A stretch of DNA of 61,035 nucleotides from an uncultured Eubacteriales bacterium (GTDB lineage Bacteria; Bacillota; Clostridia; Christensenellales; CAG-138): positions 1 through 61,035 of the forward strand of contig CADCNE010000004.1 in the NCBI GenBank assembly GCA_902802805.1, written 5' to 3'. Of the stretch, positions 1 through 61,035 are shown in pieces; positions within the stretch are counted from its first letter, which is position 1; the number at the start of each line of letters is the position of its first letter. Both the position numbers and the translations under genes were made by a program. The notes under the pieces are model-generated. The model was not told the origin of the DNA and ran no database searches. It saw only the letters and a program-made list of their open reading frames with translations.

Positions 1-302
1 TCCCTGGTGGGATCGTCCTTGGGGATGCCGTAGGCCCGAGAGAGGGGCTCGAAGGCCACGGCGTCCTTCTCTACGCAATCGAGAAGCCGGACCCTGAGAT
101 CCTGGGCCCGGGCCATGAGGGCACGGAGGTCCGCCTCCACATCGGCGAACTTCTTCTTGCCCACGGTGAGCTCCCCCACCATGTCGCCGAGAGCGATGCC
201 CACCGCCCCCACCAGGGCGCAGGCGCCGCCCCCGCCGGGGACCGGGGCGGGGGAAGCGAGCTGCTCCGTAAACGCTGTGACGCTGCCGTTGATGAGATCC
301 AT
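1..302 (-). CDS. cyclodeaminase/cyclohydrolase-family protein (formimidoyl-THF cyclodeaminase / methenyl-THF cyclohydrolase type); N-terminal ~100 codons only, the 3' end lies outside the window
   Basis: Absent from the ORF track because it is open at the window edge. Hand translation from the ATG at 302-300 gives MDLINGSVTAFTEQLASPAPVPGGGGACALVGAVGIALGDMVGEL. This has the same PxPGGG..AL..G signature as the 7906..8538 product. It starts 13 nt downstream of fhs on the same strand. Confidence 0.7.
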   Translation of the reverse strand, partial: MDLINGSVTAFTEQLASPAPVPGGGGACALVGAVGIALGDMVGELTVGKKKFADVEADLRALMARAQDLRVRLLDCVEKDAVAFEPLSRAYGIPKDDPTR

Positions 303-315
303 GGGGCGCTCCTTC

Positions 316-1992
316 TCAGAACAGGCCGGAGATGACGCCGTTCTCGTCCACGTCGATCTTCTCCGCCGCAGGGACCTTGGGGAGGCCCGGCATGGTCATG
401 ATGTCGCCGGTGTAGGCCACGATGAAGCCCGCGCCGGAGCAGACCTTCAGGTCCGTCACGGTCAGGGTAAAGCCCTGGGGCGCGCCCAGGAGCTTGGGAT
501 CGTCGGAGAAGGAGTACTGGGTCTTGGCCATGCAGATGGGCATATGATCGAAGCCCAGGTCGGTCAAGAGCTGCGCCTTCTTCTTCGCCGCGGGCAGGAA
601 ATCCACGTCCTTGGCGTGGTAGATGCGCTGGGCGATGGCGGTGATCTTGCTCAAAATGGGCTGCTCGAGATCGTACACGAAGCCGAAGTGGTTCTCCTCC
701 TCGCAGAGCCGGACCACCTCTTCGGCCAGGGCCTTGCCGCCCTCGCCGCCCTTGGCCCACACCTCGGAGAGGGCCACGTTCACGCCCAGCTCTTTGCACT
801 TTGCGGCCACCAGATCGAGCTCCGTCTGGGTGTCCGTGGGGAAGGCGTTGATGGCCACCACGCAGGGTACGCCGTAGACGTTCTTCACGTTGTCCACGTG
901 CTGGAGGAGGTTGGGGAGGCCCTTCTCGAGAGCTTCCAAATTCTCCGCGTTCAGATCAGCCTTCGCCACGCCCCCGTGGTACTTGAGGGCCCGGACCGTG
1001 GCCACGATGACCACCGCCGAGGGGGTCAGGCCCGCCATGCGGCACTTGATATCCACGAACTTCTCCGCACCGAGGTCCGCGGCGAAGCCGGCCTCGGTGA
1101 CGGTGTAGTCGGCGAGCTTCAGAGCGAGGCGGGTGGCCATGACGCTGTTGCAGCCGTGGGCGATGTTGGCGAAGGGGCCGCCGTGGATGAAGGCGGGGGT
1201 GCCCTCCAGGGTCTGGACCAGGTTGGGCTTCAGGGCGTCTTTCAGCAGGGCCGCCATGGCGCCTTCGGCCTTCAGGTCGTGGGCGGTGACGGGCTTGCCG
1301 GCGTAGGTGTAGCCCACGATGATGCGGCCGAGGCGCGCCTTGAGATCGGTGATGCTGCTCGACAGGCACAGGACCGCCATGACCTCGCTGGCTACGGTGA
1401 TCTCAAAGCCGTCCTCCCGGGGCACGCCCTGGACCTTGCCGCCCAGGCCGTCCACGATGTGCCGAAGCTGCCGGTCGTTCATGTCCACGGCCCGCTTCCA
1501 GGTGATCTGCTTGGGGTCGATGCCCAGGCTGTTCCCCTGCTGGATGTGGTTGTCCAGCATGGCCGCCAGCAGGTTGTTGGCCGCGCCGATGGCGTGGAAA
1601 TCGCCGGTGAAGTGCAGGTTGATGTCCTCCATGGGCACCACCTGGGCATAGCCGCCGCCGGCGGCCCCGCCCTTGACGCCGAACACGGGACCCAGAGAGG
1701 GCTCCCGGAGGGCCACCATGGCGTTCTTGCCGAGCTTGCGGAGGCCGTCGGTGAGGCCCACGCTGGTGGTGGTCTTCCCCTCGCCCGCGGGGGTGGGGGT
1801 GATGGCGGTGACCAGGATCAGCTTGCCGTCGGGCCGGTCAGCAAGGTCGCGAAGGAGGGAAAGGTCGATCTTCGCCTTATAGTTGCCGTACTGCTCCAGG
1901 TACTTCTCCTCGATGCCCGCCTTGGCGGCGATCTTGAGGATGGGCTGCTTCTCGCATTCCTGGGCGATCATGATGTCAGATTTGTATTCCAT
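316..1992 (-). CDS. fhs: formate--tetrahydrofolate ligase
   Basis: 558 aa [37 protein letters not shown]-loop and full-length FTHFS-like sequence. GGAGGA RBS upstream of the ATG at 1992. Confidence 0.95.
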
Positions 1993-2064
1993 GTCATTTC
2001 CTCCAAAGGGTGAAGTAGGATCGGGCGCAGCTGCGCCCCTCGAACCATGTTTGGATCGATCGGC

Positions 2065-2511
2065 TCACTCCGAGTCCTCGCCGAAGGGCAGGTCCTTGGT
2101 GTAGAAGTAGCTGGAAAGCTCCACGGAGGTCCGGGAATCTCCATAAGTCTTGATGATGGAGAGCAGGGCGTCCAGCTCGTCCGTGTCCCGCACCGAGAAC
2201 CGGAGCAGGGCGTTGTAGGTGCCGATCAGATGGTGGTGCTCCGTGACGGCAGGGTGCTCCTCGCAGAAGGCGCAGAAGGCGGCGTATTTGGCGGGCTCCG
2301 GCGACGCCAGGATGTACCCGCCGACGCCAAAGCCCAGCTTGGCCCGGTTGATGGCGATGCGATAGCCCTCGATGATCCCCTCGTCCTCCAGTTTGTGGAT
2401 GCGTTCAGAGACCGAAGGCGGGGTCAGATTCACTCGTTCGCCGATCTCCCGCAGGGTCATGCGGGCGTCCGCCTGCAAGAGGTTCAAAATCCTTTGATCG
2501 GTGGCGTCCAT
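2065..2511 (-). CDS. Lrp/AsnC family transcriptional regulator
   Basis: 148 aa. MDATDQRILNLLQADARMTLREIGERVNLTPPSVSERIHKLEDEGII is a typical AsnC-type HTH followed by a RAM-type C-terminal domain. Confidence 0.9.
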   Translation of the reverse strand: MDATDQRILNLLQADARMTLREIGERVNLTPPSVSERIHKLEDEGIIEGYRIAINRAKLGFGVGGYILASPEPAKYAAFCAFCEEHPAVTEHHHLIGTYNALLRFSVRDTDELDALLSIIKTYGDSRTSVELSSYFYTKDLPFGEDSE

Positions 2512-2523
2512 AGTTTTTCTCCT

Positions 2524-3750
2524 TTAGCTGATCTTTTGTCCGTTTTTGACGACGGTGTCCACGAGGTTGCTGCCCATGCGGTAGCAGATGTAATTGAGAT
2601 CCTCGGCGTTCCAGATGACCAGGTCCCCCTGCTTGCCCGGTTCCAAAGAGCCCAGCCTGTCCGCCCGATTGATGGCGGCGGCGCCGTTCAGGGTGACGGC
2701 GGTCAGCACCTCCTCGGGGGTCAGCCTGTAGCGAAGGCACCCAAGATTCATGACGAACTGCAGGTTCAAACTGGGGCAGGAGCCGGGGTTGAAGTCCGAG
2801 GCCATGGCCACAGGCACGCCCGCGTCGATCATATCCCGTGCGGGGGCGAAGGTGGAGCCGAGATAAAAGCTGGTGGCGGGCAGCAGGCACGCTACGGTGC
2901 CGGCCTTCGCCATGGCGTCGATGCCTGCGGGGGGACAGACGATGAGGTGCTCGGCGGAGACGGCGCCCACCTCACTGGTCAGCTGAGACCCGCCGATGGG
3001 GTCGATCTCGTCGGCATGGATCTTGGGGATAAGGCCCCATTTTTTGCCCGCCTCCAGGATGGTCTTGGATTCCTCGGCGGAGAAGACGCCGGTCTCGCAG
3101 AACACGTCGCAGAACTCGGCGAGCTTCGCCTGGGCTACGGCGGGGATGACCTCCTCGCAGAGGAGGCGGATATAGGCTTCCCGATCCTCCTTATACTCCT
3201 TGGGCACCGCGTGGGCCCCCAGGAAGGTGGAAACGAGGTCGATGGGGTGGCTCTCGTTGAGGCGCCGGATGGCCCTGAGCTGCTTGAGCTCGTTATCCAT
3301 ATCGAGGCCGTAGCCGCTCTTGGCTTCCACGGTGGTGACGCCCAGGGAGAGCATCTCATCGAGGGCCTCCCGGGCTTTTTCAACGAGCTCGTCCTCGGTA
3401 GCGGTCCGCGTGGCATTGACGGTGGAGAGGATCCCGCCGCCCATGGCGAGAATGTCCAGATAGGTGGCCCCATGGAGCTTCAGCCCCAGCTCGTTCTGCC
3501 GCCAGCCCCCGAAGATAAGGTGGGTGTGGGCGTCCACCAGGCCGGGGGTCACCAGCCTGCCCCGGGCGTCGATGACCTGGGCGTCCGTTTCCTCGGGCTC
3601 GCCGGTGCCGACTTTGGCGATGACGCCGTCCTCGATCACCACATAGGCGTCCTTCAGCACCCGGATCTCGCCTTGCTTAGCGCCGCGGCGGGCGGTCTTG
3701 CCCTCGGGCGTGGCCAGCATGCCGATATTCTTGACGATCAGCTTTCCCAT
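2524..3750 (-). CDS. hutI: imidazolonepropionase
   Basis: 408 aa amidohydrolase with DAHTHLIFGGWR and other HutI-like motifs. Adjacent to hutU. Confidence 0.9.
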   Translation of the reverse strand: MGKLIVKNIGMLATPEGKTARRGAKQGEIRVLKDAYVVIEDGVIAKVGTGEPEETDAQVIDARGRLVTPGLVDAHTHLIFGGWRQNELGLKLHGATYLDILAMGGGILSTVNATRTATEDELVEKAREALDEMLSLGVTTVEAKSGYGLDMDNELKQLRAIRRLNESHPIDLVSTFLGAHAVPKEYKEDREAYIRLLCEEVIPAVAQAKLAEFCDVFCETGVFSAEESKTILEAGKKWGLIPKIHADEIDPIGGSQLTSEVGAVSAEHLIVCPPAGIDAMAKAGTVACLLPATSFYLGSTFAPARDMIDAGVPVAMASDFNPGSCPSLNLQFVMNLGCLRYRLTPEEVLTAVTLNGAAAINRADRLGSLEPGKQGDLVIWNAEDLNYICYRMGSNLVDTVVKNGQKIS

Positions 3751-3815
3751 TTGGTGTGTCCTTTCAAACGCAGGCGGGGAGAGGACCGTTTAAGCCCTCT
3801 CCCTCGGTGTATTCG

Positions 3816-5834
3816 TTACGCCTTCATGCCGCGGACCGCCTCCGCCACCAGGGCGTCGTCGGCCACGTAGGGCATGGTGATGTGGTCCTTGCCGGCGTTC
3901 ATGCGGTTGTATTCCGCGGCGGTGGCCATGGCGTTCTCGTTGCGGGCCCAGCTCCTGCGGGCCACGCCTACCATGGTGTCCCAGGGCATGGCCATCCGGA
4001 GGATGGTGTCCACCCGCTCGGAGCCGTCCAGCACCATGCCGAAGCCGCCGTTGATGGCCCGGCCGATGCCGGTGCCGCCGCCGTTGTGGAGGGCGATGTA
4101 GCTCATGCCCCGGGCCGCGTTGCCCGCGTAGCACTGGGTGGCCATCTCGGCCATGATGTTGGAGCCATCCTTGATGTTGGAGGTCTCCCTAAAGGGGGCG
4201 TCGGTGCCGCCGGTGTCATGGTGGTCACGGCCCAGGATGACGGGGCCGATCTCGCCGTTTCTAACCATCTCGTTGAACTTCAGGGCGATGTTCATGCGGC
4301 CCATGGCGTCCTGATAGAGGATGCGGCACTGGGTGCCCACCACCAGCTTGTTCTTCTTGGCGTCCCGGACCCAGACGTAGTTGTCGTAGTCCTGGTAGCG
4401 GCGGTTGTGGTTCTTGATGTACTCCGCGGCGGCCGCGTCGGTCTTGTCGAGGTCCTCCGACTTGCGGGAGAGGCAGCACCAGCGGAAGGGACCGTAGCCG
4501 AAGTCGAAGAGCTGGGGCCCCAGGATGTCCTCCACGTAGGAGGGGAACACGAAGCCGTCCAGGTCGTTCTCGCCGTTCTTGCAGACGCTCTTGACGCCGG
4601 AATCGTAGACGGCCTTCAGGAAGCTGTTGCCGTAGTCAAAGAAGTAGGTGCCCTTCTCATGGAACTTACAGATCATCTCATAGTGATGATGGAGGGACTT
4701 ATCCACCCACTTGCGGAAGCCCTCGGGATCCTTGTCCAGCATCTCGGTGCGCTCCGCAAAGGTCAGGCCCTGGGGGCAGTAGCCGCCGTCGTAGGGCACG
4801 TGGCAGGAGGTCTGGTCGCTCATAAGGTCCACGTGGACGTTCTTCTCGTAGAGGTACTCCAAAAGGTCCACGATGTTGCCGTTGTAGGCCACGGCGCAGG
4901 CTTCGCCCGCCGCCTGATGGTCCCGGGCGATCTTCACCGCTTCCTCCAAGCTGGCGGTGCGATGGCTGACCCAGCCCTGGGTGTAGCGGGTGTCGATGCG
5001 GGAGTCGTCCACCTCGGCGATGATGGCGGCGGCGCCGGCGATCATGGCCGCCTTGCCCTGGGCGCCGGACATACCGCCGAGGCCCGCGGAGATGAACAGC
5101 TTTCCGGCCAGATTCTGGTCGTTGGGGATGCCCAGCTTCAGCCGGCCGGCGTTCAGCAGGGTGTTGAAAGTGCCGTGGACGATGCCCTGGGGCCCGATGT
5201 ACATCCAGCCGCCGGCGGTCATCTGGCCGTAGTTGGCCACGCCCAGGGCCGCCGCCCGATTGAAGTTCTCCTGATCGTCGAAGGTGCCCACCATGAGGCC
5301 GTTGGAGATGATGACCCGGGGGGCCAGCTTATGGGAGTGGAAGAGGCCCAGGGGATGGCCGGACATGACCACCAGGGTCTGCTCGTCGGTCAGGGTTTCC
5401 AGGTACTTCTTGATGAGGCGATACTGCATCCAGTTCTGGCAGACCTGGCCGGTCTCACCGTAGGTGGTGAGCTCGTAGGGGTAGAGCGCCACGTCGAAGT
5501 CCAGGTTGTTGTCGATCATGACCTGGATAGCCTTGCCCTCGATGCAGTTGCCCTTATACTCGTCGATGGGCTTGCCGTAGAGCTTGCCGGCGGGACGGAA
5601 GCGGTAGCCGTAGATGCGGCCGTGTTCCTCCAGCTCCTGAGCGAACTCTTTGGCCATCTCTTTATGATGGTCGGGATGGATATAACGAAGAGCGTTCTTG
5701 ATGGCCAGGGCCTTGTCGGCCTCGGTCAAATGGGATTCCCGGCGGGGCGCCCGGCGGTACCCCGGCTCCAGGGCGGGGTATTCGGGAAGCTCGTAATCCA
5801 GGGTAAGAGTTTCTGCCGTGTTGAGATCAGTCAT
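3816..5834 (-). CDS. hutU: urocanate hydratase (long clostridial-type form)
   Basis: 672 aa. GLGGMSGAQGKA NAD-binding motif and urocanase-like sequence throughout. AGAGAGGA RBS upstream. Confidence 0.92.
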   Translation of the reverse strand: MTDLNTAETLTLDYELPEYPALEPGYRRAPRRESHLTEADKALAIKNALRYIHPDHHKEMAKEFAQELEEHGRIYGYRFRPAGKLYGKPIDEYKGNCIEGKAIQVMIDNNLDFDVALYPYELTTYGETGQVCQNWMQYRLIKKYLETLTDEQTLVVMSGHPLGLFHSHKLAPRVIISNGLMVGTFDDQENFNRAAALGVANYGQMTAGGWMYIGPQGIVHGTFNTLLNAGRLKLGIPNDQNLAGKLFISAGLGGMSGAQGKAAMIAGAAAIIAEVDDSRIDTRYTQGWVSHRTASLEEAVKIARDHQAAGEACAVAYNGNIVDLLEYLYEKNVHVDLMSDQTSCHVPYDGGYCPQGLTFAERTEMLDKDPEGFRKWVDKSLHHHYEMICKFHEKGTYFFDYGNSFLKAVYDSGVKSVCKNGENDLDGFVFPSYVEDILGPQLFDFGYGPFRWCCLSRKSEDLDKTDAAAAEYIKNHNRRYQDYDNYVWVRDAKKNKLVVGTQCRILYQDAMGRMNIALKFNEMVRNGEIGPVILGRDHHDTGGTDAPFRETSNIKDGSNIMAEMATQCYAGNAARGMSYIALHNGGGTGIGRAINGGFGMVLDGSERVDTILRMAMPWDTMVGVARRSWARNENAMATAAEYNRMNAGKDHITMPYVADDALVAEAVRGMKA

Positions 5835-5895
5835 CCATGTGTCCTCTCTTTCGAAAGATTATAAATGAAGAGTCAAATTGGCTTTTCTACCTTGT

Positions 5896-5919
5896 ATTAT
5901 ACAACAGGCGTGTTATAAT
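5896..5919. promoter_or_regulatory. imperfect inverted repeat in the AT-rich hutU/LysR divergent intergenic region; candidate LysR-type binding site
   Basis: attatacaacaggcgtgttataat (ATAC-N-GTTAT type dyad) lies between divergently transcribed hutU and the LysR gene. Confidence 0.3.
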
Positions 5920-5972
5920 AAAAAATATTTAGTAGGTATTTTTGTAATACCTTTTTGATATGGAGGCAGTAA

Positions 5973-6866
5973 ATGACCATCCGACAGCTGGAATACTTCT
6001 GCGCCACAGCGGAGGAGGGCAGCGTTTCCGCCGCCGCCCGCAAGCTCCACGTGGCCCAGCCGCCCATCTCGAGGCAGATCGCCCTCCTCGAAGAGGAGTT
6101 CGGCACGGCCCTCTTTCGCCGGGGGAACAAGGGCATGAAGCTCACCGAGGCGGGAGAAGGCCTCTACCAGCAGGGACGGCAGTACATCGCGGACATGGCC
6201 CAGCTCACCGAACAGGTCCGTTCCCTGGGCGCAGGCGTCCGGGGCATGGTCCGGGTGGGCACCCTCTACTCCACCATCCCCTACGCCCTGCCCTATCTGC
6301 AGGCCTTTCGGGACGCCTATCCCCAGGTGGAGCTGTATATCCGCATGGGCTCTCCCCAGGACCTGCTGGCGGACCTGAACCTCGGCGCCCTCCACGCCCT
6401 GTTTCTGCGGGCGGGCGTCCGGGAGAGCCTGTCCCTCGGCGGCCGGATCCTGGGGAACGATGAGCTGAAGCTCATCGTCACCGCCGCCTCGGACCCCGCG
6501 CCGGATCTTGCTATCATCCCCCTGGACCGGCTGCGGGACGTACCCATGTGCCTGCTCCGAAGCGACGACATGTGGGGCTACAACGAGTCCCTGGTGAAGG
6601 AATGTCAGCGCTCTGGTTTTTCGCCTCGGATCGTCTGCCAGTGCTACGACACGCCCATGGCCATGCAGCTGGTCCAGTCAGGCTTCGGGGTCAGCTTCCT
6701 GCCCGAGAGCATCGTGAAGACCATGCCCCGTTCGGGCATCTACGCGAAGGCCATCGACGGCCTTCGGGAGTCCTTCTCCGTGGTCCTCACCTGGGATCGG
6801 AACGCCTACCATTCCGGCAGCGTCGAACACTTTCTGCACTTTCAGGAGAGCGGCCAAAACCCCTAA
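5973..6866 (+). CDS. LysR family transcriptional regulator
   Basis: 297 aa. MTIRQLEYFCATAEEGSVSAAARKLHVAQPPISRQIALLEEEFG is a canonical LysR HTH. GGAGG RBS 6 nt upstream. Confidence 0.92.
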   Translation: MTIRQLEYFCATAEEGSVSAAARKLHVAQPPISRQIALLEEEFGTALFRRGNKGMKLTEAGEGLYQQGRQYIADMAQLTEQVRSLGAGVRGMVRVGTLYSTIPYALPYLQAFRDAYPQVELYIRMGSPQDLLADLNLGALHALFLRAGVRESLSLGGRILGNDELKLIVTAASDPAPDLAIIPLDRLRDVPMCLLRSDDMWGYNESLVKECQRSGFSPRIVCQCYDTPMAMQLVQSGFGVSFLPESIVKTMPRSGIYAKAIDGLRESFSVVLTWDRNAYHSGSVEHFLHFQESGQNP

Positions 6867-6977
6867 AAAAAGAAAGCCGCGGCGGGCAAGGAGCGAACTT
6901 TGTTCGTTAACAAAAAATGCCGTCTGTGGTATGATTATGTCGACCCTAAAAGAACAGATTTTCAGGAGGATTTTTCC

Positions 6978-7892
6978 ATGGCCAAACTGGTTGAGACCAT
7001 CCCCAATTTCAGCTGCAGCAAGGAGAAGGACGAGGCCGCCTACAACGCCCTGGTGAAGACCGCCAACAGCGTCCCCGGCTGCACCCTCTTCGACGCTCAG
7101 ACCGACGGCAACCATAACCGCTGCGTCTTCACCCTCATCGGCTCCCCTGAGGCCATCGAGGAGGTGGCCTTCCAGCTGACCAAGACCGCGTCCGAGGTCA
7201 TCGACATGAGAAAGCACCACGGCGAGCACAAGCGCATGGGCGCCACCGACGTGATCCCCTTCGTTCCCCAGATGGACGTGACCGTGGAAGAGTGCGTCGA
7301 GATGAGCAAGCGCCTGGGCCAGCGGATCTGGGACGAGCTCCAGATCCCCTCCTTCCTCTACGAGGACAGCGCCACCCGGCCCGAGCGCCGGAATCTGGCT
7401 ACCTGCCGCAAGGGCGAGTTCGAGGGCATGCCCGAGAAGCTCCTGCAGCCCGAGTGGGCCCCCGACTTCGGGGAGCGGAAGATCCATCCCACCGCCGGCA
7501 TCACCGCCATCGGCGCCCGGATGCCCCTCATCGCCTTCAACTGCAACCTCGCCACCTCCGATGTGGAGATCGCCAAGAAGATCGCCAAGGCCATCCGCGG
7601 CTCCTCCGGCGGCTTCCGCAGCTGCAAGGCCATGGGCTTCATGCTGGAGGATCGGGGCATCGCCCAGGTGTCCATGAACATGGTGAACTACGAGGATACC
7701 CCCCTCTACCTCGCCTATGAGATGATCAACTCCCTGGCCGAGCGGTACGGCACCCGGGTCATCGAGAGCGAGATCGTGGGCCTGACCCCGGCCAAGGCCC
7801 TCATCGATTGCGCCGAGTTCTACCTGAAGGCCAAGGATTTCGACTGCAAGAAGCAGGTGATGGAGTATCACCTGATCGATATGAACCACTGA
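6978..7892 (+). CDS. ftcD: glutamate formimidoyltransferase
   Basis: ORF 6900..7892 trimmed to the ATG at 6978, which is preceded by an AGGAGGA RBS. MAKLVETIPNFS N-terminus and formiminotransferase-like sequence. Lies in a hut context. Confidence 0.88.
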   Translation: MAKLVETIPNFSCSKEKDEAAYNALVKTANSVPGCTLFDAQTDGNHNRCVFTLIGSPEAIEEVAFQLTKTASEVIDMRKHHGEHKRMGATDVIPFVPQMDVTVEECVEMSKRLGQRIWDELQIPSFLYEDSATRPERRNLATCRKGEFEGMPEKLLQPEWAPDFGERKIHPTAGITAIGARMPLIAFNCNLATSDVEIAKKIAKAIRGSSGGFRSCKAMGFMLEDRGIAQVSMNMVNYEDTPLYLAYEMINSLAERYGTRVIESEIVGLTPAKALIDCAEFYLKAKDFDCKKQVMEYHLIDMNH

Positions 7893-7905
7893 GAGGGCTG
7901 CTGAT

Positions 7906-8538
7906 ATGAAGCTTGCAGACATGACCGTCGCCCAGTTCGTGGACACCGTGGCCTCCGACGCCCCCGCCCCCGGCGGCGGCTCCGTGGCCGCTCTCGCCGG
8001 ATCCATCGGCGCGGCCCTCACCGCCATGGTGGGGAATTTGACCCAGGGCCGGAAGAAGTACGCCCAATACGCCGAATTCGCCGCCCAGGTGGAGGCGAAA
8101 GGGAACGAGCTCAAGGCCCGGCTGTTGGACATGATGGACCGGGACACCGAGGCGTTTATGCTGGTCAGCGACGCCTTTTCTATGCCCAAGGCCACCGACG
8201 AGGAAAAGGCCGCCCGCTCCGCCGCCATCCAGGCGGGGCTCAAGGCCTGCACGAAGACGCCCATGGAGATGATGGAGCTCTGCGCCGAGACGGCTGAGCT
8301 GGCGTCCGACTTCGCGGAAAACGGCTTCAACGATTCCTCCGCCAGCGACCTGGGCGTGGCGTTTTTGAGCCTGTCAGCCGCTATTCGCGGCGCCTGGCTG
8401 AACGTTCTCATCAACATCTCCTCCATCAAGGATCAGGCCTTCGCCGACGAGTATCGGGCAAAGGGCCAGGCCCTGCTGGATGACACTTTGCCCCTCTGCG
8501 ACGCGGGGTATGAGAAGGTCCTGGGGATGGTCCGATGA
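7906..8538 (+). CDS. formimidoyltetrahydrofolate cyclodeaminase / methenyl-THF cyclohydrolase family protein
   Basis: 210 aa. DAPAPGGGSVAALAGSIGAALTAMV signature of the FTCD_C family. Immediately downstream of the formimidoyltransferase gene. Confidence 0.88.
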   Translation: MKLADMTVAQFVDTVASDAPAPGGGSVAALAGSIGAALTAMVGNLTQGRKKYAQYAEFAAQVEAKGNELKARLLDMMDRDTEAFMLVSDAFSMPKATDEEKAARSAAIQAGLKACTKTPMEMMELCAETAELASDFAENGFNDSSASDLGVAFLSLSAAIRGAWLNVLINISSIKDQAFADEYRAKGQALLDDTLPLCDAGYEKVLGMVR

Positions 8539-9101
8539 CCCTCACCCGCCTGACCCCTGAAGACTACATCACGACCCGCTGGTCCGGCGGCGCCACCACG
8601 GAGCTCCTCATTCGGCCCCGGGGTACGGCCTACGCCCAGCGGGCCTTTTTGTGCCGCATAAGCTCCGCCACGGTGGAGCTCGACGAGTCCACCTTCACCC
8701 CCCTGCCGGACTACGACCGGCTCATCGCCACGCTGGAAGGTGAGATCGACCTCATCCATGACGGCGGTGATTCCATCCATCTGCGGCCCTATGAGGTCCA
8801 CGCCTTCGACGGCGGCAGCGCCACCCGCTCCTACGGCCGCTGCCGGGACTTCAACCTGATGCTGCGAAAGGGCCGAGCCAAGGGCAGTCTCCTGCCTTTG
8901 ACCGTCTCGGGCGTCTTCGCCCTGTCCCTCTCCCCCGACACACAGACCGCCCTCCTCTACTGCGTCAGCGGTCCCTGCACCGCGGCGGGCGTCCCCCTAT
9001 CTCCCGGCGAGAGCCTGCTTTTGGAGGACGTGGACGTCCCGGTTCTGTCCCTCCGGGGCGACCCCCAGGCCCGGCTGATGCTGGCGGAAATAACTGTTTA
9101 A
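8535..9101 (+). CDS. hutD: HutD/Ves family protein
   Basis: 188 aa. RWSGGATTELLIRP motif. ATGA stop/start overlap with the preceding gene. Confidence 0.75.
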   Translation: MTLTRLTPEDYITTRWSGGATTELLIRPRGTAYAQRAFLCRISSATVELDESTFTPLPDYDRLIATLEGEIDLIHDGGDSIHLRPYEVHAFDGGSATRSYGRCRDFNLMLRKGRAKGSLLPLTVSGVFALSLSPDTQTALLYCVSGPCTAAGVPLSPGESLLLEDVDVPVLSLRGDPQARLMLAEITV

Positions 9102-9120
9102 TTGACCGTATTGAACGATG

Positions 9121-9145
9121 AAAGGACCCGTGACGGGTCCTTTTT
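9121..9145 (+). terminator. rho-independent terminator after hutD
   Basis: aaaggacccg-tga-cgggtccttt stem followed by a T5 run. Confidence 0.8.
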
Positions 9146-9175
9146 GTATAGCTTCTCTCTCTTCGTGGCACAGTA
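9146..9175 (+). promoter_or_regulatory. candidate forespore-type (SigF/SigG-like) promoter upstream of spoVAD
   Basis: gtata (9146-9150), then 18 nt, then cacagta (9169-9175). This is only a partial match to GHATR-N18-CATxHTA. Confidence 0.3.
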
Positions 9176-9200
9176 AAGGAAAAACGAAAGGAACCAGAAG

Positions 9201-10226
9201 ATGAAGCAGGCAGGCAGCGCCACGCTGCTCTTTGAGCGTCGGCCCTATGTGCTCTCCGCCGCCAGCGTGGCGGGGAAGGCCGAGGAGAAGGGGCCCTACG
9301 GCCACGTCTTCGACGAGATCATGGAGGACGACCGGCTGGGGGAAAAGACCTTTGAGCAGGGGGAGCGAAAGATGCTGTTGAAGGCCCTGCACAGGACTGT
9401 GGATCGGGTGAATCTGCCCATGGCGGAAGCGGGGTGCCTGCTGGCCGGGGATCTATTGAACCAGATCGTCACCGCCAGCTACGCCGCAAGGGAGCTCGAG
9501 ATCCCCTACCTGGGCCTGTACGGTGCCTGCTCCACGATGACGGAAGCGCTGCTCCTGGGCGCGGCGTTGGTGGACGGAGGCTACCGGGACCGAGCCCTGT
9601 GCGCCGCCTGCTCCCATTTCTCCACCGCCGAGCGTCAGTACCGCTTCCCCCTGGAGATGGGCACCACCGCCCCGCCTTCCGCCCAGCGGACCGTCACCGG
9701 CGCCGGGGCCGTGCTGCTGGGGGCTGCGCCCCTGCCTCAGGCGGGCTTTCACCATGTTCGGCTGGAAGCGGCCACCATGGGCCGGGTGAGGGATCTTGGG
9801 ATCACCGACGCCAACAACATGGGGGCGGCCATGGCCCCGGCCGCCTGCGACACCATCTTGCGGCACCTGAAGGACAGGGGCATGAGCGAGGGGGACTTCG
9901 ACTGGATCGTGACAGGGGACCTGGGGGACTTCGGCAGCCGGATGCTGCGGGAGCTGTGCTTGGAGGCGAGTCTCGATATGGAGGATCGGCATCTCGATTG
10001 CGGGTCCATGATCTACAGCCCCGAGCAGAACTATAACTGCCGGGGCTCCGGCTGCGGGTGCAGCGCGGTCATGCTGGCGGGCTACGTGCTGCCCCAGCTT
10101 GAAAAAGGAGCGGTGAAGCGGGTGCTGTTTCTGTCTACCGGCGCTCTGATGAGCCCTCTGTCCGCCTGTCAGGGGGAGAGCATCCCGGGCATCGCCCATG
10201 CGATATGTTTGGTGTATCAGGAGTAG
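9201..10226 (+). CDS. spoVAD: stage V sporulation protein AD
   Basis: 341 aa thiolase-fold-like protein with a SpoVAD-like N-terminus (LLFERRPYVLSAASVAGKAEEKGPYGHVFD). Confidence 0.9.
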   Translation: MKQAGSATLLFERRPYVLSAASVAGKAEEKGPYGHVFDEIMEDDRLGEKTFEQGERKMLLKALHRTVDRVNLPMAEAGCLLAGDLLNQIVTASYAARELEIPYLGLYGACSTMTEALLLGAALVDGGYRDRALCAACSHFSTAERQYRFPLEMGTTAPPSAQRTVTGAGAVLLGAAPLPQAGFHHVRLEAATMGRVRDLGITDANNMGAAMAPAACDTILRHLKDRGMSEGDFDWIVTGDLGDFGSRMLRELCLEASLDMEDRHLDCGSMIYSPEQNYNCRGSGCGCSAVMLAGYVLPQLEKGAVKRVLFLSTGALMSPLSACQGESIPGIAHAICLVYQE

Positions 10227-10230
10227 GGAT

Positions 10231-10596
10231 ATGGATTGGATGCTGTATGGAAAAACGTTTTTGGTAGGCGGGCTACTGTGCGCCCTGGGGCAGCTGGGGC
10301 TGTCTCTGACCCGGCTCACCACCGCCCGGATACTGGTGGTCTACGTGACCGCCGGGGTGGTCCTGGGGGGTCTTGGCCTCTACGGGCCTTTCGTCGATTG
10401 GGCCGGGGCGGGAGCCACGGTGCCCCTGACGGGCTTTGGATACGCGCTTAGCCAGGGGGCTAAAAAGGCCGTCGGCGAGCAGGGCCTGCTGGGGGCCTTC
10501 ACCGGCGGCATCACCGCCACCGCGGGCGGCATCGCCGCGGCCATCTTGTTTGGATATCTGTTCGCTTTGCTGGCAAAGCCCCAAACGAAGATATGA
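10231..10596 (+). CDS. spoVAE: stage V sporulation protein AE (SpoVAC/SpoVAEb family membrane protein)
   Basis: ORF trimmed to the ATG at 10231, just after the spoVAD stop. A small 4-TM protein: FLVGGLLCALGQ..VPLTGFGYALSQGAKKAV..GGITATAGGIAAAILFG. Confidence 0.85.
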   Translation: MDWMLYGKTFLVGGLLCALGQLGLSLTRLTTARILVVYVTAGVVLGGLGLYGPFVDWAGAGATVPLTGFGYALSQGAKKAVGEQGLLGAFTGGITATAGGIAAAILFGYLFALLAKPQTKI

Positions 10597-11334
10597 TCAG
10601 GCCCGACGGTAATACTCCGCCAGCGTCATGTCCGTGACCTCGGTGGGGGAAATGAACAGAAGGACTCGATCTGAACGGAAGCTGTAGAGGGCGCCGCGGC
10701 CTAGGATGAACTGGTCTACCACGCCGATGCCCACGGTCGAGGCCGCAGCCTCGATACACCGGGCGGCGTTCACGTCCTCCTGAGAGGGGGTCGGGTCTCC
10801 CGAAGGGTGGTTGTGCGCGAGGGCGATGAAGCAGGCCTTGTGGACCAGGGCGGTCTCCAGGATAGGCCGCGGATCCGCCAGGACCTCCGTAAGGGAACCG
10901 GAAGAGACGACGCTCTCATAGATCAGCTCGTACTTTTTGTTCAGGCACACCAGCCGCAGCGTCTCGTACCTGTCGTGGAGGGAGAGGGTCAGCAAATAAC
11001 CGCCTAAGGCTGAAGGCGTAGCCAAAACAGGCCGTTTTTCAGAGGAGAATCGCTGCAGGAGCATCCGCCGATCCACTTCCCCCAAGAGGCTTAGAAACAC
11101 CGCCGCGGATTCGCCGACGCCTGAGACCTGCTGCAGCTGGTCCGGGCGGGCGGAAAGAACCTGCTCCAATGATCCGAACCGATCCAGCAACCGATGGGCC
11201 AGAGGGTTCACGTCCACCCGGGGCAGGGCGTAAGTGAGAAGCAATTCCAGGACCTGATGGTCCGCCATGCCCTCGATGCCGTTTTGCTGAAATGTCTCCC
11301 GGAGGCGGCTCCGGTGTCCCGCATGCTCGTTCAT
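10597..11334 (-). CDS. radC: RadC-family JAB/MPN domain protein
   Basis: ORF trimmed to MNEHAGHRSRLRE. Has HhH-like LQQVSGVGESAA and the JAB motif HNHPSGDPTPSQED. The start overlaps the upstream stop (ATGA). Confidence 0.88.
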   Translation of the reverse strand: MNEHAGHRSRLRETFQQNGIEGMADHQVLELLLTYALPRVDVNPLAHRLLDRFGSLEQVLSARPDQLQQVSGVGESAAVFLSLLGEVDRRMLLQRFSSEKRPVLATPSALGGYLLTLSLHDRYETLRLVCLNKKYELIYESVVSSGSLTEVLADPRPILETALVHKACFIALAHNHPSGDPTPSQEDVNAARCIEAAASTVGIGVVDQFILGRGALYSFRSDRVLLFISPTEVTDMTLAEYYRRA

Positions 11335-12125
11335 GCCAAGTTCTCCAAATCGTTTTGCAGCTTTACCACATATTCCACCGGGAACCCGTCCTCGCTGAGG
11401 GTCGCTTCCCCCGTGATGCCGTCGATGAGCCCCGACGGGGGGCAAAGCTCGTAGGCCGCCAGCAGCTCCGCCGACCCGGGGAGCTGTCCCAAGGCGGCAC
11501 AGAGGCCCAGAGCGCCCCAGTTGGATACGGTGGCGATGATCAATCTATCCGTCTTCACGGCGCAGGGGACCCGGCCCAGCCGTTCCGTGATATCCGCCGC
11601 CAGGTTCCCCATGCCGATCTCGTTTCCCCCGTCGCCGATGCCCACGGTGGGTGCGTCCGACAGAAGGAACAGGCTGTCCAGGGGGGCCATATGCGGGCCG
11701 ATGTCCCGGCCCCGGGAATTGATATACTGGCCGTCCGCCGTCCGGCCGCAGCGCTCCGTGGAGATAAGGCCCACCGGCTTCTCCCGATCCAGCAATGCGC
11801 GCAGGTCCTCCTCCCTCGCCTCAGGCCCGAAGGTCACGAAGGGCAAGCCCGATGTACGGAAGTAATCGGTGCAGAAGTGGTCCGTGACGACGAGGGGCGA
11901 GAAGCCCAGCCGAGTCAGGGCGTCGAAAAGGAGCCGGGTCCCCGGGGGACCGTCGGTCTCGCCCTTGCCGTCCACGTAGAAGCCGGTGATCAGCAGCACA
12001 CGGCCCCGGGGCCAGGACAGAACGAACCGCCCCGCGTCGGCGCAGAAATCCGCCGGCAGCAGGTCCGCCAGCATATCCATGCCCCGCCGGGAATGTCCGA
12101 GGATCAGTTGCTCCAACCGCCCCAT
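11331..12125 (-). CDS. DUF4392 domain protein (D-glutamate cyclase-like)
   Basis: ORF trimmed to MGRLEQLIL, which has a GGAAAGGA RBS. GETDGPPG and GIGDGGNEIGMGN motifs are typical of DUF4392. Confidence 0.7.
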   Translation of the reverse strand: MGRLEQLILGHSRRGMDMLADLLPADFCADAGRFVLSWPRGRVLLITGFYVDGKGETDGPPGTRLLFDALTRLGFSPLVVTDHFCTDYFRTSGLPFVTFGPEAREEDLRALLDREKPVGLISTERCGRTADGQYINSRGRDIGPHMAPLDSLFLLSDAPTVGIGDGGNEIGMGNLAADITERLGRVPCAVKTDRLIIATVSNWGALGLCAALGQLPGSAELLAAYELCPPSGLIDGITGEATLSEDGFPVEYVVKLQNDLENLA

Positions 12126-12126
12126 A

Positions 12127-13380
12127 TCAATCCTTTCCTTCGGCAGCCTTGCGCTGTCTTTCATAATATTGATAGAGCTCCTCCGTGGCCAGGGCGAACT
12201 TGGTCACGGCGAAGAGGCAGTCCTTGGGGTACACGTACAGGGTGTCCTTATCGGTGTTCAGGTCCACGCAGTCCCCGTACTTGCCCAGATACTCGTATTC
12301 GATGTGGACGGAATATTGGGAGGCGGCGGGGATGTGGACGTGGTAGTCCTCCCCTTCGTATGTCCCGTCCAGGGTGAAGCCGGTCATATCGTGGGTGAGG
12401 GTGGCCATGCCGAGATCCATATAGCCTTTGGCGTTGGGCAGGGCGTCCACCCGGGCCCGGCAGGTGAAGGCATAGGTGCCTTCTTCCACCTCCTTGCGGA
12501 CGTTTCCCCGCTCCCACTCGTACCAGTCGGGGATATGGGAAAACTCCGTCTCCCCCTCCAGGGCGTGGAGCTCGGAAAGCTCGTTCATCTCCCACTGTTT
12601 CCCGCAGCTCTCGCAGAAGAGACGGGTTCCCTTCGCGTTCATCCGGTACTCCGCGCCGCAGTGGGGGCACTGGTAGAGGACCTTCTGGAGCCCCTCGGCC
12701 CGGCCCTCGTAGGTGACGCGGATGCCCTTCTCCTTCTGCCAGGCGAAGTCGTCGTAGATGAACGCCTTCCGGATGGTTTCGTTGACCTGATCCACGGACG
12801 CCTTTTCCAGCTCATCCTTCGTGAACAGGCAGGTCATCTCCGCCTCGGTGGGTTTGACGCCCCTGTCGTGCAGGTTCCAGAAGGGGGAGTTTACGTGATG
12901 GCCGTGGCACATGAGCATCACCACCGGCACCTTCAAAAGCTTACAAAGCTTGCCCAGAGAATCCGGCAGCACAGCCGTGGTGCCGCAGAGGGAGTAGCGG
13001 GCCTCGGGATAGAGGACAGCGATGTCGCCCCGGTCCACCACCCGCTTAAGCTGGCGAATGAGGGTCAGGTCCCGGGTGAACTTGCGCTTGCAGATGCAGC
13101 CCACGAGCCGGAGGAGCCATTCCCGCTTCAAAAAGCCGTCGATGGCCACCACATAGTTGCCCCGATGGGGGAAGATGGCCCGGGTGGACACGGAGAAGTC
13201 CATGAAGGCGTTGTGGTTGCACAGCAACAGATAGGGGGGCTTCACGCCCTCCATGTCCATCTTCTTCAGCTTGTTTTTATGGGGGATCAGCGTTGCCGCC
13301 GCCAGCACCCAGGCTATCGGCAGCAGATGCTGCCGCAGGGGCGGCCGCTGCATGTCAAAGCGCTTTACATCATCCAGCAT
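12127..13380 (-). CDS. lysophospholipid/glycerol-phosphate acyltransferase family protein (PlsC-like) with a C-terminal zinc-ribbon region
   Basis: 417 aa. NHNAFMD (HX4D) acyltransferase motif and YPEARYS motif. CPHCG..CESCG zinc-ribbon-like pairs. Confidence 0.8.
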   Translation of the reverse strand: MLDDVKRFDMQRPPLRQHLLPIAWVLAAATLIPHKNKLKKMDMEGVKPPYLLLCNHNAFMDFSVSTRAIFPHRGNYVVAIDGFLKREWLLRLVGCICKRKFTRDLTLIRQLKRVVDRGDIAVLYPEARYSLCGTTAVLPDSLGKLCKLLKVPVVMLMCHGHHVNSPFWNLHDRGVKPTEAEMTCLFTKDELEKASVDQVNETIRKAFIYDDFAWQKEKGIRVTYEGRAEGLQKVLYQCPHCGAEYRMNAKGTRLFCESCGKQWEMNELSELHALEGETEFSHIPDWYEWERGNVRKEVEEGTYAFTCRARVDALPNAKGYMDLGMATLTHDMTGFTLDGTYEGEDYHVHIPAASQYSVHIEYEYLGKYGDCVDLNTDKDTLYVYPKDCLFAVTKFALATEELYQYYERQRKAAEGKD

Positions 13381-13530
13381 GGTCTTTCCCCCCCGCTTTT
13401 CGACATGTTTCCATATAAAAAAGTATAGCTGGCGTCCTGTTTCCTGTCAATGGTGGTGCGTCGCCGGTCCACTTCCCGCCGCCTATTTTTCGTCTCCGTA
13501 AAATATTTTATGTTTTTCGTAAAAAAGATG

Positions 13531-13559
13531 TTGACAAACGCAAAGGCAGGGTGTATACT
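13531..13559 (+). promoter_or_regulatory. SigA-type promoter of the DUF2975/HTH operon
   Basis: TTGACA (13531-13536), 17 nt spacer, TATACT (13554-13559). Confidence 0.7.
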
Positions 13560-13569
13560 GCGTCCAGAA

Positions 13570-13588
13570 GTTAACGATAGTCGTTAAC
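13570..13588. promoter_or_regulatory. perfect 8-bp inverted repeat between promoter and start codon; candidate operator of the HTH regulator
   Basis: gttaacga-tag-tcgttaac sits directly downstream of the -10 element. Confidence 0.5.
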
Positions 13589-13619
13589 AAATTTACGAAA
13601 ACGAACGGAGGAAACAAAC

Positions 13620-14306
13620 ATGGAAAACAACATTCAAACCAAGGTCAACAAGATCGGCAAGGCCGGCCGGGCCGTTTCGATCATCCTTATCATCCTGCTC
13701 TCCATCGGCGCCTTCGGGCTCCTGGTGGGCGGCGTGATCTGCGCAGCCCTCCCCAAGGACGCGGTCCAGGTGACCATCCAGCCCAACGTGGACGTGATGG
13801 TGGATAAGTCCCTGGCGGGCGAAGACTGGGCCAAAATCGATGAGCTGCTGACAGAGGCTCAGAACAAAGTGGGCGAGGAGTTCGTGGGCGTGGCCCTTGA
13901 TAAGACGGAGGAGGGGCTCATGGTCCATGTGTCCGATCTGGACGAGCTCAAGAACTTCGGCATCCGGGACGCCCTCAAGGCCATCTGCGCGGGGCTCATC
14001 GGCATCGCCAGCGCCATCGTCACCGTGGCCATGTTCCTGAAGCTCTGCGACGCCTTCAAGACCTGCCGCAGCCCTTTCGATGAGCCCGTCATCAAGCGGA
14101 TGAACATCTTCGCCTGGACGCTGATCGTCTGCGCCGTGGTGGGCGCCTTCGCCAAGGGCGCCGTGTCCGCCGCGCTCGCCGGCCTGGGCAAGATGAGCTT
14201 CGATCTGAGCCTGACCCCCATCTTCACCGCCCTCGTGGTGTTCTTCCTCTGCATGGTGTTCCGCTACGGCGCCCAGCTCCAGCAGGAAGCCGACGAGACT
14301 CTGTGA
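13620..14306 (+). CDS. DUF2975 domain membrane protein
   Basis: 228 aa with multiple TM segments. The C-terminal FRYGAQLQQEADETL is typical of DUF2975. Followed by a YozG-type HTH gene, which is the usual pairing. Confidence 0.85.
   Translation: MENNIQTKVNKIGKAGRAVSIILIILLSIGAFGLLVGGVICAALPKDAVQVTIQPNVDVMVDKSLAGEDWAKIDELLTEAQNKVGEEFVGVALDKTEEGLMVHVSDLDELKNFGIRDALKAICAGLIGIASAIVTVAMFLKLCDAFKTCRSPFDEPVIKRMNIFAWTLIVCAVVGAFAKGAVSAALAGLGKMSFDLSLTPIFTALVVFFLCMVFRYGAQLQQEADETL
13860..13895 (+). repeat. 36-nt exact repeat, copy 1 (inside the DUF2975 gene, in frame, encodes QNKVGEEFVGVA)
   Basis: cagaacaaagtgggcgaggagttcgtgggcgtggcc is identical to 14402..14437. Confidence 0.95.
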
Positions 14307-14314
14307 GGTGGCCC

Positions 14315-14563
14315 ATGGGAAAGATCATTCTCAGGCTCGATCGGGTCATGGCCGATAGGAAGATGAGCCTCATTGAGCTGTCGGAGAAGGTGGGCGTGGC
14401 CCAGAACAAAGTGGGCGAGGAGTTCGTGGGCGTGGCCAACGTGAACCTGTCCAAGCTGAAGAACGGCCACATCAGTGCCATCCGCTTCTCCACCCTCATC
14501 GCCATCTGCGAAGCGCTGCACTGTCAGCCAGGGGATATATTGGAGTATTCACCGGAGGAATAG
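14315..14563 (+). CDS. YozG/Xre-like helix-turn-helix transcriptional regulator carrying a 12-aa in-frame insertion in the HTH
   Basis: MGKIILRLDRVMADRKMSLIELSEKVGV[AQNKVGEEFVGV]ANVNLSKLKNGHISAIRFSTLIAICEALHCQPGDILEY. Without the bracketed segment it matches the short DUF2975-associated HTH proteins. Confidence 0.85.
   Translation: MGKIILRLDRVMADRKMSLIELSEKVGVAQNKVGEEFVGVANVNLSKLKNGHISAIRFSTLIAICEALHCQPGDILEYSPEE
14402..14437 (+). repeat. 36-nt exact repeat, copy 2 (inside the HTH gene, in frame), flanked by the 12-nt direct repeat gtgggcgtggcc
   Basis: Identical to 13860..13895. The 12-mer gtgggcgtggcc occurs at 14390-14401 and again at 14426-14437. Confidence 0.95.
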
Positions 14564-14581
14564 GAGTTTATTGAAAGCATC

Positions 14582-14722
14582 TGAACCTTTTCTTGAAAGA
14601 AAAGGTTCAACCAAAAGAACTTAAGAAGGAGGCAATGCTGTGCGCAATGCCTCCTTATTTTTCTTAAGCTTTTCTTTTTCCGCCGCTTTTTCTTTTCACT
14701 GAAAAGAAAAAGCGGCAAAACA
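14582..14722 (+). repeat. tripartite palindromic intergenic element, full-length copy (hairpins A, B, C)
   Basis: Hairpin A is tgaaccttttctt/aagaaaaggttca. A linker aaaagaacttaagaa follows. Hairpin B is ggaggcaatgc/gcaatgcctcc followed by a T-rich run. A second linker is ttcttaagcttttcttttt. Hairpin C is gccgctttttcttttc/gaaaagaaaaagcggc followed by aaaa. It lies between convergent genes. Confidence 0.85.
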
Positions 14723-14726
14723 AAAA

Positions 14727-15494
14727 CTAAATCCCAAACAGCCGTTTCCCATTCTCGAACAGCACGGGCGCTAACGTTTCCTGGTCCATGCTGCGGAGCT
14801 CGGCCAGCTTTTGGAGGACGTAGAGGGTCTTGGTGGGGTCGTTGCGCTGGCCTCGGCAGGGCACGGGGGCCATGTAGGGACAATCGGTCTCGACGACCAG
14901 GCGGTCCAGGGGGACCTTGGCGGCCACCTCCACGTTCCGCTTGGCGTTCTTGAAGGTCAACGCGCCGCCGAAGCCGATATAAAAGCCCATGTCGAGGCAC
15001 TCCTTGGCCGTTTCATAGCTGCCGGAGAAGCAGTGCATGACGCCGGTGACCTGGCCTTTGTGGGCCCTGAGGATGTCCACCGTGTCCCCGTGGGCCTCCC
15101 GATCGTGGATGATAACGGGCAGATGATGGACCGCCGCCAGGGAGAGCTGGGCGTCGAAAAACTCCCTTTGGACCTCCCGGGGCGGGTTCTCGGGCCAGTA
15201 GTAGTCGAGACCGATCTCCCCCACCGCCTTGATCTTCTCGTGAGCCAAGGCACTTTCTACGGCATCGAGATCGCTGAGCGCATAGGGCCCCAGCTCCTCC
15301 GGGTGCAGGCCCGCCGCCCCGTAGATCATGGGATGCCGCTCTATGAAGGGGATCAGCTTTTCAAGGTAGCCGAGGTCCGTGCAGGCCTCCATGACCAGCT
15401 TCACGTTATTATCAGCTAAAGAAGCTATCAGTTGTTCCCTGTCGCTGTCAAAGTGATCATCTAACAGGTGGGCGTGGGTGTCGAAGATGTCCAT
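14727..15494 (-). CDS. tatD: TatD family hydrolase
   Basis: ORF trimmed to MDIFDTHAHLLDDHF, which has an AGGAG RBS. TatD metal-binding motifs are present. Confidence 0.9.
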   Translation of the reverse strand: MDIFDTHAHLLDDHFDSDREQLIASLADNNVKLVMEACTDLGYLEKLIPFIERHPMIYGAAGLHPEELGPYALSDLDAVESALAHEKIKAVGEIGLDYYWPENPPREVQREFFDAQLSLAAVHHLPVIIHDREAHGDTVDILRAHKGQVTGVMHCFSGSYETAKECLDMGFYIGFGGALTFKNAKRNVEVAAKVPLDRLVVETDCPYMAPVPCRGQRNDPTKTLYVLQKLAELRSMDQETLAPVLFENGKRLFGI

Positions 15495-15543
15495 AGGGCT
15501 CCTTGTTCGTTCAGAGATCCCTCCCTTCGGTCGGGATGACAAA

Positions 15544-15573
15544 GGGAGACAAAGGGCGGGCCTGAGCCCGCCC
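15544..15573 (-). terminator. probable terminator downstream of metG
   Basis: gggcgggc-ctga-gcccgccc stem (15554-15573), followed on the minus strand by tttgtctcccttt. Confidence 0.5.
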
Positions 15574-15588
15574 GGTTTCGTTCAGTTG

Positions 15589-17541
15589 TTACCGCACTAC
15601 GTACCCCGAGGGCATGTCGGTGTAGGGGCCGATGAGGGACAGGTCTTCGTCGGCGGGATCGGATACCGCCAGGACCATGCCCCGGCTCTCCACGCCGCAG
15701 AGGGTGGCGGGCTTCAGGTTCGCCACCAGCACCACGGTCTTCCCCACCAGGTCGGCGGGGGCGTACCACTTCTTGATGCCGGAGACCACGGTCCGCTCCT
15801 CACCGCCCACGTCCAGGGTGAGCTTCAGGAGCTTCTTGGACTTCTTGACCTCCTCGCAGGCCTTCACCTTGGCCAGGCGGAAATCCACCTTCGCAAAGTC
15901 GTCGTAGCTGATCTCCTCCTTGAGAGGGGGCAGGGCCGGCTTCTCAGGCTCGGCGGGGGCCTCCGGGGCCTCCTCGTTCAAGCCCACTTTATCGAGGACC
16001 TCGTTGAGGTCCATCCGGGCGAAGAGGATCTCGGGCTTCTCGGCCACCTTGTTGCCGGAGGGATAGAGGCCGAAGTCCGTGAGGCCGTCGAAGGGCCGGG
16101 GGTTGGCGTTGAGCTCGGAGAGGATCTTCGCGCCGGTGTCCGGCAGGAAGGGGGCAAGGAGGCTGGCGCCCATGGCGATGCTCTCGGTCAGGTTGTAGAG
16201 GACCTCCTTCAGCCGGTTGGCCTTGGTCGGGTCTTTAGCGAGCGTCCAGGGGGCGGTCTCGTCGATGTACTTGTTGCAGCGCTTGAAGAGGTTGAAGATC
16301 TCCGTGATGGCGTCCGCCACCCGAAGCTCGTCCATCCTGGCGGTGACCTTGGTGACCGCGGTCCTGGCCGCCTCCTTCAGCTCCTCGTCCACGGCCTCCC
16401 GGGCGTTGGTGCGCTCCACCACGCCGCCGAAATACTTGTTGGACATGGCCACGGTCCGGTTGACCAGGTTGCCGAGCGTGTTGGCGAGGTCCGCATTCAG
16501 CCGCTCCACCAGCAGCTCGTAGGTGCAGTTGCCGTCGCTGTCGAAGGGCATCTCGTGAAGGAGGAAATAGCGGATGGCGTCCAGGCCGAAAAGCTTGACG
16601 AGCTCGTCCGCGTACATGACGTTGCCCTTACTTTTGCTCATCTTTCCGCCGCCCATGAGGAGCCAGGGATGGCCGAAGATCTGCTTGGGCAGCGGGAGAT
16701 CGAGGGCCATCAGGAAGATGGGCCAGTAGATGGTGTGGAAACGGATGATGTCCTTGCCGATGAGGTGCAGGTCAGCGGGCCAGAAGATGTTGAACTGTGT
16801 GGTGCTGTTCCCGTCGGGCTCGTAGCCCACGCCGGTGATGTAGTTGGTGAGGGCGTCCAGCCACACGTAGACCACGTGCTTGGGATCGAAGTCCACGGGG
16901 ATGCCCCAGGTGAAGGAGGACCGGGACACGCACAGGTCCTGGAGGCCGGGCAGCAGGAAGTTGTTCATCATCTCGTTCTTCCGGGCCACGGGCTGGATGA
17001 ACTCGGGATGCTGGTTGATGTAGTCGATGAGCCGGGGGGCGTACTTGCTCATCTTGAAGAAGTAGGCCTCCTCCCGGGCGGGCTTCACCTCGCCGCCGCA
17101 GTCGGGGCAGCGGCCGTCCTTGAGCTGGGAGGCGGTGAAGAAGGACTCGCAGGGCGTGCAGTACATGCCCTCGTAGGCACCCTTGTAGATGTCGCCCTGG
17201 TCGTAGAGCTTCTTGAAGATGCGCTGGACCTTCCGCTCATGGTCCCTGTCCGTGGTGCGGATGAACTTATCGTAGGAGGTGTTCATGAGATCCCAGATGT
17301 TCTTGATCTCGCCGGCCACGCTGTCCACGTAGGCCTGGGGCTCCATGCCTGCCTTCTGGGCCTTCTCCTCGATCTTCTGGCCGTGCTCGTCGGTGCCGGT
17401 CTGGAAGAACACGTCGTAGCCCATGAACCGCTTGTAGCGGGCGATGGCGTCCGCCAGCACGATCTCATAGACGTTGCCGATGTGGGGCTTGGCCGAGGCG
17501 TAGGCGATGGCCGTGGTGATGTAGTAGGGTCGCTTTTCCAT
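15589..17541 (-). CDS. metG: methionine--tRNA ligase
   Basis: YYITTAIAYASAKPHIGN (HIGH-type), KMSKSKGN (KMSKS) and a C-terminal tRNA-binding domain. Start set to the ATG at 17541, which is 8 nt after GGAAGGAGGA. Confidence 0.93.
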   Translation of the reverse strand: MEKRPYYITTAIAYASAKPHIGNVYEIVLADAIARYKRFMGYDVFFQTGTDEHGQKIEEKAQKAGMEPQAYVDSVAGEIKNIWDLMNTSYDKFIRTTDRDHERKVQRIFKKLYDQGDIYKGAYEGMYCTPCESFFTASQLKDGRCPDCGGEVKPAREEAYFFKMSKYAPRLIDYINQHPEFIQPVARKNEMMNNFLLPGLQDLCVSRSSFTWGIPVDFDPKHVVYVWLDALTNYITGVGYEPDGNSTTQFNIFWPADLHLIGKDIIRFHTIYWPIFLMALDLPLPKQIFGHPWLLMGGGKMSKSKGNVMYADELVKLFGLDAIRYFLLHEMPFDSDGNCTYELLVERLNADLANTLGNLVNRTVAMSNKYFGGVVERTNAREAVDEELKEAARTAVTKVTARMDELRVADAITEIFNLFKRCNKYIDETAPWTLAKDPTKANRLKEVLYNLTESIAMGASLLAPFLPDTGAKILSELNANPRPFDGLTDFGLYPSGNKVAEKPEILFARMDLNEVLDKVGLNEEAPEAPAEPEKPALPPLKEEISYDDFAKVDFRLAKVKACEEVKKSKKLLKLTLDVGGEERTVVSGIKKWYAPADLVGKTVVLVANLKPATLCGVESRGMVLAVSDPADEDLSLIGPYTDMPSGYVVR

Positions 17542-17595
17542 GAACATATCCTCCTTCCCGCCGGGGCGGGATGTATCTGAATTCATAAGATTTTA

Positions 17596-19008
17596 TCAGC
17601 GTGTTTCTTCCCTGTCAACCACAAATATCCAGGGCAGGAGCCCGCCGGCCTCGGTGCGCTTCTGCTCCCGAAGGACCAGGCCCTTCGATCGGTCCAGGCA
17701 CCCCTTCAGGAGCTTGTACTCCATGGTATAGAGCACCGCCGTGCCGCCGGGACTAAGGAGCTCGGGGAGGCGGCGGACGAACCGGTCATAGAGGCGGGTG
17801 TTGTCCTCGTGGCTGCCCACCCGGTTCCCGAAGGGCAAGTTGGAGAGGATGAGATCGAAGCCCTCCCGAGCTTCGAACCGCAGGGCGTCCTTGGTGACGA
17901 AGGAGGCCTTGGACTTCCCTGCCCGGGCGTTGGTCCGGGCGCTCTCCACGGCCGTGCCGCTTTTATCGACGCCCACCAGCACCCGGCAGGGGCCCAGGGC
18001 TTCCCGGACAAAGAGCAGGGAGCCGCAGCCGCAGAAGGGGTCCAAGACCCGGGGGCGCTCCCGCTTTTCAAATCGCATGGCATATCGAGCCAGGCAAAAG
18101 GCCGTGGCCGGGTGGATGGAGGCGCTGACGGTCCGCTGCCGCCAGGGGTAGCGGCCGTCCTTCACGTTCCACAGCTTCCAATAGAGGTCCGCCTTGTCCA
18201 TATGGCAGTCCACCCGAAGCTCCGTGTCGTAGGCCGAGGGGTTGTTCTGCCCCGGCAGCGCACCCGCCAGCGCGGTGATGAGCTTGCGCCGGTCCCGGGT
18301 GTAGCCCCGAAGCTCGATCCGGTACCGCTCGGCAGGCATAGGCCCGACCTGTTGGGCGATGGTCTGTGCGTCCAGGGGCACGTCGAAGGCGATGGGCAGC
18401 AGGGCCTCGGCCATGCAGTTAGCTTTGTACACCTGCCCGATCTTGTCTGTAATGACCGCGGCGGCCCCATGCTCCGCTTTGGCCGAGAAGCCCAGCGACC
18501 TGAGCTCCTCCATGAGCACATCCAAAAAGCCCTCGGGGGCATAGCACAGCACCTTTCGCGGGGCGGGCAGACGGGTGATCTGTTCCGCGCCGTAGGTCTC
18601 GAAGCTCTGGAGGGCCTTGTCCCGACTGAGGACGATCTGAGCCACCAGGCCGTCGGTCTCAGGGCTCGGGGAAGCGGGGGGCTCATAGGCCCGCAGAGTG
18701 GCCTCGTCCCCCAATCGGCCCAGGGCCAGGATGAGGCTGGGGATGGCAAACAGGGTCTCTTCCTTCTGCAGCGCGGTCCGCAGCACGGGCAGATCCCTCT
18801 CGTCCTCCAGGGCGCCCATGAGCCGGTAGGCGTTCTTGCGGACCTTGGGCGTGGGGGACTGGGCGGCGCTGTGCAGGGGGAGCCTGTCCCCCAACAGGCC
18901 GTTGATCTCCTCCCGACCCGCCCTGGTCTTCCCCAGAACGCACAAAGCGGACAGGGCCTCCCCCGCCGCTTCGGCGTCCAGCTGCTCGATATAGGTTTGA
19001 GCCGTCAT
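17596..19008 (-). CDS. class I SAM-dependent (THUMP-type, RNA) methyltransferase with an N-terminal HEAT-like repeat region
   Basis: 470 aa. VLDPFCGCGSLLF (motif I) and LSNLPFGNRVG (the N/D-PPF-type motif of the UPF0020 family). 4-nt overlap with the murG stop. Confidence 0.7.
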   Translation of the reverse strand: MTAQTYIEQLDAEAAGEALSALCVLGKTRAGREEINGLLGDRLPLHSAAQSPTPKVRKNAYRLMGALEDERDLPVLRTALQKEETLFAIPSLILALGRLGDEATLRAYEPPASPSPETDGLVAQIVLSRDKALQSFETYGAEQITRLPAPRKVLCYAPEGFLDVLMEELRSLGFSAKAEHGAAAVITDKIGQVYKANCMAEALLPIAFDVPLDAQTIAQQVGPMPAERYRIELRGYTRDRRKLITALAGALPGQNNPSAYDTELRVDCHMDKADLYWKLWNVKDGRYPWRQRTVSASIHPATAFCLARYAMRFEKRERPRVLDPFCGCGSLLFVREALGPCRVLVGVDKSGTAVESARTNARAGKSKASFVTKDALRFEAREGFDLILSNLPFGNRVGSHEDNTRLYDRFVRRLPELLSPGGTAVLYTMEYKLLKGCLDRSKGLVLREQKRTEAGGLLPWIFVVDREETR

Positions 19009-20069
19009 TGGCCCACCGCCCGGAAGATCAGGCGCAGGATATTTTCGGTGCCGTCGGCGCCGGGGGCGGCGGCCATGGCGTCCGCGTACTTCTGCCGGTC
19101 ATGGTAGACGGCTAGCACGGTATCCACCAGCTTCTCGGGCGTAGCTTCCGCCTGGGGCAGGTGGACGGCGTAGCCGTTCTTCTCAAAGTATTTCGCGTTC
19201 AGGATCTGGTCGCCGCGGCTCGCTTCCAGGGGCAGGGGGATGAGCACGGCGGGCTTCTTCAGGGCCAGGAGCTCGAAGACCGCGTTGGCCCCCGCCCGGC
19301 TCACCACCACGTCCGCAGCCGCCAGCACGTCGGCCATCTGCTCGTTCACGTATTCGAAGCGCACGTATCCGGGCCGGGGGGCGGTGTCGTCCGCCTTGCC
19401 CTGACCGCAGAGATGCACGATGTCGAAGGTCTTCAACAGTTCGTCCAAGGCCGCCTCCACCGCCTCGTTCACGGCCTTGGCCCCGGTGCTGCCGCCCACC
19501 ACCAGCAGGACGGGCTTTTCGCCCGTGAGGCCCGTGAAGGCGAGGCCCTTCTCCCGGCTGCCCTCGAACAGGGCCGCCCGGATGGGGGTGCCGGTGTGGA
19601 CGCCCTTGTTCCCGGGGACCTTCGCCACGGTATCCGCAAAGGTGGTGCAGACCGTGTCCGCGAACCGGGACGCGATCCTGTTGGCGAGGCCCGGGGAATA
19701 ATCGCTCTCGTGGCAGAGGACGGGGCACTTCCCCTTGGCCGCCATGACCACGGGCACGGACACGTAGCCGCCCTTGCTGAAGAGCACGTCAGGCTTCACG
19801 GTCCTCATGATCTTTCTGGACTGAAAATACCCCTTCACCACCCGGAAGGGATCGGTGAAATTCTTCCAGGAGAAGTAACGCCGAAGCTTCCCCCAGGCCA
19901 CGGCGTGATAGACGACCTCGGGGCGCTTTGCAAGGAGCTCATGCTCGATGCCCTCCTCCGTGCCGATGTAGTGGATGGTCCACTCGTTTTTGTCCAGCCG
20001 ATCCATCAGCGCCAGGTTGGGCATCACGTGCCCCGCCGTGCCGCCGCCGGTAAAGATGATGGTCTTCAT
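19005..20069 (-). CDS. murG: undecaprenyldiphospho-muramoylpentapeptide beta-N-acetylglucosaminyltransferase
   Basis: 354 aa. IIFTGGGTAGHVMPNLAL N-terminus and the GT28 C-terminal motif VVSRAGANAVFEL. Confidence 0.92.
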   Translation of the reverse strand: MKTIIFTGGGTAGHVMPNLALMDRLDKNEWTIHYIGTEEGIEHELLAKRPEVVYHAVAWGKLRRYFSWKNFTDPFRVVKGYFQSRKIMRTVKPDVLFSKGGYVSVPVVMAAKGKCPVLCHESDYSPGLANRIASRFADTVCTTFADTVAKVPGNKGVHTGTPIRAALFEGSREKGLAFTGLTGEKPVLLVVGGSTGAKAVNEAVEAALDELLKTFDIVHLCGQGKADDTAPRPGYVRFEYVNEQMADVLAAADVVVSRAGANAVFELLALKKPAVLIPLPLEASRGDQILNAKYFEKNGYAVHLPQAEATPEKLVDTVLAVYHDRQKYADAMAAAPGADGTENILRLIFRAVGQ

Positions 20070-20114
20070 TCCCTCTCCCCTTGCTTTTTCTGGTTTTCGC
20101 TATTCTATGCGGCC

Positions 20115-22757
20115 TCAGCCGTTGGTGTTCCCGTCGTCCTCGGTATCCGTCGTAGCTGAAGTCGTCACGGTATCGGTGTCGCCGGTCCCGCTGTTTTCTA
20201 TGCAGCTCTCGGAAGTGGGGGGCACGGTCAGCGTGTCGTCCTTCAGCAGCACCTGGGCGATGAGGAACTTCATCTGGGTCCACTCGTCCACCTGCTTGGT
20301 CATGTCGATCTCCAGCATGACCAGCACCAGCCGCTCCTCCTCGGGCTCCAAAGGCGTGCCGTCGATATGCCGGCTGCGGAAGGCCACGAACCAGGCGAGC
20401 TCCTTGTCGGCGTCCTTGGCGTTAAGCTTCTTAGCGAGCTCTGCCGTGCCCGTCTTGCCCGCGCAGGTGTAGGTCCTGAGCACGCTCAAAAACCTGCCGG
20501 TGCCGTAGCCGCCCCAGTTCTCCTTGGTCACGGGGTTCTTGCCCATGTTGCTGGGGGCTTCCACCACGCCCTCCAGCATGTCCAGGATAGCGTCGGCGGT
20601 GCTGGTAGCGCAAAGCTCCTTCCAGATGGTCGCCTCGTGATGGCTGACCTCCGTATATTCGGTCTTGTCCTCCTGCCAGATGGACTCGATGACATAGGGC
20701 TCGTAGACGGTGCCTCCGTTGCGGAAAGCGGAGATGTAGCTCGCCAGCTGCAGCGGCGTCAGCAGCAGCTCCCCCTGTCCGTATCCGGTCATGGCCAGCA
20801 GGTCCATGGTCTCCTCGGAGACCAGTCCGTTCTCATCCGGGGTGGTGTTCTTGATCTGGGATCTCTGGGTGGGCAGATCGAAGGGGATGGACTCGCCCAT
20901 GCCCATGACGGAAAGATACCGCTTCAGGGTGTCCCAGCCGATCTTCATACCGAGATAGGCAAAGTAGATGTTGTCCGACTGGATCATGCAGTTCTTCATG
21001 TTCATGGGGCCCCGCCGGTTGGTGCTGTAGGTACGGGTGACCTTGGTCACGCCGGACTCCGGCATCAGGGTGCCCTTGGTGGGGTTCCAGATGGTGTCGG
21101 TGCCCTTGAGGCGCTCCTGCTCCTCGGGAAAGGCCCAGTCCAGGGTCACGGCACCGCTCTCCAGGGCCGTGATGGCCACCAGGGGCTTGAAGGTGGACCC
21201 CGGGGGATAGAGGCCCTGGATGGCCCGGTTCAGGAGGGGGGTCTTGGGGTCCTTCTCCATGGCCGCCCAGACCTCGTCGTCCATCTCGCCCCGGGAGAAG
21301 CTGTTGGGATCGTAACCGGGGAAGGAGACCATGGCCTCCACGCCGCCGGTGGTGGGGTTCATGACGATGACCGTGCCGCTGATGGAGTCGTCGTAGACGA
21401 TGGTTTGAATGGCCTCCTCCACCCGCTTCTGCAGGTCGATCTTCACGGTCAGGTGCAGGTCCTCCCCGTCCACGGGGGGGATGTTGTACAGGATCTGCTT
21501 GACCTTGCCGCCGGCGCCCTGGATGTAGGCGAAGCTCCCCTTGACGCCCCGCAGCTTTTCCTCATACTGTTTCTCAAGGCCCGCGTAACCCAGCCAGCTG
21601 TCGCCATCGTAGTTGGGGTCGTTGACCTTGTTTCCGTTTTCATCGAGAACGTACAGCCATTCCTTGTTCTCCTTGAGGATGCCGTTCTCCATGGAGTAGT
21701 GGTTCAAATACTCCTTCTGGATGATGCCGGCGTAGCCCAGAAGGTGGGCGAGGCTGGTGCCGTAGGGGTACTGCCGGAGGGTGCCGTAGTTGTTGCTGTC
21801 CACGCCCACGCCGGGGATGGTCAAGAGTCGCGCCTCCAGCTCCGGGGTCATCTGGTCCGGGTACATGACCTTCAATTTGGCGAAGTCACGGAAGGTACGG
21901 GCCAGGCTGTTGCGCACGTCCGCCTCCGTGAGGTTCAGCTCCGGCACGGCGGCCACCGCCTGCTCGAAGGGCACGTACAGCTCCTTTTCCAGCAGCTGGT
22001 CGGGGGTCAGGGACTTGTCCTCGGCTTTGAAGAGGGTCTTCACGTCGGTGACGGCCTTGCCGCCGTCCTTCAGCTGGATCTTGCTGGGGATGCAGTAGAT
22101 GGTGACTGCGGGCACGTTCTCCGCAAGGAGGATGCCCTCCGCGTCGAAGATCTCGCCACGGTCCGGATAGTTGGTGCCCATCAGCATGGTATCGCCCCAC
22201 TCCATGTTGGGGAAGATGAGGCTGGGGTCCCACATGACCACCCAGCCCTCGTGATACTCGCTGTTGACGGTGAAATCGAAGATCAGGTTCCCGGCCTTGC
22301 TGGTGAGATAGGCCATGCGGTAGACCACGCTGGCGTTCAGGGTGCCGTTCACCTCGGAAACGATCTGGGCGGTGATGGCGGTGAGCCCCATGGCCTCGAA
22401 GATGTCCGTGTACCGCCTTTTGAACTCAGTCCTGGTCATGCGGTGGTCAGTGACCTCCGCGGGCACCGCCGTAGGTTCCGCCGTGGGGAGCGGCGTGGCC
22501 GTGGGCTCCGCCGTAGGTGCGGCGGTCTCACCGGGGCCGGGGGTGGGCGCCTTGGTGGCCTTGGGCGGCTCCGGGGGCTCCTCCTTCTGCAGGTCGGGGG
22601 CGATGAGGGTGTAGGCGGCGTCAAAGTTCTGGTTGGCCAGATACTCGATGAACTGACGGCAGACCACGCTCCCCTGGCCCCGGTCCGGGCCGCAGCCCGT
22701 GAGAGCCACGGGCAGGAGCATGGCCAGTATGATCAATGCGGCGATGGCGCGTTTCAA
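20115..22757 (-). CDS. penicillin-binding protein (PBP2-class transpeptidase) lipoprotein with an N-terminal NTF2-like domain and a Pro/Thr-rich linker
   Basis: 880 aa with a TTG start preceded by GGAGGA. LTGC lipobox. STFK active-site motif (PPGSTFKPL), SDN (QSDNIYF) and KTGTA. Confidence 0.9.
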   Translation of the reverse strand: MKRAIAALIILAMLLPVALTGCGPDRGQGSVVCRQFIEYLANQNFDAAYTLIAPDLQKEEPPEPPKATKAPTPGPGETAAPTAEPTATPLPTAEPTAVPAEVTDHRMTRTEFKRRYTDIFEAMGLTAITAQIVSEVNGTLNASVVYRMAYLTSKAGNLIFDFTVNSEYHEGWVVMWDPSLIFPNMEWGDTMLMGTNYPDRGEIFDAEGILLAENVPAVTIYCIPSKIQLKDGGKAVTDVKTLFKAEDKSLTPDQLLEKELYVPFEQAVAAVPELNLTEADVRNSLARTFRDFAKLKVMYPDQMTPELEARLLTIPGVGVDSNNYGTLRQYPYGTSLAHLLGYAGIIQKEYLNHYSMENGILKENKEWLYVLDENGNKVNDPNYDGDSWLGYAGLEKQYEEKLRGVKGSFAYIQGAGGKVKQILYNIPPVDGEDLHLTVKIDLQKRVEEAIQTIVYDDSISGTVIVMNPTTGGVEAMVSFPGYDPNSFSRGEMDDEVWAAMEKDPKTPLLNRAIQGLYPPGSTFKPLVAITALESGAVTLDWAFPEEQERLKGTDTIWNPTKGTLMPESGVTKVTRTYSTNRRGPMNMKNCMIQSDNIYFAYLGMKIGWDTLKRYLSVMGMGESIPFDLPTQRSQIKNTTPDENGLVSEETMDLLAMTGYGQGELLLTPLQLASYISAFRNGGTVYEPYVIESIWQEDKTEYTEVSHHEATIWKELCATSTADAILDMLEGVVEAPSNMGKNPVTKENWGGYGTGRFLSVLRTYTCAGKTGTAELAKKLNAKDADKELAWFVAFRSRHIDGTPLEPEEERLVLVMLEIDMTKQVDEWTQMKFLIAQVLLKDDTLTVPPTSESCIENSGTGDTDTVTTSATTDTEDDGNTNG

Positions 22758-22901
22758 ACGGTTTCCTCCAAAGTATAAAAAAAGCTGTTTATACTATACC
22801 AGAAAGGACGGGGTTTTGCATCCCCGTCCAACAACTTTTTTCAAAAAAGCCGCTTTTTAAAAATTAACAGGTATGTATCTGTCGTACGTATAGCCATATC
22901 C

Positions 22902-22967
22902 CTTCTTAAGCTTCTCTTTTTTGCGCCGCTTTTTTCCTCTTCACCGAAGAGAAAAAAGCGGCAAAAA
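22902..22967 (+). repeat. palindromic element, module-C-only copy
   Basis: cttcttaagcttctctttttt + gccgcttttttcctcttc/gaagagaaaaaagcggc + aaaaa. It lies in the divergent PBP/deacetylase intergenic region, directly upstream of the -35 at 22980. Confidence 0.8.
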
Positions 22968-22979
22968 CGCCCCTCGTTC

Positions 22980-23008
22980 TTGTCAAAAAACGAAAAACCC
23001 TGTATACT
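22980..23008 (+). promoter_or_regulatory. SigA-type promoter of the polysaccharide deacetylase gene (possibly giving a leaderless mRNA)
   Basis: TTGTCA (22980-22985), 17 nt spacer, TATACT (23003-23008). The ATG at 23015 is only 6 nt beyond the -10 element and has no SD. Confidence 0.55.
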
Positions 23009-23014
23009 GGCGGC

Positions 23015-24097
23015 ATGGAATTGGATCGAGAGGAAGCGAGAAGACGGGCCGCCCGGAAGCGGGCCGCCGCCATACGGAAGAAGAAGCTGCGCCGCCGTCG
23101 GCTCATGGTGCTGGGCGCCGGGGCGCTTCTTTTGGTGCTTCTCGTCGTGGGCGTCGTGTCCCTCATCGTCCGCGCCGTGAATAAGGGTCGGCAGGCCGCC
23201 GCCCTGGAGCCCACCGCCGCCGTCGCTGCCCTGGCCACCGCCGCCCTGCCCGCGGACACGCCCCTGCCTACCGCCGCGCCAACGCCCGCGCCTACCGCGG
23301 TCCCGGTCACGCCCCCTTTGACCATCCAGGAGGACTGGTACAGGGAGCGGACGGAGCAACTCTATAAGAACCTGACCACCTATGGGAACTATTCGGACGC
23401 CGCGGCGGTCTATACCGCTTTGGAGGAGATGCAGATCGACCCCAACGGGAAGAAGCTGGCCATCACCTTCGACGACGGCCCCTACTCCCCCATCACCGAG
23501 CAGATCCTGGACGTGCTGGAGGCGAACCACGCCCGGGCCACCTTCTTCGTGAAGGGCGCGTATATCGATTTTAATAAGGAACTGGTCGCCCGGGAGCTGG
23601 GTCTCGGGTGCGAGATCGGCAACCACACCACCAACCACGAGGACCTGGAGAAGCTGTCCCCGGCGGAGCGCCGCGCCACCGTGGGCGACCTCAACGACAA
23701 GATGTACAGCCTCTTCGGCTACCGGGTCCACCTGCTCCGTCCCCCCTACATCAAATACGGGGACAAGGGAACGGAGACCCGGACGGACATCGTGGCTATG
23801 GCCAAGGAGTACGAAATGGCCATTGTGAACCACACCCGATCGAGCCACGACTCCCACGACGACTACACGGCCCAGATGATGATCGACCGCATTTTGGCTG
23901 AGAAGGATGAGCTGGGCCGGGGTCTCAACAACTCCATCCTCCTGTTCCACGATAAGTACCAGAAGACCGTGGAGGCCATGAAGGTCCTCATCCCCGCCCT
24001 GCAGCAGCAGGGGTACCAGCTGGTCACCGTTTCGGAGCTCTTGAACTGCTCCCAGGAGGGGCTCCACTACGGTTGGATATATTCAAAAGCGGATTGA
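23015..24097 (+). CDS. polysaccharide deacetylase family protein (NodB domain), membrane-anchored
   Basis: 360 aa. Basic N-terminus followed by a TM segment and an Ala/Pro/Thr linker. KKLAITFDDGPYS and HTTNHEDL are NodB motifs. Confidence 0.88.
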   Translation: MELDREEARRRAARKRAAAIRKKKLRRRRLMVLGAGALLLVLLVVGVVSLIVRAVNKGRQAAALEPTAAVAALATAALPADTPLPTAAPTPAPTAVPVTPPLTIQEDWYRERTEQLYKNLTTYGNYSDAAAVYTALEEMQIDPNGKKLAITFDDGPYSPITEQILDVLEANHARATFFVKGAYIDFNKELVARELGLGCEIGNHTTNHEDLEKLSPAERRATVGDLNDKMYSLFGYRVHLLRPPYIKYGDKGTETRTDIVAMAKEYEMAIVNHTRSSHDSHDDYTAQMMIDRILAEKDELGRGLNNSILLFHDKYQKTVEAMKVLIPALQQQGYQLVTVSELLNCSQEGLHYGWIYSKAD

Positions 24098-24118
24098 GAG
24101 GGCTCCTCTTCCATATCG

Positions 24119-24151
24119 ATCCCTCCGACAAAATCGGAGGGATATTTTTTT
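24119..24151 (+). terminator. rho-independent terminator after the deacetylase gene
   Basis: atccctccga-caaaa-tcggagggat stem followed by a T7 run. Confidence 0.8.
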
Positions 24152-24230
24152 CTTCTTTTTGCTTTGTTTTAAGGTTCGGGGAGTAGGATAGGTCCAACGA
24201 AAGCAAAACGAAGGAAAGAAGGTGTTACTC

Positions 24231-25487
24231 ATGAAGAAGAGTTTGAGGATAGCGACCCTGGCCGTGGCCATCTGTATGATCCTGGGCGCCTGGGCCGTGG
24301 TCTACGCCAAAACGGAGACCGAAAAAAACAGCGCGGCCATGGAAATGACCACCGCCGTCAGCGGCAGGACCGATACGACCACTGGTCTTTCCACGGGGAC
24401 AGCCATCTTCCAGAAAGCGGACCTGTTCTCCGACCGGGATCTGCAGCAGACCGCGGACCTGACCAAGGCCGTGACCTATGCGGTCAGCGACGACGAGGAT
24501 ATCTCCATCACCGCCGCGGGGGTCTACGTGCTGACCGGCAGCGCGAAAAACGTGACCGTGACCGTGGAGGCCAATAAGGACGACAAGGTGCAGCTGGTAT
24601 TGGATGGCCTCGCCGTCACTAACGGCGACACGCCTGCGATCTACGTGAAGTCCGCCGACAAGGTCTTCGTCACCACCAGCGCAGACAGCAGCCTTTCCGT
24701 CACCGGCGCCTTCGCCGCGGACGGGGACGCCAAGGTGGACGGTGTGATCTTCTCCAAGTCAGACCTGACCCTCAACGGCACGGCCACCCTCACCATCTCC
24801 TCCACGAAAAACGGCATCGTGGGCAAGGACGACGTGAAAATCACCGGCGGTACCTATGCGATCTCCGCCAAAGTGAAGGCCATCGAAGCCAACGATTCCA
24901 TCCGCATCGCGGACGGTACCCTGGATCTGACCGCCGGCACCGACGGCCTCCACGCGGAGAACGACGAGGACGATTCCAAGGGCTACATCTACATCGGCGG
25001 CGGCAGCGTCACCGTCAACGCCGGGGACGACGGCATCCACGCCGCCACCGTGGTCCAGGTGGACGACGGCACCGTCGCCGTCACCGCGGCCGAAGGCATC
25101 GAAGGGACCTACGTCCAGCTCAACGGCGGCACCGTCACGGTCAGCGCCCGGGACGACGGCATCAACGCCGCCCAAAAGTCCTCGAGCTACCGGGCCACCG
25201 TGGAGGTCAACGGCGGCGATATCACCGTTTCCATGGGCTCCGGGGACACGGACGGCGTGGACAGCAACGGGGACATCATCGTCAATGGCGGCACCATCGC
25301 CGTCACCGGCAACAGCACCTTCGACTACGACGGCACCGGCCAGCTCAACGGCGGCACCGTCATCGTCAACGGCCAGCAGGTCACCTCCCTCCCCGACCAG
25401 TTCGGCGGCAATGGCGGTCGCGGCGGCTGGGGCGGCAATGGCGGTCGCGGTGGCTGGGGCGGCAATGGCGGTCGCGGCGGGCATTGA
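24231..25487 (+). CDS. secreted carbohydrate-binding beta-helix protein (Cthe_2159-like family) with a Gly/Arg/Trp repeat tail
   Basis: ORF trimmed to MKKSLRIATLAVAICMIL (signal peptide). Repeated motifs GDDGIHA, DDGINA and GTDGLHAEND. The tail is GGNGGRGGW x3. Confidence 0.7.
   Translation: MKKSLRIATLAVAICMILGAWAVVYAKTETEKNSAAMEMTTAVSGRTDTTTGLSTGTAIFQKADLFSDRDLQQTADLTKAVTYAVSDDEDISITAAGVYVLTGSAKNVTVTVEANKDDKVQLVLDGLAVTNGDTPAIYVKSADKVFVTTSADSSLSVTGAFAADGDAKVDGVIFSKSDLTLNGTATLTISSTKNGIVGKDDVKITGGTYAISAKVKAIEANDSIRIADGTLDLTAGTDGLHAENDEDDSKGYIYIGGGSVTVNAGDDGIHAATVVQVDDGTVAVTAAEGIEGTYVQLNGGTVTVSARDDGINAAQKSSSYRATVEVNGGDITVSMGSGDTDGVDSNGDIIVNGGTIAVTGNSTFDYDGTGQLNGGTVIVNGQQVTSLPDQFGGNGGRGGWGGNGGRGGWGGNGGRGGH
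25404..25484 (+). repeat. coding tandem repeat, 27 nt x 3 (GGNGGRGGW/H)
   Basis: ggcggcaatggcggtcgcggYggctgg is repeated three times at the 3' end of the gene. Confidence 0.9.
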
Positions 25488-25511
25488 AAACAGAGGTATA
25501 AAATAAAGCAC

Positions 25512-25585
25512 GCACCCTTTCTTGGAAGAAAGGGTGCACACCCAAAGAACTTTGATCGGGAAGTATCGCGTAAGCCGTACTTCCC
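25512..25585 (+). repeat. palindromic element, modules A+B only
   Basis: Hairpin A is gcaccctttctt/aagaaagggtgc. A linker cccaaagaactttgatc follows. Hairpin B is gggaagta...tacttccc followed by tttatt. It lies between convergent genes. Confidence 0.8.
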
Positions 25586-25609
25586 TTTATTGTCGGCAAG
25601 TCTTTCCTT

Positions 25610-25912
25610 TCAGGCTCCGTTTGGGTTGGCGATGACCGTCACCTTCAGCTCCACGTCGTTATCCGGCATGACGAACTGGTATTCCCCCGGCCGGACGAAC
25701 GTGCCGTCCACGCCGTTCACGTACAGCTCCGCGTCGGAGACCATGGAGGTCTCGACCGTCACCGTTTCACCGGTCCTGGCGGTCTTGGGGTACTTGTGGA
25801 CGAACTTCTCCCCCGAGATCACCGTGATGCGGTGACGGGAGCAGCCGAGAAGCGCCATGCACATCAGCAGCGCCAGCAGCAGCCCTGTCCAAACGATCAG
25901 CTTCCTCTTCAT
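25610..25912 (-). CDS. small lipoprotein, function unknown
   Basis: 100 aa. Signal peptide with an LLGC lipobox. No family recognised. Confidence 0.6.
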   Translation of the reverse strand: MKRKLIVWTGLLLALLMCMALLGCSRHRITVISGEKFVHKYPKTARTGETVTVETSMVSDAELYVNGVDGTFVRPGEYQFVMPDNDVELKVTVIANPNGA

Positions 25913-25942
25913 GGGTTTTCATCCTTTCCTTATCGTTGTATG

Positions 25943-27256
25943 CTACGGCTCCCAGTCCGTGATCTTCATCTTGGCCGTCAGCAGGCGGATCACGCTCTCG
26001 TTGAGCCGCGCCTCGGATATGGTGCCGCTCGCCACGGCGTCGGTGAGCCCCTTCAGGATGGACCGCTGGTAGGTGTGGTTGGCGCCGCAGAGGATGAGAT
26101 CGCCTCCCGCCAGGATGAACCGGACCGCCGCCTGCTCCAGGTTCGTTTTGGACCGGAGACCGTCCATGCGGAAGTCGTCGGACATGACGATGCCCTCGAA
26201 GCCCATATCGCCCCGGAGGAGGTCCGAGATGAGTATCTCGCTCTGAGAGGCGATGTAGTTCGGGTCGATCTCGGGATAGGAGATGTGGGCCACCATGACT
26301 CCGTCCACCCCCGCCGACACGGCCTGTCGGAAGGGGTAGAGCTCATACCCTTCCAGCTCCTCTAAGGTCTTTTTCACCACGGGCGTGGTGTTGTGGGAAT
26401 CGGCGGCGGTGGCGCCGTGGCCCGGGAAATGCTTGACGATGGACAAACACCCGCCGATCTGCAGACCCTCCACGCAGGCGCAGCCGATGCGGGCGACCAC
26501 CTGTTCATCGCTGCTGATGATGCGCTTGCCCAGGAAGGTCTTGGAAGGGCTTTTCGCCACGTCCAGCACCGGGGCCAGGTCCGTATTGATGCCCACGTCG
26601 CAGAGGGCAGTGGCGATGCGCTCAAACTGGAGCTGAGCCGCCTCGGTGTCGTTGTTGCTGCCCAGCACGTCGGCGGACTGGGTCTTGGTCCGCCAGCGGA
26701 AGCGAGTCACATAGCCCCCCTCCACGTCTGTGCTGATGAGCAGGGGGATATCGGTGGCGTTGTGGGCGCGGACGTCCGCCGTCAGCTTAGCGCAGCGATC
26801 GAAGCCCCCGTCCCCGTCGTCCCGGGAGATGTTGGCCCCGTAGAGGATCACGTTGCCGATGGCGTAGTCCGCCATGATCTTGGCGAATTCACTGGATACG
26901 GCCTTGGTGCCGGAGAAGCCGAACATGACCAGCTGCCCGATCTTCTCCTTATCCGTCATGCCCGCCACGTACCGTTGGAGCTTTGCCTCCACGGGCACAG
27001 GCGTGGCCGTGGGCTCCGGGGTGGGCTCGGGCGTGGGCGTCGGCACGGGCGTGGCCGTAGGCACGGCCGTGGGGACGATCGTGGGCACCGCGGTGAACAG
27101 GGGCGCGGCGGTGGCCGCCGGGGCGTCCGTGACGTGACCGGTGAGGTCGGCGGTTGGCTCCGCCGGGATATAGGCGATTTGGCCGCCTGAGGGGGTCCCT
27201 TCGCCGCAGCCGACGAGAAGGAGCATCAGGAGGCACAGGATAAACATTCGTTTCAT
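25943..27256 (-). CDS. glycoside hydrolase family 3 protein (beta-N-acetylhexosaminidase, NagZ-like) lipoprotein
   Basis: ORF trimmed to MKRMFILCLLMLLLVGCG. Has a Pro/Thr-rich linker. KHFPGHG and GH3 N-domain motifs. Confidence 0.88.
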   Translation of the reverse strand: MKRMFILCLLMLLLVGCGEGTPSGGQIAYIPAEPTADLTGHVTDAPAATAAPLFTAVPTIVPTAVPTATPVPTPTPEPTPEPTATPVPVEAKLQRYVAGMTDKEKIGQLVMFGFSGTKAVSSEFAKIMADYAIGNVILYGANISRDDGDGGFDRCAKLTADVRAHNATDIPLLISTDVEGGYVTRFRWRTKTQSADVLGSNNDTEAAQLQFERIATALCDVGINTDLAPVLDVAKSPSKTFLGKRIISSDEQVVARIGCACVEGLQIGGCLSIVKHFPGHGATAADSHNTTPVVKKTLEELEGYELYPFRQAVSAGVDGVMVAHISYPEIDPNYIASQSEILISDLLRGDMGFEGIVMSDDFRMDGLRSKTNLEQAAVRFILAGGDLILCGANHTYQRSILKGLTDAVASGTISEARLNESVIRLLTAKMKITDWEP

Positions 27257-27366
27257 GAGTGTACTATACCACATTCTTTCCCCGTTGACCACCGGAAAAT
27301 TACCCCTGTTGACGCAGGGAAAAAAGGGTGGTATGCTCTGTAAAATCTATGAGGGGGGGCAACGAC

Positions 27367-28164
27367 ATGAAGCCGCGTCTGCTGAAAGCCTTGGATGCCA
27401 TGAAGCGCTACAACGCCGGGGTCATGAGCCGGGAGTGCTTCGGCTTCGAGCCGGAGGTCCGCTACGACGCCCTGGTGGTGGCCCCGGGCTGGAAGCCGGA
27501 CAAGACCATCCTGGACCCCTCCTTCACCGTGACCCTGCTTTCCCAGCACGCCTATTTCTCCGGCTATCTGGTGGAGAAGGATGGCGTGAGGATCGCCTGG
27601 GCCCAGACGGCTTCGGGGGCCTGCAATGTGCTGGACCACATCTCTATCTGCGCGGAACTGCAGTTCAAAAAGCTGATCTTCGCCGGAGCCGCGGGCGGCC
27701 TTCGTGAGGACTTCCCCGTGGGCACCGTCTGCACGCCGGAGGTCTGCTTCCAGGGCAGCTACGCCGGGGTATATCTGCAGGACAGACTGGGGCCCTTCAC
27801 TCCCTTTGCGCCCGTCTATCCCCCGGACCGGGCCTATGTGGGTCAGGTGATCGAGCTCGGACGGCGGCTGGGCTATCCGATCCAACAGGGGAAGGTCTTC
27901 TGCACGGATTCCATCGCTTTTGAATACATCCATTTGGATGAGATCAGGGCCGCCGGCGCGGAGCTCATCGAGATGGAGACGGCCCTCTTCTACCAGCTGG
28001 CGGACCTGTTCGAGGTGCCCGCCGTGGCCCTGCTGGCGGTGTCGGACAACGCCGCCACCGGCGCGCCGCTGCTGGGGCGGGAGGAGCTGGGTATGGACTA
28101 CCGGCGGGCCCGGGGCTGGGCCATCCCGGACCTCATCTATCACATCGCCAAGGAGGAAAGCTGA
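27367..28164 (+). CDS. nucleoside phosphorylase-family (PNP_UDP_1) protein
   Basis: ORF trimmed to MKPRLL. Motifs AGAAGGL and ELIEMETALFYQLA are typical of the phosphorylase/nucleosidase superfamily. Confidence 0.7.
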   Translation: MKPRLLKALDAMKRYNAGVMSRECFGFEPEVRYDALVVAPGWKPDKTILDPSFTVTLLSQHAYFSGYLVEKDGVRIAWAQTASGACNVLDHISICAELQFKKLIFAGAAGGLREDFPVGTVCTPEVCFQGSYAGVYLQDRLGPFTPFAPVYPPDRAYVGQVIELGRRLGYPIQQGKVFCTDSIAFEYIHLDEIRAAGAELIEMETALFYQLADLFEVPAVALLAVSDNAATGAPLLGREELGMDYRRARGWAIPDLIYHIAKEES

Positions 28165-28165
28165 T

Positions 28166-28687
28166 ATGCTGCTGATCGAGCCCACCATGGAATACGCCAA
28201 GGATATCGAGGCTTATCGCCAGGAATTCCTGGACATGGGGAACTCCATGGATGGCTGCGGCTCCCTGCGCCGCTGTGCCACCGGGGCGGAATGGATCGAG
28301 AAGTCCCTGGCCGGCAAGGACCCTAAAAATGTGGAGCCCGGCCGGGTCCCGGCCACCCAGTACATCTATGTGCGGAAGGAGGACGGCCGGGTGGTGGGCA
28401 TGCTGCAGCTTCGGCACTGCTTCAACGAGTACCTGGAAAAGTACGCGGGCCACATCGGCTACAGCGTCCGCCCCAGCGAGCGCCGCAAGGGGTACGCCAC
28501 CGCCATGCTCCGGGACGCCCTGCCCTATTGCCGGGAGCTGGGCATCACCGATGTGCTCATCAGCTGTGTCGTGGGGAACGAGGGGAGCCGGAAGACCATC
28601 CTGAACAACGGCGGCGTCTACGAATCCACCATCCACGAGCCCGAGATCGGCCGGGACCTGGAGCGGTACTGGATACATCTTATTTAA
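28166..28687 (+). CDS. GNAT family N-acetyltransferase
   Basis: The ATG at 28166 follows an AGGAGGA RBS and lies 1 nt after the upstream stop. GHIGYSVRPSERRKGYATAML is an acetyl-CoA-binding-type motif. Confidence 0.8.
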   Translation: MLLIEPTMEYAKDIEAYRQEFLDMGNSMDGCGSLRRCATGAEWIEKSLAGKDPKNVEPGRVPATQYIYVRKEDGRVVGMLQLRHCFNEYLEKYAGHIGYSVRPSERRKGYATAMLRDALPYCRELGITDVLISCVVGNEGSRKTILNNGGVYESTIHEPEIGRDLERYWIHLI

Positions 28688-28693
28688 TTGTTC

Positions 28694-28757
28694 TTTTGCC
28701 GCTTTTTTCTCTTCAATGAAGAGAAGAAAAGCGGCGCAAAAAAGAGAAGCTTAAGAA
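28694..28757 (-). repeat. palindromic element, module C in inverted orientation
   Basis: ttttgccgcttttttctcttc-aatg-gaagagaagaaaagcggcgcaaaaaagagaagcttaagaa is the reverse complement of the module-C-plus-cttaag-leader layout. Confidence 0.8.
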
Positions 28758-28790
28758 TACAAAAACAGATTGCAGGCATGCTGTGATCCG

Positions 28791-28856
28791 TTTTTAAGTT
28801 TCTTTTTTTAGGCGACTTTTTCTCCTTTGTATAAAGAGAAAAAGTCGCAAAACAAA
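28791..28856 (+). repeat. palindromic element, module C (variant stem gcgac/gtcgc)
   Basis: tttttaagtttcttttttt + aggcgactttttctcctttgtataaagagaaaaagtcgc + aaaacaaaa. It faces the inverted copy at 28694..28757. Confidence 0.8.
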
Positions 28857-28860
28857 ACCT

Positions 28861-29388
28861 CTATTTCCCCTCTGTAAACGGGATGCTCAGCTTCTGCAGC
28901 AGGGCGCTGACCTCATCGTACACAGCCTTGATGGCGTGGTCGTCCAAAAGCTCCACGGTGGAGGAATCGGCCTTATAATCCTTGAGGAGGTTTTCTTCCA
29001 GTTGCGTGAGGTCCACCTCCCGGCCCTCGTAGAGGAGCTTGTCCTCCCGGACGGTGACGGTGAGGATGCCGTCATCCTGTTGTACCACGATCTCCTGGAC
29101 GGGGACCGTCTCCGGCTCCGTTCCCTGGACCGTCTCGACGGCCTCGGTCAGAGCCTCCCTGGCCGTCTCATAGCCTTCGGTCAGGGTCTCTTTGGCCGAT
29201 TCAGCGGTATCCACCACGGTCTCCTTGGCCGCCTGCAGGGCCTCCCCCGTCAGGAGGCCGCCCTCTGCCCGGCCGATGCCCAGGCCGAAGTGGCCCCCCG
29301 CCAGCAGCAGCGCCAGCAGGACCGCGCCGCCCGCCACCTTACCGCCGGTGTGGTTGTTCCGCCTGGAACTCCGCTTCTTGTTCGCCAT
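28861..29388 (-). CDS. membrane-anchored protein with a possible ExbD/TolR-like C-terminal domain
   Basis: 175 aa. Basic N-terminus, one TM segment with no Asp, and an Ala/Glu/Thr-rich spacer. The C-terminal ILTVTVREDKLLYEGREVDLTQLEENL..VELLDDHAIKAVYDEVSALLQKL resembles the ExbD periplasmic-domain pattern. Confidence 0.5.
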   Translation of the reverse strand: MANKKRSSRRNNHTGGKVAGGAVLLALLLAGGHFGLGIGRAEGGLLTGEALQAAKETVVDTAESAKETLTEGYETAREALTEAVETVQGTEPETVPVQEIVVQQDDGILTVTVREDKLLYEGREVDLTQLEENLLKDYKADSSTVELLDDHAIKAVYDEVSALLQKLSIPFTEGK

Positions 29389-29400
29389 ATGGGCACCTCC

Positions 29401-30003
29401 TTATGCTTCAAACAGGTCCATCTCCAGAACGGACAGGGGGATGTCCCGGGTCCGGGCCTCCTGCTTGATCTCCTGGATGATGGTCTCGATCATCTGATAC
29501 TCCGCGTGGTAGACGCGGGCCCGGTCGTACTGGAACACCAGGAACACCGCCTCCCGGTCCGTGTCCCGCAGCTGCTCCAGGAGGAGCCCCCGAAGCTTGT
29601 TCCGGGCGTAGGTGTCGTCCGCCCAATCGTAGGCGAGAGCGGCGAGCCCGTTCCCCTCCGTCTCCAGGCGGATATTGCCGCTCCTATCCACGCTGACAGT
29701 GAGCAACAGAGAGTTGTCGAGGACGATGTTCTCCGTCCACAGCTGCCGCTGGAGGGCATCCGCCCGCTCCGCCTGGGCATCCGCCCGGGCCGCTTCGGCG
29801 TCGATCTCAGCTTTGAGGGCGTCCTGTTCAGCGTAGGCTTCGATCAGCTCCGCCCTGACCTGCTCGGTGTTGCTTTCGGCGGCGGCCGCCGTATCCATGG
29901 CCTCGGCCGTGGTATTCTTGGCCTGCATAAGCAGAATGAAGAGCATGATGAGGATCACGTCCAGCAAAGACGTGAGCTCTATGAAGATCTGCCGCCGCTT
30001 CAC
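29401..30003 (-). CDS. ExbD/TolR-family-like protein with a coiled-coil insertion
   Basis: 200 aa. The TM segment IELTSLLDVILIMLFILL carries the conserved Asp. Followed by a ~60-aa Ala/Glu-rich coiled coil and then AVFLVFQYDRARVYHAEYQMIETIIQEI. 4-nt overlap with the upstream gene. Confidence 0.6.
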   Translation of the reverse strand: MKRRQIFIELTSLLDVILIMLFILLMQAKNTTAEAMDTAAAAESNTEQVRAELIEAYAEQDALKAEIDAEAARADAQAERADALQRQLWTENIVLDNSLLLTVSVDRSGNIRLETEGNGLAALAYDWADDTYARNKLRGLLLEQLRDTDREAVFLVFQYDRARVYHAEYQMIETIIQEIKQEARTRDIPLSVLEMDLFEA

Positions 30004-30509
30004 CCTTCCCGGCCCTCACGCAGGAGCTCCCGCCGCTCCAGCAGCAGGTCCACGGCCTTGTCGTTGTCCTCCATGCGGGAGGAGAGGAAGCCGTCCAGGA
30101 GCTTGAAGATGATGGCGAACACCAGCCCCCAGAAGGTGGAAGTGAGGGCGGCGAAGAAGTTGGTCTGCATGTCGGCGAGCTCGGAGACCATAGGCAGCAG
30201 GGATACCACCGTGCCGAGGATGCCCAGCAGCGGGAAGATGGAAGTCACGTTCACGAACACGGAATAGAGGCTCTCGGACCGCTTGCGCATGGCCAGCACC
30301 CGCTCCTCGTCGATGTCACGGATGGCTCGGGAGACGCTCTCCGGGTCCCGCCGCCGGGAGGGGATGAAAACCATCATGTGGAGCTTGCGATAGAGCCTAT
30401 CGGCGTTCCGCCGGGCGAGGCAGTAGCACGCCAGGTTCAGGGCCGCGGCCACGAAGATGATGAGGTCGAACCCCAGCAGATTTTGAGCGATCACCTGAAA
30501 CACGGACAT
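30000..30509 (-). CDS. MotA/TolQ/ExbB proton-channel family protein (short form)
   Basis: 169 aa. FPLLGILGTVVSL and ALTSTFWGLVFAIIFKLL match the MotA_ExbB core helices. Confidence 0.75.
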   Translation of the reverse strand: MSVFQVIAQNLLGFDLIIFVAAALNLACYCLARRNADRLYRKLHMMVFIPSRRRDPESVSRAIRDIDEERVLAMRKRSESLYSVFVNVTSIFPLLGILGTVVSLLPMVSELADMQTNFFAALTSTFWGLVFAIIFKLLDGFLSSRMEDNDKAVDLLLERRELLREGREG

Positions 30510-30530
30510 ATCTCTTTCCTCCCGTGTATC

Positions 30531-30559
30531 AGTATACAGAATATGGCTAAATATGGCAA
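30531..30559 (-). promoter_or_regulatory. SigA-type promoter of the ExbB/ExbD-like operon
   Basis: On the minus strand: TTGCCA (30559-30554), 17 nt spacer, TATACT (30536-30531). A GGGAGGAAAG RBS precedes the ATG at 30509. Confidence 0.6.
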
Positions 30560-30568
30560 TTTAACTTT

Positions 30569-31054
30569 TTATGACGTCTGCACGAGGGCCGAGAGGGCTG
30601 TGAATTCCCTGAGGTACATGCCCCGGCGCATCTCGTCTGTGGCGGCGTAGTCGGCGTGGCGGGAGAAGATGGCCAGCGCCTCCTCTACGGGGAGCCAGCG
30701 GGGCTCCATGCCCACGGCCCGCTCCCGGTCCGTCAGATGCCGCTCGCAGCGGCCCGTGACGGTGCCGAAGAAATACCGGTCCACGTATCGGTGATCCTCG
30801 TAGTATTCGTCCAGCTCCAACATGCAGGGGGAGGGCTCGATGATATACCCCGTCTCTTCCGCAACTTCCCGGACGCAGCAGGCGGCTTCGTCCTCCCCCG
30901 GCTCGAGGCCGCCGCCGGGGATCATCCACTGGTCCGTGACGGTCTCATAGGAGAGGAGAATATGGCCGTCCCGGATCACGATAGCCCGGCAGCCCGTGCG
31001 CTGCTCGGTCCAGCGGCCAAAATAGTTGACGCCCACGATCTCCAACGTCTTCAT
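30569..31054 (-). CDS. NUDIX hydrolase
   Basis: 161 aa. The Nudix box is GGGLEPGEDEAACCVREVAEETGY. Confidence 0.9.
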   Translation of the reverse strand: MKTLEIVGVNYFGRWTEQRTGCRAIVIRDGHILLSYETVTDQWMIPGGGLEPGEDEAACCVREVAEETGYIIEPSPCMLELDEYYEDHRYVDRYFFGTVTGRCERHLTDRERAVGMEPRWLPVEEALAIFSRHADYAATDEMRRGMYLREFTALSALVQTS

Positions 31055-31869
31055 GCGCGACCCTCCTCCGGGCGATAGCCCTCGAAGATGACGGCGTGGT
31101 TCTCCTTCATGCGCCGGGCGTGCTGTTCGGGCTCCCGGGCGGTCCAGAGGACCTTCATGGCGCCCATCCCTTCCGACACGCGAACGGAGAGGGGCTTGGG
31201 GCCCACCCGATAGGCGATGAACTGGGGCCGGGTGAGAAAGTTGGTGAGCAGGCGGCTCATCATGAAGGCGAGGGGCAGGGACAGGTGCTTCTTTGAGAAG
31301 CAGGCGGCCTCGGAGAGCTGGCCCCGGAGGCGCTTCGGGTCGTGCTTCCAGAACCAGCGGACCATGGCAGGGTGGAAGCTCTCCACACAGGCCGGGCCCG
31401 GATAGGCGTCCAGCATTTGACGGGTGGCCTCACAGAGAAGGTCCGTGTCGGGGCCGTATTTCAGCTCCACGATCAGGGGCTGCTTGCCATTGAATATGCG
31501 CAGCACGTCGGAAAACAGGGGGATGCGCTCCAGCGTCCCGAAGAGGGGGAACTGCTGCAATTCCGCATATGTGAAATCCCGAATGGCCTTATCGACGCCG
31601 CAGGCCCGCTGCATGCTGTCGTCGTGGAAGACCACGATCTGCCCGTCCTTCGTGCGCTGCACGTCCAGCTCCGCCCCATAGCCGTTCTCCACCGCTCTTT
31701 GGAAGGCGGGCAGGGAGTTTTCGGGTATGGATTGGTCCAGTTCATAGAGGCCCCGATGAGCGAAGGCCCGGCCCTCGAAGGGGGCCCGCGCCGCCCGGGA
31801 GGAGCGCCGGGGGGCGATCAGAAACAGCCACATCCCTAAAAGAACTGTCAGCAGGATGATCCAGCCCAT
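31051..31869 (-). CDS. glycerophosphodiester phosphodiesterase family protein, N-terminally membrane-anchored
   Basis: 272 aa. FAHRGL..ENSLPAF..GAELDVQRTKDGQIVVFHD are GDPD motifs. Confidence 0.88.
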   Translation of the reverse strand: MGWIILLTVLLGMWLFLIAPRRSSRAARAPFEGRAFAHRGLYELDQSIPENSLPAFQRAVENGYGAELDVQRTKDGQIVVFHDDSMQRACGVDKAIRDFTYAELQQFPLFGTLERIPLFSDVLRIFNGKQPLIVELKYGPDTDLLCEATRQMLDAYPGPACVESFHPAMVRWFWKHDPKRLRGQLSEAACFSKKHLSLPLAFMMSRLLTNFLTRPQFIAYRVGPKPLSVRVSEGMGAMKVLWTAREPEQHARRMKENHAVIFEGYRPEEGRA

Positions 31870-31882
31870 GTGCGCCCCCTGC

Positions 31883-32710
31883 TCAGTCCGCGAAGAACAG
31901 ATTGTCGAAATAGTCCAGAGCGTCCCGGCCGTCGATCAGGAAGGGCCAGCCGTGCTCCCCCACGGTGCAGGCGATCAGGGCTCGGGTGCCGTCCGGCAGG
32001 CAGACCTCCGTGAGCCGGTCGTCGTCCCGGAAGCCCAGCCGGTACACATAAGTGTCCGCAGGGATCACGGTCGGCTGCCCATCCACGGTGCAGGGCACGG
32101 GCAGGGCGGCGTGCAGCAGGACGCCGACGTCTATGAGGGCCTCCCGATCCTCCTCCATCTCCTCCGACGTGGGGATATAGCTCATGATGAGCCAGTCGCT
32201 GTCCGGGAGAAGCCCGTCCCCGCTGTAGGTCCGCTTGCCGAAGCTGGTGCCCAAAAAGTCCGTACGCTGGTGGAACCACAGGCCACCGTCCACCCACTCC
32301 CATCCACCTTCAACGACCGGACCCCTGACCAGCTGCCCCTGCTCCGGGTGCAGCTCTACGGTCACATAGCTGTCGGAGCCATAGTCCATGGTCACCAGCA
32401 GGTTATAAAAGGGGCTTTCCGCATCCAGGTCCAGGGCTGCCGCCGCCACCAGATCGTCCCCCTCCTCCAGAACGACCGTGCTCTCTCCCCAGGTGATGGC
32501 CGTGGTCCATTCGTCCCGATCCAGAGTGAAGGAGACGGGCTCCTCGACGCCGTTTTGGTCCAGGTCCGCCCAGAACATGACCGCGGAGGTCAGATGCTCC
32601 CAGTCGGGCTGATCGTAGAAGGAATACGTCTGGAGGAGGCTCTGGGCCTGAGGCGCGGGGGTCGCCGCCGACAACAGGAGCGACAGCAACAGAAGGAAGA
32701 TTCGTTTCAT
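31883..32710 (-). CDS. secreted hypothetical protein
   Basis: ORF trimmed to the ATG at 32710 (MKRIFLLLLSLLLSAATPAPQA signal peptide). No family recognised. Confidence 0.6.
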   Translation of the reverse strand: MKRIFLLLLSLLLSAATPAPQAQSLLQTYSFYDQPDWEHLTSAVMFWADLDQNGVEEPVSFTLDRDEWTTAITWGESTVVLEEGDDLVAAAALDLDAESPFYNLLVTMDYGSDSYVTVELHPEQGQLVRGPVVEGGWEWVDGGLWFHQRTDFLGTSFGKRTYSGDGLLPDSDWLIMSYIPTSEEMEEDREALIDVGVLLHAALPVPCTVDGQPTVIPADTYVYRLGFRDDDRLTEVCLPDGTRALIACTVGEHGWPFLIDGRDALDYFDNLFFAD

Positions 32711-32849
32711 GGGCACCTCCGGAGAAAGGTTGGATACTTATCATACTATAGCAAACGGGGCCGACGCGCAAGGGATGATTTGACCCGGACCATTGAAAGG
32801 CCGGGGCGGCTGTGGTATACTGCACCCAACAAGCGAAGGGAGTTTTTTC

Positions 32850-33347
32850 ATGAGGAGCATCTATCTGGCCGGCGGCTGTTTCTGGGGCATGCAGAAGTTT
32901 TTCGATCAGTTCGAGGGGGTGCTTTCCACCGAGGTGGGCTACGCCAACGGCCCCGACCGGGCCCCCACCTATCAGGAGGTGTGCCGCAACAGCGGCCACG
33001 CCGAGACGGTCCGCATCGACTACGACGAGGGGAAGCTTTCCCTCGATAAGCTGCTGGAGCTCTACTTCCTGGTCATCGACCCCCTGTCCGTCAACAAACA
33101 AGGGGGTGACGAGGGCATCCAATACCGCACGGGGGTCTACTACACAAACCCCGACCAGCTGCCCATGATTCAGGCGGCCTATGAAAAGGAAGCGGCCAAG
33201 GTCGGTTCGCCTTTGGCTGTGGAGCTGCTGCCCCTCACAAACTTCTTCCCCGCGGAGGAGTACCACCAGAAGTACCTGGACAAGAATCCGGGGGGCTACT
33301 GCCACATCCCGCAGAGGATGATGCATCTCGATCAGGGGAAGGATTGA
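32850..33347 (+). CDS. msrA: peptide-methionine (S)-S-oxide reductase
   Basis: ORF trimmed to MRSIYLAGGCFWGMQKFF (GCFW active site). GAAGGGAG RBS upstream. Confidence 0.93.
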   Translation: MRSIYLAGGCFWGMQKFFDQFEGVLSTEVGYANGPDRAPTYQEVCRNSGHAETVRIDYDEGKLSLDKLLELYFLVIDPLSVNKQGGDEGIQYRTGVYYTNPDQLPMIQAAYEKEAAKVGSPLAVELLPLTNFFPAEEYHQKYLDKNPGGYCHIPQRMMHLDQGKD

Positions 33348-33365
33348 ATATAAAAAACGTAAAAA

Positions 33366-33395
33366 AAGGCTGTGTTTGTGCACAGCCTTCTTTTT
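33366..33395 (+). terminator. rho-independent terminator after msrA
   Basis: aaggctgtg-tttgtg-cacagcctt stem followed by cttttt. Confidence 0.75.
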
Positions 33396-33458
33396 CTTCT
33401 TAAGTTTCTCTTTTTGAGCGACTATTTCTTCTTTATCCAAAGAGAAAAAGCCGCAAAA
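33396..33458 (+). repeat. palindromic element, degenerate module C
   Basis: cttcttaagtttctcttttt + gagcgactatttcttcttt..aaagagaaaaagccgc + aaaa. The stem has several mismatches. Confidence 0.65.
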
Positions 33459-33462
33459 TAAA

Positions 33463-34935
33463 CTAACCTAACGGCTTGATCTTCTTCCGATACAGCCGGA
33501 GCATCAGCAGCGCGGCGATGATGAGGTGGGTGAACTCCGCGATGGGGAAGGCCCACCAGACCGCCTCGATGCGGTGGGTGCAGCGGGCCATAAGATACGC
33601 CACGGGGAGCAGGATCACCAGCTGCCGGCAGAGGGACGTGATCATGCCGTAGACGCCCGTGTCTGTGGCGCCGTAGACCGTACCCATGGAGATGCCGACG
33701 GCCGCGCAGACGAAGCCCCAGGCGATGATGTGGATGGTGGTGACGGTGACGCCGTAGGTGAAGTCGCTGACGGCGAAAAGCTGCATGAGGGTGGGCGCCC
33801 CCAGCTCAAAGAGGGCCGTGCCCGCGATCATGAAGCAGGCGCAGAACAGCGTCAGCATGCCGTAGGCCCGCATGAACCGCTTCTTGTTCCGGGCGCCGTA
33901 GTTGTAGCCCAGGATGCTCATGGCCGCGTTGTTCAGGCCAAAGACGGGCATGAAGATGACGGACTGGAGGCGGAAGTAGGTGCCGAAGGCGCTCTTGTAG
34001 GCGTCCACGTAGTTCACGTTGGGGTCCAGGGTAGCCACGTGGTACTCGCCCAAGCTCTTGAGGATGCCATTCATGCCCAGGTACATGACTGTGCCCACGG
34101 CCTGCATGAGGATGGAGGGCACGCCCACGCTGTAGATGTCCTTGACGGTCTGCCTGCGGACGTTGAAGTGGGGGCGCTTGAGCTGGATCTCGCTCTTTGA
34201 GCGGGTGAGCATGACCAGGGCCAGCGTCATGGATGCGAACTGGCCCGCCACCGTGGCGATGGCCGCGCCGGTGACGCCCATGGCCGGGATGGGACCGAGG
34301 CCCAGGACGAAGATCCTGTCCAAAACGATATTGGACATGGCGCCGGTGAGCTGCATCATCATGGCCACCATGGTCCGGCCCTGAGCCGTCATGATCCGCT
34401 CGATGCCCACGGAGAGGAAGATGCCCACGCTGAGGGACAGGCAGATGGTCATGTACTCGGTGCCGAAGAGGCGCACGATGGGATCGTTGTCCTGCCAGCG
34501 CATGAAGGCCCCGGAGAGAAACAGGCCGATGCAGGTGAAGAAGAGGGAGCTGATGACCATGAGTACCAGGCCGTTGCCCGCGGCCCGGTTGGCGTCCTCG
34601 ATCCGCTGCTCGCCGAGGCGGCGGGAGATCAGGGAGTTCATGCCCACGGCGGTGCCCACGGCCACGGAGATCATGAGCATCTGCAGGGGGTTCACCGTGG
34701 AAAGGGCGTTCAGGGCCTTGTCGCCGATGGTGCTCTCCGTGCCGGGCACGTAGAGGTCGCCGAGGATGCGGGTGAGCTGCTCCGGGCTCAGGGTGGAGAG
34801 CCGGGACACGAACACGCTGTCCACGATGTTGTAGAGGGCCTGCACCAGCATGCTGACGATGATAGGCCAGCCCATGGAGAGGAGCAGCCGCCCCTCCGGC
34901 GCGGTGGCCATTTTGTTTTTTCTTGTCTGTTCCAT
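33463..34935 (-). CDS. MATE family efflux transporter
   Basis: GRLLLSMGWPIIVSMLVQALYNIVDSVFVSRL and 12-TM MATE-like sequence. The ORF runs on to 35313 but that extension is low-complexity. The start is uncertain: 34944, 34935 or 34911, none with a strong RBS. Confidence 0.85.
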   Translation of the reverse strand: MEQTRKNKMATAPEGRLLLSMGWPIIVSMLVQALYNIVDSVFVSRLSTLSPEQLTRILGDLYVPGTESTIGDKALNALSTVNPLQMLMISVAVGTAVGMNSLISRRLGEQRIEDANRAAGNGLVLMVISSLFFTCIGLFLSGAFMRWQDNDPIVRLFGTEYMTICLSLSVGIFLSVGIERIMTAQGRTMVAMMMQLTGAMSNIVLDRIFVLGLGPIPAMGVTGAAIATVAGQFASMTLALVMLTRSKSEIQLKRPHFNVRRQTVKDIYSVGVPSILMQAVGTVMYLGMNGILKSLGEYHVATLDPNVNYVDAYKSAFGTYFRLQSVIFMPVFGLNNAAMSILGYNYGARNKKRFMRAYGMLTLFCACFMIAGTALFELGAPTLMQLFAVSDFTYGVTVTTIHIIAWGFVCAAVGISMGTVYGATDTGVYGMITSLCRQLVILLPVAYLMARCTHRIEAVWWAFPIAEFTHLIIAALLMLRLYRKKIKPLG

Positions 34936-35113
34936 GGGGAGCATAATATCAAAGAACTTGTGAAAAAGCAATGAAAAAAGCTGATCTTGCGCACTTTTCT
35001 TTGCTTTGGGCGGGGGAAACGCCTTGACAGGGAAGGGGATCGGCGGTAGAGTGGCCCTTGAAAAATCCATGGGTCCGGGAGAAGACCCGAATGGGTATTG
35101 GGAGGTTAACCAC

Positions 35114-36793
35114 ATGAAACATACGATAAGAACAAAGGCACTGGCCCTGCTGACGGTGGGGCTGATGCTGCTGGTCCTTGGGGGCTGGGCGCCGGCCCCC
35201 GCTGACATGAAGATAGTGGAGGTCGCCACCGTGGACGAGCTGCTGGCCGCCATCGGCCCGAACGTCACCGTGGCGCTGCAGCCGGGTGAATACGACTTCG
35301 CTGCCGCCACCACCTACGGGAAGGCCACCGGCAACCCCTGCTGCCGCTGGGACGCCACCGCTGAGCAGGGGTTCGAGCTGTACGTCACGGGCGTCGACGG
35401 ATTGACCCTCCGGGGCGCCGGCATGGACGAGACCACGCTGCTCGCTGAGGATCGGTACGCCAACGTGCTCACCATCGCCAACAGCCGCAACGTGACGGTC
35501 TCCGGCATCACCGCCGGACACGACCCGGCCCCGGGTTACTGCTCAGGCGGCGTGCTGCATTTCGTGAACTGTGGCACGGTGACGGTGGAAGGCTGCGGCC
35601 TGTTCGGCTGCGGCACCACGGGCGTATGGACCATGAACTGCAACGATGTGACCGTCACCGGCAGCCGGATCTATGAGTGCAGCGACAGCGCCGTGTACGC
35701 GGACGGCTGCTGGAACGTGCAGGTGCTGGATTCTGAGATCGACCACAACGGCTGGAAGAACGATACCCCCGCCTCCTGCCTGTTCCAATCCTACGGCGGG
35801 GACGGTTTCACCGTGTCCGACTGCCGGGTCCACGACAACAGCGCTTATACGCTGTTCGAATGCAACAACACCCGCAACGCCTGCTTCCTGACCAACAAGG
35901 TGGAGTATAACGCGCTGCAAAGCGCCTTCACGCTGCGTGGCGTCCCCGCCGTCGTGGGCGGCTGCGCCTTCCACGGCAATGACCTGTACACCTGGTTCGG
36001 GGACAGCTCCCTCGCCGCCCTGGACCCGGATGGGAACGAGCTTACGGCGATCGATCTCGCGGCCATGCAGATCCGGCCCGTCCAGTACGCCGATATGGAG
36101 ATCGCCCCCCTGAAGGAGCCCACGCCGGTGCCCCCGGGCGGAGAGATCACCGTGACCAATGCGGACGAGTTCCTGGCCGCCATCGGCCCCGATCGGACCA
36201 TCGTGGTAAGTGAGAGCTTCTGCCTGGCGGATGCCGCCGACTACGGCAGCGACGAGGGCCTGTACTACCGCTGGGAGACCTGCTACGACGGACCTCAGCT
36301 GGTGATCAGCGGCGTATACGACCTGACGATCCGCGGGGCCAAAGCGGATGGGTCCACCACCGTGACGGCCGTGCCCCGCTACGCCAACGTGATCGGTTTT
36401 ACTTTCTGCGACAACGTGACCATCGCGGACCTGACCCTGGGGCACAGCGACGGGACCAGCGAATGCTCCGGCGACGTGCTGGATTTTGAAAACTGCAACG
36501 GCATCACCCTGGACGGCTGCCGTCTCTACGGCTGCGGCACGCTGGGCGTCAACGCCTGGTACTGCACCGAACTACAGCTCACGGACTGCGAGATCTACGA
36601 CTGTTCCATCGGCGGCGTGGTGCTGGGCAGCGTCTACGACGTGACCTTTGAGAATTGCTCCATCCACGACGTGCCGAGCCCGGCCATCAGCCTCTACGGC
36701 TGCGACGAGGTGATGTGGAACAACGCGGACGTGTCCGGCGAGCACTTCGACGTGTCCAAAAGCGGCAACCTGATCCCGGTCACCATAGGATAA
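35114..36793 (+). CDS. secreted right-handed parallel beta-helix repeat protein with an internal two-fold duplication
   Basis: ORF trimmed to MKHTIRTKALALLTVGLMLLVL after a GGGAGG RBS. The two homologous halves share DELLAAIGPN / DEFLAAIGPD, RYANVL / RYANVI and GCGLFGCGTTGV / GCRLYGCGTLGV. Confidence 0.75.
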   Translation: MKHTIRTKALALLTVGLMLLVLGGWAPAPADMKIVEVATVDELLAAIGPNVTVALQPGEYDFAAATTYGKATGNPCCRWDATAEQGFELYVTGVDGLTLRGAGMDETTLLAEDRYANVLTIANSRNVTVSGITAGHDPAPGYCSGGVLHFVNCGTVTVEGCGLFGCGTTGVWTMNCNDVTVTGSRIYECSDSAVYADGCWNVQVLDSEIDHNGWKNDTPASCLFQSYGGDGFTVSDCRVHDNSAYTLFECNNTRNACFLTNKVEYNALQSAFTLRGVPAVVGGCAFHGNDLYTWFGDSSLAALDPDGNELTAIDLAAMQIRPVQYADMEIAPLKEPTPVPPGGEITVTNADEFLAAIGPDRTIVVSESFCLADAADYGSDEGLYYRWETCYDGPQLVISGVYDLTIRGAKADGSTTVTAVPRYANVIGFTFCDNVTIADLTLGHSDGTSECSGDVLDFENCNGITLDGCRLYGCGTLGVNAWYCTELQLTDCEIYDCSIGGVVLGSVYDVTFENCSIHDVPSPAISLYGCDEVMWNNADVSGEHFDVSKSGNLIPVTIG

Positions 36794-36795
36794 GC

Positions 36796-36850
36796 GGAAA
36801 AACAAAACGATGCCCGGCGGGGGCTGACCCCGCCGGGCGCTTCTTTTTTG
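36796..36850. terminator. bidirectional rho-independent terminator between convergent genes
   Basis: gcccggcgggg-gctga-ccccgccgggc stem with an upstream A-rich tract and a downstream T6 run. Confidence 0.8.
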
Positions 36851-36853
36851 GGT

Positions 36854-37567
36854 TTATTCCACCCGCTCCAGCGTGGGCTGCTTGGAGAGGTAGAGGCAGT
36901 AGACGATGGCGACGACGATGGTAGCGACCATGAAGACAGTGTCCCCCACCACGTTGTCCCGGCTGAAAACGCTGGCGGCGTCGATGATGCCGTGGATCAG
37001 GATGCACGCGAGAAGGCTCCCGCTCTTAAGGTACGCGAAGGTCAGGAGGAAGCCCCAGGCAATGGCGAAGACCATCTGCAGCAGGGTGTCCATGGTGGCT
37101 TGGCCCGTCAGCAGGTTGATGAGGTGCCCCATGCCGAAGGTCACCGCGGAGACGATGATGGCAACGGTGAGGCTGCCGGTCTTGCGCATGCCGTTGAAGA
37201 GGAAGCCCCGGAAGACGGTCTCCTCCACGAAGCCCACCAGCAGGAAGGACAGGGTGGCCATGACCGCGTTGATACCGGTGTATTTTAGGCCCAGACCGCT
37301 CCACAGGTTCCCCGTGGAGAGGATCCAGATGGGGATGAGCCACAGGATCTTTTTCCCATTCCGGATCCAGCGATCGAGGCCCAGCTCCCCCTGAAGCGTA
37401 TTGGCGCGAATGAACAGGAGGAGGCCTGTGGAGATGGCCGTGAGGCCCAGGAGCATCTGGATGCTGTCGTCCCCAAAGCGACCCCGGATGGGGGCCATGA
37501 CCGCGCAGTACAAAACGATCCACAGGACCGCGAATAGAATGGGTTTGGTTTCATAGAGTTTACGCAT
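36854..37567 (-). CDS. CPBP family intramembrane glutamic endopeptidase (CAAX protease-like)
   Basis: 237 aa polytopic protein. EETVFRGFLF and FGMGHL are CPBP motifs. Confidence 0.88.
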   Translation of the reverse strand: MRKLYETKPILFAVLWIVLYCAVMAPIRGRFGDDSIQMLLGLTAISTGLLLFIRANTLQGELGLDRWIRNGKKILWLIPIWILSTGNLWSGLGLKYTGINAVMATLSFLLVGFVEETVFRGFLFNGMRKTGSLTVAIIVSAVTFGMGHLINLLTGQATMDTLLQMVFAIAWGFLLTFAYLKSGSLLACILIHGIIDAASVFSRDNVVGDTVFMVATIVVAIVYCLYLSKQPTLERVE

Positions 37568-38141
37568 ATTCTTCTCCTTTGGATGTCAGGGCCGCCAGGG
37601 CGCCGTTGAAGACGGTCTCCAGCATGGCCGCACATTCTGTTTCATCGTATTCCATAGCGTTGTTGCAGAGGAGGCTCCCCAGGCCGTGGGCCACGGCGAA
37701 GAAGGTCATGAACAGCTTCTCCGCCTCCGCCGCCGGGCAGCCCAAAGCCTCCGCCAGGATGGCCACCAGCTCATCGGACCCCGGCCAGCGGAGCAGGCCC
37801 TTGAAGTCCATGCCCCCGAACCGGTCGCTCTCGAACAGGAAGCGAAACAGGTGTTTTTCCTCATAGCCGAAGCGGACGTAGTTGAGACCCAGCTCCAATA
37901 GAGCGTCGGCGCCTTCGCCGCCCTTGGGCAGGATATTGGCCGTGTGGAACTCGTCCGCCCGCTGATAGACGGCGTCCTTCAGCTCCTCTACCGCGGCGAA
38001 GTTGTAGAGGATAGGCTGGGTGGAGCAACCCAGGCGCTTTGCCAGGGTGCGCACGTTCAGCGCCTCGTGGCCCTCGGCACGGACCAGGTCGAAGGCGGCG
38101 TCCAGTATCATGTCCCGGGTGATCCTGGCCTTGGGCGGCAT
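37560..38141 (-). CDS. TetR/AcrR family transcriptional regulator
   Basis: 193 aa. ITRDMILDAAFDLVRAEGHEALNVRTLAKRLGCSTQPILYNF is a TetR HTH. 8-nt overlap with the CPBP gene. Confidence 0.9.
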   Translation of the reverse strand: MPPKARITRDMILDAAFDLVRAEGHEALNVRTLAKRLGCSTQPILYNFAAVEELKDAVYQRADEFHTANILPKGGEGADALLELGLNYVRFGYEEKHLFRFLFESDRFGGMDFKGLLRWPGSDELVAILAEALGCPAAEAEKLFMTFFAVAHGLGSLLCNNAMEYDETECAAMLETVFNGALAALTSKGEEYA

Positions 38142-38154
38142 GGGCTCTCCTCCT

Positions 38155-38176
38155 TTATATAACGCTTGTTATAAAA
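38155..38176. promoter_or_regulatory. inverted repeat in the TetR / MFS divergent region; candidate TetR operator
   Basis: tataac-gctt-gttata core (38158-38173) lies just upstream of the TetR start codon. Confidence 0.35.
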
Positions 38177-38251
38177 CGGAGTATACGACCTCTCCCCTCT
38201 CCTGTCAAGCCCTTTTGCCGGACGGGAACAAAAATATATAGTATCTATCCT

Positions 38252-38280
38252 TTGCCTCTCTCCTGCCGATACGGTATACT
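38252..38280 (+). promoter_or_regulatory. SigA-type promoter for the MFS / GT-like genes
   Basis: TTGCCT (38252-38257), 17 nt spacer, TATACT (38275-38280). Confidence 0.5.
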
Positions 38281-38339
38281 TTTATATTGAAATATGGGCC
38301 TTTGGGGTCCAGAACAAAAAAGCATGCGGGGGAGAATCG

Positions 38340-39740
38340 ATGAAAACAAGACGTCTTACCAAGAAAGAAATGTGGATCTTCGCCATCGGCCAGCTGGGCT
38401 GGTCCATTTTGGGCGGCATCATCAACACCTGGCTGGTCACCTTCTACCTGCCCACCAGCGGCTCCGTGGCGGCGGGAGCCAAGTTCTACGTGCCCACGGG
38501 CCTGGTGGTCTTCGGGGTCCTGACGGTGCTGGGCCTCATCACCTTCATCTGCCGCATCTTCGACGCGATCACGGACCCCTGGATCGCGTCCCTCAGCGAT
38601 AGGAGCGCAAACCCCAAGGGCCGCCGCATCCCCTTCATGAAGCGGGCCGCCGTTCCCTTCGCCATCATCACGGTGCTGGTGTTCTTCGCGCCGGTGGAGG
38701 GCGTGAGCGGCGTGAACATTGCCTGGGTCCTCTGCTCCCTCATCCTCTTCTATCTCTTTATGACCATGTACTGCACCCCCTACAACGCCCTCATCAGTGA
38801 GTTCGGCAAGACCCAGGAGGACCGCATGTACATCTCCACGGCCATCTCCCTGACCTTCTTCTTTGGGACGCTGATCGCCTACCTGCCCTTCGTGTTCGCA
38901 GGGCCGCTGCAGAAGATGGTGTCCTACGCCTGGAGCTACCGGATCTGGTTCATCGTCCTCGCAGCCATCGGCCTCGTTTGTCTGTTGGTGCCCGTCTTTA
39001 AGCTCAACGAAAAGGAGTTCGTGGACGCCGTGCCCAGCGACAGCGACACCATCAAGAGTCTTGGTAAGACCTTCAAGAACAGGGACTTTCTGAAGTTCGC
39101 CGCCTCCGACATCGCCTACTGGATCGGCCTCACCCTGTTCCAGACGGGCCTGCCCTTCTTCGTGAAGGTGAGTATGCAGCTGGACGAATTCTACACCACC
39201 GTGTTCCTGGGGGCCATGACGGTGCTCTCCGCCTGCTTCTATCCGGTGGTCTCCAGGCTGGTCATGAAGTTCGGCAAGAAGAAGCTGGTCATCTGCGGCT
39301 TCCTGGGCCTTGCTGTCGCGTACGTGGTCACCGCCCTCACGGGCGTTGTCCCGGGGCTCACGGGGGTCCTGCCCGGCGCACTGATCGTCGTCATCGCCGC
39401 CTTCCCCATGGCCCTCCTCGGCATCATCCCCCAGGCCATCGTGGCTGACGTGGCCGAGCAGGACGCCATCCTCACCGGCGAGAAGCGGGAGGGCATGTTC
39501 TTCGCCGCCCGGACCTTCGCCATGAAGTTCGGCCAGTCCGTGGCCATGCTGGTGTTCACCTCCCTGGCCGTCCTCGGCACCACCCAGGACCTCAAGAGCA
39601 ACGATCTCACCGCCTCCCCCATCGGCCTAAGGATCGTGGCCATCGTGGCGGTGTGCTTCTGCGTCCTGGGCGCCATCATCCTGGCCGCCTACGACGAGAA
39701 GAAGGTCATGAAAACCATCACCGACAACGCGGAGAAATAA
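38340..39740 (+). CDS. MFS transporter, glycoside-pentoside-hexuronide (GPH):cation symporter-like
   Basis: 466 aa, 12-TM pattern. The AITDPWIASLSDR motif is typical of GPH/MelB-like carriers. Confidence 0.8.
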   Translation: MKTRRLTKKEMWIFAIGQLGWSILGGIINTWLVTFYLPTSGSVAAGAKFYVPTGLVVFGVLTVLGLITFICRIFDAITDPWIASLSDRSANPKGRRIPFMKRAAVPFAIITVLVFFAPVEGVSGVNIAWVLCSLILFYLFMTMYCTPYNALISEFGKTQEDRMYISTAISLTFFFGTLIAYLPFVFAGPLQKMVSYAWSYRIWFIVLAAIGLVCLLVPVFKLNEKEFVDAVPSDSDTIKSLGKTFKNRDFLKFAASDIAYWIGLTLFQTGLPFFVKVSMQLDEFYTTVFLGAMTVLSACFYPVVSRLVMKFGKKKLVICGFLGLAVAYVVTALTGVVPGLTGVLPGALIVVIAAFPMALLGIIPQAIVADVAEQDAILTGEKREGMFFAARTFAMKFGQSVAMLVFTSLAVLGTTQDLKSNDLTASPIGLRIVAIVAVCFCVLGAIILAAYDEKKVMKTITDNAEK

Positions 39741-39749
39741 GGAGCCGCC

Positions 39750-41192
39750 ATGGATAAGAGCAGCGTGATCTTCGGCAACCCCATGGACGAGAAGACCTTG
39801 CGGAAGGCCGAGAAGGCCAAGGCCGGGTTTTTGAAGAAGTTCGGGGACGACACCGAAAAGGTATACCACCTGGGCTTGAAGCCCATCGACCAGATCCCGG
39901 AGCTGGGCATCCAGAATCTGGTGCACAGCGACACGCCCCTGGAGCTGCCGGAGAACGCCCTGATCGTGGGCAACATCCGCATGGGCTTCGGCCATTACCG
40001 GATCGCCATGGCCATCGCCTCTTGCGCCAGGGCCCTGGGGCGGCAGCCGGTCTGGTTCGACCTCGCTAGTTTCGACGCCACCGGGTCCAGGATGATCCGG
40101 CATCAGAACGACCTCTACTCCATGGGGTCGAAGCTCAGCCAGAAGGTGGGCCTCTTCAACAAGCTCTACTGGGAGCCCCTCAACAGCGAGGGCTTCCGGC
40201 AGATCACCTACAACGCGGGGGATCAGAAGAACGCGGAGCTGCTGGTGCCCCTGTTCCGGGACCTCCCCAAGGACGTGCCCTATGTGGGCACCCACGTGTG
40301 GCCCAGCCAGGGGGCGGTCCACGCCGGGCTCACCCACGTGGTGAACGCCATCCCCGACAACTGGCCCATGGGCCTCCACTTGGCCGAGGGGTCCATCCAC
40401 ACGGTCCAGACCCCCTTTGCGTACCTGGGCTACAAAAAGCTCAACGGCATGGCGAAGACCGCTTTGAAGCCCATGCCCGACGGGGACCTTTTCGACGTGG
40501 GCCACTACATCGACCACGAGCTGGTGGAAGGCGTGGAGCACGACTGCGAGAAGCGTATGGAGCGGCTCGACAGCGGCAAGCCCGTCCGGTTCCTCATGAC
40601 CGTGGGCGGCGCGGGGGCCGGCGGGGACCTGTACCTCGCCATGACCCGGCACCTGCTCCCGTATGTCAAGGCGGGCAAGGCGGAGCTGTGGATCAACTTC
40701 GGCGACCATCTGACCATGTGGGACGTGTTTAAGAAGGAGATGCCGGAGCTTAAGGAGACCGTGAGGACCTACTTCGACGACTACGCGGGTCTCAAAGCCT
40801 GGGCCGCCACGTTGGACGGGGACAGCCCCGCGGGCGTCACCGCCTTCTGCCACAGGGACATCTTCGAGGCGGTGTACTCCACGAACCTGCTCATGCGCAA
40901 GTGCGACGTGCTGGTGACCAAGCCGTCGGAGCTGGCCTTCTACCCGGTGCCCAAGCTCATGATGCGGCACATCGGCGGCCACGAGGTCTACGGCGCCGTC
41001 CACGCCCAGGAGCTGGGGGATTCCACCTTTGAGTGCGAGACCGCCGCCGCCCTCGCGGACATGATCGACACCCTCATCACTGACCCGGCCATCCTGCGCC
41101 ATATGTGCAACCGCATCTTGGCCCTCAAGGACCAGGGCGTCTATAACGGCGGCTATGAGGTCGTGAAGCTGGCAATTAAAGGAAGGGATTGA
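39750..41192 (+). CDS. uncharacterised protein with GT-B (MGDG-synthase/MurG-like) glycosyltransferase features
   Basis: 480 aa. The coding call is solid: codon usage, tight spacing, and a GGAG RBS. The functional call is tentative and rests on FLMTVGGAGAGGD and DVLVTKPSELAFYPVPKLM, which resemble GT28/MGDG-synthase C-domain motifs. Confidence 0.5.
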   Translation: MDKSSVIFGNPMDEKTLRKAEKAKAGFLKKFGDDTEKVYHLGLKPIDQIPELGIQNLVHSDTPLELPENALIVGNIRMGFGHYRIAMAIASCARALGRQPVWFDLASFDATGSRMIRHQNDLYSMGSKLSQKVGLFNKLYWEPLNSEGFRQITYNAGDQKNAELLVPLFRDLPKDVPYVGTHVWPSQGAVHAGLTHVVNAIPDNWPMGLHLAEGSIHTVQTPFAYLGYKKLNGMAKTALKPMPDGDLFDVGHYIDHELVEGVEHDCEKRMERLDSGKPVRFLMTVGGAGAGGDLYLAMTRHLLPYVKAGKAELWINFGDHLTMWDVFKKEMPELKETVRTYFDDYAGLKAWAATLDGDSPAGVTAFCHRDIFEAVYSTNLLMRKCDVLVTKPSELAFYPVPKLMMRHIGGHEVYGAVHAQELGDSTFECETAAALADMIDTLITDPAILRHMCNRILALKDQGVYNGGYEVVKLAIKGRD

Positions 41193-41200
41193 AAGGCTAC

Positions 41201-41342
41201 GCGCCTTTTCTTCGAAGAGAAAAGGCGCCCCAAAAGAACTTAAATGGGAAGTATCGCTTGCGCTGTACTTCCCATTATTATTCCTAAGTTTCTCTTTTTC
41301 CGCCGCTTTTTCTCTTTGTCTAAAGAGAAAAAGCGGCAAAGG
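41201..41342 (+). repeat. tripartite palindromic intergenic element, full-length copy (hairpins A, B, C)
   Basis: Hairpin A is gcgccttttct/agaaaaggcgc. A linker ccaaaagaacttaaa follows. Hairpin B is tgggaagta/tacttccca. A second linker is ttattattcctaagtttctcttttt. Hairpin C is ccgccgctttttctcttt-gtct-aaagagaaaaagcggc followed by aaagg. It lies between convergent genes. Confidence 0.85.
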
Positions 41343-41352
41343 ATATGATTCG

Positions 41353-42918
41353 TTAATCACCCACATCCAATGCCTCTAATTTGCTCTTCGATGGGATGGG
41401 CTTGCTGTCGCCGTGCTTTACGAAGAACATGGTGAAGGCTGCCAGGACCACGAACACCGTGGCGTAGGGGAACAGGGTGGTCATGCCGGCCCTGTCCATG
41501 AGCGCGCCGGAGAAGTAGGGCGTGAACGTCTGGGCGGCCATGCTGGCGGTGTAGTAGAAGCCGGTGTACTTGCCCACGTCGCCGCCCCGGGAAAGCTCCA
41601 CCACCATGGGGAAGCTGTTCACGTTGATGGTGGCCCAGCCGATGCCGGCCAGGGCGAACATGCAGTTCATGAGCATGGCCGAGCTCCCCTCCCTGAGGAA
41701 GGAGGCGATGCAGAAGGACGTGGCCAGGAGCCCGATGCCGATCAGGATGGTCTTCTTCCGGCCGATCCTGCTGGCCAGCATGCCCACGGGGATATAGGAG
41801 ATGATGGCGGCCACGTTGGCGATGAGCAGCGTGCTGTTGTAATCGAGGGACAGGACCTTGCCCGCGTAGACGGAGTATTTCGACGTGACGGCGTTGTAGC
41901 CCATGAACCAGAACACCACGGACACCAGGATCAGGATGATGGAAGTGAGCTCCGGCTTCGTCAGTTTCCGTGTGACACCGGCCGCCATTTCCTCGGGGGT
42001 GGCTTCGTCGAGATCGTATTTGGCGCTCTCCTCCTCCATCTCCCGGACGAATCGGGGCTCGTCCACCGTGAGGCGGAAGACGACCAGGGCGACGAGCATG
42101 ACGACGGCCACGATGCCGAAGAACACCGTGTAGCTCATGAGGGAATTCTTTACCGCGCCGGTGGCGAACACCATGCCCATGGCGAGGACGATCATGCCGC
42201 CCGCCGTGCCCATCAGGTTGATGATGGCGTTCGCTTTAGACCGGAGGGGCTTCATGGTCACGTCCGGCATCAGCGCCACCGCCGGGGAGCGGAAGGTGGC
42301 CATGGCGATGAGGATGACGAGGAGCACCGCGATGAACAGAACGAGCGTCCTGGGGTTCGCCTTGGTGGCCTGCCGGGCGTAGAGCTGCCGGGCGGGGACC
42401 ACGTAGTTGGAGTAGTCCGGGTTGGTGGACTTCTTGCCGGTCTCCGGGTCCACCCGCTGGGACTCGATGGCAGCAAACTCCGCCTTGGTGAACTTGTCCT
42501 TCAGGATCGCCTGCTGTCCGTCTGGGGTCTGGATAATTTCGTCCTGCTCGGCGTCGTAAAGGATCTCGAGAGCGGCGGGATCGTCGATCTTCGCCACGGC
42601 CTCGATGTTCTTGAGCTGCATATTGTCCACGAAGGACAGGCCCACCAGCAGCACGGCGGCCACGATGGTGCCGTAGAGGATGAAGGGGGTCCGGCGGCCC
42701 AACCTGTGGCGGCACTTGTCGGAGACGGTGCCGAAGAGGGGCAGCATGAACAGGGCGAGCACGTTGTCGAGGGCCATGATGATGCCGGAGTTGGCCTGGG
42801 TCATGCCGAATTTGTCGGTCAGGATCTTGGGGATGATGGTGTCGTAGGCGTTCCAGAAGGTGCAGATCAGAAAGAACGCGAAGCCGACGAGGATGGTGCG
42901 CTTGTAGTTGAGTTTCAT
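41353..42918 (-). CDS. MFS transporter (GPH/SLC45-like sugar:cation symporter family) with a large central loop
   Basis: 521 aa. LPLFGTVSDKCRHRLGRRTPFILYG motif and 12-TM pattern. Confidence 0.8.
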   Translation of the reverse strand: MKLNYKRTILVGFAFFLICTFWNAYDTIIPKILTDKFGMTQANSGIIMALDNVLALFMLPLFGTVSDKCRHRLGRRTPFILYGTIVAAVLLVGLSFVDNMQLKNIEAVAKIDDPAALEILYDAEQDEIIQTPDGQQAILKDKFTKAEFAAIESQRVDPETGKKSTNPDYSNYVVPARQLYARQATKANPRTLVLFIAVLLVILIAMATFRSPAVALMPDVTMKPLRSKANAIINLMGTAGGMIVLAMGMVFATGAVKNSLMSYTVFFGIVAVVMLVALVVFRLTVDEPRFVREMEEESAKYDLDEATPEEMAAGVTRKLTKPELTSIILILVSVVFWFMGYNAVTSKYSVYAGKVLSLDYNSTLLIANVAAIISYIPVGMLASRIGRKKTILIGIGLLATSFCIASFLREGSSAMLMNCMFALAGIGWATINVNSFPMVVELSRGGDVGKYTGFYYTASMAAQTFTPYFSGALMDRAGMTTLFPYATVFVVLAAFTMFFVKHGDSKPIPSKSKLEALDVGD

Positions 42919-43086
42919 AGGTCCCTCCCTGTCCAGTGGTCGGCTCCATTGTATCGCACTTTTTCTACAATAACAACCTGAATCTTCTACTTAACGTATT
43001 CCATTTGTCACAGGAATTACGCAAATCCCTATTGTCAAAGGGGTCCCTTTCTGATAACATAGGGTCTCTGAAAGAGGAAAGAATAT

Positions 43087-45015
43087 ATGAATGTGACTGT
43101 ACGAGAAGAATACCTGGCCGCTCTCAAGGAGGGCCAGAAGGAATATGCAAAGCTGACGGACCTGGGGAAGGATCCCGGCCCGGCGGTGCTGGAGGAGCTG
43201 CTGCCGGAGGTGGGCAAGCTCACCGTCCAGGAGCTCAAGAGCCAGGAGATCCCCATGGACCGGATCGTGGGCACCCGGACCCGAGGCCGGACTTCGGCCC
43301 TGACGGCCAGCTTCCTGCCCCTGCTGCCGGAGGAAAGCGAGTTCGCCCAGAAATGGATGAACCTGTGCGAGGCGCACCTGAGCGAGACGGGCATCCGGGA
43401 CGCCATCCTTTGCTACGAGTACCTGGGCAGCTTCTACGTCCAGGAGGGCAACAAGCGGGTCAGCGTCCTCAAGCACTTCGGCAACCCCCGCATCCTCAGC
43501 GACGTGCGCCGGGTCCTGCCCGAAAAAACCGACGATCCCCGCATCCGGGCCTACTACGAGTTCGTGGACTTCCACCGGGCCACCGGCTCCTACGATATCC
43601 AGTTCCAGAAGCCCGGCGAGTACGCGAAGCTCCTTAGTGCCCTCGACAAGAAGCCCGGGGACGTCTGGACCGAGGAGGAGCGCCGCCGGTTCTCCGCCCG
43701 CTATGCCTACTTTAAGGAGGCCTTCACGGCCCTGGGCGGCCAGGGGAAGAATCTAAAGTGCGAAGACGCCCTGCTCCTCTGGCTCCGGGTCTACCCCTAC
43801 GAGCAGCTGGGCACCATGACCGGCAAGGAGCTGAAGGAGTCCCTGTCCGGGCTCTGGAAGGACGTGCAGGTCACGGGCGACGACGCGGTCCAGGTCCGCA
43901 CCGCCCCGGAGGAGGAGCAGCAAAGCCTCCTCACCAAGCTCATCTCCCCCGCCCCCAAGCGGTTGAACGTGGCGCTGATCTACCAGCAGGACGAAGAGAT
44001 CAGCACCTGGACAAATGGCCACGCCCAGGGCGCGGCCTACCTTCGGGAGACCTTATCTGACCAGGTGACGGTCCGGGAATACCGCCATGCGGACACGCCG
44101 GAGGAGACCTTGGCCCTTCTCGATCAGGCGGCGGAGGAAGGGGCGGATCTTATCTTCACCACCACGCCGCTGCTCTTGAGCGCCACGCTGAAGGCGGCGG
44201 TGAAATACCCCAAGGTGCGGTTTCTCAACTGCTCCGCCGGGACCAGCCTATCGAGCGTCCGCAGCTACTACTGCCGCATCTACGAGGGCAAGTTCATCAC
44301 CGGCCTCATCGCCGGGGCCATGGCCAAAAACGACCTCATTGGCTACGTGGCCTCCTACCCCATTTTGGGCGTGCCGGCCTCCATCAACGCCTTCACCCTG
44401 GGGGCCCGCATGACCAACCCCCGGGCAAAGGTGCTCCTTGAATGGAGCTGTCTTGAGGGGAGTGCGGTGGAGAAGCTCATCGCCCGGGGCGCCAGGGTGA
44501 TCTCCAACCGGGACGTGCCCGTGCCAAACGCCTATGGCATGGGCGAATTCGGCACCTGGCTCATCGACGAGGCGGGGCAGTTCTCGCCGCTGGCCTCCCC
44601 CTGCTGGATGTGGGGCAAGCTCTACGAGAACCTGGTCCGCACAGTCCTCTCCGGCAGCTACGACCAGAAAAAGGCCCCCGAGGCCATCAACTACTGGTGG
44701 GGTATGGACAGCGGCGCCATCGACGTGCAGATGACGGACCTGGTGCCCGAGGGCACCAGGACGCTGGCCGCCTCGCTGATGAACGACATCCGCTCCGGGG
44801 CCCTGCTCCCCTTCCAGCGGGCCATGGTGAGCCAGGACGGCATCATGAGAAACGACGGCAGCCGGGACCTCACCACCCGGGAGCTGCTGATGATGGACTA
44901 TCTCATGGACGGGGTGGAAGGGACCATCCCCTCCTATGAGGAGCTGCTGCCCATGTCCCGGGCTTTGGTGCGGGAGCTAGGCCTCCACAAGGAAGACCTG
45001 CCGCATGAGGTGTAA
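43087..45015 (+). CDS. cytoplasmic fusion protein: N-terminal ParB/Srx-like region + C-terminal BMP-family (Med/PnrA-like) ligand-binding domain
   Basis: 642 aa with no signal peptide. The C-terminal half (VALIYQQDEE...GKFITGLIAGAMAKNDLIGYVASYPILGVPASINAFTLGARMTNP) is BMP/PBP1-like. The N-terminal IPMDRIVG...FYVQEGNKRVSVLKHFG is tentatively ParB-N-like. Confidence 0.6.
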   Translation: MNVTVREEYLAALKEGQKEYAKLTDLGKDPGPAVLEELLPEVGKLTVQELKSQEIPMDRIVGTRTRGRTSALTASFLPLLPEESEFAQKWMNLCEAHLSETGIRDAILCYEYLGSFYVQEGNKRVSVLKHFGNPRILSDVRRVLPEKTDDPRIRAYYEFVDFHRATGSYDIQFQKPGEYAKLLSALDKKPGDVWTEEERRRFSARYAYFKEAFTALGGQGKNLKCEDALLLWLRVYPYEQLGTMTGKELKESLSGLWKDVQVTGDDAVQVRTAPEEEQQSLLTKLISPAPKRLNVALIYQQDEEISTWTNGHAQGAAYLRETLSDQVTVREYRHADTPEETLALLDQAAEEGADLIFTTTPLLLSATLKAAVKYPKVRFLNCSAGTSLSSVRSYYCRIYEGKFITGLIAGAMAKNDLIGYVASYPILGVPASINAFTLGARMTNPRAKVLLEWSCLEGSAVEKLIARGARVISNRDVPVPNAYGMGEFGTWLIDEAGQFSPLASPCWMWGKLYENLVRTVLSGSYDQKKAPEAINYWWGMDSGAIDVQMTDLVPEGTRTLAASLMNDIRSGALLPFQRAMVSQDGIMRNDGSRDLTTRELLMMDYLMDGVEGTIPSYEELLPMSRALVRELGLHKEDLPHEV

Positions 45016-45018
45016 GCC

Positions 45019-45598
45019 ATGCGCATTTTGACCGTGTCCGACGAGGAGTGCCCGGCCCTCTGGGACCACTACGCCCCCGGAAAGCTGGAGGGATACGACC
45101 TGATCCTGTCCGCCGGGGATCTGAAGGCGGACTATCTGTCCTTTCTGGTGACCATGGCCCACGCGCCGCTTCTCTACGTCCACGGGAACCACGACGAGGG
45201 GTACAGCCGCCGCCCGCCGGAGGGCTGCGACTGCATCGACGATCAGCTGGTGGTGTACCGTGGCCTGCGTATCCTGGGTCTCGGGGGCTGTCTCCAGTAT
45301 CGGCCCGACGCCCCGGGGTCTGGGTGACGAGGAGGATCTGCCCCACCGGGGGTTCGTCTGCTTTCAAAAGCTGCTGGACCGGTACCATCCCTTATGTCTG
45401 GTCCACGGCCACGTCCACCTAAGGGGCTGGCCCCTGCCCGACCGGGAAATCACCTACGAAGGCACCCGAATCGTCAACGCCTCAGAGCGGTTTGTTCTGG
45501 AGCTGCCGGACCGGCCCTTCGACCCGGCGGGCAAATACGCCCTGCGCTATCTCACCCGGCACAGGGAGCCGGAGGACCAGGCTTCCCTCTCATATTGA
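45019..45598 (+). pseudogene. metallophosphoesterase family gene disrupted by an internal deletion and frameshift
   Basis: Frame 1 (45019..45327) encodes MRILTVSDEE..GDLKADYLSFL..VHGNHDEGY..GLGGCLQYRPDAPGSG and then a stop. The family C-terminus (GLGDEEDLPHRGF..LVHGHVHLRG..) continues in the +1 frame to 45598. The roughly 35-40 aa that normally separate these motifs are absent. Confidence 0.65.
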
Positions 45599-45604
45599 TC
45601 TGTC

Positions 45605-45639
45605 AAAAAAAGGAGCATCGGTTCACGATGCTCCTTTTT
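45605..45639. terminator. bidirectional rho-independent terminator
   Basis: An A7 run, then the ggagcatcg-gttca-cgatgctcc stem, then a T5 run. It lies between convergent genes. Confidence 0.8.
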
Positions 45640-45662
45640 GGGTTCCCGTCTTCATACCCCGG

Positions 45663-46736
45663 TCATATGCCCAGCTTCTTCAACAGCTCATATCTGTCAT
45701 TTCCTCGAGCAAGATCAGCCCTCACGTATCTGATCCTTCCCATGCCTTGTCTTATGTAGCGAAATATCTGATAGAGCCAGCAAAAGGGTCGTAACCCATG
45801 ATGTCGATGATACGCTTTCCAGTTATATTCACCGGCGCGCTGAAGATAGCGGAACAGCCCCTCACGACTCATAGTGATCATGATCCTTTCCACATTGTTG
45901 CCGAGACCCTGCTTCCGGCCGAAGTTCCCGGATATCAGCAAGCTGTCCAGCAGCTCATCCACAAGCGCTTCATCGGCATCGCGGCACCAGGTGATGTCGG
46001 TCGTCAGCCCCAGGTATTTCTGGCAGAGGGCCGTTGCGGTGACGGCCAACGTGGTCAGCTTGGTTTCCTCTGCCGCAAGGTGGAATGAATTCTGCCAGAA
46101 TCCGTCGTTCAGCTCTCTGTGGCAGTACATCATCCAGTCGATCACCTGTCGAAGCCCTAATCCGCTTTTCAAGTGGCCCCTCATGTGATCCAGCAAAACA
46201 AGCCCGTTCGCCAGCGGCGGCAGCATGGGGAACTCGTGTTGATCGATCCGTCCCGTTACCCGATGCTCCAATCCGTCCAACACATATCGCTCCATGTCGA
46301 CGTCCTCATGGGAATACCGACGGTGCAATTCAAAATGGATGCCGCCTTTGCTGTAGGCGATATGCCTTTCATTGTCTTCGCCTCGAGTATACCCGTTTGC
46401 CTCCAGCAACTCCGTAGCACGCGCAAACCGTTCCGGCGAAACCAGAAAGTCGATATCCCCAAAGGAGCGACGGGAGGGGACCGGATAATATACCGCGGCA
46501 GCGGCGCCCTTGAGAATGACCAAGGGGATGCCATGGCTTTCCAGGAGCTGGATCAGCTCCTGCTCCTCATACGTATATCGAATATAATATGCGATCTGCT
46601 GATACGACGTCTTCAGGATCAGCCCGGCGACCGCCTGATGCTCTGCTTCGGAAGCGACCTCGGAAGGGATCTCCGTCGGTTGCTCGTCCTTCCACAATGA
46701 CCTCGATATAAGATTGAGCAACGTTTGTTCTGTCAT
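45663..46736 (-). CDS. nucleotidyltransferase family protein (NTP_transf_5 / uncharacterised nucleotidyltransferase)
   Basis: 357 aa. FGDIDFLVSPERFARATELLEANGY is a typical NTP_transf_5 motif. G+C is visibly lower than in flanking genes. Confidence 0.7.
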   Translation of the reverse strand: MTEQTLLNLISRSLWKDEQPTEIPSEVASEAEHQAVAGLILKTSYQQIAYYIRYTYEEQELIQLLESHGIPLVILKGAAAAVYYPVPSRRSFGDIDFLVSPERFARATELLEANGYTRGEDNERHIAYSKGGIHFELHRRYSHEDVDMERYVLDGLEHRVTGRIDQHEFPMLPPLANGLVLLDHMRGHLKSGLGLRQVIDWMMYCHRELNDGFWQNSFHLAAEETKLTTLAVTATALCQKYLGLTTDITWCRDADEALVDELLDSLLISGNFGRKQGLGNNVERIMITMSREGLFRYLQRAGEYNWKAYHRHHGLRPFCWLYQIFRYIRQGMGRIRYVRADLARGNDRYELLKKLGI

Positions 46737-46838
46737 GTCTGTTTTACGATGCTTTTGCGGTAGGTACAGTCCGCAGACGATATCATCCCCTATGCCGGAA
46801 CGTTCCCCGATCCGCGAACTGTATTCGAGTTCTACGCC

Positions 46839-48875
46839 TCAGCTGACGGCCTTTTGGGGTTCCGCAGGATCGGTGACGGCGGGATGATAGGTGGGGACCA
46901 TGGCCATGAGCCGATCGCGGATGTCCGATTTGTTAGAGTAAGCGGCGCTCATAAGGGCTACCAGCTCCACCAGGAACGCATCATGATCGAAGGGGATGGG
47001 ACTGCCGATATGGATGAGTTTGTTGTCCGTCTTCCGAAGGCCCTCTTCGGCCATGAGCTTCTCCTCGTACAGCTTCTCCCCAGGCCTAAGGCCGGTGTAC
47101 TCGATCTCGATATCCACCCCGGGCTTGAAGCCGGCCAGCTTGATCAGGTTCCGGGCCAGCGTGTCGATCTTCACGGGCCGGCCCATATCCAGCACGAAGA
47201 TCTCGCCGCCGTGGGCGTAGGTCCCCGCCAGCATGACCAGGCTCACCGCCTCGGGGATGGTCATGAAGTAGCGGATGATGTCCGGGTGGGTCACGGTCAC
47301 GGGGCCGCCCTTGGCAATCTGCTTTTTGAAGACGCCGATGACGGAACCGTTGCTGCCCAGCACGTTCCCGAAGCGGACCGCCACGAACTCGGTCTTCACG
47401 TTCTGGAAGACCCGGCCGGTGCCGTCCTTATCTGCGTTCTCCTCCCCCAGGTGGGTGAACAGCTGCGGGATCTCGCTGGCTTTGCCCGCCTTGATCTTGG
47501 CGTCGAAGCACTGGATGATCATCTCGCACAGCCGCTTGCTGGTGCCCATGACGTTGGTGGGGTTCACGGCCTTGTCCGTGGAGATGAGCACGAACCGCTC
47601 GCAGCCATGGACCATGGCGGCGTAGGCGGTCTTATAGGTGCCGATCACGTTGTTCTTCACGGCCTCGCAGGGACTGTCCTCCATGAGGGGCACGTGCTTG
47701 TGGGCTGCGGCGTGGTAAACCACCTGGGGCCGATAGGTGTCGAACACCTGGAAGATCCGTCGGCTGTCACGCACGGAACCGATGAGGGTGACCAGCTTCA
47801 GGTCCGGATACTTGTCCTTCAGCTCCAGCTGGATGTCGTAGGCGTTGTTCTCGTAGATATCGAAGATGATCAGCTCCGCGGGCTCGTGGGCTGCCACCTG
47901 CCGGCAGAGCTCGCTGCCGATGGACCCGCCGCCGCCGGTGACCAGCACCCGCTTGCCGTGGATGAAATCGAAGACCTCCTGCATGTCCGCCCGGATGGGC
48001 TCCCGGCCCAGCAGATCATCTACGGACACGTCCTTCATGGCGGCTACAGTGATCTCTCCGGTCATGAACTGGTACATGCCGGGCAGCTGCTTGAGCTCAC
48101 AGTCCGTCTGGCTGCAAATGCCCAAAATGTCTCGCTTGTTCGCCTCAGAAGCGCTGGGGATAGCCAGGAAGATCTTGTTCACGTGATACTTCTTCACGTT
48201 CAGCAGGATATCATCCCGACCGCCCACCACGGGCACGTTTTCCAAATACCTTCCCCATTTGCTGGGATCGTCGTCGATGATGCAGACCGCCTTGTCCTCC
48301 GGCTTCTCCACCTGGCTGAGGTCCCGCAGGATCATCTGCCCCGCGTCGCCGGCGCCGATGAGCATGACCCGGCCCAGGGCCTCGGTGCGCTGGAAATACT
48401 GTTTTAGCTCATAGCGAAGGAGCCGATAGGCGAACCGCACTCCGCCCAGCAGCAGCAGTTGCAGGATCGCGCCGCCGAAGTAATATGAGAGGGGCATGCG
48501 GCCGCCCTGAAGACCGCTTCCATACAGGACGGTGATCCCCACCGCATGCAGTATGCTGGAAAGAAGGGACACCACCAGCAGCCGCGCCAGCTCCGGCATG
48601 CTGGCGTAGCGCCACAGGCTCCGGTACAGCCGAAACACGAACAGCAGGAAGATCGTCACCGCCACATAGGGAATGATGAACCGCCGGTACGCCGAAAAGT
48701 AGTCCGCCGGGATCTCAGAGAACCGAAAGTCGAACCGTGCCCACAGCACCGCGAACCAGGCGAAGGCTATGGCAACGATATCGTACACCAGCATGAGGGA
48801 CGACAGTATCCGCCATCGCCAAACTCTGGGTTTCTCCTGTTTGTCCATGAATCTGGATGTATGCAATTTGTCCAT
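46839..48875 (-). CDS. membrane-bound polysaccharide biosynthesis protein (CapD/PglF-like NDP-sugar 4,6-dehydratase)
   Basis: 678 aa. Four N-terminal TM segments. VLVTGGGGSIGSEL Rossmann motif and Polysacc_synt_2-like sequence. Confidence 0.9.
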   Translation of the reverse strand: MDKLHTSRFMDKQEKPRVWRWRILSSLMLVYDIVAIAFAWFAVLWARFDFRFSEIPADYFSAYRRFIIPYVAVTIFLLFVFRLYRSLWRYASMPELARLLVVSLLSSILHAVGITVLYGSGLQGGRMPLSYYFGGAILQLLLLGGVRFAYRLLRYELKQYFQRTEALGRVMLIGAGDAGQMILRDLSQVEKPEDKAVCIIDDDPSKWGRYLENVPVVGGRDDILLNVKKYHVNKIFLAIPSASEANKRDILGICSQTDCELKQLPGMYQFMTGEITVAAMKDVSVDDLLGREPIRADMQEVFDFIHGKRVLVTGGGGSIGSELCRQVAAHEPAELIIFDIYENNAYDIQLELKDKYPDLKLVTLIGSVRDSRRIFQVFDTYRPQVVYHAAAHKHVPLMEDSPCEAVKNNVIGTYKTAYAAMVHGCERFVLISTDKAVNPTNVMGTSKRLCEMIIQCFDAKIKAGKASEIPQLFTHLGEENADKDGTGRVFQNVKTEFVAVRFGNVLGSNGSVIGVFKKQIAKGGPVTVTHPDIIRYFMTIPEAVSLVMLAGTYAHGGEIFVLDMGRPVKIDTLARNLIKLAGFKPGVDIEIEYTGLRPGEKLYEEKLMAEEGLRKTDNKLIHIGSPIPFDHDAFLVELVALMSAAYSNKSDIRDRLMAMVPTYHPAVTDPAEPQKAVS

Positions 48876-49015
48876 CTCTCTCCCCCTGTCTCCCCTGCAG
48901 GAAGACCTGTATTCCTGCCGTGCACGGGATCAGCTTTCGCCGCGAACTGCTGCAAAACCGGTTCGGCATGTGTGCGGAATTCGCCAAAAAAGTGTATACC
49001 TGTACACCTAGTATG

Positions 49016-49044
49016 ATTATATAAGGAAACCGAAAATAAGTCAA
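49016..49044 (-). promoter_or_regulatory. consensus SigA-type promoter driving the CapD-like gene
   Basis: On the minus strand: TTGACT (49044-49039), 17 nt spacer, TATAAT (49021-49016). The leader is roughly 130 nt. Confidence 0.7.
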
Positions 49045-49074
49045 TAATCCGGTAATAATACCCATGCGTGCGCG

Positions 49075-49099
49075 AAAAAACTCAGCCTTTCGGGCTGAG
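49075..49099 (-). terminator. rho-independent terminator after the NusG-like gene
   Basis: On the minus strand: ctcagcc-cgaaa-ggctgag stem followed by a T6 run. Confidence 0.75.
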
Positions 49100-49130
49100 A
49101 TGCAGGAACGCGGTATATGCCGGTGTGACC

Positions 49131-49541
49131 CTATGATTCGTTCGTATCCTTCTTCTGCACGTACTCGATGGAGCACCAGATGGCGTGGAACAGTCCCCCT
49201 TCTCCGCCGACGCTGATCTGGACAAGGCCGCGGCCCTTGTTCACTTTCAGGACCTGCCCCTCCATGCCCACCAGAGGCCCGCTGACGAAGGCGATCCGGG
49301 TGCCCACCTTCACCACTTCACTCACGTCGATGAGCCCCTCGTGGGCTTTGAGCCATCGAACGAAGTCCAGGTCCGATCCCCGAAGCTCCGGAGTCTCGTC
49401 CTGATAATGCAGTATCTTCAGCACGGAAGAATATCGGATGAGCCCCGTCCAGTCCGGCTCCGACCGTATATTGGAGAAGATGAGCATCCTCATGACGTTT
49501 TGCTCCTGTCCGGCCTTGCAGAACAGGCAATACCAGGGCAT
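49131..49541 (-). CDS. NusG-family paralogue (KOW-domain transcription antiterminator-like, LoaP/UpxY-type context)
   Basis: 136 aa. The N-terminal MPWYCLFCKAGQEQNV is the NGN-type start. VKVGTRIAFVSGPLVGMEGQVLKVNKGRG is KOW-like. The NGN domain looks short. Confidence 0.55.
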   Translation of the reverse strand: MPWYCLFCKAGQEQNVMRMLIFSNIRSEPDWTGLIRYSSVLKILHYQDETPELRGSDLDFVRWLKAHEGLIDVSEVVKVGTRIAFVSGPLVGMEGQVLKVNKGRGLVQISVGGEGGLFHAIWCSIEYVQKKDTNES

Positions 49542-49572
49542 AGGTTCTCTCTCCGTCGATCAATTCTTACCG

Positions 49573-50586
49573 TTACGATTCGTACCCGCGAGGGTTGTTT
49601 TGCTGCCAGCGCCAGGCGTCGGCGCACATGTCCTTCAATGTGCGCTTGGCGGTCCAGTGCAGGAGCTCCCGGCTCTTTTCGGGGTCTGCGTAGCAGGTAG
49701 CGATATCCCCGGGCCGCCGGGGGCCGATCCGGTGAGGCAGGGTGAGGCCGTTGACCTCTTCGAAGGCCTTCACCATATCGAGGACGGAGTAGCCCTGGCC
49801 CGTGCCCAGGTTGAAGACCTCCGTGCCGGTGTGGGCCATGAGGTAGTCGATGGCGGCGGCGTGGCCCTCGGCCAGGTCCATAACGTGGATGTAGTCCCGG
49901 ATGCAGGTGCCGTCGGGGGTGGGGTAATCGTCGCCGAACACCACCAGTTCCTTGCGGACGCCGCAGGCGGTCTGGGTGATGAATGGCATCAGGTTGTTGG
50001 GGATGCCGTTGGGCGCTTCACCGATGCGGCCCGAGGGATGGGCCCCCACGGGGTTGAAGTAGCGAAGGAGCACCGCGGACCATTCGGGATCGGCCTTCAC
50101 CGCGTCCCGGATGATCTCCTCGCACATGAACTTGGTCCAGCCGTAGGGGTTGGTGCAGCCCATGCGCCCGGTCTCGTTGAGGGGCATGGTGTTCTCCGTG
50201 CTGTAGACCGTGGCGGAGGAGGAGAAGATGATCCGCTTCACGCCGTTCCTGCCCATGACCTTCAAAAGGGTCATGGTGGAAAGCAGGTTGTTTTCATAGT
50301 ATGCGAGGGGCTTTTGGACGCTCTCCCCCACGGCCTTCAGGCCCGCGAAGTGAATGGCGCAGTCGATCTCGTTCTCCTCGAACACCTTCTGGAGGGCCGC
50401 CTCGTCCCGCACGTCGATCTCATACAGGGGTATCCTCTTCCCCGTCAGTTCCTCCACCCGGCGCAATGACTCGGGGGAGCTGTTCGAGAAATTGTCCACG
50501 GCCACCACGTCGCAGCCCAGCTCCAATAGAGCGAGGCACGTGTGGGACCCGATGTATCCGGCGCCGCCGGTGACCAATACCTTCAT
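49573..50586 (-). CDS. galE: UDP-glucose 4-epimerase
   Basis: 337 aa. MKVLVTGGAGYIGSH, and YGWTK (the YxxxK motif). Confidence 0.92.
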   Translation of the reverse strand: MKVLVTGGAGYIGSHTCLALLELGCDVVAVDNFSNSSPESLRRVEELTGKRIPLYEIDVRDEAALQKVFEENEIDCAIHFAGLKAVGESVQKPLAYYENNLLSTMTLLKVMGRNGVKRIIFSSSATVYSTENTMPLNETGRMGCTNPYGWTKFMCEEIIRDAVKADPEWSAVLLRYFNPVGAHPSGRIGEAPNGIPNNLMPFITQTACGVRKELVVFGDDYPTPDGTCIRDYIHVMDLAEGHAAAIDYLMAHTGTEVFNLGTGQGYSVLDMVKAFEEVNGLTLPHRIGPRRPGDIATCYADPEKSRELLHWTAKRTLKDMCADAWRWQQNNPRGYES

Positions 50587-50596
50587 GTTTTGCTCC

Positions 50597-51346
50597 TTAT
50601 TTCGCCGGTTCGCAGAGGTAGGGGAAGTAGGGAATGACCTTGAGTTTAAAGAGGTTCAACTTGTGCAGCCGGTCGATGCGGGCCTTGGCGGCCAGATCCT
50701 CGATGACCCCCTCCCGGATGTAGCGGTCCAGCGCTGCGTAGGTGAAGCCCAGGTTGTCCTCGTCGGTCTTGCCGCAGAGGCCGTCGCTGGGCACTTTCTC
50801 CACTAACACCTCAGGCAGGCCCAGAGCGTGGCCGATGGCCTTGACCTCCCGGACCACCAGCTTGCCGAGGGGCGCGAAGTCGCCGGCGGAATCGCCGTAG
50901 CGGGTGGAGTAGCCCACATAGTCCTCGGACCAGTTGCAGGTGTTGGCCACCCGGCCGTTCAGCGACTGGCTCAGGGCGTACTCACAGCTCATGCGGATGC
51001 GAGGGGCCAGGTTGATGCGGGTCTGGTTGCTGATCTCCACCCCAGTCTTCTCGATCTCCCGAAGGCACGCCTCATAGGTGTCGTGGATGTTCAGGGTGTA
51101 GTACCGGATGCCCAACGTCTCCACCAGCAGGTGAGACATGTCGATGTCGGGCTGCTCCCCGTTGGGCATGAGCACGCCGATGACCCGGTCCTTCCCCAAC
51201 GCCTCCACGCACAGGGCCGCCACCACGGAGCTGTCCTTGCCGCCGGAGATGCCGATGACGGCATTGCAGCCCTTACCATTCTCCTCGAACCAGTCCCGGA
51301 TCCACTGGACCAGCTGATCTTTCACTTTGTACGCATCAAATTCCAT
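50597..51346 (-). CDS. nadE: ammonia-dependent NAD(+) synthetase
   Basis: ORF trimmed to MEFDAYK, 8 nt after GGAGG. VIGISGGKDSSVVAAL is a PP-loop. Confidence 0.9.
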   Translation of the reverse strand: MEFDAYKVKDQLVQWIRDWFEENGKGCNAVIGISGGKDSSVVAALCVEALGKDRVIGVLMPNGEQPDIDMSHLLVETLGIRYYTLNIHDTYEACLREIEKTGVEISNQTRINLAPRIRMSCEYALSQSLNGRVANTCNWSEDYVGYSTRYGDSAGDFAPLGKLVVREVKAIGHALGLPEVLVEKVPSDGLCGKTDEDNLGFTYAALDRYIREGVIEDLAAKARIDRLHKLNLFKLKVIPYFPYLCEPAK

Positions 51347-51522
51347 GGTCATGACCTCCATAGGGTTTTGTTTATTGTACCCCGAAATCCAGGGGATTTC
51401 AACCGAAAAATCACGGTGACACCATAAATGGAACCAGCGTCATAGGATAAATGTGAACGAATGATAGGAAACCAACAGCCCCCTTTGGCGCTATGCTGGG
51501 GGTGAAAGGAGGATATCCGTAT

Positions 51523-52287
51523 ATGGAAAAGAACGTCAATGGTTTTATCGAATATCTGAAAGAACAGGTGGGCGAGCCCTATCTCTGGGGCGGGCAGCAC
51601 ACGAAGCTGACGCCGGAGAACTACATCCGAGTCATCGAGAAGAAGGAAGCGGGCCGGGGTGGATATAAAGACGGCACCAGCTATGCGCAGGCAGCCATCG
51701 ACTTTTGCCGAAGGAAGTTTGACGAGGGGGCCACGGTCCTCTACGCCTACGACTGCTCGGGCCTGGGGTGCTACTGGCTCTGCAACCTCACGCACCTCTA
51801 CAAGTGCGACGTGAACGCCAACACCATGATGGGCCGCTGTGAGCTGCGGGAGGAGCCTCCTAAGAAGGGCTGGTGGGTGTTTCGGCTGGACGGCAGGCGC
51901 GCCAGCCACATCGGCTATATAATCGACGATCAGTACCTGATTGAAGCCAAGGGCCGCAGGTACGGGGTGGTGAAGACGAAATATAGAGAAAAAGACTGGG
52001 CCTGCTGGGGCATCCCCAAGGTGTTCGCGGACGAACTGACGCCCCAGCCGGAGCCGCCTGTCCCGGTACCCGAGCAGCAGGTGGAGGTCCTGGGCAAGAG
52101 CGTGAACGTGCGCAATGCGGACAGCAAGAAGGGCAAGATCCTGTTCACCGCCCACCGGGGCGACCGCTTTCCCTTCCTCGCCGTGGCCCCCTCCGGCTGG
52201 TACGAGATCGACACGAAAAAAGGGCAGGGGTTCATCACCAGCCTGGCCCGGTATACGAAGCTTATTGAATGTCCCCCCGCCGAATGA
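51523..52287 (+). CDS. NlpC/P60 family cell-wall hydrolase with a C-terminal SH3-like domain
   Basis: ORF trimmed to MEKNVNGF after AAAGGAGGA. GEPYLWGG..YDCSGL..HIGYII forms a catalytic Cys/His pattern. The C-terminus is SH3b-like. Confidence 0.85.
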   Translation: MEKNVNGFIEYLKEQVGEPYLWGGQHTKLTPENYIRVIEKKEAGRGGYKDGTSYAQAAIDFCRRKFDEGATVLYAYDCSGLGCYWLCNLTHLYKCDVNANTMMGRCELREEPPKKGWWVFRLDGRRASHIGYIIDDQYLIEAKGRRYGVVKTKYREKDWACWGIPKVFADELTPQPEPPVPVPEQQVEVLGKSVNVRNADSKKGKILFTAHRGDRFPFLAVAPSGWYEIDTKKGQGFITSLARYTKLIECPPAE

Positions 52288-52750
52288 GGATGCCAGCCAG
52301 CAGGCCCACCAGAGCGCCGGCCAGGGTGCCGGAGAGGAGGAGGACGGGGAGATAGGCGAAGAGGTAGCCGCTCTCTAGAATGAGGGCGGCGAGGGCGATC
52401 TGGCCCAGGTTGTGGAGCACGCCCCCGGCCACGCTGACGCCCAGGGGGGAGAAGCGGTCCGAGCGCTTCAGGAGGGCAGAGCCCGCGAGGCTCAGGACGG
52501 CCCCGGCGAGGCCGTAGAAGAAGGCAACGAAGCCCGTGAACAGGGCGGCGGACAGCAGGAGACGAATGAGGGACACCGCCCCCGCTTCCTTCCAGCCGTA
52601 GCGGTAGAGGAGGAACAGAATTACGATGTTGGGCAAGCCCACCTTCACCCCGGGCACGGCCACCAGGGGCGGCAGCAGGCTCTCCACGTAGGAGAGGATC
52701 AATGCGAGGGCCACACTGAGGCCCAACATGGTCAGCTTCCTCGTCTTCAT
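52262..52750 (-). CDS. Gx transporter family protein (heptaprenyl diphosphate synthase component I-like)
   Basis: 162 aa membrane protein. LSYVESLLPPLVAVPGVKVGLPNIVILFLL is typical of the family. Its 3' end overlaps the convergent P60 gene by 26 nt. Confidence 0.8.
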   Translation of the reverse strand: MKTRKLTMLGLSVALALILSYVESLLPPLVAVPGVKVGLPNIVILFLLYRYGWKEAGAVSLIRLLLSAALFTGFVAFFYGLAGAVLSLAGSALLKRSDRFSPLGVSVAGGVLHNLGQIALAALILESGYLFAYLPVLLLSGTLAGALVGLLAGILIRRGDIQ

Positions 52751-53136
52751 CCGCCGGTGACAGCGTCTAGCCCGGACGCCCCTCCCTTGATCCGCACCGC
52801 CAGCTTGTGGGGCAGGCAGACGATGCTCTGGCCCGTGTAGCGGATCTTTCCCGTCTTCACGCAGAGTTGGGTGGGGCAGTCCGCTTCGCTGAGATAGACC
52901 TCTCCCCCTTCGATGACCAAAAGGTTATAGCCCCCCTCCCCCTCTATGCGCACGGTCCGGTCCTCGCTGAGGGCGTACCGGGCAGTCTCCTGCCCGTTCT
53001 GCTCCACGATGACGGTGCCGCCGTCCTGCCGCAGCAGGAACCAAAGGCAACAGCAGACCAGGGCCGCCAGCAGGCAGCCGACCATCAAGTATAGGTCGCC
53101 CCGTTTGGGGGCGGCTTTTTTGCGCTTGTCGCTCAT
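52747..53136 (-). CDS. NusG domain II-containing protein (DUF1312)
   Basis: 129 aa with an N-terminal TM segment. CPTQLCVKTGKIRYTGQSIVCLPHKLAVRI motif. This is the usual partner of the Gx transporter. Confidence 0.8.
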   Translation of the reverse strand: MSDKRKKAAPKRGDLYLMVGCLLAALVCCCLWFLLRQDGGTVIVEQNGQETARYALSEDRTVRIEGEGGYNLLVIEGGEVYLSEADCPTQLCVKTGKIRYTGQSIVCLPHKLAVRIKGGASGLDAVTGG

Positions 53137-53210
53137 GGTCCGTTTCCTATGGGAATAGTATACTATAGGTCGCCCCGGTTTTCAAAGAAAAAGAAATCGT
53201 ATATCATCTC

Positions 53211-53239
53211 TTGACAAACGGAGGGAATTGGGGTAAACT
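53211..53239 (+). promoter_or_regulatory. SigA-type promoter of the T-box / metNIQ transcript
   Basis: TTGACA (53211-53216), 17 nt spacer, TAAACT (53234-53239). Confidence 0.65.
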
Positions 53240-53245
53240 GCATCT

Positions 53246-53512
53246 AATTTCATACCGAAAGGCAATGAAGGGAAGAGTACTCGATCAGGTACGGTCCAGA
53301 GAGCCCCGATGAGGTGGAAGCGGGGTGCGGATGGGTCGAGGAACATGGTCCCGGAGCCGCGCGGGCGAGATGTAGTCCGCGACGGGTGCGCCCGTCATCG
53401 CGCAGGAGTGTGTTGGCACTCCGTGAGGCGTCCGCCGCGAGGCCGGCGCGAAATCAAGGTGGTACCGCGAGTTTTTCGCCCCTGACTTATATTGGTCAGG
53501 GGTATTTTGTTT
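53246..53512 (+). promoter_or_regulatory. T-box riboswitch leader (probable methionine specifier) with intrinsic terminator
   Basis: Stem I elements are AGAGAG (53298-53303) and GGTGGAA (53313-53319). The T-box sequence is aaatcaaGGTGGTACCGCG (53451-53469). The terminator is cccctgac/gtcagggg (53479-53502) followed by tattttgttt. It sits upstream of metN. Confidence 0.8.
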
Positions 53513-53537
53513 GAAGGAGTAGCTAAAAAACGACGAC

Positions 53538-54548
53538 ATGGGAAAGCCGATCATTGAATTGAAGGGCATTACCAAAACATTCGGCACGGGGGACGGGGTC
53601 GTCACCGCGCTGAAGGACGTAAGTCTCACCATAGATGAGGGAGAGATCTTCGGGGTCATCGGCCTCTCCGGCGCGGGCAAGAGCACTTTGGTGCGATGCA
53701 TCAACCTGCTGGAGAAGCCCACGGCGGGCACGGTGATCGTGAACGGGCAGGAGCTGACGAGCCTGTCCGAAAAGGAACTGCGCGAGGCGCGGCGGAGCAT
53801 CGGCATGATCTTCCAGGGCTTCAACCTGCTGCAGCAGAAGAGCGTGCTGGATAACGTGTGCTTCCCGCTGCTCCTTGCGGGCGTATCCAAGAAGGAGGCC
53901 CGCGAGAAGGCGGAAAAGCTGCTCGATCGCGTAGGCCTCAGCGAGAAGCGGGACGCCTACCCCGCCCAGCTCTCCGGCGGCCAGTGCCAGCGGGTGGCCA
54001 TCGCCCGGGCCCTCAGCACGAACCCCAAGGTGCTGCTGTGCGACGAGGCGACCTCCGCTCTCGATCCCACCACCACCCTCTCCATCCTGGACCTCCTCAA
54101 GGAGCTGAACCGGGAGCTGAACGTGACCGTGGTGGTCATCACCCACGAGATGCGGGTGGTGGAGGCCATCTGCCATCGGGTGGCGATCCTCGCCGACAAC
54201 CACGTGGAGGAGCTGGGCATCGTGGAGGAGATCTTCCACCGGCCCAAGAGCATGGCGGCCCGGCAGTTGATCGTCCCCAGTAGCCAGGTGCCCCCCAAGG
54301 AGAGCTTTGGAGAAGGGCGGTTCCTGCGCATCACCTTCGACGGGCGGGATAGGACGGACCAGCCCCTGGTAGCGGAGATGGTGCTCCACACCGGCGTACC
54401 GGTGAGCATCGTGTTCGCGGACACGCGGAGTTTGAACGGCCGTCTCTACGGGCAGATGATACTGCAGCTCCCGGAGGACGACGAGACCATGGAAAAAATG
54501 ATGGGATTCCTTCGCCAGGCGGAGGTCTCCTTCGAGGAGGTGATCTGA
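53538..54548 (+). CDS. metN: methionine ABC transporter ATP-binding protein
   Basis: 336 aa. Walker A GLSGAGKST, signature LSGGQCQR, and a C-terminal NIL domain. Confidence 0.92.
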   Translation: MGKPIIELKGITKTFGTGDGVVTALKDVSLTIDEGEIFGVIGLSGAGKSTLVRCINLLEKPTAGTVIVNGQELTSLSEKELREARRSIGMIFQGFNLLQQKSVLDNVCFPLLLAGVSKKEAREKAEKLLDRVGLSEKRDAYPAQLSGGQCQRVAIARALSTNPKVLLCDEATSALDPTTTLSILDLLKELNRELNVTVVVITHEMRVVEAICHRVAILADNHVEELGIVEEIFHRPKSMAARQLIVPSSQVPPKESFGEGRFLRITFDGRDRTDQPLVAEMVLHTGVPVSIVFADTRSLNGRLYGQMILQLPEDDETMEKMMGFLRQAEVSFEEVI

Positions 54549-55220
54549 GTGCTGTTGACTGAAATGCTTTCCCTCATCGTGAAGGGATTTTGGGAGACCC
54601 TCTATATGACCCTTGGGTCCACGGTGGTGGCCTACGCCATCGGCCTGCCCCTCGGTTTACTGCTGATCCTCACGGACCCCCAGGGCCTGAAGCCCCGGCC
54701 GGTGTTCAACAAGGTGCTGGGCGTGGTCATCAACCTGTTGAGGTCCGTGCCCTTCATCATCCTGCTGGTGTGGGTCATGCCGGTGACCCGGGCTATCATG
54801 GGCACCACCATCGGCTCGAAGGCCACGCTGTCGCCGCTCACCATCGCGGCGGCCCCCTTCATCGCCCGCATGGTGGAGAGTTCTGCCCGTGAGGTGGATC
54901 GGGGCGTCATCGAGGCGGCCCTGTCCATGGGCGCTTCCCCGACACAGGTGCTCCTTCGGGTGATCCTGCCGGAGGCGAAGCCCTCCCTCATCACCGGCGG
55001 CGCCATCGCCATCACCACCATCCTCGGGTACTCGGCTATGGCGGGCATCGTGGGCGGCGGCGGCCTCGGAGCTATCGCCATCAACTATGGGTACTATCGG
55101 AGCAACAGCCAGATCATGCTGGTCATGGTCATCGTGCTGGTCCTCATCGTCCAGGTGTTCCAAGAGGTGGGCAGCCGGATCGCCCACAAAACAGACAAAC
55201 GGATCCGGGAACAAAACTAA
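54549..55220 (+). CDS. metI: methionine ABC transporter permease
   Basis: 223 aa. GTG start abutting the metN stop; an alternative ATG lies at 54564. MetI-like permease sequence. Confidence 0.9.
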   Translation: MLLTEMLSLIVKGFWETLYMTLGSTVVAYAIGLPLGLLLILTDPQGLKPRPVFNKVLGVVINLLRSVPFIILLVWVMPVTRAIMGTTIGSKATLSPLTIAAAPFIARMVESSAREVDRGVIEAALSMGASPTQVLLRVILPEAKPSLITGGAIAITTILGYSAMAGIVGGGGLGAIAINYGYYRSNSQIMLVMVIVLVLIVQVFQEVGSRIAHKTDKRIREQN

Positions 55221-55245
55221 CCTATTATAAAAAGGAGATACAACC

Positions 55246-56058
55246 ATGAAAAAGACCATCGCCATCATTCTGACCCTCGCCCTCATCCTGTCCTTCGCCG
55301 CCTGCGGCAAGAAGGCCGATTCGAAGACCATCAAGGTGGGCGCCAGCATCACCCCCCATGCGGAGATCCTCCGTGAAGCCGCCAAGATCCTGGAGAAGCA
55401 GGGCATCAAGCTGGAGGTCGTGGAGTACACCGACTACGTCCAGCCCAACACCGCCGTGGAGGACGGGAGCCTGGACGCCAACTACTTCCAGCACACCCCG
55501 TACCTCAACACCTTCAACGCAGAGAACAAGACCCACATCGTGTCCGTGGGCGCCATCCACTATGAGCCCTTCGGCATCTACGCGGGCAAGGTGAAGGCCC
55601 TCAGTGACCTCGTTGACGGCGCCAAGATCGGCGTGCCCAACGACGGCAGCAACGAGACCCGGGCCCTGCTCCTGCTGCAGCAGGAGGGCATCATCAAGCT
55701 GAAGGACGGCATCGACGCCTCCTCCAACGCCACCAAGCTGGACATCGTGGAGAACCCCAAGAACATCGAGATCGTGGAGATGGAGGCCGCTCAGATCTCC
55801 AAGGCTCTCGAAGACCTTGACTTCGGCGTCATCAACGGCAACTACGCCCTGCAGGCCGGCCTCAACGCGGGCACCGACGCCCTCGCGGTGGAGGACGCCT
55901 CCGGCTCCGGCGCCCAGACCTACGCTAACGTGCTGTGCGTGAAGGAGGGGAACGAAAAGAACGCCAACGTCCAGGCCCTCTTCAAGGCCCTGACCAGCGA
56001 GGAGATCAAGACCTTCATCAACAACACCTATTCCGGCGCGGTCGTGCCCATTTTCTAA
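55246..56058 (+). CDS. metQ: MetQ/NlpA family methionine-binding lipoprotein
   Basis: 270 aa. SFAAC lipobox. NlpA-family sequence (IKVGASITPHAEIL..). Confidence 0.9.
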   Translation: MKKTIAIILTLALILSFAACGKKADSKTIKVGASITPHAEILREAAKILEKQGIKLEVVEYTDYVQPNTAVEDGSLDANYFQHTPYLNTFNAENKTHIVSVGAIHYEPFGIYAGKVKALSDLVDGAKIGVPNDGSNETRALLLLQQEGIIKLKDGIDASSNATKLDIVENPKNIEIVEMEAAQISKALEDLDFGVINGNYALQAGLNAGTDALAVEDASGSGAQTYANVLCVKEGNEKNANVQALFKALTSEEIKTFINNTYSGAVVPIF

Positions 56059-56121
56059 GACCGTCGATAAAGGCGCCAGACCATTTGCGGCGTAATAATG
56101 CAATAAGATCATGCATAGGAA

Positions 56122-56149
56122 GAAAGGGCGCTAACCGCCCTTTCTTTTT
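56122..56149 (+). terminator. rho-independent terminator after metQ
   Basis: gaaagggcg-ctaac-cgccctttc stem followed by a T5 run. Confidence 0.8.
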
Positions 56150-56302
56150 ATTCTGTCGCCGCAAATTAACCGCGTTTTCGTCCTCTCACGGTACCCTTGT
56201 ACAGCTTCGGGGCGAAGAACGCGGTTTCTGCCACCTTTCTTGACGGTCTTTACCGATATCGCGCCGACCCAAACGGGTCGGCGCTGATTCGTTTTGGAGC
56301 GT

Positions 56303-57343
56303 TTATACCTCCAGATACCCCTTGAGCACCAGCAGGGCGTTCTTCACGCCGTCCTTGTGGCTGCGCTCATAGCCGTGGGAGGCGTAGACCCCGGCGCCGA
56401 TGAGGCCGTGGCGGATGTCGTAGCCCGCCTGCAGGGTGGCCTCCACGTCAGAGCCGTAGTGGGGGTACACGTCCACGGCATAGTCCGCCTCCTCCTTTTT
56501 GGCCGCGGCGATGAGCCTCTTCACCACGTCGTAGGAATAGGGGCCGCCGCTGTCCTTGGCGCATATGGACACCTGCTTCTCGGTACAGGAAAGGCCCTCG
56601 CCCACGCAGCCCATGTCCACGGAGATGGCCTCCGTGACGCCAGCGGGCACGGAGCCCGCGCCGCCGTGGCCCACCTCCTCGTAGACCGTCACGTGAGCAT
56701 AGACCTTGCGCTTCGGGGCGACGCCCTCGTCGTGAAGGTATTTGGCAAGGCCCAGAAGGATCCCCACGCTCAGCTTGTCATCCAGGAAGCGGCTCTTGAT
56801 GTACCCCTTCTCCGTGACCCGGGAGCGGGGATCGAAACAGACGATGTCCCCGGCGCTGATGCCCAGCTTTTTGGTGTCGTCGGCCGACTTCACATCCTCG
56901 TCCAGGACCACCTCCATGCAGGTGAACTTGCGCACGGTGTCCCCGTAGCTGCCGTTCACGTGAACGGAGGCGTTATCGAGCTGCAGCGTGCCCTCGTAGA
57001 CGCCGTTGAACTTGGTGACCACGCGGCAGTTCTCCGCCTCGGTGTTCTCGGGCCTGAGGCCCCCGAGGGGCGAGATACGGAGCCTCCCGTTGCTTTTGAT
57101 CTCACTGACCATGCCGCCCAGGGTGTCGATGTGGGCCTCCACCCACAGAGCGTCCTGCTCGTTTTCGCCGCCCAGTTCCGCCACCACGCCGCCCTTGCCC
57201 GTGAGCCAGACTTTGCAGCCCAGGGCCCTGAACTCGTTCAGGCAGGCCTCCGCCGCCTGCTCCGTGTACCCCGAGGGGCTGTCGATGGCCAACAGCTTCA
57301 TGGTCTGTTCTACCGCGTAATCCACATATTTCTGATCGATCAT
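56303..57343 (-). CDS. M42 family metallopeptidase (glutamyl aminopeptidase / FrvX-like)
   Basis: ORF trimmed to MIDQKYVDYAVEQTMKLLAIDSPSGYT. M42-like sequence throughout. Confidence 0.85.
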   Translation of the reverse strand: MIDQKYVDYAVEQTMKLLAIDSPSGYTEQAAEACLNEFRALGCKVWLTGKGGVVAELGGENEQDALWVEAHIDTLGGMVSEIKSNGRLRISPLGGLRPENTEAENCRVVTKFNGVYEGTLQLDNASVHVNGSYGDTVRKFTCMEVVLDEDVKSADDTKKLGISAGDIVCFDPRSRVTEKGYIKSRFLDDKLSVGILLGLAKYLHDEGVAPKRKVYAHVTVYEEVGHGGAGSVPAGVTEAISVDMGCVGEGLSCTEKQVSICAKDSGGPYSYDVVKRLIAAAKKEEADYAVDVYPHYGSDVEATLQAGYDIRHGLIGAGVYASHGYERSHKDGVKNALLVLKGYLEV

Positions 57344-57406
57344 AGTGCGTTCCTTTCTTTGTTTATTGGTAGTATTGTACCAAAACCTACGCACCCTCGT
57401 CTACAG

Positions 57407-57502
57407 AAAAAGGAGATTCTCTGCAGAATCTCCTTTATCCCAATAAAGTTTCTCTTTTTCCGCCGCTTTTTCTCTTTGTATAAAGAGAAAAAGCGGCAAA
57501 AG
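57407..57502 (+). repeat. palindromic element (hairpin B' + module C); hairpin B' doubles as the minus-strand terminator of the liv operon
   Basis: aaaggagatt-ctctgcag-aatctccttt (57409-57436) is followed on the minus strand by ttttt. Then comes the linker atcccaataaagtttctcttttt. Then ccgccgctttttctctttgtataaagagaaaaagcggc followed by aaaag. Confidence 0.8.
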
Positions 57503-57509
57503 AAGGTAC

Positions 57510-58208
57510 TTACCCCCCCAAATACGCCTTCTGCACCTCGGGGCTGCGGCTCAGCTCCTCGCCGGTGCCGGAAAGCACGATGCGGCCGGTCTCCATGACG
57601 GCGGCCCGGTGGGCGAGCTTGAGGGCCAGCGCGGCGTTCTGCTCCACCAGCAGGATGGTGGTGCCGTTCTCGTTGAGGCGGCGGATGATCTCGAAGATCT
57701 CCGACACCAGCAAGGGCGAGAGGCCCATGGACGGCTCGTCGAGGAGCATCAGCTTCGGCCGGCTCATGAGCGCCCGGCCCATGGCCAGCATCTGCTGCTC
57801 GCCGCCAGACAGAGTGCCCGCGGTCTGCTTCTTGCGCTCCTTCAGCCGGGGGAAGTAGGTGAACACCTTTTCCATGTCGGCAGAAAAGTCGTCCTTGCGC
57901 AGGTAGGCGCCCATCTCCAAATTTTCAAGGACCGTCAGCCCCGGGAACACCCGCCGTCCCTCGGGGGACTGGGAGATGCCCATGGCCACCCGGCTCTGGG
58001 GCGTCGACTTCGTGATGTCCTTGCCCAGGAACTGGATGGTGCCGCTCTGGGCCTTCTTAAGGCCGGAGAGGGTCAGCAGCGTCGTTGTCTTGCCCGCGCC
58101 GTTGGCGCCGATGAGGGTCATGATCTCCCCCTCCTCCACGGAGAAGGATACATCCTTCAGGGCGCGGATGTTGTCATAATAGACGTTCAGGCCCGATACT
58201 TCAAGCAT
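57510..58208 (-). CDS. livF: branched-chain amino acid ABC transporter ATP-binding protein
   Basis: 232 aa. GANGAGKTT, LSGGEQQMLAMGRAL. Confidence 0.9.
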   Translation of the reverse strand: MLEVSGLNVYYDNIRALKDVSFSVEEGEIMTLIGANGAGKTTTLLTLSGLKKAQSGTIQFLGKDITKSTPQSRVAMGISQSPEGRRVFPGLTVLENLEMGAYLRKDDFSADMEKVFTYFPRLKERKKQTAGTLSGGEQQMLAMGRALMSRPKLMLLDEPSMGLSPLLVSEIFEIIRRLNENGTTILLVEQNAALALKLAHRAAVMETGRIVLSGTGEELSRSPEVQKAYLGG

Positions 58209-59052
58209 GGATAGCCTCCTCTCCCAGGTACGCCTCGATGACCACGGGGTTACTTTGGATCTCCTTGGGCGTGCCCTTGGCGATGATCTTCCCGTAGTTC
58301 AGCACGGCGATGCCCTCGCAAATGCCCATGACCAGATTCATGTCGTGCTCGATGAGCATGATGGCGATGTTGAACTGGTCCCGGAGCATGCGGATATTGT
58401 CCATGAGCTCGTGGGTCTCGGAGGGGTTCATGCCCGCCGCCGGCTCGTCAAGGAGCAGGAGCTTGGGTTCCGACGCCAATGCGCGGACGATCTCCAGCCG
58501 CCGCTGGTCCCCGTAGGGCAGGTTCCCCGCCAGCTGGTCCGCCTTGTCGGTCAGGTTGAAGAGGTCCAAAAGCTCCAGGGCCCGCACGTGCTGCCGCCGC
58601 TCGGTCCGCCACCAGCCGGGGAGCCGGAGCATGTCGGTGAACACGCCGTCCTTATACCCGTGGCTCATGCCCACCTTCACGTTGTCCTCCACGGTCATGC
58701 CGGAGAAGAGCCGGATGTTTTGGAAGGTCCGGGCGATGCCCAGCCGGTTCAGCTGGTGCATGGACTTGCCGCGGGTGTCCTGGCCGTTCAGCAGGATCTT
58801 GCCCTGGGTGGGCTTATACACGTTGGTGAGCAGGTTGAACACCGTGGTCTTGCCCGCGCCGTTGGGGCCGATGAGGCCCGCGATCTCCGTCTTGCCGATG
58901 AGGAGCGTGAAGTCGTCCACAGCCCGCAGGCCGCCGAAGTCCACGCACAGGTGCCGGATGTCCAGGATGGGCGGGCTCCCCGCGTCACGCTCGGGGATGA
59001 TGCCCAGACCGTCCAGGGGGACCATGTTGCTGTTCACAGGTTTCTTAGGCAT
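58201..59052 (-). CDS. livG: branched-chain amino acid ABC transporter ATP-binding protein
   Basis: ORF trimmed to MPKKPVNSN, whose start overlaps the livM stop by 8 nt. GPNGAGKTT, LPYGDQRRLEIVRAL. Confidence 0.9.
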   Translation of the reverse strand: MPKKPVNSNMVPLDGLGIIPERDAGSPPILDIRHLCVDFGGLRAVDDFTLLIGKTEIAGLIGPNGAGKTTVFNLLTNVYKPTQGKILLNGQDTRGKSMHQLNRLGIARTFQNIRLFSGMTVEDNVKVGMSHGYKDGVFTDMLRLPGWWRTERRQHVRALELLDLFNLTDKADQLAGNLPYGDQRRLEIVRALASEPKLLLLDEPAAGMNPSETHELMDNIRMLRDQFNIAIMLIEHDMNLVMGICEGIAVLNYGKIIAKGTPKEIQSNPVVIEAYLGEEAIHA

Positions 59053-60070
59053 GATCCTCACCTGCCTTTGGCGCCTTTTTGAAGAGCCGTCCGTTGATGA
59101 GCTTCTCAAGGATCCGGCTCAGGCTGAAGTCGTACCGGCCCAGGAGGCCCGAGGGCTTGAAGATCATCACCACGATCAACAGCAGCGCGTAGATGACCAT
59201 GCGGTACTTGTTGAAGCTCTGGAGCATGAGGGGCAGGGCCGTCAGGATGCCCGCGGCAATGATGGACCCTGCCATGGACCCGAGGCCGCCCAGCACCACC
59301 ATGACCAGGATATTGATGCTGGTCATGAAGGTGAAGTTGTTGGGCGTGAGGATGCCCGTGTACCCGGCGTAGAGGGCCCCGGCCACCCCCGCGAAGAAGG
59401 CGGAGACCGTGAAGGCCAGGACCTTGTAGAAGGTGGTGTTGACGCCGCTCGCCTCGGCCGCGATCTCGTTCTCCCGGATGGCCAGGATGGCCCGGCCGTG
59501 ACGGGATTTCATCAGCGTGTGTATGAGGGCGCAGGAGACGATGACGGTAGAATACACCACCAGGAAGGTGGAGTGCTTGGGGATGCTCATAAGGCCGGGC
59601 GTGCCGCCGGTGATCCCCGGCAGGTTGATGATGAACACCCGGATGATCTCCCCGAAGCCCAGGGTGATGATGGCGAGATAGTCGCCCCTGAGCCGCAGGG
59701 CAGGGATGCCGATGAGGATACCGAAGACCGCCGCCACGAGACCTCCCAAAATGAGGCCCAGCAGCAGCGCGCCCGTGTTCTTGGGCATGGACTTCCAGAG
59801 GATGGCCGCCGCGTAGCCGCCCACGGCCATGAACCCGGCGTGCCCCAGGGGCAGCTGACCGAGATAGCCGGTGGCCACGTTCAGGGACACGGCCAGCAGG
59901 GCGTAGATGCCGATCTGCAGGATGACGGCCTTCTGGGCCCGGCTCACCCCGCCGCCGGTGACCAGCTTGTTGCCCAGGATGAGGAGCGTCGCGAGCAGGA
60001 CGGCGTTGATGAGGTACTTGAGCCAGACGGGTATCTGCTTGTATCCGCGCAAGGTCTTATCCATAGCCAC
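59045..60070 (-). CDS. livM: branched-chain amino acid ABC transporter permease
   Basis: 341 aa polytopic. LivM-like (GQLPLGHAGFMAVGGY). Confidence 0.88.
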   Translation of the reverse strand: MAMDKTLRGYKQIPVWLKYLINAVLLATLLILGNKLVTGGGVSRAQKAVILQIGIYALLAVSLNVATGYLGQLPLGHAGFMAVGGYAAAILWKSMPKNTGALLLGLILGGLVAAVFGILIGIPALRLRGDYLAIITLGFGEIIRVFIINLPGITGGTPGLMSIPKHSTFLVVYSTVIVSCALIHTLMKSRHGRAILAIRENEIAAEASGVNTTFYKVLAFTVSAFFAGVAGALYAGYTGILTPNNFTFMTSINILVMVVLGGLGSMAGSIIAAGILTALPLMLQSFNKYRMVIYALLLIVVMIFKPSGLLGRYDFSLSRILEKLINGRLFKKAPKAGEDHA

Positions 60071-60071
60071 C

Positions 60072-60950
60072 TCACACCTTCTCCGCCACGCCCTTGCCCA
60101 AAAGGCCTGCGGGCTTGACGAGCAGCACCAAAATGAGGATGGCGAACACCACCGCGTCCGTCCAGGCGGAGAACCCGAGGGCGGTCACCAGCACCTCCGC
60201 GAACCCGATGGCAAAGCCGCCCACCACCGCGCCGGGGATGGAGCCGATGCCGCCCAGCACCGCCGCCACGAAGGCCTTGAGGCCCAGGAGCGAGCCCATG
60301 GTGGGGTTCGCCACGGAGTAGCGGCAGCAGTAGAGCACGGAGCCCACGCCGGCGAGGGCGGAGCCGATGGCGAAGGTGATGGAGATGACCCGGTTGATGT
60401 CGATGCCCATGAGCTGGGCCGCGCCGGTGTCCTCGGAAACGGCCCGCATGGCCTTGCCCATCCGGGTCTTCTGGATCAAAAGATGGAGCCCCACCATGGC
60501 CCCCACGGAGACCACGATGGTCACCAGGGTGGAAAGGCTCAGGTTCAGCCCGCCCAGCTCGATGGCCTTGGCGGGAATGATGGCGGTGCTGGGATAGGAC
60601 CGGGTGTTGGCCGTGAAGAACAGCTGCACCAGGTTTTGTAAGAGCAGCGACACGCCGATGGCCGTGATGAGGAGCGAGATCCGAGGCGCGGACCTAAGGG
60701 GCCGGTAGGCCACCTTTTCGATGAGCACGCTGACCATCACGCAGCCCAAAATAGTAATAGCCACCGCCAGCGCGGGGTGGACCCCCGCGCCGATGGTGAG
60801 CAAAGCGATATAGGCGCCGATCATGATCACGTCCCCGTGGGCGAAGTTCAGCAGGCGTATGATGCCGTACACCATGCTGTATCCAAGAGCCACCAGGGCG
60901 TAGATGCTGCCCAGCTGCAGACCGTTGATGCATTGGGATAGAAAGAGCAT
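60072..60950 (-). CDS. livH: branched-chain amino acid ABC transporter permease
   Basis: 292 aa polytopic. LivH-like (INGLQLGSIYALVALGYSMVYGIIRLLNFAHGD). Confidence 0.88.
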   Translation of the reverse strand: MLFLSQCINGLQLGSIYALVALGYSMVYGIIRLLNFAHGDVIMIGAYIALLTIGAGVHPALAVAITILGCVMVSVLIEKVAYRPLRSAPRISLLITAIGVSLLLQNLVQLFFTANTRSYPSTAIIPAKAIELGGLNLSLSTLVTIVVSVGAMVGLHLLIQKTRMGKAMRAVSEDTGAAQLMGIDINRVISITFAIGSALAGVGSVLYCCRYSVANPTMGSLLGLKAFVAAVLGGIGSIPGAVVGGFAIGFAEVLVTALGFSAWTDAVVFAILILVLLVKPAGLLGKGVAEKV

Positions 60951-61012
60951 TTCTCTGTCCCTTCCTTACTTGTCAAGTATCGTCGTGAAATGTGGATCGT
61001 TTACAGCGTACA

Positions 61013-61033
61013 GGCGGGGCTGTTCGCCCCGCC
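61013..61033. other. GC-rich hairpin upstream of livH at the window edge (possibly the inter-cistronic stem after an upstream livJ-type gene)
   Basis: ggcggggc-tgttc-gccccgcc. No T-run on the minus strand, and truncated by the window end. Confidence 0.3.
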
Positions 61034-61035
61034 CG

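What the first reader, a model, noticed from the sequence alone, without database searches (positions are those of the whole stretch)
13860..14437. Exact 36-nt in-frame sequence shared by two adjacent genes; in the regulator it splits the helix-turn-helix and is flanked by a 12-nt direct repeat
The string cagaacaaagtgggcgaggagttcgtgggcgtggcc occurs at 13860-13895 in the DUF2975 gene. It occurs again 542 nt downstream at 14402-14437 in the HTH gene. Both copies are in frame and both encode QNKVGEEFVGVA.

In the HTH gene the copy is bracketed by gtgggcgtggcc (14390-14401 and 14426-14437). Deleting the 36 nt restores LSEKVGVANVNLSKLKNG, which is the normal helix2-turn-helix3 spacing of YozG-type regulators.

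The simplest reading is a microhomology-mediated templated insertion, with the DUF2975 gene as donor. That insertion would probably alter or abolish DNA binding by the operon's own regulator, possibly as a reversible on/off switch. The heptamer gtgggcg occurs three times locally, which makes the region slippage-prone. I know of no described mechanism or element of this kind.
Basis: seen in the sequence. Interest (0 to 1): 0.65.

Follow-up and report, generated by a model that had tools for sequence, protein, structure and literature searches.

The report
One-off 36-bp copy inside a repressor gene
A 36-base piece of a membrane-protein gene is copied into the DNA-binding turn of the neighbouring small repressor gene, but only in this one metagenome contig, so it is either a rare copying-error mutation or an assembly stitch, not a new genetic element or switch.

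Summary
The 36-mer occurs exactly twice (13860-13895 and 14402-14437), in frame both times, and the second copy is bracketed by GTGGGCGTGGCC. The DUF2975 (YoaS-like) gene is the donor: the segment is native in its orthologues across species. The HTH_26 (YozG-like) gene is the recipient: 23 distinct same-species contigs, 22 loci from other species and 16 sequencing runs all carry the empty site GAGAAG-GTGGGCGTGGCC-AACGTG.

The insert is found nowhere else. The window comes from a rumen metagenome run (X48 = ERR3201421, about 8x). That run's independent Logan contig is identical to the window except for one base (14373, 28 nt before the insert), and it stops exactly at the left junction (14401). 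A second assembly stops at 14399. Neither junction is in any contig of that run.

The allele is therefore not clonal. It is either a thinly supported minority variant made by a polymerase template switch (about 0.45) or an assembly or library artefact (about 0.45). If real, it loops out 12 residues between helix 2 and the recognition helix and should derepress the operon. Nothing supports a programmed reversible switch. This kind of mutation is already known. Interest is low.

The parts
13531..13559 (+). Sigma-70-type promoter of the two-gene operon: TTGACA, 17 nt, TATACT.
   Evidence: Scores 11 of 12 in the consensus scan. Conserved in orthologous loci of other species whose coding DNA is only about 75% identical.
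13570..13588 (.). Putative operator: the perfect palindrome GTTAACGA-TAG-TCGTTAAC, just downstream of the -10 box.
   Evidence: Found in the window and in most related loci, including other species. Inverted repeats upstream of YoaS-YozG operons are described as putative autoregulatory operators in bioRxiv 10.64898/2026.09.15.751765. Binding is inferred, not shown.
13620..14306 (+). DUF2975 (YoaS-like) membrane protein gene, 228 aa. This is the donor gene.
   Evidence: Matches Pfam PF11188 at E=3.9e-07. The identical protein is on 17 other contigs.
13860..13895 (+). Donor copy of the 36-mer, codons 81-92 (QNKVGEEFVGVA).
   Evidence: Coordinates. The segment is native in DUF2975 orthologues of many species.
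13884..13895 (+). 12-mer GTGGGCGTGGCC, copy a, at the end of the donor segment.
   Evidence: Position. In many strains 13885 is A (GAG, Glu), which shortens the homology to 10 nt.
14315..14563 (+). HTH_26 (YozG-like, Cro/C1-type) regulator gene. It is 82 aa here and 70 aa in all close relatives.
   Evidence: Matches Pfam PF13443, split into 2 stretches. Orthologues are 70 aa. The closest solved structure is 3TYR.
14373..14373 (+). Unique substitution, T here and A elsewhere (AAT to ATT, N20I), 28 nt upstream of the insert.
   Evidence: It is the only difference from the source run's Logan contig over 5,782 nt. It is also the only base difference in about 20 kb of Logan contigs. N20 is conserved in at least 90% of homologues.
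14390..14401 (+). 12-mer GTGGGCGTGGCC, copy b. This is the native VGVA codons of the HTH turn and the left border of the insert.
   Evidence: Position. The Logan contig of the source run ends at 14401. Contig L053 ends at 14399.
14402..14437 (+). The inserted 36 nt: 24 nt of donor-specific sequence plus a third copy of the 12-mer (14426-14437).
   Evidence: Coordinates. Absent from every other locus and run examined.
14582..14609 (+). Perfect 13-bp hairpin (TGAACCTTTTCTT/AAGAAAAGGTTCA) after the HTH stop codon. It is a likely operon terminator region and is followed by a second hairpin at 14623-14659.
   Evidence: Inverted repeats I4 and I2. The terminator scan did not call them because there is no T-run, so the role is inferred.

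Best explanation
The 36 nt is a secondary, templated copy of DUF2975 codons 81-92 placed into the turn of the helix-turn-helix of the adjacent YozG-like autorepressor. It most likely arose in vivo as a single replication or repair error.

Proposed steps (all inferred):
1. A nascent + strand ending at ...GTGGGCGTGGCC (14401) left its template.
2. It primed 542 nt upstream, next to GGCT/CAGAAC, with only imperfect GGC microhomology.
3. It copied 36 nt, up to and including the donor's own GTGGGCGTGGCC.
4. It returned to the HTH gene through that 12-nt homology.
5. The A-to-T change 28 nt upstream would belong to the same error-prone tract.

A 542-bp tandem duplication followed by a 506-bp deletion between the 12-mers gives the identical product.

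The allele is not fixed in the sampled population. It is at most a minority or very thinly covered variant that the assembler used to bridge a spot where the normal path could not be assembled.

Consequence if real (inferred): 12 unstructured residues separate helix 2 from the recognition helix. Operator binding at the conserved palindrome 13570-13588 would be lost or weakened, and the DUF2975-HTH operon would be derepressed. A precise deletion between the two 12-mers flanking the insert could revert it, but only as an ordinary rare slippage event.
For: Structure:
- An exact same-strand copy of a sequence 542 nt upstream, with the donor intact, and 12-nt homology at the return junction.

Polarity and recency:
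- Every orthologue has the empty site. This includes near-clonal relatives: L002 has 2 mismatches in 8.4 kb, and L036 has 1 mismatch in 5.8 kb.
- The segment is native in DUF2975 orthologues.

The left junction shares no k-mer with any wild-type sequence. A de Bruijn assembler needs at least one read that carries it.

The only base at which the window differs from about 20 kb of the source run's Logan contigs is 28 nt from the junction. The substitution and the insert therefore travel together, as on one molecule or haplotype.

Two independent assemblies carrying the common A14373 base dead-end at 14401 and 14399. One of them (L053) is only possibly from the same sample. This fits something unusual at that exact point.

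Another sample's contig of the same strain (L040) joins the donor 12-mer directly to the HTH downstream sequence. That is a 506-bp deletion-type junction, identical to the insert's right junction. The 12-mer pair has therefore produced another rearranged junction.

Effect on the protein:
- The Pfam HTH_26 match is split by the insert.
- The insert falls between helix 2 and helix 3 in the 3TYR alignment.
- AlphaFold: residues 28-43 have pLDDT below 50, and four of five models have a mean below 50. The 73-aa wild-type control (P0004) gives means of 70-80 in all five models.

Operon model:
- The promoter and palindromic operator are conserved.
- The YoaS-YozG operon and its upstream inverted repeats are described in bioRxiv 10.64898/2026.09.15.751765.
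Against: - No contig of the source run (Logan, k=31, words seen at least twice) holds either junction. The run's contig passes through the donor copy unbroken. A clonal 36-nt repeat longer than k should break it at 13860-13895 and let it run to 14431.
- The insert is absent from 16 other runs, all other contigs, 5.8 billion proteins, and the GTDB and JGI collections.
- The left junction has zero exact microhomology. That is unusual for a template switch and is what a blind contig join would give.
- Scaffolds from assembly ERZ919342 carry small in-frame duplications in this same gene and in metG that look like join artefacts. Their 'scaffold_N' names match the idba_ud naming of the source project's assemblies.
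- Raw reads could not be inspected.
Confidence: 0.45

Rival explanations
1. Assembly artefact. The assembler or scaffolder joined the wild-type left contig, which dead-ends at 14401, end to end with a contig that starts inside the DUF2975 36-mer and continues into the HTH downstream sequence. Contig L040 has exactly that second kind of start. No DNA molecule would then have the left junction.
For: - Independent assemblies stop at 14401 (Logan contig of the source run) and 14399 (L053, possibly the same sample), and neither junction is in the source run's contigs.
- L040 shows that donor-to-HTH-downstream junction sequence exists and forms contig ends.
- Zero microhomology at the left junction is what blind concatenation gives.
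- The study assembled each sample with idba_ud, whose output is named 'scaffold_N'.
- Scaffolds so named from ERZ919342 carry a 27-nt duplication and an imperfect 33-nt duplication in this same HTH gene, plus a 72-nt exact duplication in the essential metG gene.
- The HTH gene shares stretches of 30 nt or more with at least 9 other species and is a contig-break hotspot.
Against: - It does not explain the unique T at 14373. The left contig in the other assemblies has A there.
- The window has no N and no other join-type duplication in 61 kb.
- It needs the left contig to end exactly at 14401.
- The 36-nt length matches no idba_ud k-1 overlap (19, 39, 59 and so on) or MEGAHIT k (27, 37 and so on) without extra trimming.
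- The window's assembler is unknown. A plain de Bruijn assembler cannot create the left junction.
Confidence: 0.38
2. Library chimera. A polymerase template switch during library PCR produced one chimeric fragment, and the assembler used it to bridge a low-coverage gap.
For: - Read support is evidently very thin.
- The libraries were Illumina TruSeq.
- The linked base change could be a read or PCR error on the same fragment.
Against: - It needs two switches within 36 nt, one of them on 3 nt of imperfect homology. That is very unlikely at PCR annealing temperatures (general knowledge, not tested here).
- A similar right-hand junction appears in an unrelated sample.
Confidence: 0.07
3. A clonal, fixed loss-of-function allele of the repressor in this strain, possibly selected because derepressing the DUF2975 protein is useful.
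For: - The window's contig carries the insert as its only path.
- Other putative loss-of-function alleles of this small gene exist in metagenome assemblies: a nonsense codon in L050, a 47-nt frameshifting deletion in the MAG locus L019, and the deletion junction in L040.
Against: - The Logan contig of the same run carries A14373, passes unbroken through the donor copy and ends at 14401 rather than 14431. That is incompatible with a clonal 36-nt repeat at about 8x.
- Near-identical strains carry the empty site.
Confidence: 0.06
4. A programmed, reversible on/off switch (contingency locus). The 12-nt repeats would drive frequent insertion and precise excision of the 36 nt to toggle the repressor.
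For: - The insert is flanked by 12-nt direct repeats that could excise it precisely.
- It is in frame.
- The 12-mer pair also appears in a deletion junction in another sample.
Against: - The inserted state was seen once. It is absent from 16 runs, 23 same-species contigs and 22 loci from other species.
- There is no recombinase, invertible segment or simple-sequence tract at the locus.
- Insertion needs a non-homologous left junction, so it is not the reverse of the excision.
- In many strains the donor 12-mer is only 10 nt long (13885 A).
Confidence: 0.03

Closest known systems
Templated insertions from template switching or microhomology-mediated repair (short-range template-switch mutations, MMBIR/FoSTeS, MMEJ-type templated insertions; PMC7954356, PMC12426944, bioRxiv 10.1101/2022.03.14.484287)
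   Same: A short stretch is copied from a nearby donor that stays intact. The copy is flanked by pre-existing homology at the return junction. It is accompanied by a nearby point change. It is a single non-programmed event.
   Different: The left junction has no exact microhomology, only GGC plus a mismatch. The event is seen in one metagenome contig without read-level confirmation. The responsible polymerase or pathway in this Clostridia-like organism is unknown.
RecA-independent slippage between short direct repeats (deletion or duplication)
   Same: The 12-mer GTGGGCGTGGCC pair behaves like such repeats. L040 carries the 506-bp deletion junction between them. The insert could be lost again by deletion between the two 12-mers that are 36 nt apart. 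A 542-bp duplication followed by the 506-bp deletion reproduces the window exactly.
   Different: A single slippage between the 12-mers cannot create the insert. A second junction without homology is needed.
YoaS-YozG operon: a DUF2975 membrane protein with a Cro/C1-type HTH_26 autorepressor (bioRxiv 10.64898/2026.09.15.751765; PDB 3TYR/3TYS)
   Same: Same gene pair and order, with 8 nt between the genes, a strong promoter and a palindromic putative operator upstream.
   Different: Here the regulator has 12 extra residues in the turn and N20I. The function of the operon is unknown in any organism.
Scaffold-join duplications in short-read metagenome assemblies
   Same: The feature sits at a place where independent assemblies break. 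Small in-frame duplications occur in the same gene in scaffolds L011 and L012. The feature is unique to one assembly.
   Different: Those artefacts are tandem duplications of the local sequence. This one is a copy from 542 nt away and is linked to a base change.

Membership tests
HTH_26 / YozG-like Cro/C1 regulator | Matches the Pfam PF13443 profile above its gathering score. | tested here: met
   68.7 bits against a cut-off of 22, but split into two stretches. With the 36 nt removed the score is 75.7 bits and the match is contiguous, 1-63/63.
HTH_26 / YozG-like Cro/C1 regulator | Canonical helix2-turn-helix3 spacing. | tested here: not met
   There are 12 extra residues between ...SEKVGVA and NVNLSKL. 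None of the 42 homologues aligned with the window's protein has them. The position was mapped on 3TYR.
YoaS-YozG operon | A DUF2975 gene immediately upstream, co-oriented, with an inverted repeat in the promoter region. | tested here: met
   Gene order. Promoter and palindrome. Description in the literature.
Microhomology-mediated templated insertion | The insert is identical to a nearby sequence, and that sequence remains in place. | tested here: met
   36 of 36 nt identical to 13860-13895, on the same strand, 542 nt upstream.
Microhomology-mediated templated insertion | A precise empty site in close relatives. | tested here: met
   L002 and L036 are at least 99.95% identical and carry GAGAAGGTGGGCGTGGCCAACGTG.
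Microhomology-mediated templated insertion | Microhomology at both junctions. | tested here: inconclusive
   The right junction has 12 nt. The left junction has 0 nt exact, only GGC followed by a C/T mismatch.
Microhomology-mediated templated insertion | Junctions present in sequencing reads of the source DNA. | not testable with these tools
   Only Logan contigs of run X48 are available. They hold neither junction, and the contig ends at 14401.
Phase-variable / contingency locus | Both states recur within and between populations. | tested here: not met
   The insert is absent from 16 other runs and from 45 related loci.
Phase-variable / contingency locus | A dedicated mechanism: a simple-sequence tract, or an invertible segment with a recombinase. 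| tested here: not met
   No tandem tract and no flanking inverted repeats at the insert. The neighbouring genes are a 417-aa protein without a Pfam hit, TatD and MetG.
Transposable element with target-site duplication | Terminal inverted repeats or a transposase, and further copies elsewhere. | tested here: not met
   The 24-nt unique part occurs only at the two sites. One of the 'flanking' 12-mers belongs to the copied segment itself.
Assembly join artefact | Not reproduced by independent assemblies of the same reads, and located at a contig break. | tested here: met
   The Logan contig ends at 14401 and L053 ends at 14399. No contig covers 14402-14690 of this genome in X48.
Assembly join artefact | Junction k-mers absent from the raw reads. 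| not testable with these tools
   Raw reads of the 2019 run are not held.

The most novel reading that the evidence does not exclude
The two GTGGGCGTGGCC repeats, one in each gene of the operon, could make the locus a natural rearrangement hotspot. It would repeatedly generate loss-of-function alleles of the autorepressor in rumen populations: the 36-bp insertion here, the 506-bp in-frame DUF2975::HTH fusion junction in L040, and possibly duplications. That would act as a crude, partly reversible way of derepressing the DUF2975 membrane protein under selection.
Probability: 0.06. Interest if true: 0.5.

Novelty: new member of a known kind. Interest (0 to 1): 0.15.

Why it matters
If real, this is one more natural example of a short templated insertion in a bacterium. 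It would knock out a tiny autorepressor of a widespread operon of unknown function (DUF2975/YoaS with YozG). That would give a natural 'derepressed' genotype for asking what the operon does.

The practical lesson is more important. This small HTH gene is nearly identical at the DNA level across many co-occurring rumen species and is a hotspot for contig breaks and small structural artefacts. In-frame indels seen in it in metagenome assemblies or MAGs should not be interpreted biologically without read-level checks.

Tried and rejected
**Searches for the insert elsewhere, all negative**
- Exact-protein look-ups of the 82-aa and 86-aa products found nothing.
- A junction 31-mer has no match in the GTDB genomes or the JGI metagenomes.
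- No indexed run holds more than 2 of the 5 sampled words across the insert.
- 16 runs laid on the locus are all wild type.

**Recurrent in-frame insertions in this gene as evidence of selection: rejected**
- The only two other 'insertion' proteins are P0002 and P0003.
- Both come from one scaffolded assembly, ERZ919342, which also duplicates 72 nt inside metG.
- The two copies in P0003 differ at 3 bases, as two strains' contig ends would.

**Full-length DUF2975::HTH fusion (deletion allele)**
- A search of the protein database found no such protein.

**Other readings considered and rejected**
- Mobile element with target-site duplication: rejected (see the membership test).
- Diversity-generating retroelement (template and variable repeat): rejected from the sequence. 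The copies are identical, with no adenine-specific differences, they are only 36 nt long, and the 'variable' copy would lie in the middle of an HTH. I did not search the window for a reverse transcriptase.
- Anti-phage defence system: PADLOC gave no hit for DUF2975 and only weak generic HTH hits.
- Matching the 36-nt length to an assembler's k value: inconclusive. L040's 79-nt stub equals 79, a value in MEGAHIT's default k list as I recall it (not checked here). Neither 36 nor 40 fits idba_ud or the MEGAHIT k list without extra assumptions.

- Looking up the exact wild-type 70-aa protein.
- Searching runs with L040's junction.
Full report
**1.

The 36-mer CAGAACAAAGTGGGCGAGGAGTTCGTGGGCGTGGCC is present exactly twice in the window, at 13860-13895 and 14402-14437, both on the + strand. 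None is expected by chance. The first copy is codons 81-92 of a 228-aa DUF2975 protein gene (13620-14306). The second lies in an 82-aa HTH_26 regulator gene (14315-14563). Both are in frame.

The 12-mer GTGGGCGTGGCC occurs at 13884, 14390 and 14426 and nowhere else in the 61 kb. In the regulator gene the arrangement is therefore 12-mer, 24 new bases, 12-mer.

The similarity runs to 40 nt with one mismatch, GGCT versus GGCC. The left junction has no exact microhomology. The right junction has 12 nt.

**2. Donor, recipient and the empty site**

I fetched contigs that encode the identical DUF2975, TatD or upstream 417-aa protein. I also fetched loci that match the wild-type site in the GTDB and JGI collections. 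This gave 23 distinct contigs of the same species and 22 loci from other species.

Every one reads GAGAAG-GTGGGCGTGGCC-AACGTG, the precise empty site. Those that show the whole gene encode a 70-aa regulator. Near-clonal relatives also have the empty site:
- L002 has 2 mismatches in 8.4 kb.
- L036 has 1 mismatch in 5.8 kb.

The segment AQ-NKVGEEF-VGVA aligns without gaps in DUF2975 orthologues of many species. The DUF2975 gene is therefore the donor, the regulator gene is the recipient, and the event, if real, is very recent.

In the listed top 120 of 7,993 homologous proteins, only the window's own product carries the 12 residues.

**3. Is it really in the DNA?**

The window's source is a bovine rumen metagenome run. 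Run X48 holds 0.99 of the sampled words of window:30001-40000. Its 6,800-nt Logan contig is the record ERR3201421_24070, fetched as L005.

Across 20 kb, the Logan contigs of this run (k=31, words seen at least twice) agree with the window at every base but one. That base is 14373, T in the window and A in the contig. It lies 28 nt before the insert. It changes a nearly invariant Asn to Ile.

The same Logan contig, at depth 7.9, behaves as follows:
- It runs straight through the donor copy.
- It ends exactly at 14401, the last base before the insert.
- No X48 contig of this genome covers 14402-14690.
- Neither the insert junctions nor the wild-type junction are present.

A clonal 36-nt repeat is longer than k. 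It should have broken the contig at 13860-13895 and let it run on to 14431. The insert is therefore not the clonal state at normal depth.

A second assembly of the same strain, SPIRE scaffold L053 (20.8 kb), also carries A at 14373 and stops at 14399. It may be from the same sample, but I could not confirm that.

Sixteen other runs that hold this species are all wild type at the site. A junction 31-mer is absent from GTDB genomes and JGI metagenomes.

**4. This gene is treacherous in assemblies**

The regulator gene shares stretches of 30 nt or more with at least nine other species. Many contigs end inside it.

Two other 'in-frame insertion' variants turned up in the protein search. P0002 has a 27-nt exact tandem duplication. 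P0003 has a 33-nt duplication whose two copies differ at three bases. Both come from one scaffolded assembly, ERZ919342. That assembly also duplicates 72 nt inside the essential metG gene and contains runs of N. I read these as scaffold-join artefacts.

The source study assembled each sample with idba_ud, whose scaffolds are named 'scaffold_N'. It also made MEGAHIT co-assemblies with k = 27, 37..., 87 (PMC6785717).

The window itself has no N and no other join-type duplication.

**5. An unexpected relative of the right junction**

Contig L040 comes from another study's MEGAHIT assembly and is the same strain. It ends with 79 nt of DUF2975 (13817-13895) joined directly to AACGTG... (14438 onward). 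That is a 506-bp deletion between the two native 12-mers. It makes an in-frame DUF2975(1-92)::HTH(30-70) fusion. Its junction is identical to the right junction of the window's insert.

The stub is exactly 79 nt. As I recall it, 79 is a value in MEGAHIT's default k list, so the stub looks like a branch contig with thin support. No full-length fusion protein exists in the protein database.

This cuts both ways:
- It shows that the 12-mer pair does produce rearranged molecules, which favours biology.
- It provides exactly the kind of contig that a scaffolder could have butted against the dead-ended left contig to create the window's arrangement, which favours an artefact.

A 542-bp tandem duplication followed by this 506-bp deletion also reproduces the window base for base.

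**6. Weighing the explanations**

*For a real molecule:*
- A de Bruijn assembler needs a read carrying the left junction.
- The unique substitution 28 nt away is linked to the insert and is absent from the majority path. This is what one bridging molecule or haplotype would give.
- The geometry is typical of a polymerase template switch: same-strand donor nearby, 12-nt return homology.
- Two assemblies die at the exact site.

*For an artefact:*
- No independent support exists anywhere.
- The left junction has zero microhomology.
- Scaffold-join duplications occur in this same gene in another 'scaffold_N' assembly (ERZ919342).
- A deletion-type contig exists that could be mis-joined.

I put a real in-vivo, sub-clonal template-switch mutation at about 0.45. 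I put an assembly join at about 0.38, a library chimera at about 0.07, a clonal selected allele at about 0.06 and a programmed switch at about 0.03. Only the raw reads of ERR3201421 can decide, and they are not available here.

**7. What it would do if real**

The operon has the following features:
- a near-consensus promoter, TTGACA-17-TATACT, at 13531-13559;
- a perfect palindrome just downstream, GTTAACGA-TAG-TCGTTAAC, at 13570-13588.

Both are conserved in species whose coding sequence is only about 75% identical. This fits the described YoaS-YozG operon, which has putative autoregulatory operators (bioRxiv 10.64898/2026.09.15.751765).

The insert lies after the VGVA turn, between helix 2 and the recognition helix (alignment to 3TYR). 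It splits the Pfam match.

AlphaFold gives the following:
- For the 82-aa protein, residues 28-43 have pLDDT below 50 and the recognition helix is weak. Four of the five models have a mean below 50.
- A wild-type homologue with the same alignment depth gives means of 70-80 in all five models and no low-confidence segment.

Loss or weakening of operator binding and derepression of the DUF2975 gene is the expected outcome. This is inferred, not shown. Reversion by deletion between the 12-mers 36 nt apart is possible, but only as ordinary slippage.

**8. Comparison with what is known, and novelty**

Mechanistically this is a templated insertion of the template-switch or microhomology-mediated kind, a described class (PMC7954356, PMC12426944). 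It is combined with short-direct-repeat slippage.

It fails the tests for the following:
- a phase-variable locus, because there is no recurrence and no dedicated machinery;
- a mobile element;
- a retroelement-diversified site.

It is at most a new instance of a known kind of mutation in a known operon type, and it may not be real. A specialist would not be surprised. The useful outcome is the caution about this gene in metagenome assemblies, plus a clear read-mapping test.

Noticed in passing
L040:3558-3636 (equivalent to window 13817-13895 joined to 14438 onward): A contig of the same strain from another sample carries a 506-bp deletion-type junction between the two native 12-mers. This predicts an in-frame DUF2975(1-92)::HTH(30-70) fusion. 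Only 79 nt of the left side are present before the contig ends.
   Followed up: partly
L011:1862-1917; L012 HTH gene 2538-2783 and metG 5572-5719: Scaffolds of assembly ERZ919342 carry a 27-nt duplication and an imperfect 33-nt duplication in the HTH gene, plus a 72-nt exact tandem duplication in metG. L011 also has an N run. These are very probably scaffold-join artefacts.
   Followed up: yes
L050 (HTH codon 37) and L019 (HTH N-terminal half): Other apparent loss-of-function alleles of the small regulator. L050, a same-species MEGAHIT contig, has AAG changed to TAG, a nonsense codon. L019, the GTDB representative MAG RUG14781, has a 47-nt frameshifting deletion. Whether they are real or artefacts was not checked.
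   Followed up: no
window 13885: A T/A polymorphism in the donor (GTG Val versus GAG Glu). Most strains and species have Glu. Only the Val strains have the full 12-nt identity with the HTH gene; the others have 10 nt.
   Followed up: partly
window 14666-14723, 28797-28854, 33403-33460, 41286-41343, 57446-57503: A family of intergenic hairpin repeats of about 58 nt (…CCGCCGCTTTTTCT…AGAAAAAGCGGCAAA…). In rumen metagenomes the 14575-14727 region has contig depths of 77-800x against about 8-20x for the flanks. The element is therefore shared by many genomes or copies.
   Followed up: no
window 22903-22966 and 28694-28757: A 64-nt inverted repeat, 94% complementary, with arms 5.7 kb apart. A Logan contig of the source run links 14622 to 22903 through 39 unrelated letters, probably through shared repeat sequence.
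   Followed up: no
window 13422-13450 (- strand) and 13531-13559 (+ strand): Two divergent promoters with identical hexamers (TTGACA-17-TATACT). One serves the upstream 417-aa gene, which has no Pfam hit, and one serves the DUF2975 operon. In other species, further conserved palindromes (CGTAAAATATTTTACG, TTTACGAAAA motifs) lie around the -35 box.
   Followed up: partly
window 25404-25484: Three tandem 27-nt units (GGCGGCAATGGCGGTCGCGGCGGCTGG) inside a gene that also has 63-nt repeats at 24986-25399. The source run's Logan contig matches this stretch with no differences, so it is genuine.
   Followed up: no

What the first reader, a model, noticed from the sequence alone, without database searches (positions are those of the whole stretch)
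14582..14722. Dispersed tripartite palindromic intergenic element family: 8 loci in 61 kb
**Element layout.** A composite element recurs in intergenic DNA with this order:
- Hairpin A, with a Y-rich/R-rich stem: ..CCTTTTCTT / AAGAAAAGG..
- A linker AAAGAACTTAAG.
- Hairpin B, a variable terminator-like stem.
- A linker TTATT..CTTAAGTTTCTCTTTTT.
- Hairpin C: CCGCCGCTTTTTCTCTTT-loop-AAAGAGAAAAAGCGGC, followed by AAAA.

**Copies.**
- Full copies: 14582-14722 and 41201-41342.
- A+B only: 25512-25585.
- B+C: 57407-57502.
- C only: 22902-22967, 28694-28757 (inverted), 28791-28856 and 33396-33458 (degenerate).

**Context.** Six of the eight copies lie in convergent 3'-end junctions (five junctions, one of which holds the inverted pair). 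The two CTTAAG linkers are mutually complementary, so hairpin B can sit on an extended stem.

This resembles REP/BIME, BOX, RUP or Correia-type elements, but I do not recognise the sequence as a described family. It could be a MITE remnant, a 3'-UTR stabiliser or terminator module, or a protein-binding site.
Basis: seen in the sequence. Interest (0 to 1): 0.7.

Follow-up and report, generated by a model that had tools for sequence, protein, structure and literature searches.

The report
Gene-end repeat with triple-helix-shaped flanks
A ~150-base repeat sits just after stop codons at many gene ends in a group of uncultured rumen Clostridia: a terminator-like hairpin flanked by two hairpins, each built so that three neighbouring stretches could fold into a triple helix, a pattern kept through at least 14 sequence variants.

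Summary
All eight loci exist, and the core motif occurs 6 times against 0.05 expected by chance.

**Anatomy.** The anatomy needs redrawing. Two modules face inward around a length-constrained (48-52 nt), sequence-variable hairpin B.

**Distribution.** The family occurs in at least 13 species-level rumen or gut MAGs. It sits about 10 nt after stop codons and avoids divergent promoter regions. Orthologous junctions in relatives carry an ordinary terminator instead.

**Mirror repeat.** The new point is that the purine tract is a mirror, not direct, repeat of the hairpin arm. This holds in 205 of 243 informative modules and in 14 covarying variants. A direct copy fits 0-1 module. Shuffled tracts match in at most 29.

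**Asymmetry.** Imperfections fall mostly on one arm (43, against 9 and 7). This fits a pyrimidine-motif intrastrand triple helix, 5'-Y tract-clamp-Y arm-loop-R arm, on the strand running onward from B. It does not fit duplex H-DNA or a purine-motif fold.

**Interpretation.** This is a BIME-like terminator cassette with triplex modules. Whether the fold is RNA or DNA, its function and its means of spread remain inferred. There is no Rfam match, no REP tag and no transposase.

The parts
14582..14625 (+). A-type module. Hairpin TGAACC-TTTTCTT/AAGAAAA-GGTTCA at 14582-14609, spacer ACC, purine tract AAAAGAA at 14613-14619, CTTAAG at 14620-14625.
   Evidence: The tract is the mirror of the arm.
14626..14662 (.). 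Central hairpin B (AAGGAGGCA...TGCCTCCTT) followed by a T-rich run. With the two CTTAAG sites it forms an extended stem.
   Evidence: fold -22.3 kcal/mol for the 49-nt segment between the tracts.
14663..14716 (-). C-type module, variant AAAAAGAAAAG. On the + strand it reads CTTAAG at 14663-14668, pyrimidine tract CTTTTCTTTTT at 14669-14679, linker CC, hairpin GCCGC-TTTTTCTTTTC-ACT-GAAAAGAAAAA-GCGGC at 14682-14716.
22905..22962 (-). Orphan C-type module, variant AAAAAAGAGAAG, with one extra base in one arm and a decayed B to its left. It is the remnant of a full element seen in a 99%-identical strain.
25512..25549 (+). A-type module, variant AAAGAA. Hairpin GCACCC-TTTCTT/AAGAAA-GGGTGC at 25512-25537, tract at 25544-25549.
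25558..25585 (.). Hairpin B (GGGAAGTA...TACTTCCC) followed by TTTATTG. It is homologous to the B at 41245-41274.
28698..28755 (+). C-type module, variant AAAAAAGAGAAG. Hairpin at 28698-28735, linker GC, tract at 28738-28749, CTTAAG at 28750-28755.
   Evidence: It is conserved in L108 and L113 and replaced by another variant in L109.
28761..28795 (.). Hairpin B flanked by an A run and a T run (AAAAACAGATTGCAGGCATGCTGTGATCCGTTTTT).
   Evidence: Relatives show a compensatory change in the stem.
28793..28848 (-). C-type module. On the + strand it reads TTTAAG, tract TTTCTTTTTTT at 28799-28809 (one C-to-T change relative to the 98% relative L108), linker AG, hairpin GCGAC...GTCGC at 28812-28848 with one bulged base.
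33366..33389 (.). Hairpin B (AAGGCTGTG...CACAGCCTT) with an upstream A run and a downstream T run. The scan flags it as terminator-like on both strands.
33399..33454 (-). Degenerate C-type module. The tract TTTCTCTTTTT at 33405-33415 is intact, one hairpin arm is decayed, and the clamp is mismatched.
   Evidence: The ortholog in L016 is a full A+B+C element.
41201..41244 (+). A-type module. Hairpin at 41201-41228, tract AAAAGAA at 41232-41238, CTTAAA. The stop codon of the upstream gene (41190-41192) lies 8 nt before the hairpin.
41245..41274 (.). Hairpin B (TGGGAAGTA...TACTTCCCA).
41283..41337 (-). C-type module, variant AAAAAGAGAAA. On the + strand it reads CCTAAG, tract TTTCTCTTTTT at 41289-41299, linker CC, hairpin at 41302-41337.
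57407..57436 (.). Hairpin B (AAAAAGGAGATTC...GAATCTCCTTT). On the - strand it is followed by TTTTTCTG.
57449..57497 (-). C-type module, variant AAAAAGAGAAA. Tract at 57449-57459, hairpin at 57462-57497.

Best explanation
**What it is.** This is a lineage-specific, BIME-like mosaic repeat that serves as the 3'-end cassette of many genes in a clade of rumen Christensenellales-like Clostridia.

**Centre.** The centre (B, 48-52 nt, free in sequence but fixed in length and hairpin-forming) is a bidirectional intrinsic terminator. Its A-rich and U-rich flanks are the 'tracts'.

**Flanks.** On each side sits a GC-clamped homopyrimidine/homopurine hairpin. On the strand that runs onward from B, the order is 5'-pyrimidine tract, 2-nt linker, clamp, pyrimidine arm, loop, purine arm, clamp-3'. 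The tract is the exact parallel Hoogsteen match (T/U.A, C+.G) of the purine arm. That single strand can therefore fold into an intramolecular pyrimidine-motif triple helix of 6-12 triples on top of the clamp.

**Most likely mechanism (inferred).** A polymerase that reads through B makes an RNA in which the terminator's U-rich tract folds into the major groove of the next hairpin. It may also expose the equivalent non-template DNA strand. This very stable fold would act as a back-stop or insulator and 3'-end cap before the neighbouring gene.

**Shown versus inferred.** Shown here: the family, its anatomy, its placement, the mirror covariation, the asymmetry between arms, and conservation at a given site. 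Inferred: that the triplex forms, that it is RNA rather than DNA, and what it does.
For: **Family and anatomy.**
- A tract-blind pattern scan found 124 unique copies. Every one was followed by a 2-nt linker and a mirror purine tract.
- A-type and C-type modules share one architecture, and the clamps vary with compensatory changes.

**Mirror repeat.**
- Of 249 unique modules, 162 have all three segments matched, in 14 sequence variants.
- The tract is the mirror of the arm in 205 of 243 informative modules and a direct copy in 0-1. Composition-preserving shuffles give a mean of 18.8 and a maximum of 29, against 210 observed.
- In the correct register 89% of tract G positions are matched. In slid registers 5-30% are matched.

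**Which fold.**
- When the two arms disagree, the tract follows the 5' arm in 43 modules and the 3' arm in 9. The tract alone deviates in 7.
- Extra bases number 72 in the 3' arm against 16 in the 5' arm.
- That is what a class IV fold on the complementary strand predicts. H-DNA and a purine-motif fold both predict the opposite.

**Linkage to its own hairpin.** Tract variants of the two modules within one element are uncorrelated.

**Geometry.** The linker is 2 nt in 142 of 150 C-type modules. B is 48-52 nt in 89 of 97 elements, with 34% pairwise identity.

**Placement.**
- Of 84 paired elements with both flanking genes called, 43 are convergent, 40 co-directional and 1 divergent. The background junctions number 100, 413 and 80.
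- The stop codon lies about 10 nt from the hairpin foot.

**Terminator equivalence.** The same convergent junction has an ordinary GC hairpin plus T run in L115 and L073.

**Constraint at a given site.** Between the window and L109, four-fold sites are 82% identical, yet paired or tripled positions of the right module differ at 1 of 44. B shows a compensatory change.

**Precedent.** Intrastrand triplex classes and RNA pyrimidine-motif triplexes are described in PMC4666352. Eleven consecutive U.A-U triples have been crystallised (PMC7102945).
Against: - No physical or expression data exist. Triplex formation is inferred from sequence symmetry alone.
- The triplex-capable strand is made as RNA only after read-through of B, so it could be rare.
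- Neither flanking hairpin is followed by a U run, so no known termination mechanism applies to the back-stop idea.
- Hairpin mismatches show no G.U strand bias (14 against 11), so an RNA-level constraint on one strand is not demonstrated.
- The many variants are partly related by descent, so the number of independent covariation events is smaller than the number of copies.
- Gene conversion between copies could mimic conservation at a given site.
- A 2-nt linker bridging a 5-bp clamp is plausible for A-form RNA. That rests on my recollection of pseudoknot geometry and was not modelled.
Confidence: 0.4

Rival explanations
1. **DNA-level structure.** The same three-segment motif folds in single-stranded DNA (lagging-strand template, or a strand displaced by transcription), like the PIT/BoxC/TMECO intrastrand triplex repeats of enterobacteria. 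It would affect replication, supercoiling or recombination rather than RNA. Because the two modules are inverted, either DNA strand always carries one foldable motif.
For: - Hairpin mismatches show no G.U strand bias.
- The element marks a strain-level rearrangement breakpoint exactly at the module/B junction. The window and L171 are identical up to ...GAGAAGCTTAAGA and then diverge.
- Module variants are shuffled combinatorially.
- Holder et al. link such motifs to genomic instability (PMC4666352).
Against: - Duplex H-DNA is disfavoured by the arm asymmetry.
- Convergent junctions accumulate positive supercoils, which oppose extrusion (established twin-domain model).
- This model does not explain the tight spacing to stop codons, the hairpin B or the replacement by ordinary terminators.
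- A 2-nt linker across a 5-bp clamp is harder to accommodate in B-like DNA (inference).
Confidence: 0.25
2. **Selfish mobile repeat.** The element would be REPIN-, MITE- or PATE-like, and the hairpin-plus-tract fold would be the recognition structure for an unidentified transposase or other mobilising enzyme. Its position at gene ends would reflect only where insertions are tolerated.
For: - Copy number is high: about 10 modules in 61 kb here, and 253 modules in about 0.87 Mb of the window plus loci (which were selected for carrying the element).
- Modules are near-identical across loci and species.
- Presence or absence differs at orthologous sites.
- The organisation as an inverted pair resembles REPINs (PMC3116915).
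- Single-strand HUH transposases read hairpins plus non-canonical base contacts (established knowledge of IS200/IS605).
Against: - No GTAG or CGTC tag was found.
- No Y1 transposase motif was found in the sampled DNA, and genes flanked by modules are housekeeping genes.
- The two ends are heterotypic.
- There are no insertion polymorphisms among 98.5-100% identical strains, apart from one rearrangement.
- Arms and tract are conserved at a given site while loops and linkers drift, and B shows compensatory change. This points to host-level selection or gene conversion.
Confidence: 0.2
3. **No triple helix.** The modules would be plain 3'-UTR stabiliser hairpins, as REP elements are. The tracts would be only the A and U runs of terminator B, possibly also sites for A-rich or U-rich RNA binders such as Hfq. 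The mirror symmetry would be a by-product of low-complexity sequence and the shared descent of subfamilies.
For: - The tracts do flank B like the A and U tracts of a bidirectional terminator.
- The purine tract fits (ARN)n-like A-rich motifs (my reading).
- REP hairpins close to stop codons are known to affect mRNA fate (established knowledge).
- The variants form subfamilies, so the copies are not independent.
Against: - Mirror matching is exact in 14 variants that differ in A-run length (3-6) and in G positions. The per-variant chance product is about 1e-17.
- A direct-repeat reading fits 0-1 of 243 modules.
- The register is exact.
- Neither protein dimers nor Watson-Crick pairing explains a mirror repeat (reasoning in the report).
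- The asymmetry between arms is unexplained by this model.
Confidence: 0.15

Closest known systems
BIME / REP / REPIN elements of proteobacteria
   Same: - High-copy extragenic hairpin units at gene 3' ends.
- Units lie in alternating orientation and combine mosaically with other motifs.
- Many lie within about 15 nt of stop codons.
- Present in some orthologous junctions and absent in others.
   Different: - No GTAG or CGTC tag and no RAYT found.
- The units are homopurine/homopyrimidine with an added mirror tract.
- The two units of a pair are usually of different types.
- The central hairpin has a fixed length.
- The host is a Gram-positive-type Clostridia lineage.
Potential intrastrand triplex (PIT) elements / BoxC / TMECO (Hoyne 2000; Holder 2015, PMC4666352)
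   Same: - Dispersed bacterial repeats made of three consecutive homopurine or homopyrimidine blocks on one strand.
- They combine an inverted and a mirror relation, with class II on one strand and class IV on the other.
- They are associated with rearranged loci.
   Different: - TMECO is G/C-rich (CCCTCNCCC...GGGNGAGGG...GGGNGAGGG) and self-mirror, so it carries no covariation signal.
- Here the motif is A/T-rich and comes in 14 covarying variants.
- It has a 5-bp clamp inside the second 'loop'.
- It is paired around a terminator hairpin and sits next to stop codons.
ENE / MALAT1-type RNA triple helices
   Same: - Potential run of U.A-U with isolated C+.G-C triples (up to 11-12).
- Located at RNA 3' ends.
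- Segment order: U-rich Hoogsteen strand, U-rich Watson-Crick strand, A-rich strand.
   Different: - The topology is a 5' tail folding onto its own hairpin, not a U-rich internal loop clamping a distant A tract.
- The host is bacterial.
- There is no Rfam ENE match.
- Formation is unproven.
Bidirectional intrinsic terminators
   Same: - B is a stem-loop with an A-rich 5' flank and a U-rich 3' flank.
- It sits between convergent genes.
- It is interchangeable with ordinary terminators in relatives.
   Different: - Extra conserved hairpins lie on both sides.
- The length of B is constrained.
- The U and A tracts carry patterned C and G positions matched to the neighbouring hairpin.

Membership tests
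REP/BIME/REPIN | Short palindromic unit, high copy number, extragenic | tested here: met
   253 modules lie in about 0.87 Mb (window plus the first 107 loci), and 3 of 124 pattern hits lie inside called genes.
REP/BIME/REPIN | Mosaic clusters of units in alternating orientation with other conserved motifs | tested here: met
   99 pairs are always tract-to-tract, with 0 back-to-back and 2 tandem.
REP/BIME/REPIN | GTAG or CGTC tetranucleotide tag at the hairpin foot (PMC3733652) | tested here: not met
   GTAG and CGTC each occur in 0 of 253 modules. The reverse complements occur in 1 and 3.
REP/BIME/REPIN | Cognate RAYT (Y1 HUH transposase) gene flanked by the repeats | tested here: inconclusive
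   One search found no Y1 motif by a crude regular expression in 0.8 Mb. One search showed that eight genes flanked by modules are housekeeping genes. Whole genomes were not searched.
REP/BIME/REPIN | REPIN: two near-identical REPs in inverted orientation | tested here: not met
   86 of 99 pairs are heterotypic (A-C).
Intrastrand triplex motif repeats (PIT/BoxC/TMECO) | Three blocks on one strand (Y, R, R, or H, Y, R on the complement) with an inverted plus a mirror relation | tested here: met
Intrastrand triplex motif repeats (PIT/BoxC/TMECO) | Short loops (1-6 nt in the ITxF definition) between blocks | tested here: not met
   The first loop is 3-5 nt. The second connection is a 5-nt clamp strand plus a 2-nt linker, 7 nt in all, and the clamp is base-paired.
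Intrastrand triplex motif repeats (PIT/BoxC/TMECO) | TMECO consensus CCCTCNCCC-N3-6-GGGNGAGGG-N3-GGGNGAGGG | tested here: not met
   The sequences are A/T-rich and unrelated.
Intrastrand triplex motif repeats (PIT/BoxC/TMECO) | Triplex shown physically (CD, NMR, footprint) | not testable with these tools
   None.
Intrinsic bidirectional terminator (element B) | Stem-loop followed by a T run on both strands | tested here: inconclusive
   flags 33366-33389 on both strands and 28768-28788 on the + strand. Other B hairpins have larger loops than the scan allows but fold (median -15.4 kcal/mol) and are flanked by the tracts. 3' ends are unknown.
ENE-type RNA triple helix | U-rich internal loop of a stem clamps an A-rich 3' tract | tested here: not met
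   The topology is a 5' tail plus hairpin. No Rfam hit.
MITE | Terminal inverted repeats and target-site duplication | tested here: inconclusive
   The ends are of different module types. No clean empty site was recovered to define a duplication.

The most novel reading that the evidence does not exclude
Hundreds of gene ends in these bacteria would encode a long (up to 11-12 triples) U.A-U / C+.G-C RNA triple helix. It would form when the U-rich tract of an intrinsic terminator folds into the major groove of the next hairpin. That would make it a bacterial, terminator-linked counterpart of the eukaryotic and viral ENE/MALAT1 3'-end triple helix. It would act as a read-through back-stop or exonuclease-proof 3' cap.
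Probability: 0.25. Interest if true: 0.85.

Novelty: new variant of a known kind. Interest (0 to 1): 0.62.

Why it matters
**Evidence for selection on a triple-helix arrangement.** Natural selection for nucleic-acid triple helices has been hard to show. The known bacterial triplex repeat, TMECO, is self-mirror, so it gives no covariation signal. Long RNA triple helices are known only from eukaryotes and viruses. This family supplies a covariation-style argument: 14 variants, exact register, and asymmetry between arms. A three-stranded arrangement is under constraint in a bacterium, next to terminators and stop codons.

**Ease of testing.** The proposal can be tested with short oligos and simple reporters.

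**Practical consequences.**
- The family explains AT-rich islands in these GC-rich MAGs.
- The elements are likely sites of assembly breaks and strain rearrangements.
- The family gives a marker for this rumen lineage.

Tried and rejected
- **Rfam.** The whole window at gathering thresholds gave 0 hits. The element at E up to 10 gave only far-sub-threshold hairpin noise.
- **Viral contigs.** 0 hits.
- **Small ORF through hairpin A** (TTG...TAA of CTTAAG). Lengths are inconsistent, so this was rejected.
- **Group II intron at hairpin A.** I suspected this from a GTGCG start. There is no Rfam hit, and the insert is only about 105 nt and lies in the hairpin loop.
- **Pairing of the two tracts across B.** The variants are uncorrelated, so this was rejected.
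- **Tract as a Watson-Crick decoy or a direct repeat of the arm.** Rejected (and reasoning in the report).
- **G.U strand bias** as a way to tell RNA from DNA. Uninformative (14 against 11).
- **A 6-mer mirror-versus-direct scan.** Badly designed and uninformative.
- **Count of C before A-type tracts against G in the arm**, as a test for G.G-C triples. Only 34 of 61 were equal, so I did not use it.
- **Linker and clamp parsing script.** Noisy, replaced.
- **RAYT search.** A regular expression and eight Pfam scans found nothing, but this is not a genome-wide test.
- **My first ORF call, 27920-28687.** It had a spurious N-terminus. The real gene starts near residue 83.
Full report
**1. Observation.** The window is about 62% G+C, and the elements are AT-rich islands in intergenic spacers. 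The hairpin-C core occurs 6 times with up to 3 mismatches, against 0.05 expected. A degenerate hairpin pattern hits 6 times, against 0 in shuffles. The short linker AAAGAACTTAAG is not significant on its own. Both strands of 41190-41350 fold into three hairpins, with z-scores of -8.1 and -9.0.

Five convergent junctions hold six copies. 57407 lies between co-directional genes. 22902 lies in a divergent spacer.

**2. Redrawn anatomy.** I read each unit on the strand where it runs pyrimidine arm, loop, purine arm.
- a clamp of 4-6 bp (GCCGC/GCGGC in most C-type copies; GCGAC/GTCGC, GCACC/GGTGC, GTTCC/GGAAC and others elsewhere, changing in a compensatory way);
- a pyrimidine arm;
- a loop of 3-5 nt;
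- a purine arm;
- the second clamp strand;
- a short linker;
- a purine tract;
- CTYARG.

The 'tripartite' element is therefore two such modules pointing inward at hairpin B. In the window plus the first 107 loci (about 0.87 Mb), 99 module pairs are all tract-to-tract. None is back-to-back and two are tandem. 86 pairs are A-C, 13 are C-C and none is A-A.

The segment between the two tracts is 48-52 nt in 89 of 97 elements. Its central part is only 34% identical between copies, and it folds with a median of -15.4 kcal/mol. The CTYARG sites form the base of the B stem and change in a compensatory way (CTCAGG with CCTGAG, CTTAGG with CCTAAG).

**3. Distribution.** The pattern used for the genome scan constrained only the hairpin, not the tract. 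All came from 13 species-representative MAGs of ruminant gut origin, labelled uncultured Clostridiales, Christensenellales, Clostridia and, in one case, Oscillospiraceae. Nothing was found in viral contigs.

Related but more divergent modules occur next to a homologous gene in metagenome contigs that share only 49-57% protein identity (L128, L135). Rfam has no matching family.

**4. The mirror repeat.** In all 124 unique pattern hits the hairpin is followed by a 2-nt linker and a purine tract, although the tract was not part of the search. After parsing 249 unique modules found with profile HMMs, I wrote three strings in the same clamp-to-loop direction:
- the complement of the 5' arm;
- the 3' arm read backwards;
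- the tract.

They are identical over their shared length in 162 modules. These fall into 14 sequence variants: AAAAAGAAAAG (41), AAAAAGAGAAA (35), AAAAGAA (31), AAAGAA (17), AAAAAGAA (11), AAAAAAGAGAAG (10), AAAAAA (5), AAAAGAAA (5) and rarer ones. The variants differ in A-run length (3-6) and in the number and place of G. Each change appears in all three segments.

- The tract equals the mirror of the arm in 205 of 243 informative modules. It equals a direct copy in 0-1.
- Shuffling each tract while keeping its composition gives a mean of 18.8 matches and a maximum of 29, against 210 observed.
- If each informative variant is treated as one event, the chance product is about 1e-17.
- In the correct register 89% of tract G positions are matched. 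In registers slid by 1-3 nt, 5-30% are matched.
- The tract variants of the two modules of one element are uncorrelated. The tract therefore goes with its own hairpin and not with its partner across B.

A mirror repeat cannot be read by a symmetric protein dimer, which needs a direct or an inverted repeat. It also cannot form Watson-Crick pairs with the arms beyond 5-9 nt. It is the classical requirement for a third strand in a homopurine/homopyrimidine triple helix (established knowledge; classes are defined in PMC4666352).

**5. Which triple helix.** On the module strand the order Y arm, R arm, R tract is a class II (purine-motif) arrangement. On the complementary strand the order Y tract, Y arm, R arm is class IV (pyrimidine motif: T/U.A-T/U, C+.G-C). 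Duplex H-DNA would use the two mirror halves.

These models differ in which arm is the central purine strand.
- H-DNA and class II both require the tract to match the module's 3' arm.
- Class IV requires it to match the complement of the 5' arm.

When the arms disagree, the tract follows the 5' arm in 43 modules and the 3' arm in 9. The tract itself is the odd one out in 7. Extra bases are 72 in the 3' arm against 16 in the 5' arm. Most are a single G, in at least six different positions or backgrounds. Mutation should hit the two arms of a DNA palindrome equally, so this asymmetry indicates selection. It fits class IV, where the Hoogsteen strand and the central purine strand are kept exact and a bulge is tolerated in the Watson-Crick pyrimidine arm.

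In that fold the 2-nt linker must bridge the 5-bp clamp. The linker is 2 nt in 142 of 150 C-type modules, and its tract-side base is G or C in 146 of 150. As I recall the rules for loop 1 of H-type pseudoknots, 2 nt can bridge 5 bp across the deep groove of A-form RNA. I did not model this. Eleven consecutive U.A-U triples have been crystallised (PMC7102945). According to the literature cited in PMC4666352, purine-motif triplexes do not form in RNA.

**6. Placement and likely role of B.** Of the 84 paired elements with both flanking genes called, 43 lie in convergent junctions, 40 in co-directional ones and 1 in a divergent one. The background junctions in the same DNA number 100, 413 and 80. 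In the window, 5 of 9-10 convergent junctions carry an element, by my count from the gene map.

The stop codon lies about 10 nt from the hairpin foot on both sides. The distance from stop codon to arm peaks at 14-17 nt for C-type modules. TAA is the commonest triplet 12-14 nt before the clamp.

B has an A-rich 5' flank and a U-rich 3' flank in both directions. One B is flagged as terminator-like on both strands and another on one strand. In elements with a single module, B is still followed by a T-rich stretch.

At the junction downstream of the acetyltransferase gene (window ~28164-28687), close relatives carry the element (L108, L109, L113). A 72% relative (L115) carries a plain GC hairpin plus T run between the same two genes. 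L073 likewise has a plain terminator where the window has the full element at 41193-41352. The element and an ordinary terminator are thus interchangeable.

**7. Evolution.** Between the window and L109, four-fold degenerate sites are 82% identical. The right-hand module differs at 1 of 44 paired or tripled positions and at 3 loop or linker positions. The B stem shows a compensatory change (ACGGATC/GATCCGT to ATGGATC/GATCCAT). The left module has switched variant in all three segments at once. This means either purifying selection at the locus or conversion from other copies.

Orthologous sites in other MAGs show full, decayed or absent elements. Ten strain-level contigs (98.5-100% identical) keep the elements at 25512, 28694/28791 and 33396 unchanged. 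At 22857-22998, however, the window's orphan module is replaced in four strains by a 1.9-kb sigma/anti-sigma operon. In L171 it is part of a complete C+B+A element followed by ABC-transporter genes. The window and L171 are identical up to ...GAGAAGCTTAAGA and then diverge. The module/B junction is therefore a recombination breakpoint.

How the family spreads is unknown. I found no transposase and no REP tags.

**8. Mechanism.**
- *Shown:* the family, its anatomy, the mirror covariation, the asymmetry, the placement and the conservation.
- *Inferred:* the class IV strand is the strand that continues past B. For a polymerase coming from either neighbouring gene the order is proximal hairpin, A-rich tract, B, U-rich tract, distal hairpin.

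I propose that the U-rich tract after B and the distal hairpin fold into a triple helix. The fold would form in read-through RNA or in the equivalent displaced DNA strand. It would give a very stable structure that backs up termination, insulates the neighbouring gene and caps the 3' end.

Weak points:
- read-through RNA may be scarce;
- no U run follows the distal hairpin;
- hairpin mismatches show no G.U strand bias (14 against 11).

The rivals are a DNA-level triplex as in PIT/TMECO repeats, a selfish repeat whose fold is an enzyme recognition structure, and no triplex at all. They are listed with their evidence in the rival explanations.

**9. Comparison and novelty.** In organisation the family is closest to BIME/REPIN. 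In chemistry it is closest to the intrastrand triplex repeats described by Hoyne/Maher and Holder et al. It fails defining features of each:
- no GTAG or CGTC tag;
- no RAYT found;
- heterotypic pairs;
- a base-paired clamp inside the second connection;
- an unrelated A/T-rich sequence.

A 2026 review lists bacterial RNA triple helices only in riboswitches and group II introns (PMC13541005). I rate this a new variant of a known kind. If the RNA version is right, it would be a new class of bacterial 3'-end structure.

Noticed in passing
window 53256-53486 (+): A T-box leader lies upstream of the gene at 53538-54548. It scores 88.8 bits, just under Rfam's gathering score of 93, so the default scan missed it.
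   Followed up: yes
L011, L026, L034, L046, L082 (e.g. L082 4014-4120): A conserved, structured insert of about 105 nt (GGTGCGRAGCCRAGCGCTGCCTGTGGCAG...TTTTGCNCCTGG) sits in the loop of hairpin A in five loci from four MAGs. It starts like a group II intron but is far too short and has no Rfam hit. With the flanking stem it folds at -52 kcal/mol (z = -3.2).
   Followed up: partly
window 22857-22998 vs L167-L169, L172, L171: This is a strain-level island site. The window has an orphan module. Four 99%-identical strains have a sigma-70/anti-sigma (zf-HC2) operon there. One strain has ABC-transporter genes after a complete element.
   Followed up: yes
L112 ~3005-3180: At the orthologous junction, an 86% relative carries a different long palindrome of about 170 nt (GGGGCTGTTAAAAAAGTCT...AGACTTTTTTAACAGCCCC) instead of this element. 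It may be another repeat family.
   Followed up: no
window 24890-25400 (gene 24222-25487): Internal tandem-like repeats encode NGGT(V/I)TV-type units in a Cthe_2159 (PF14262) beta-helix-like protein. The length varies between strains.
   Followed up: no
window 27920-28163: The long ORF 27920-28687 has a spurious, out-of-frame-looking N-terminal 82 codons that overlap the upstream gene. Homologues match only from residue ~83, so the real acetyltransferase gene starts near 28164.
   Followed up: partly
window 28804: The pyrimidine tract of the right-hand module has T where the 98% relative L108 and the relatives L109 and L113 have C. This is a recent single change that breaks one predicted triple.
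   Followed up: partly
loci L001-L107: A-A module pairs were never seen (86 A-C, 13 C-C). The A end often carries a further semi-conserved motif (A/T)TTGAAAGC just outside the hairpin. In the window at 41190-41192 this motif supplies the stop codon of the neighbouring gene.
   Followed up: partly
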